Shown: positions 1 to 64,000, counted from the stretch's first letter. The stretch: 64,000 bases of DNA from Lama glama (GCA_028534125.1 CM052823.1:2604001-2668000), one strand, 5' to 3'. Made by a program: numbers and translations. Notes: a model not told the origin generated them from the letters alone.

Positions 1-560
1 TGGGCGTTGGGGCGGGGCGAGCCGCACGCCTGTTGCCATGGAGATGCCTGTGCCGTCACACAGGTCTGCCCGTCCCCCTCCACTCAGTGGTGATCCCTCT
101 GGGAGCAAAGTGGACGTACCGTTCAGAAGGTGAGTCTGCAGCGCCGGTCCTGTGCCCTGCGCAGCCGACGCGCGCATGCCGACCCCAGCTGCCCCGGATG
201 AGCCTCGCCGCCGCGCCAGCTTCCCCTGCGCAGGAGTCCCGCGGGCCCCAGCTTGAGTAACACGACCTCAGGCTCAGGAGCCGGTTCCTCGCTACGCCCA
301 GAGGCTGACTGCGGCGCTGCTCTCCTGGGAGCAGGGGGAGCTGCGGCCCAGCCCCTCCGTCTCGGGCCGGTGGGCGCAGGTGCCCCTCCAGGTGCGCGCG
401 CCCCGCACGAGGTGCTGCCGCCTGCTCCCCCCTACCCCGCTCCTGTCCAGTGTAAAGCCGCGCGGGCCGGATTCGGACGCGGTGGGCCTCCTCCACGGAG
501 AAGAGACCCCAGCGGCCAGGAGGGGCGGAGGCAGCCAAGCCCAGACGCCGCGTGGGGTCC
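1..560. promoter_or_regulatory. CpG-island-like promoter region of the candidate + strand gene
   Basis: Dense CpG; GC box GGGGCGGGGC near 9-18; X-box-like GTTGCCATGGAGAT at 32-45; NRF1-like GCGCATGC at 172-179; consensus donor AAG|GTGAGT at 129/130. Confidence 0.65.
38..129 (+). CDS. Candidate exon 1 of uncharacterised + strand gene (may be partly 5' UTR)
   Basis: gccATGG Kozak context at 38; open frame MEMPVPSHRS...VPFR; donor AAG|GTGAGT; ends in phase 2. Confidence 0.45.
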
Positions 561-1205
561 CTGCCCTGTGGCAGGAGGACCGTGGCCGTCTGGTGGAGGT
601 GGGGGGTGGGCTGTGCCCTGAGGGAGTGAAGAGCCCCCACCGTGAGAATGGGCGTGTCGTTGCTTTGCCGTAGGGGGCGCCTTGGGTGCCCTGAGGTGTG
701 AGGATGGTGCCCTCCTCCCTGGGGCCGGGATCCCTGCCTCACAGTCCCCTTTTCTTTCCCTTTATGGGGAAACATCTGTTGTCCCTCTCCTGGCTCCAGG
801 AGCCAGGCCTGCGGGGTGGGGAGATCCTGGCGTGAGGTGGGGGCCCATGGGGGAGGTCCCTCCAGTGCCCCCGGCATGAGCGGGCATTGAGAAGGGGCAC
901 CCCCGGCCCGTGTCCGAGACAGAGTGGCCTGGGCCAGCTCTGACCACGGGAAGGGCCACCCTCCTTGTCCCTGGGACCGCAAGCAGCCTGTACTTGGGAA
1001 GTCTGGACAACGACCCCCACTGCCCCAAACCCACAGGAGAATTCCAGGACACCTGGGAATTAACCTGGCGTTAATTAACGCCTGCATGCAAAGCTACATA
1101 GTGTATTTCCAAAATAAAATATTCTAAACTGTAGTTTCCTCCAGACAAACTGATTTAAAATAAGAAAATTCGGATGGCCCTGTGCTTTTCTGTGAGTCCC
1201 TTCAG

Positions 1206-1305
1206 GCTGCACAGGAACTCTTCTGTGTTGGTTGTAGAACTTCGTGATCTGATGGATTCTGAGGCAAGCCCTGGAGCTTTGGAGAGGCTGACCTGCACGT
1301 ACAAG
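1206..1305 (+). CDS. Candidate exon 2 of uncharacterised + strand gene
   Basis: cccttcag| acceptor and AAG|gtaaag donor; 100 nt, open in the phase left by exon 1 (LHRNSSVLVVELRDLMDSEASPGALERLTCTYK); in-frame ATG at 1252. Confidence 0.55.
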
Positions 1306-2860
1306 GTAAAGTGAGACATGGCCACACCTCAAACAGTGTTTTCCTTTACAGCTTGGTCAACATTGTCTTGACCTGGAGCTGTAAGTTTTGACCTGTTTTT
1401 CAGATGGCATTAAAGGACAGGGGATTGAAAAATGGAACGATATATCCACTGTGATTCCTTTTACCTTTATATCTCAGAAGAATTGTACCAAAAAGTGTCT
1501 GGTCAAAATAACACCAAGTCTGGTATGAAGGTGTCAGTCTTAAAAGTTAATCCTGGAGAAAAAAAAAAGAAGAAAGACCCACTCCTCCCACACCTGGTGA
1601 TTTGTGCATGAAAATGCAGACCTTAATGTCCCCTCGAAGGGCCTGACCATACACGGGGCAGGACGCACTTCTCTGGAGCCTCCGTCGTTGTCCCGTGTGC
1701 AGTTAGGCACGGGGGATAACAGTCTCCTGACTTCCCTTGAATCATATTTCCTGGGCACCTACCCGGGCCCGGGGACGGGAGTGGAAATGGTGAAGGCAGC
1801 CTTGGAAGGTGTCCACATCCAGGACTGTTCCTTGTCAGAGAGAGAGTGTGTGTGCACCGCTCAGGGGGTTATCTTTAGAAATTCGGCTGTCAAAGACTCC
1901 CTGCTCTCCCGGGTTCCTGGTCCAGGAAACGTGCTCAGATATTTGAAGCTTCAACCAGATCTTTATTTCAAGTGCATAGAAAACGACTTTGCCTCCTGGG
2001 AAAGCGCAGGCCATTTCCACGACTGCCGACTGGCACCTGAATTAAGGGAGTTGTCCTAGCACTTCTGGAGAAAGAGGAGTTTGAGGCCTCCTTCAGGACA
2101 GATTTTATTGTAAGGAAAGGATGCCTGTTCTTGAACTAGAATTGTTGCTTAATTGTTGAATATTGTAAAGTGAGAACTTTTTGAATGCGCTTTTCCTTTC
2201 AAGTGGGAAGTGCAAAATTGAGTTAAGCACTGACCGAGGCCAGCTTAGAGGTCCCGAGCTCTGAATCCTGAATCCCAGCGTCCCCTGCGCCTAGGTTTGC
2301 GAAGCTCCTCTTCTAAAGACCATGTTGCACCTGCTTTGTTCTTTTCTCCAGACCAATGTCCCTCTCTCCCAGCTCCTCTTCTCTCAGAAGCTGGCTCTCT
2401 GGACTTCGCCTCCACCTTCTGTCTGCGGTGCCTGCTCCTGGATGCTCCTGGACTCCAGGTAGGAACCCTCAGAGGTGGTTCAGTTGGGGACCTGGCTTGT
2501 CCCCCCAGGGCCACTTCCCCTGGGGGTGGCATCAGGGGTGGAGTGACCAGGGGCTGGAGCAGGTGCAGAGATGGGGAGGAAGCCACCCCAGTCTCTGGGG
2601 CTCTGGACTGTTTCCAGAAGGTCCTGGCCCAGTGTCTTTCCTCTTCCTGCCTTGTTGGCAGGCATTTAATTTTTATTATTATAAATTTTTTTTGCTATGA
2701 TCCAGTGTTTCACTGATGCATTAAAGCACTCTATTGACAAAGTGAATTTTTTAAATCTTCATTATGAAAATTTGCCCAGTGTTCAACTGGTAACAGATGT
2801 CAAATTACCACGTTGACCCTTTGCCATCTGGCATTTAGTACATTAACCAGCAAACGCAGA

Positions 2861-3010
2861 GGGGAGGGTATAGCTCAGCGGTAGTGTGCGTGCTTAGCAT
2901 GCATGAGGTCCTGGGTTCAATCCTCTGTATGTACATACATTCATACATGCGTACACAAACAAATAAAAATTATATCCCCCACAATCCCCCACAAAACAAA
3001 GCAAAAAACC
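2861..3010 (+). mobile_element. tRNA-derived SINE (vic-1-like)
   Basis: GGGGAGGGTATAGCTCAGCGGTAG...GGTCCTGGGTTCAATCC with A and B boxes and an A-rich tail. Confidence 0.85.
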
Positions 3011-3978
3011 CTCCCAGCAAATGATGCCAGAAGAGGCTAGTGACAGAAACAGCCTCTCACCTTCCATTTGGGCTTTTCCATCCTCTCCGGAGTGATCACA
3101 GCTGTGCGAAGCTGCGGGCCTGGTGGGCAGGAGGGAGGGGCTGGGACAGGTCGGAAGGCAGAACCAAGGACGGGCCAGAAATCGGTTTGCTTCTCCCTCA
3201 CTTTTCCACTTTAAAACCCCAGGTTACCAGGCTGTGACTTCTTGACAGCTGTGGGGTCATTCTGTGAAAATGACCTTTTCCCAGGTGGGCCCTGGAATTG
3301 TTTCTTTTTTTTTTTTATTCTGACAATATACTCAATATATTTCCTTTTATATTTTTGAAGGATACATTCTAAAACTCAGATACCGCATTGAAGAGTGATG
3401 CCTTTAAAACGTGGACCCACGCGTCCACCCAAACTGTCCTCTTCCTTTACTCTCTGTTTCTTACCAGTCAGGGTAGTTCCCGCCACGTCTCGGGAATACT
3501 GCCACTTTAAATGATTGAAATTCATGTAGCCAAAGCTGAACTCAGGATAACTTCACGCCTAACCGAGTCTTTTGCCATCCTCCGTGCTTTAGTGTTTGAC
3601 CATAGCTTCCCCTGGCCAGGAGGGGTCTCTCTCCTCCCTCAAAGAGTTGACAGCGCTGTGATCTGCTCTTGCTCTTTTGAAGTGCAGGAGAAAAGAACAG
3701 AATTCTTTAGGATCACTTTTCTCCGAGTACCAACCCTTGTACTTAATAGGGTTCCTGCGTTTCCTACAGCTGCGGTGACAAACCACCAGCCTGGGTGGCT
3801 TCACACAACAGATTTATCCTCTGGAAGTTTTTAGAGGCCAGAAGTCCGAAATCCAGGTGTTGGTTAGATGTTGCCTCTGGACTCTGTTCCAGGCCTCTCT
3901 CCAGCTTCTGGTGGCCGCTGGACACCTTGGGCTTGTGGTCTCATCCCTCCAATCTCTGCTTTCTTTTCACACCACCTC

Positions 3979-4050
3979 TGTGTGTGTGTGTGTGTGTGTG
4001 TGCGCGCACGCGCGAGCATGTGTGTGTGCGTGCACGCGCATGTGTGTGTG
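3979..4050. repeat. (TG)n/(CG)n microsatellite
   Basis: Direct observation. Confidence 0.95.
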
Positions 4051-4059
4051 AAAGCTCTC

Positions 4060-4885
4060 TTTTAAATTGAAGTCTAGTTGATTTACAATGTTACATTAGT
4101 TTCTGTCATACAGCAAAGTGATTCAGTTATACATATGTATATTCTTTTTCATATTATCTCCCATTATAGTTTATTACAAGAAATTGAATATAGTTCCCTG
4201 TGCTCTACAGGAGGTCCTTGTTGTTTATTTTATATACAGTAGTGTGTATCTGTTAGTCCCAAACTCCTAATTTGTCCACCCCTCCACTTCCCCCTCTGGT
4301 AACCATACTTTGCTTTCTATGTTTGTGAGTCTATTTCTGGTTTGTAAATAAGTTTATTTATGTCATTTATTTTTTAGATTCCACATGTGATATCATATGA
4401 TATTTGTCTTTCTGTCGACAAATATCATATATCACATGTGGAATCTAAAAAATGCACTTCACTTGGTATGATAATTTCTAGATCCAACCATTTGCTGCAA
4501 ATGGCATTATTTCATTCATTTTTTATGGCTGAGTAATATTCCATTATATAAATATACCACTTCATTGTTATCCAGTCATCTGTCAGTGGACATTTAGGTT
4601 GCTTCCATGCCTTGGCTATTGTAAATAGTGCTGCTATGAACATTGAGGTGCATGTGTCTTTTTGAATTAGAGTTTCTGTCTTTTCTNNNNNNNNNNNNNN
4701 NNNNNNNNNNNNNNNNNNNNNNNNNNNNNNNNNNNNNNNNNNNNNNNNNNNNNNNNNNNNNNNNNNNNNNNNNNNNNNNNNNNNNNNNNNNNNNNNNNNN
4801 NNNNNNNNNNNNNNNNNNNNNNNNNNNNNNNNNNATATTATTATTTGTGGACTTTTTGATGATGGCCATTTTGACTGGTATAAGG
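4060..4885 (-). mobile_element. 5'-truncated LINE-1 (3' UTR and ORF2 C-terminus)
   Basis: TTGAAGTCTAGTTGATTTACAATG 3' end; minus frame PVKMAIIKKSTNN resembles the L1 ORF2 tail. Confidence 0.9.
4687..4834. other. Assembly gap (N run)
   Basis: 148 N inside the L1. Confidence 0.99.
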
Positions 4886-5734
4886 TCTCTCTTTATAAAG
4901 ATACCTGTCACTGGATGGATTTCGGGTCCACCCTAAATCCAGGGTGATCTCATCTTGGGACCCTTAATTACATCTCAAAGACCCTTTTTCTAAATAGGGT
5001 CACAGTCAGGTTCTGGGGTTTAGGTGTGGAACTATATTTTTGGGAGGCACCATTCAACCCAGTGCACAGGGCCTCCTGGGAGAATTTTGGACAAGACCAC
5101 GTGGCATGCAGACTTCCACCCCCGCGTGGATGGGGGACACTCATTTAAAATGTCCTCTCCCAGCGGCTGGGCACTCTGCGGGACGGCTGTTGGGGCTGGT
5201 CCTGGGGTGGGCCTCCAGGTGTGGGGGGGCTGTGGGGCTGGTCCTGGAGGGCCTCTGGGTACAGGGGTGCTTGGGTTTCTCTGAGGGGTATGGCTCGATA
5301 CCAGCTAAGTGTTCACAGCATTGTTCTTGGGGGAGGACGAGGGAGGGCAGGGCTCAGAGCAGGGAGGCCACTTAGGAGGCAGAGATGAGAAAGGCAGGGC
5401 CAGGGGAGTGGGGTACATGAGTTCTGGACTCCCCGGGAAGCAGGGTCCGCATGGCTGGTCACTGGACATGCAGTTTGGAAGAAGGGCAGGGTCAGGTGAT
5501 GGGAAAGTGTTTTTAGCTTGAGCAATGGGATGCTCAGAGGTGCCCTCCACGGAGCTGGGAGGACCCCCGTGTGGCTAGTTTTGGGAAGATCAGAGGTTTG
5601 CTCTTGGACGAGTCAACTTGGAAGAACTCACAGGAGACCCCAGAGGAGGCTGTCGTGGGGGCCTGGAGTGTGGAAACAGGGCCACGGTGGGGAGGTGGAA
5701 GCTTGGGGCCAGATGGCACGTGGGTGTGGCTTTA

Positions 5735-5835
5735 TGTGTGTGTGTGTGTGAACACGGATGTTTTGTGCGTGTGCACCTGCATGGGTGTGTGCGTGTGTTT
5801 GCACAAGCACATGTGTGTGCATACACAGGTGTGTG
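5735..5835. repeat. Degenerate (TG)n
   Basis: Direct observation. Confidence 0.8.
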
Positions 5836-6541
5836 TTCTGGGCAGAGGCTGGGTGGGCAGCCAGCACTCAGGGTTAGAGCTTAATGGACAGGACTTGCAG
5901 GCGATTTGGTGGCTCTGGGCAGAGCGGTGACTTCTGGACTCTGCTTTAGGGAATGTTCAGACAAACAACAGAAGAGGATCATAATGTTCTCCCAGCTTCG
6001 AGGCAGGAAGGCCTTTGTAGACACAGTGCAGCACCCTCACGGCACCTCCAGTGCCCCCTGGAGTTGTCACCTGGGTTAGACTGTAGAGGGAGGGGGATCG
6101 GGGAGGGGGTAGCCGCACAGCCCTGGGGGTAAATGTTATCCAGCTGGTGAGAGAGGGGAGGTGGTTGTAAAGAGGCCAAAAGAGATAAGGTGCAAAGTCA
6201 GCCGGTCGCTTGGAGTGACTGAACGGAGACGGGCTGGGCGATTCACTCCGACCTCCGGGGTGGGGAAGGGGCTGGGGAGCCTCCCAGGCCCGCTTTGACC
6301 TTGTTCAGGAAGACTGGGTGGCAGGATGTGGAACCAGGTGACTGCAGTGATAAAAGGTTTGCATTCAGGTGGGTCTCCAGTGCATCTGTGCAATGACGAG
6401 TTTTTAAAGGAACTTGTAAGGGTCCAGAGGGCGGAGGGAGGAGTCTTGGGTTGTTTGGCGTGTTTGCTTGTTTGCTCTGCTCGGCCAGGGGAGGCTGAGA
6501 TCTGGCCCTGTGGGGCCCAGGATGTTTCTGGGGTGGCGGCC

Positions 6542-6567
6542 TGTGTGTGTGTGTGTGTGTGTGTGTG
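6542..6567. repeat. (TG)n microsatellite
   Basis: Direct observation. Confidence 0.95.
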
Positions 6568-7169
6568 AGTTTGTGTAGGGGAGCACAGCCACACAGCAGG
6601 GTCTAGGACCCATTTGTGCCCTTGGCTTGTGCCTCTGGGCAAATCTGTTGTTCTCAGCCCCAGTTCCCCCAGCTGCAAACTGGCAGACATGCTTAGGCCG
6701 TCTGCAAGCTTCTATCTATCTATTGAATTCCTCTTGGCGTTAAAAAGTGGTACCAGACCTACACGGAGGGACTTCATTTACTTACTGTATATCGTTTAAT
6801 AGTTTTTTTTAACCATATGCATGAAATGCCTTTTTATTTAAACAAGTATATGAGAAGTCCTTTAACCTGGTGGGGGAAATGGGGAGGAAAGGGGGAGGGG
6901 ACCTGCTTCCTCCACTTGTTACAACTTCACTTTTTGGTACTTTTATCTAAACTCAGCTGAGAGAGAGTGCTAAGTGCCTCCCAGGCTGTGCTCCTTTGGA
7001 AATCAAAATGAGGCAGGTGTGGGCCCGTCAGAGGGACTCGGGAGCCAGCTGAGTGGACGGTGCGGTATTTATAACAACCCAAGGGTGAACTGAGCACGTC
7101 CACACTGACAGGTGCGGGAGCGAGTAAGTCAGGAAGTGGGAGAACCACCCAGGCTGAGGGGCTGATGGG

Positions 7170-7240
7170 GCTGCCCCCCCACCCCCTGGGTGCCAGGACA
7201 GCTGTGCCCCACCCCCCGGGCGTCAGGACAGCTGTCCCTC
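7170..7240. repeat. ~30-bp tandem repeat, a little over 2 copies
   Basis: GCTG..CCCCACCCCC.GGG.G.CAGGACA repeated. Confidence 0.7.
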
Positions 7241-7288
7241 CTGCTTGGGGGCTGCGCACAGATGCTTCTTCCCAAGAGGGTGAGTTTA

Positions 7289-7440
7289 GGGGTAGGGGAT
7301 AACTCAGCGGTGGAGTGTGTGCTCAGCATGCACAAGGTCCTGGGTTCAATCCTCAGTGGCTCTACTAAAAAATAATAGTAATAATAAATAAATAAATAAG
7401 CTAATTATGCCCCCCTCCAAAAAACCAAAACAAAACCAAA
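7289..7440 (+). mobile_element. tRNA-derived SINE (vic-1-like) with target-site duplication
   Basis: SINE body plus AAGAGGGTGAGTT (7274-7286) and AAGAGGACGAGTT (7439-7451). Confidence 0.88.
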
Positions 7441-7539
7441 GAGGACGAGTTGGAAAGGGAGGGAAGGTGACGGTACAGGGGAGAAGTCTGGCTGGCCTGG
7501 CCAGGTGACGGACACGTCATGGTGACAGCGCGGGTCCCT

Positions 7540-7820
7540 GATGCCCTGCGGTGAGAACACAGCTCACCACCGGGTCGCACTTCCCAAGTCCCTAACCCAA
7601 GGCGTTCATGAGAAAAACGCCAGATAAATCCCAGTCGAGGCACATCTTCCAGAATATTCCTCCCAACTGTCAAGGTCACCAAAAGCAAGGGAAGTCTGAG
7701 AAACCCTCGCGGCCAAGAGGAGCTCAAGGAGACGTGAACTAAACGTAACGTGGTGTCCTGGGTGGGATCCCGGGACAGGGACCACAGGAGGGGAAACTGG
7801 TGACACCTGAGTTTGCGGAC
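7540..7820 (+). mobile_element. Ancient L1 (L1MC/MD-like) 3' fragment
   Basis: AAGGAAGTCTGAGAAAC-like segment followed by GGAGACGTGAACTAAACGTAACGTGGTGTCCTGGGTGGGATCC, resembling an old L1 3' UTR. Confidence 0.6.
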
Positions 7821-8520
7821 TTCGGTTCCTTCCTAAAAACAACAGCAACAGAAGTGGATTTCTGGTTTTTGCTGGGAACCGTTTTAGCCTTTGAAGCGCT
7901 GCTCCGTATGATGCTTTAGGGTCTGGTTTGTAGCATTTCCTGTGTCTCTGAACTTTGGCCTCAGAACGGGGGTTCCCAGGGGTGCAGGCTGGGGGGCCTG
8001 AGTTTACTTGGGGGCTGGTGTGCGGCCGGTGTGCGGTGGGGATGGGCTGATTCCCAACAGGGCGGGAGGGACGCCCGCGGATCGGAGGGCGCCGGCGACA
8101 CGGGGCTGCAGGGAGCTCGGCAGCCTCTCCTCAGCGAGTCGTTCGCTGTTTCACTTTGATGGATGGCCTCTCTCTGCTTCCCTGTGGGAACAGGTCTTTT
8201 TTCTTTCTTTTTAAATTGTTGAATGTTTTTCACAACCTTGCGCTTCTCAGGAAAACTGAGTTTATGTCATTGTGGGCAAGTCAGTCCCCGGACTCAGCTT
8301 AAATTTCTCATCTATTAAAAAACAAAGTGGGTGGAGAACATGGGGGCCGGATCGGGGCACTCCCTGCTCTAATGTTCTAGAACCTTCATGTCAGCGACGT
8401 GTGACTTTCCCATGAGTGTCTGGGTGCACAGGGGCTTTCCTCAAACTGAAGTACGGGTGGTGCAGCATCCTCCCCACCACCAGCGGCCTGTGGCTTTCCT
8501 TTTAATTAAAAACAATTTGA

Positions 8521-8645
8521 GGTGGGGAAGGTATAGCTCAGTGGTAGGACATGTGCTTAGCATGCATGAGGTCCTGGGTTCAATCCCCAGTTCCTCCATT
8601 AAAGTAAAAAATAAAATAAAAAACCCCTAATTATCCCCTACAAGA
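8521..8645 (+). mobile_element. tRNA-derived SINE (vic-1-like)
   Basis: GGTATAGCTCAGTGGTAG...GGTTCAATCCCCAG plus A-rich tail. Confidence 0.88.
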
Positions 8646-9079
8646 AATTGTTTTTTTTAAACTGAAACCTCCCTGGATTTCTCTTACTGAGCTACACCTT
8701 CCAGTAAAATTCACCCCTTTTGACAGTAGCTCTGACTTTGGACAGATGAACCCGTGGAACAACCATGGAGACAAAACAGCTCCGTGGCTTCAGAAAGTTC
8801 CCTCCTGCCCTTGTGTGGTCGGCCCTCCCCCGACCCCTTGTCACCACTGGCCTGCGCATTGTCCCTGTGAACCTGTTTTTCACTTACGTGAAAGGTCCGT
8901 AAGCAGCTGAGCCGCGGCTGGTCTGAAGTCCGGCTGACCCAGCGGCATCCAGGCGGTGTTCAGCGTGGCCAGCAGCCGGGCCGGCTTCCAGAAGGGGCAG
9001 AGAAACGCTCCGGAGACTCAAGGTACCCCTGTGGGTGGGGAGGGGCGGCCTGAGGGGTGGAAGGAGCCAGAGCCCCAGA

Positions 9080-9143
9080 GCAGACCCCATGTCCCAGAGG
9101 GCAGACCCCATGTCCCCGAGGGAAGGACCCATGTCCCTGAAGG
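9080..9143. repeat. 21-bp minisatellite, 3 copies
   Basis: GCAGACCCCATGTCCCAGAGG-like units. Confidence 0.85.
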
Positions 9144-11001
9144 CAGAACACTTGCCTGGGCCCGACCCCTCCTTGGAATTAGTCTTCTTGGTGGTTCTTG
9201 GTGTCATATCTTTTCTCTTTTCCCAGCTGGGGGGTGTTCAAATTCCTGTCCTAATCTTCTAATCTTTTGATTAAGAACAAAACAAGGGTTGTTTTCCTGG
9301 CAGCCTGGTGTTGGGGGAGGGTTCTAGAATGTCTGATGCCAGCCCTGGCCTCTTCTCGGGGACCCTGAGTGAGGCCAGGCCCCTCCCGGGGCCCCAGCTT
9401 CTGCATCTGTGCAGAAGGGTTTGGGGCGGGTAATCTTCTGGCTTTGGGTTCAGAGCAAGGACCAGGAGCTGCGTAGAGCGGGGCCCTCCAGCTCTTCCCG
9501 ACACACCAGGGACTGGACCCAGCTGCAGTCTCTCTCCTGCCGCATTCCTGGCTCTCCCAGGTCTGCATTTCAGTCCTTCAAACCAAGCCCGCAAAGCGGT
9601 CCTCGGCCTGCTCCCGGCCTTCCTCGTTGACACCCACCGCGCAGGCCCGCCACCCGCGAGTATCAGCGAGGGAGGAACCACTGGCCTGGGCTGTGGAGCC
9701 CTGTCCCTTGCCCTTGAACGTGAAGCTGCCGTCCATCCCCTTTCATAGGAAGGATTCTTCAAGCCTCCTTTTGTCCCCCCAGGCCAATTGCAAGAAGAAC
9801 CACATGGACTTTGTTGAAGGTACCTGGAGAGAGGTATGTCACAAAACGAGCCAGAAACCGCTGCTGTCTTTGGGGAAAGGTGGGAACCCCCTGAAATCCA
9901 CGATCCCATAGGCCAGCCAAGGACAACTGTGCAAGCAGCCCTTTCTAAGGAGAGCCGTCTCAGGCCTGCCCTGTGAGTATTCTCTGCCCAGCGGTGTTAC
10001 TATATTTGAGGACAAACTTCACTTTATTGAAGTTGACTGTTTTTCCTCTTTCAGATGTTTTTTTCCTCTTTCAAACTTTTTAAATTAGACAAGACTGAAA
10101 GTAGTCTGCCTTAAAGATTGACAAGACCATAGGTTTGCGATGAATCTCAATCAAAATTAAATTCACTCTCGCTGGTCACACAGGTGTAGTTAATTCTGGC
10201 CTCACGGTGGTTTGAGACACCAGGGACCACTGATGAGCTGGGCCGGCATGCTGCTCAGTCATTCCGCCCGGACCCAGTGAAGAGCTGAGCTGCCAGGCAC
10301 CCCGGGGTTAGTGAGAACCGACCCTGCTGGCTCGTCTGCAGCGTGAGGCTGGGCGCTGGGGCTTCGGGGCCTCCAGGGATGCTCACTCCTCTGCCGGGGG
10401 GGGAGGTCACCAGAACAGGTGCCCAGTTCATGAATTCCACCTGTTCTGATATGTATCTGAAATGATTACAGCTGCCTGTAGTGTATGGTGATCATTTTCA
10501 CTTTTACCTTCTGGAATAAATGTGTCCACCATCCAAAGAGGAAAGAGCTCTCTCGGGAGCTTCTCATCCAAGTGAAAGGCCCCCAGGGGTCCCTGCTGAC
10601 TCTGCCCTGGGGTCCTCTCCGTGTGTATGACTGAGGCCGTGGGTCAGTGGGGTGGGAAGTGCCTGGAGGTGCACCCACGTGGAGTCGTGTGGATCCACCC
10701 CATGGCTTGCCAGTCTTCCCGGGGCCCTGTTAGCACTTCTGGAAGGAGCCCCAGTGCAGCTCGGGGTTGCCCATGGTTACCTGGACATGGTGCTGATGAG
10801 CTGCGGGCACTTTAGCTTTCCAGCCAAGCCCCTCAGTCCAAAGCACTGACTCAGGGGTAAAAGAAAGATCATTTGCAGGGCAGATCAGGCAAAATTTGTG
10901 TGTCAGTGGTGGAAGAAATACGTTATGCACGTAAGGGGTGTGTTCTATTTTATTCTTCTGCTGGAGACTGCTGGCTGGCTCAGAAGCGCTTTTGTCGTCA
11001 G

Positions 11002-11496
11002 TTCTTAGATCCTTACGACGGTGATTCGGAAGACACGCCCAGTCACTTCTCCTGCGGTTTCAATGACTGCTCTCTGGGTGACGTGAACTATGTGTCTCTG
11101 CACGCGCTCACATCCAGGAGTCCAGGGGAAGTGAGCCCCGAAGACCCCCTCTCACCGAACATCCCTGTCCTGGTGCTGCCAGCCGCCAGCTGGGACCCTG
11201 CATCCCTGGAGGCCAGCGACGTGGACATGCAGCCTGTGGGCACCAGCAGCCTGGAGGCGCAGGGGCGGGCAGCCAGGTTTCCCAGACCCTCAGCGGACCC
11301 GAGGATGATGGAGGAGGACCGGGCCCCCCCCCCGAGACTGGCAGACACACACCAGGCAGAGCCAGAGTGTCCTGGCCGCCACCCAGGCTCAGGACTGAGG
11401 AGAGGGGGCCCCAAGCTCTCATTCTCCAAGAGGAAACTGGAACTCTTACTTGCTGAGCTTGAGAGAAATAAGAGAAAGCAGCAGTATGGGGCCTAG
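11002..11496 (+). CDS. Main coding exon of uncharacterised + strand gene (possible orthologue of mouse 1700001K19Rik, by position only)
   Basis: Part of the 207-aa ORF 10873-11496 in non-repeat sequence. Phase-0 acceptors at 10983/10984 and 11001/11002 fit exon 2. Acidic Ser/Pro-rich body, basic C-terminus, donor GAG|GTGAGC at 11502/11503. Confidence 0.6.
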   Translation, partial: FLDPYDGDSEDTPSHFSCGFNDCSLGDVNYVSLHALTSRSPGEVSPEDPLSPNIPVLVLPAASWDPASLEASDVDMQPVGTSSLEAQGRAARFPRPSADPRMMEEDRAPPPRLADTHQAEPECPGRHPGSGLRRGGPKLSFSKRKLELLLAELERNKRKQQYGA

Positions 11497-13690
11497 TCCG
11501 AGGTGAGCGGAACCAGCCTGGCCCTGGGTGCGGGGTGGGTGTTGCCTTGACGGGAGTTTGGGCCTCAGGGGTCGGAACCGAGGCTGATGAACATGAAAAG
11601 AAGCTTCAGTGGAACACTTGGCCCCTTTTATATCTCTTTTTAAGGGTTTGAACAACAGAAGTTCACTGTCACCGTTGGGGAACTGAAAGCCTGAGGTTAA
11701 GGTGCCAGCAGCAGGCATCTTCAGCGCTGTCTCTGGGTCCCACCTCCCCGGACCCTAGTGTCCGCACTTTCACTAAATATTTGTGTATTTTTGTAAACCT
11801 TGACGCGGGGAGCGGGGTGGTTGGGGGCCCGGTGCTCTGTAGCTGGCCTGGGTCTTGGCTGTGGTTCTTGTCTGCCCCCCCCCCCACCGGCGATTTTCAC
11901 CCACAGCTGCCTCCAGTGGAGGGGGAGGGTCGTGCTCTCGGGGCTGATGAGAGGGCTGTTTTGTAAGAACATTGAAAACAACTGGGCCCCAACTGGACGC
12001 GGAGGTGGAGGCCAGGCCGAGGGCCGGCTCGGAGCAGAGGATGTGGTTGTGGGGGACCCTCCCCGGAGCAGCCCGGGACCTGGCCCTCGCACAGACGCCG
12101 CCTCCGCCCCCGCAGCCAGTCCTGCGCCCCCCGACGCGGGGTTTCCTGAGCAGGGCGTCCCCGGTGGGCAGATCCTGCCATCCTGCCTTAGCGTTCCTCT
12201 GGGTAACAGCTGAGAAGGTGGGGTGGGGGGCGGGCTCGCTTTCCTTCTTCCTTCTCACTGAGCCTTTTACAAACTTCCAGGCAGGGAGGCACGGAGCCGA
12301 GTCTGGAGCAGAGACCCTCGCCATGGCCGCCATGCAGGAGCCCGCTGTCCCGAGAGCCAGTGAAGGGGCGTCCACCAAGGAGAGGTGCGCCTGTCCTGCT
12401 GCTCACAGCCAGGTGGCTCTGCCAGGGCACTGGGAGGTGGGGGTGGACCAGCTGGCCCGGCGGGTGCTGTCCATGCTCCCGACCTCCTCTGTCCCCCTGC
12501 CAGCTCTGCCTGGTGAGGCCCACCATCCACCTGGACCCTCCTGTGGCAGGTGAAGGTGGTCCGACGTGGGTCCGCCTTGGGCCCCATGGACTGAGCTCGG
12601 GTTGGGGTGAGGCTGGGGGGCAGCAAGTAGGGGTCTCGGGCCCTCCTCGTGGTCAGCGTGGACCCTCAGCAGGGAGCCTCAGTCCTGGGCCTGCGTTGCC
12701 CCCTCCCCTGCCCCGCCACTTGGAAGGCGGTGGGTGAGGGTCTGGCTCCTGCCCTCTGGGCTGAAGCCAACGCCTCCCTCTTGGGGGCCCCCGCGTCCTG
12801 CCCGGTGGGCTTTCAGGGTTTCCAGGACCGCGTTCCCTCTGCATCCGGAACCCCTGCTGGGCCCACACAGGTCTCTGCGCCGGGCCCCTCACCTGTGAAT
12901 GGGGCAGGGGTGGAAGGGTCAGGTGGGGATGCGTGCCCACGAGCTTTCTGTGGGCCCCCCTCAGCACCCCCAGCTCTCAGCTGAGCGCCTACAGCCCCAT
13001 TCAACACTCCCACTGACTCAAGAAAAGCTAAAAAGCCTCATTTACTGGTTCGGAGAAAGACATTTTTCAGTCGAATATGGTTTTGGACTGCTGTCAGGCC
13101 ACCAAGGGACCCCAGAGGGAACGTCCCAGGACCGGGTGGGAGGAGGCTCTGACCCTAGCTCAGGCCCCCAGGACGCCACGGGAAGCCACTGGGCTCTGGG
13201 GCCGGGGGGCAGGGCTTGAACGTCCAGGGCCTCAGAATGTCCTCCTGGTGGCCAAGCTTGGTTCCCAGACAGCCCCCAGCCCACCAGCAGGATGAACAGG
13301 CTTTTATTGTAGGGTCTGTGCCAGGGCCTGGGCCGATCACCCGTCAATCCTAGGAGCTCTTGCGAAGCACAGAAAGGCCAGAAACCTGTTTCACGGGGAA
13401 CAGTTCCGGCACCTCCACCCAGAACAAGTAGTCAGCTGACCCGCCGCCTCTACCTGCCGCCACCCCGGGGCCCCTGGGAATGAAGGCGCCAGGGAGGAGG
13501 CGGACGGGAGACACAGAAAGTGCCGCTTGGTTCCACCCTCGGGCAGCAGGGCTGCCGGCTCCGGCCCTGGGGGTGCTGGTCACAGACCCAGGCCGGGCAA
13601 TGTGGCTGCCTCTCTGAATGTGAAGGGTCCCTGGGTTCCTAGTAAGAGCTGGAGCAGAGACAGACGCTGGAGCCAGGTCATGCTTAGTGT

Positions 13691-13696
13691 TTTATT
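13691..13696 (-). terminator. DYNC1H1 proximal polyadenylation signal AATAAA
   Basis: TTTATT on the + strand, ~205 nt past the stop codon; the first canonical hexamer I found in the 3' UTR. Confidence 0.8.
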
Positions 13697-13901
13697 CATA
13701 AAACAAGCCGTGCCATCGACCCGCAAAAACACGTATGGTGTCCCTCCTGTCCCCACCACTCCAACTGCCACACTCTGTCTGGCTTCCTCTGACCTCACAC
13801 TGAAGACTTTGCTCTGATAAGTCCATACCTTCCAACACTTAATAATAAACACGTGTTAAATATCAAGTTGTACTGTTACAGAAAGGGGGCGGGGACGTGC
13901 T

Positions 13902-63923
<50,022 letters not shown>

Positions 63924-64000
63924 TCAGACTTCCGTGCACTATTGTTCTCCAAAGAGACTCCATTATTTCAGGTCTGTCAGGTATTAATAACACATGTTTT

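What the first reader, a model, noticed from the sequence alone, without database searches (positions are those of the whole stretch)
38..11502. Hidden spliced + strand gene convergent with DYNC1H1, encoding an uncharacterised ~228-aa protein
Seen in sequence: three segments join in one stop-free frame using canonical sites. They are 38-129 (gccATGG start, AAG|GTGAGT, phase 2), 1206-1305 (ttcag| ... AAG|gtaaag, phase 2 to 0) and 11002-11496 (gtcag|, phase 0). An alternative phase-0 acceptor at 10984 adds 6 aa. The product reads MEMPVPSHRSARPPPLSGDPSGSKVDVPFRRLHRNSSVLVVELRDLMDSEASPGALERLTCTYK|FLDPYDGDSEDTPSHFSCGFNDC...SKRKLELLLAELERNKRKQQYGA. A shorter 182-aa form could start at ATG 1252. The ORF track misses the first two exons. 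From memory, mouse has the poorly studied 1700001K19Rik tail-to-tail with Dync1h1 on the Hsp90aa1 side, and I recall no human coding equivalent. Orthology is an inference from position only. I recognise no domain.
Basis: partly seen in the sequence, partly recalled or inferred. Interest (0 to 1): 0.75.

Follow-up and report, generated by a model that had tools for sequence, protein, structure and literature searches.

The report
Decaying camelid copy of orphan gene
This is the camelid-like copy of an uncharacterised gene found from amphibians to mammals (mouse 1700001K19Rik); its normal start exon is broken, so it is likely a still-transcribed pseudogene, and the proposed 228-residue protein is probably not its real product.

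Summary
The three segments join stop-free into 228 aa, and the last exon is the orthologue of mouse 1700001K19Rik. The gene model is wrong in the middle. Exon 8746-9022 holds the normal placental start, and it is broken here: GCG for ATG, a TGA, and a frameshift. The relative shares the start loss and frameshift and has its own frameshift in the last exon. A conserved 25-residue motif of the last exon is out of frame in both.

Exon 38-129 has no coding support.

Best reading (0.6): a transcribed unitary pseudogene. Main rival (0.3): a shortened 174-199-aa protein from ATG 9804 or 1252. The family protein is predicted disordered, with an NLS-like tail and no Pfam match. I found no paper on its function.

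The parts
1..500 (.). CpG island, likely promoter and first exon region
   Evidence: GC 0.72, CpG obs/exp 0.79; promoter role inferred
32..45 (+).
   Evidence: only match in the window with 1 mismatch, but 30 of 100 shuffles have one; a lead only
38..129 (+). exon 1 (5' end unknown), likely non-coding
   Evidence: homologous stretch read in other frames in sheep P0067 and fin whale P0080 models; no match to non-placental N-termini
1206..1305 (+). exon 2: ancient N-terminal coding exon, ATG at 1252, open, phase-0 donor
   Evidence: top hit of 2395 six-frame pieces for a profile built only from turtle, axolotl and bilby (E 0.002); starts predicted isoforms in horse, hyena, tree shrew
2208..2250 (+). 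decayed relic of the ancient third coding exon (C-x-V/I-E-S-S-T), acceptor lost, frame broken
   Evidence: best window hit, E 0.28, 8 of 9 residues as in bilby; present in 23 of 24 non-placental proteins tested, 0 of P0001-P0146
2352..2458 (+). exon 3, likely 5' UTR
   Evidence: its tail is the loose end at 8743 in RNA runs X11 and X4; read in different frames in horse, sheep, whale, panda, hyena models
8746..9022 (+). exon 4: normal placental start exon, disabled. Start position 8914-8916 reads GCG, TGA at 8935-8937, 109 nt to the donor (out of frame)
   Evidence: spliced 9022 to 9783 in runs X11 and X4
9783..9833 (+). exon 5, 51 nt, phase 0-0, open; in-frame ATG at 9804
   Evidence: 15 of 17 residues identical to horse; 52 of 112 homologues map here
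11002..11502 (+). exon 6, last coding exon, stop 11494-11496, donor after 11502; alternative acceptor at 10984
   Evidence: 55 homologues
11334..11412 (+). segment between two compensating frameshifts; the conserved motif lies in another frame
   Evidence: median score against 48 orthologues 61 in the shifted frame, 26 in the open frame
11645..11701 (+). 3' UTR exon (ends approximate), spliced on to about 12281-12287
   Evidence: joints 11501-11645 and 11703-12287 in runs X11 and X4
13691..13904 (-). stop and 3' UTR of the convergent dynein heavy chain gene
   Evidence: gene name recalled

Best explanation
The locus is the orthologue of mouse 1700001K19Rik, its normal start exon (8746-9022) is broken, and it is likely a transcribed unitary pseudogene that makes no working protein in this camelid-like lineage. 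The gene has had two starts: an ancient one in exon 1206-1305, used from amphibians to marsupials, and a later one in exon 4, seen in marsupials and dominant in placentals. In placentals the ancient route decayed (its next exon is a relic at 2208-2250) and exon 2 became 5' UTR. In the camelid ancestor the exon-4 start was then lost. The RNA is still spliced exon 3-4-5 in a relative; on that path ATG 38 and ATG 1252 open only an upstream ORF that stops at 8749. Where intact, the protein is inferred to be a disordered nuclear protein acting through short motifs (an acidic FLDPYDGDSE motif, a C-terminal bipartite NLS-like tail), probably in male germ cells. Shown: homology, exon map, lesions, splice joints in the relative. 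Inferred: absence of protein, order of events, cellular role.
For: Exon 4 lesions in the window. The relative shares the frameshift (0 gaps in three contigs over 8743-9023, same donor) and cannot have ATG there (the contig covering 8743-8922 has one unlisted difference; two would be needed). The relative has its own 1-nt loss at 11011 in 3 of 4 runs, with the matching loose end in the fourth, and loses the DVDM motif. The P-R-L-G-x-E-R-D motif is in 46 of 48 orthologues and out of frame here. Window-specific changes include P to L at a column invariant in 48 of 48 and K to Q in the basic tail, which then fails a pattern met by 47 of 48. 11 of 15 listed substitutions against the relative are non-synonymous, dN/dS 0.9-1.2, which rejects 0.3 (P 0.009). 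Exon 6 differs from the relative by 24/490, an intron by 36/817. Among placentals exon 2 is no better conserved (11-12/18) than UTR exon 3 (25-26/35), against 15/17 for exon 5 vs horse. No named hit is from a camelid.
Against: Exons 2, 5 and 6 are open with canonical splice sites in this genome. The two frameshifts in exon 6 compensate, and two further indels against the relative are multiples of 3. FLDPYDGDSED and KRK are kept. Outside the shifted segment the window departs at only 2 conserved columns, within the range of intact orthologues (0-7 of 42). dN/dS does not reject 0.5 (P 0.09), rests on 15 listed substitutions, and intact orthologues also evolve fast: pig-warthog 0.11 against window-relative 0.12 changes per column; the shared stem (0.11) is not long. 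A horse model joins exon 2 straight to the last exon (P0146) and a tree shrew model joins it to exon 5 (P0092). No RNA of the window's own species was laid, and nothing was laid on 1-8699.
Confidence: 0.6

Rival explanations
1. Rescue by the ancient start: after losing exon 4, this lineage makes a 199-aa (exon 2-5-6) or 182-aa (exon 2-6) protein from ATG 1252; only the relative lost the gene.
For: ATG 1252 aligns with the start of turtle and axolotl isoforms (P0188, P0181, P0191). 18 codons to a phase-0 donor in window, horse, hyena and tree shrew. Both chains are open. Compensated frame keeps the tail.
Against: Exon 2 drifts at UTR-like identity among placentals and the H-K-Y motif is changed. 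The next ancient exon is a relic. Joints seen in the relative include exons 3 and 4; no exon-2 tail among 24 listed loose ends (8 not shown). The horse, hyena and tree shrew records are predictions.
Confidence: 0.15
2. Truncation: the normally spliced mRNA is translated from ATG 9804 in exon 5, giving 174 aa that keep the acidic motif and the basic tail.
For: It is the first ATG reaching the C-terminus on the exon 1-2-3-4-5-6 path; exon 5 is well conserved.
Against: Seven upstream ATGs precede it. The canonical 9833/11002 joint was not seen in the relative; joints into 11002 came from 9972 and 10306, or the intron was retained.
Confidence: 0.15
3. One reading: a 228-aa (or 245-aa with exon 5) protein from ATG 38.
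For: Open frame, canonical sites, strong start context; that exact chain is open in 1.2% of shuffles.
Against: No homologue for the 38-129 peptide; three species read the stretch in three frames. Some chain of 60 aa or more arises in 15.6% of shuffles. ATG 38 sits in an X-box-like motif.
Confidence: 0.05
4. The RNA is kept as a functional non-coding or readthrough transcript between HSP90AA1 and the dynein gene.
For: Spliced RNA persists; the mouse gene is a read-in gene of Hsp90aa1 after heat shock (PMC7249449, figure legend).
Against: Exon 6 diverges like introns; cryptic donors and intron retention suggest loose splicing.
Confidence: 0.05

Closest known systems
Mouse 1700001K19Rik / LOC66323 (XP_006516211.1) and cattle MGC152337 / LOC786914 (NP_001092671.1)
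   Same: Homologous exons 4, 5 and 6 in the same order and phase; same acidic, DVDM and C-terminal motifs.
Uncharacterised non-placental homologues: bilby LOC141506378, turtle LOC120403789, chicken LOC423462, axolotl XP_069493859.1
   Same: N-terminal exon matching 1206-1305, FLDPYDGDSE motif, KRK...RKK tail.
   Different: They keep the C-x-V-E-S-S-T exon, a relic here. Bilby has both starts as separate isoforms.
Predicted isoforms XP_008526789.1 (Przewalski's horse X4) and XP_006160058.2 (tree shrew)
   Different: Computational predictions; domestic horse models also keep an intact exon-4 start (P0144).
Unitary pseudogenes of testis genes, e.g. human TEX21, TSSK5, CYCT (PMC2864566)
   Same: Lineage-specific disabling of a gene intact in mouse.
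   Different: This gene was not found in that paper's searchable supplement; protein loss here is not proven.

Membership tests
1700001K19Rik orthologue family | sequence homology of the last coding exon | tested here: met
   55 hits, best named 60% identical, E 3e-39
1700001K19Rik orthologue family | same exon order and phases (exons 4, 5, 6) | tested here: met
1700001K19Rik orthologue family | position between HSP90AA1 and DYNC1H1 | tested here: inconclusive
   dynein side seen; HSP90AA1 lies outside the window and no genome is held; mouse side from PMC7249449
1700001K19Rik orthologue family | FLDPYDGDSE motif and KRK | tested here: met
Intact placental form of the gene | ATG and open frame in exon 4 | tested here: not met
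Intact placental form of the gene | P-R-L-G-x-E-R-D motif in frame, full basic tail | tested here: not met
Unitary pseudogene | disabling lesions in a gene intact in outgroups | tested here: met
Unitary pseudogene | neutral evolution of remaining exons | tested here: inconclusive
   dN/dS about 1 on 15 sites, but intact orthologues are also fast
Unitary pseudogene | no functional paralogue in the genome | not testable with these tools
   no genome held
Unitary pseudogene | no protein made from any isoform | not testable with these tools
   needs ribosome profiling or proteomics

The most novel reading that the evidence does not exclude
After losing the placental start exon, this lineage fell back on a start exon as old as tetrapods (ATG 1252), skipping the dead exon, and kept its nuclear-localisation tail through a pair of compensating frameshifts: an atavistic rescue of a gene that its sister lineage and, independently, simians lost.
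Probability: 0.15. Interest if true: 0.65.

Novelty: new member of a known kind. Interest (0 to 1): 0.35.

Why it matters
The gene itself is annotated in many vertebrates, so it is not hidden. What this adds is its history: a domain-less gene kept from amphibians to mammals, with two successive start exons both still readable in this window, and probable independent losses in camelids and simians. Repeated loss makes it a candidate for linking a likely germ-cell gene to reproductive traits. If the ancient start is in use, it would be a clear case of gene rescue by an old exon.

Tried and rejected
No domain or fold: Pfam gave 0 families for 7 proteins and two sub-threshold chance hits among 9; PDB sequence searches gave one hit each at E 0.85 and 3.6. 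Two AlphaFold models had mean pLDDT 54 and 50 and were nearly all coil, so no fold search was run. ESM Atlas named rows (DUF4694/TNT 0.84-0.86, SPIDR fragment 0.82-0.84, RNF111_N 0.76-0.77) are below 0.9: leads only.
My first reading that exon 1206-1305 was chance was dropped.
Exon 3 as the ancient third exon: rejected; the relic lies at 2208-2250.
RFX2 target: the mouse gene name was absent from 4 supplementary files of PMC4498915 (2 .doc files unreadable); the supplement of PMC4745085 could not be read. The X-box stays a lead.
Literature: 7 papers hold '1700001K19Rik'; none for the cattle, chicken or horse identifiers; 'LOC66323' gave only beetle papers. One term was a recalled guess at a rat name and its hit is not used. 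The gene name was absent from the searched supplements of PMC2864566 (1 file) and PMC6886504 (9 files, 2 not searched).
No whole genome; no earlier findings. Absence of cover or of a joint in contigs is not evidence of absence.

Full report
Observation. The segments 38-129, 1206-1305 and 11002-11496 have canonical splice sites and join into a stop-free 228-aa frame; the acceptor at 10984 adds 6 aa. The dynein heavy chain ends on the - strand at 13902-13904, 2.4 kb away (name recalled). In 2000 shuffles of the upstream exons that exact chain stays open in 1.2%, but some chain adding 60 aa or more appears in 15.6%.

Identity. The last exon finds 55 proteins, all named ones mammalian, including mouse LOC66323/1700001K19Rik. 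A profile finds 112. The cattle member has the RefSeq accession NP_001092671.1 and starts MAGLR. A tree of 22 last-exon sequences puts the window and an unnamed relative (P0001) together inside Cetartiodactyla (99/98), apart from pigs, whales and ruminants (the shifted segment was masked). The window carries tRNA-Ala-like repeats; SINEBase names vic-1 as a simple SINE of camels (PMC3531059, passages). 'Camelid' is therefore an inference; the match of these repeats to vic-1 is recalled.

Exon map. Of 112 homologues, 44 map to 8880-9030, 52 to 9770-9840, 91 to the last exon, 6 to 2290-2470, and 2 each to 1-135 and 1200-1312. So the placental N-terminus is encoded at 8914-9022 and 9783-9833. In the window the start position reads GCG, codon 8 is TGA, and the exon is 109 nt from start position to donor.

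RNA. Eleven runs on record as RNA hold part of exon 6, at a share of 0.17; 4 runs from 4 studies were laid as contigs on 8700-13600 (one of the four is RNA by guess). They come from a relative about 95% identical. Two runs show the tail of exon 2352-2458 joined at about 8746, the joint 9022/9783, and 3' UTR joints after 11501 and 11703. Joints into 11002 came from 9972 and 10306 in one run; another retained that intron. No exon-2 tail was among 24 listed loose ends (8 not shown). The relative has no gap over 8743-9023, so it shares the frameshift; it has CGA instead of the TGA; and the contig over 8743-8922 has only one unlisted difference, too few to restore ATG. It lacks one base at 11011 in 3 runs, with the matching loose end in the fourth. 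Contigs give no strand or level, and some runs are labelled only as reproductive-system samples, so testis expression is not shown. On the full exon 1-6 path, ATG 38 and 1252 stop at 8749 and the first ATG to reach the C-terminus is 9804, giving 174 aa.

State of exon 6. About 11334-11412 lies between two compensating frameshifts: the other frame scores a median 61 against 48 orthologues, the open frame 26. P0001 has the same shifted peptide. The window departs at 9 of 42 conserved columns (7 in the shifted part), the relative at 13, intact orthologues at 0-7. Of 15 listed substitutions in the first 100 codons 11 are non-synonymous (one indel-linked row dropped; the table was cut): dN/dS 0.9-1.2, rejecting 0.3 but not 0.5. 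Ten amino-acid differences polarise to the window, six of them clearly, and five to the relative. Against decay: pig and warthog differ as much as window and relative, and the shared stem is not long.

Deep history. A search of 1.84 billion representatives (41 hits), cluster names and a third profile search (165 hits, 120 listed) extend the family to marsupials, echidna, turtles, crocodile, birds, salamanders, a caecilian and a frog. The following ancient exon, in 23 of 24 non-placental proteins, survives as a broken relic at 2208-2250 (E 0.28). Bilby has isoforms with either start. By pattern, 48 of 238 fetched proteins use the ancient exon (7 placental: five horse records, hyena, tree shrew) and 91 use exon 4. 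One horse model joins exon 2 directly to the last exon (P0146). The 38-129 peptide matches none of 7 N-termini convincingly (best P 0.047 of 21 tests), and its ATG is the centre of an X-box-like motif (consensus in PMC2375033, passages).

Other losses. No named row or 59 is from a camelid, monkey or ape. P0054 and its cluster begin with an Alu-like peptide (recalled) and leave the family frame after about 40 residues, which fits a simian pseudogene; this is indirect.

The protein. No Pfam family, no PDB relative, and two models almost wholly disordered. Invariant or nearly so across 49 tetrapod sequences: FLDPYDGDSE and KRK...EK-RKK. From established knowledge the tail resembles a bipartite nuclear localisation signal and the acidic motif a CK2-type site, so a motif-driven nuclear protein is the most likely role. 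A germ-cell role rests on recall that RIKEN '1700' clones are from testis, and on the X-box lead.

Literature. Seven papers mention the mouse gene (listing). I read passages of three: a read-in gene of Hsp90aa1 (PMC7249449), a map marker (PMC2266908) and an expression table row (PMC2174938). None of these describes a function; the other four were seen as listings only. Searches for the cattle, chicken and horse identifiers found nothing. Unreadable supplements of the RFX2 papers could bear on the X-box lead.

Verdict. Observation confirmed; orthology confirmed; gene model mostly wrong. New member of a known kind; interest 0.35.

Noticed in passing
window 12283-13850: RNA contigs of the relative run from the 3' UTR acceptor near 12285 to beyond 13599, and a + strand AATAAA at 13844 lies inside the dynein 3' UTR, so the two genes' 3' ends may overlap. 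Contigs are unstranded, so dynein readthrough fits too.
   Followed up: no
P0092, P0116 (tree shrew): Both tree shrew models lack the exon-4 N-terminus and have a degraded FLDPYDGDSE motif; a third loss, or a switch to the ancient start, is possible.
   Followed up: no
window 8527-8598, 18275-18347, 26307-26378: ARAGORN calls three tRNA-Ala genes that are copies of a tRNA-derived SINE.
   Followed up: partly
window 4687-4834: Assembly gap of 148 N in the intron between exons 3 and 4.
   Followed up: no
window 9972 and 10306: Cryptic GT donors in the intron before exon 6 are used in one RNA run of the relative.
   Followed up: no
P0162 cluster; ESM Atlas: Feature look-alikes below threshold recur for both seal and turtle proteins: DUF4694 (TNT), SPIDR N-terminal fragment, RNF111_N.
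   Followed up: no
No fish or lizard name among listed hits; 45 of 165 hits were not listed, so the family's outer range is open.
   Followed up: no
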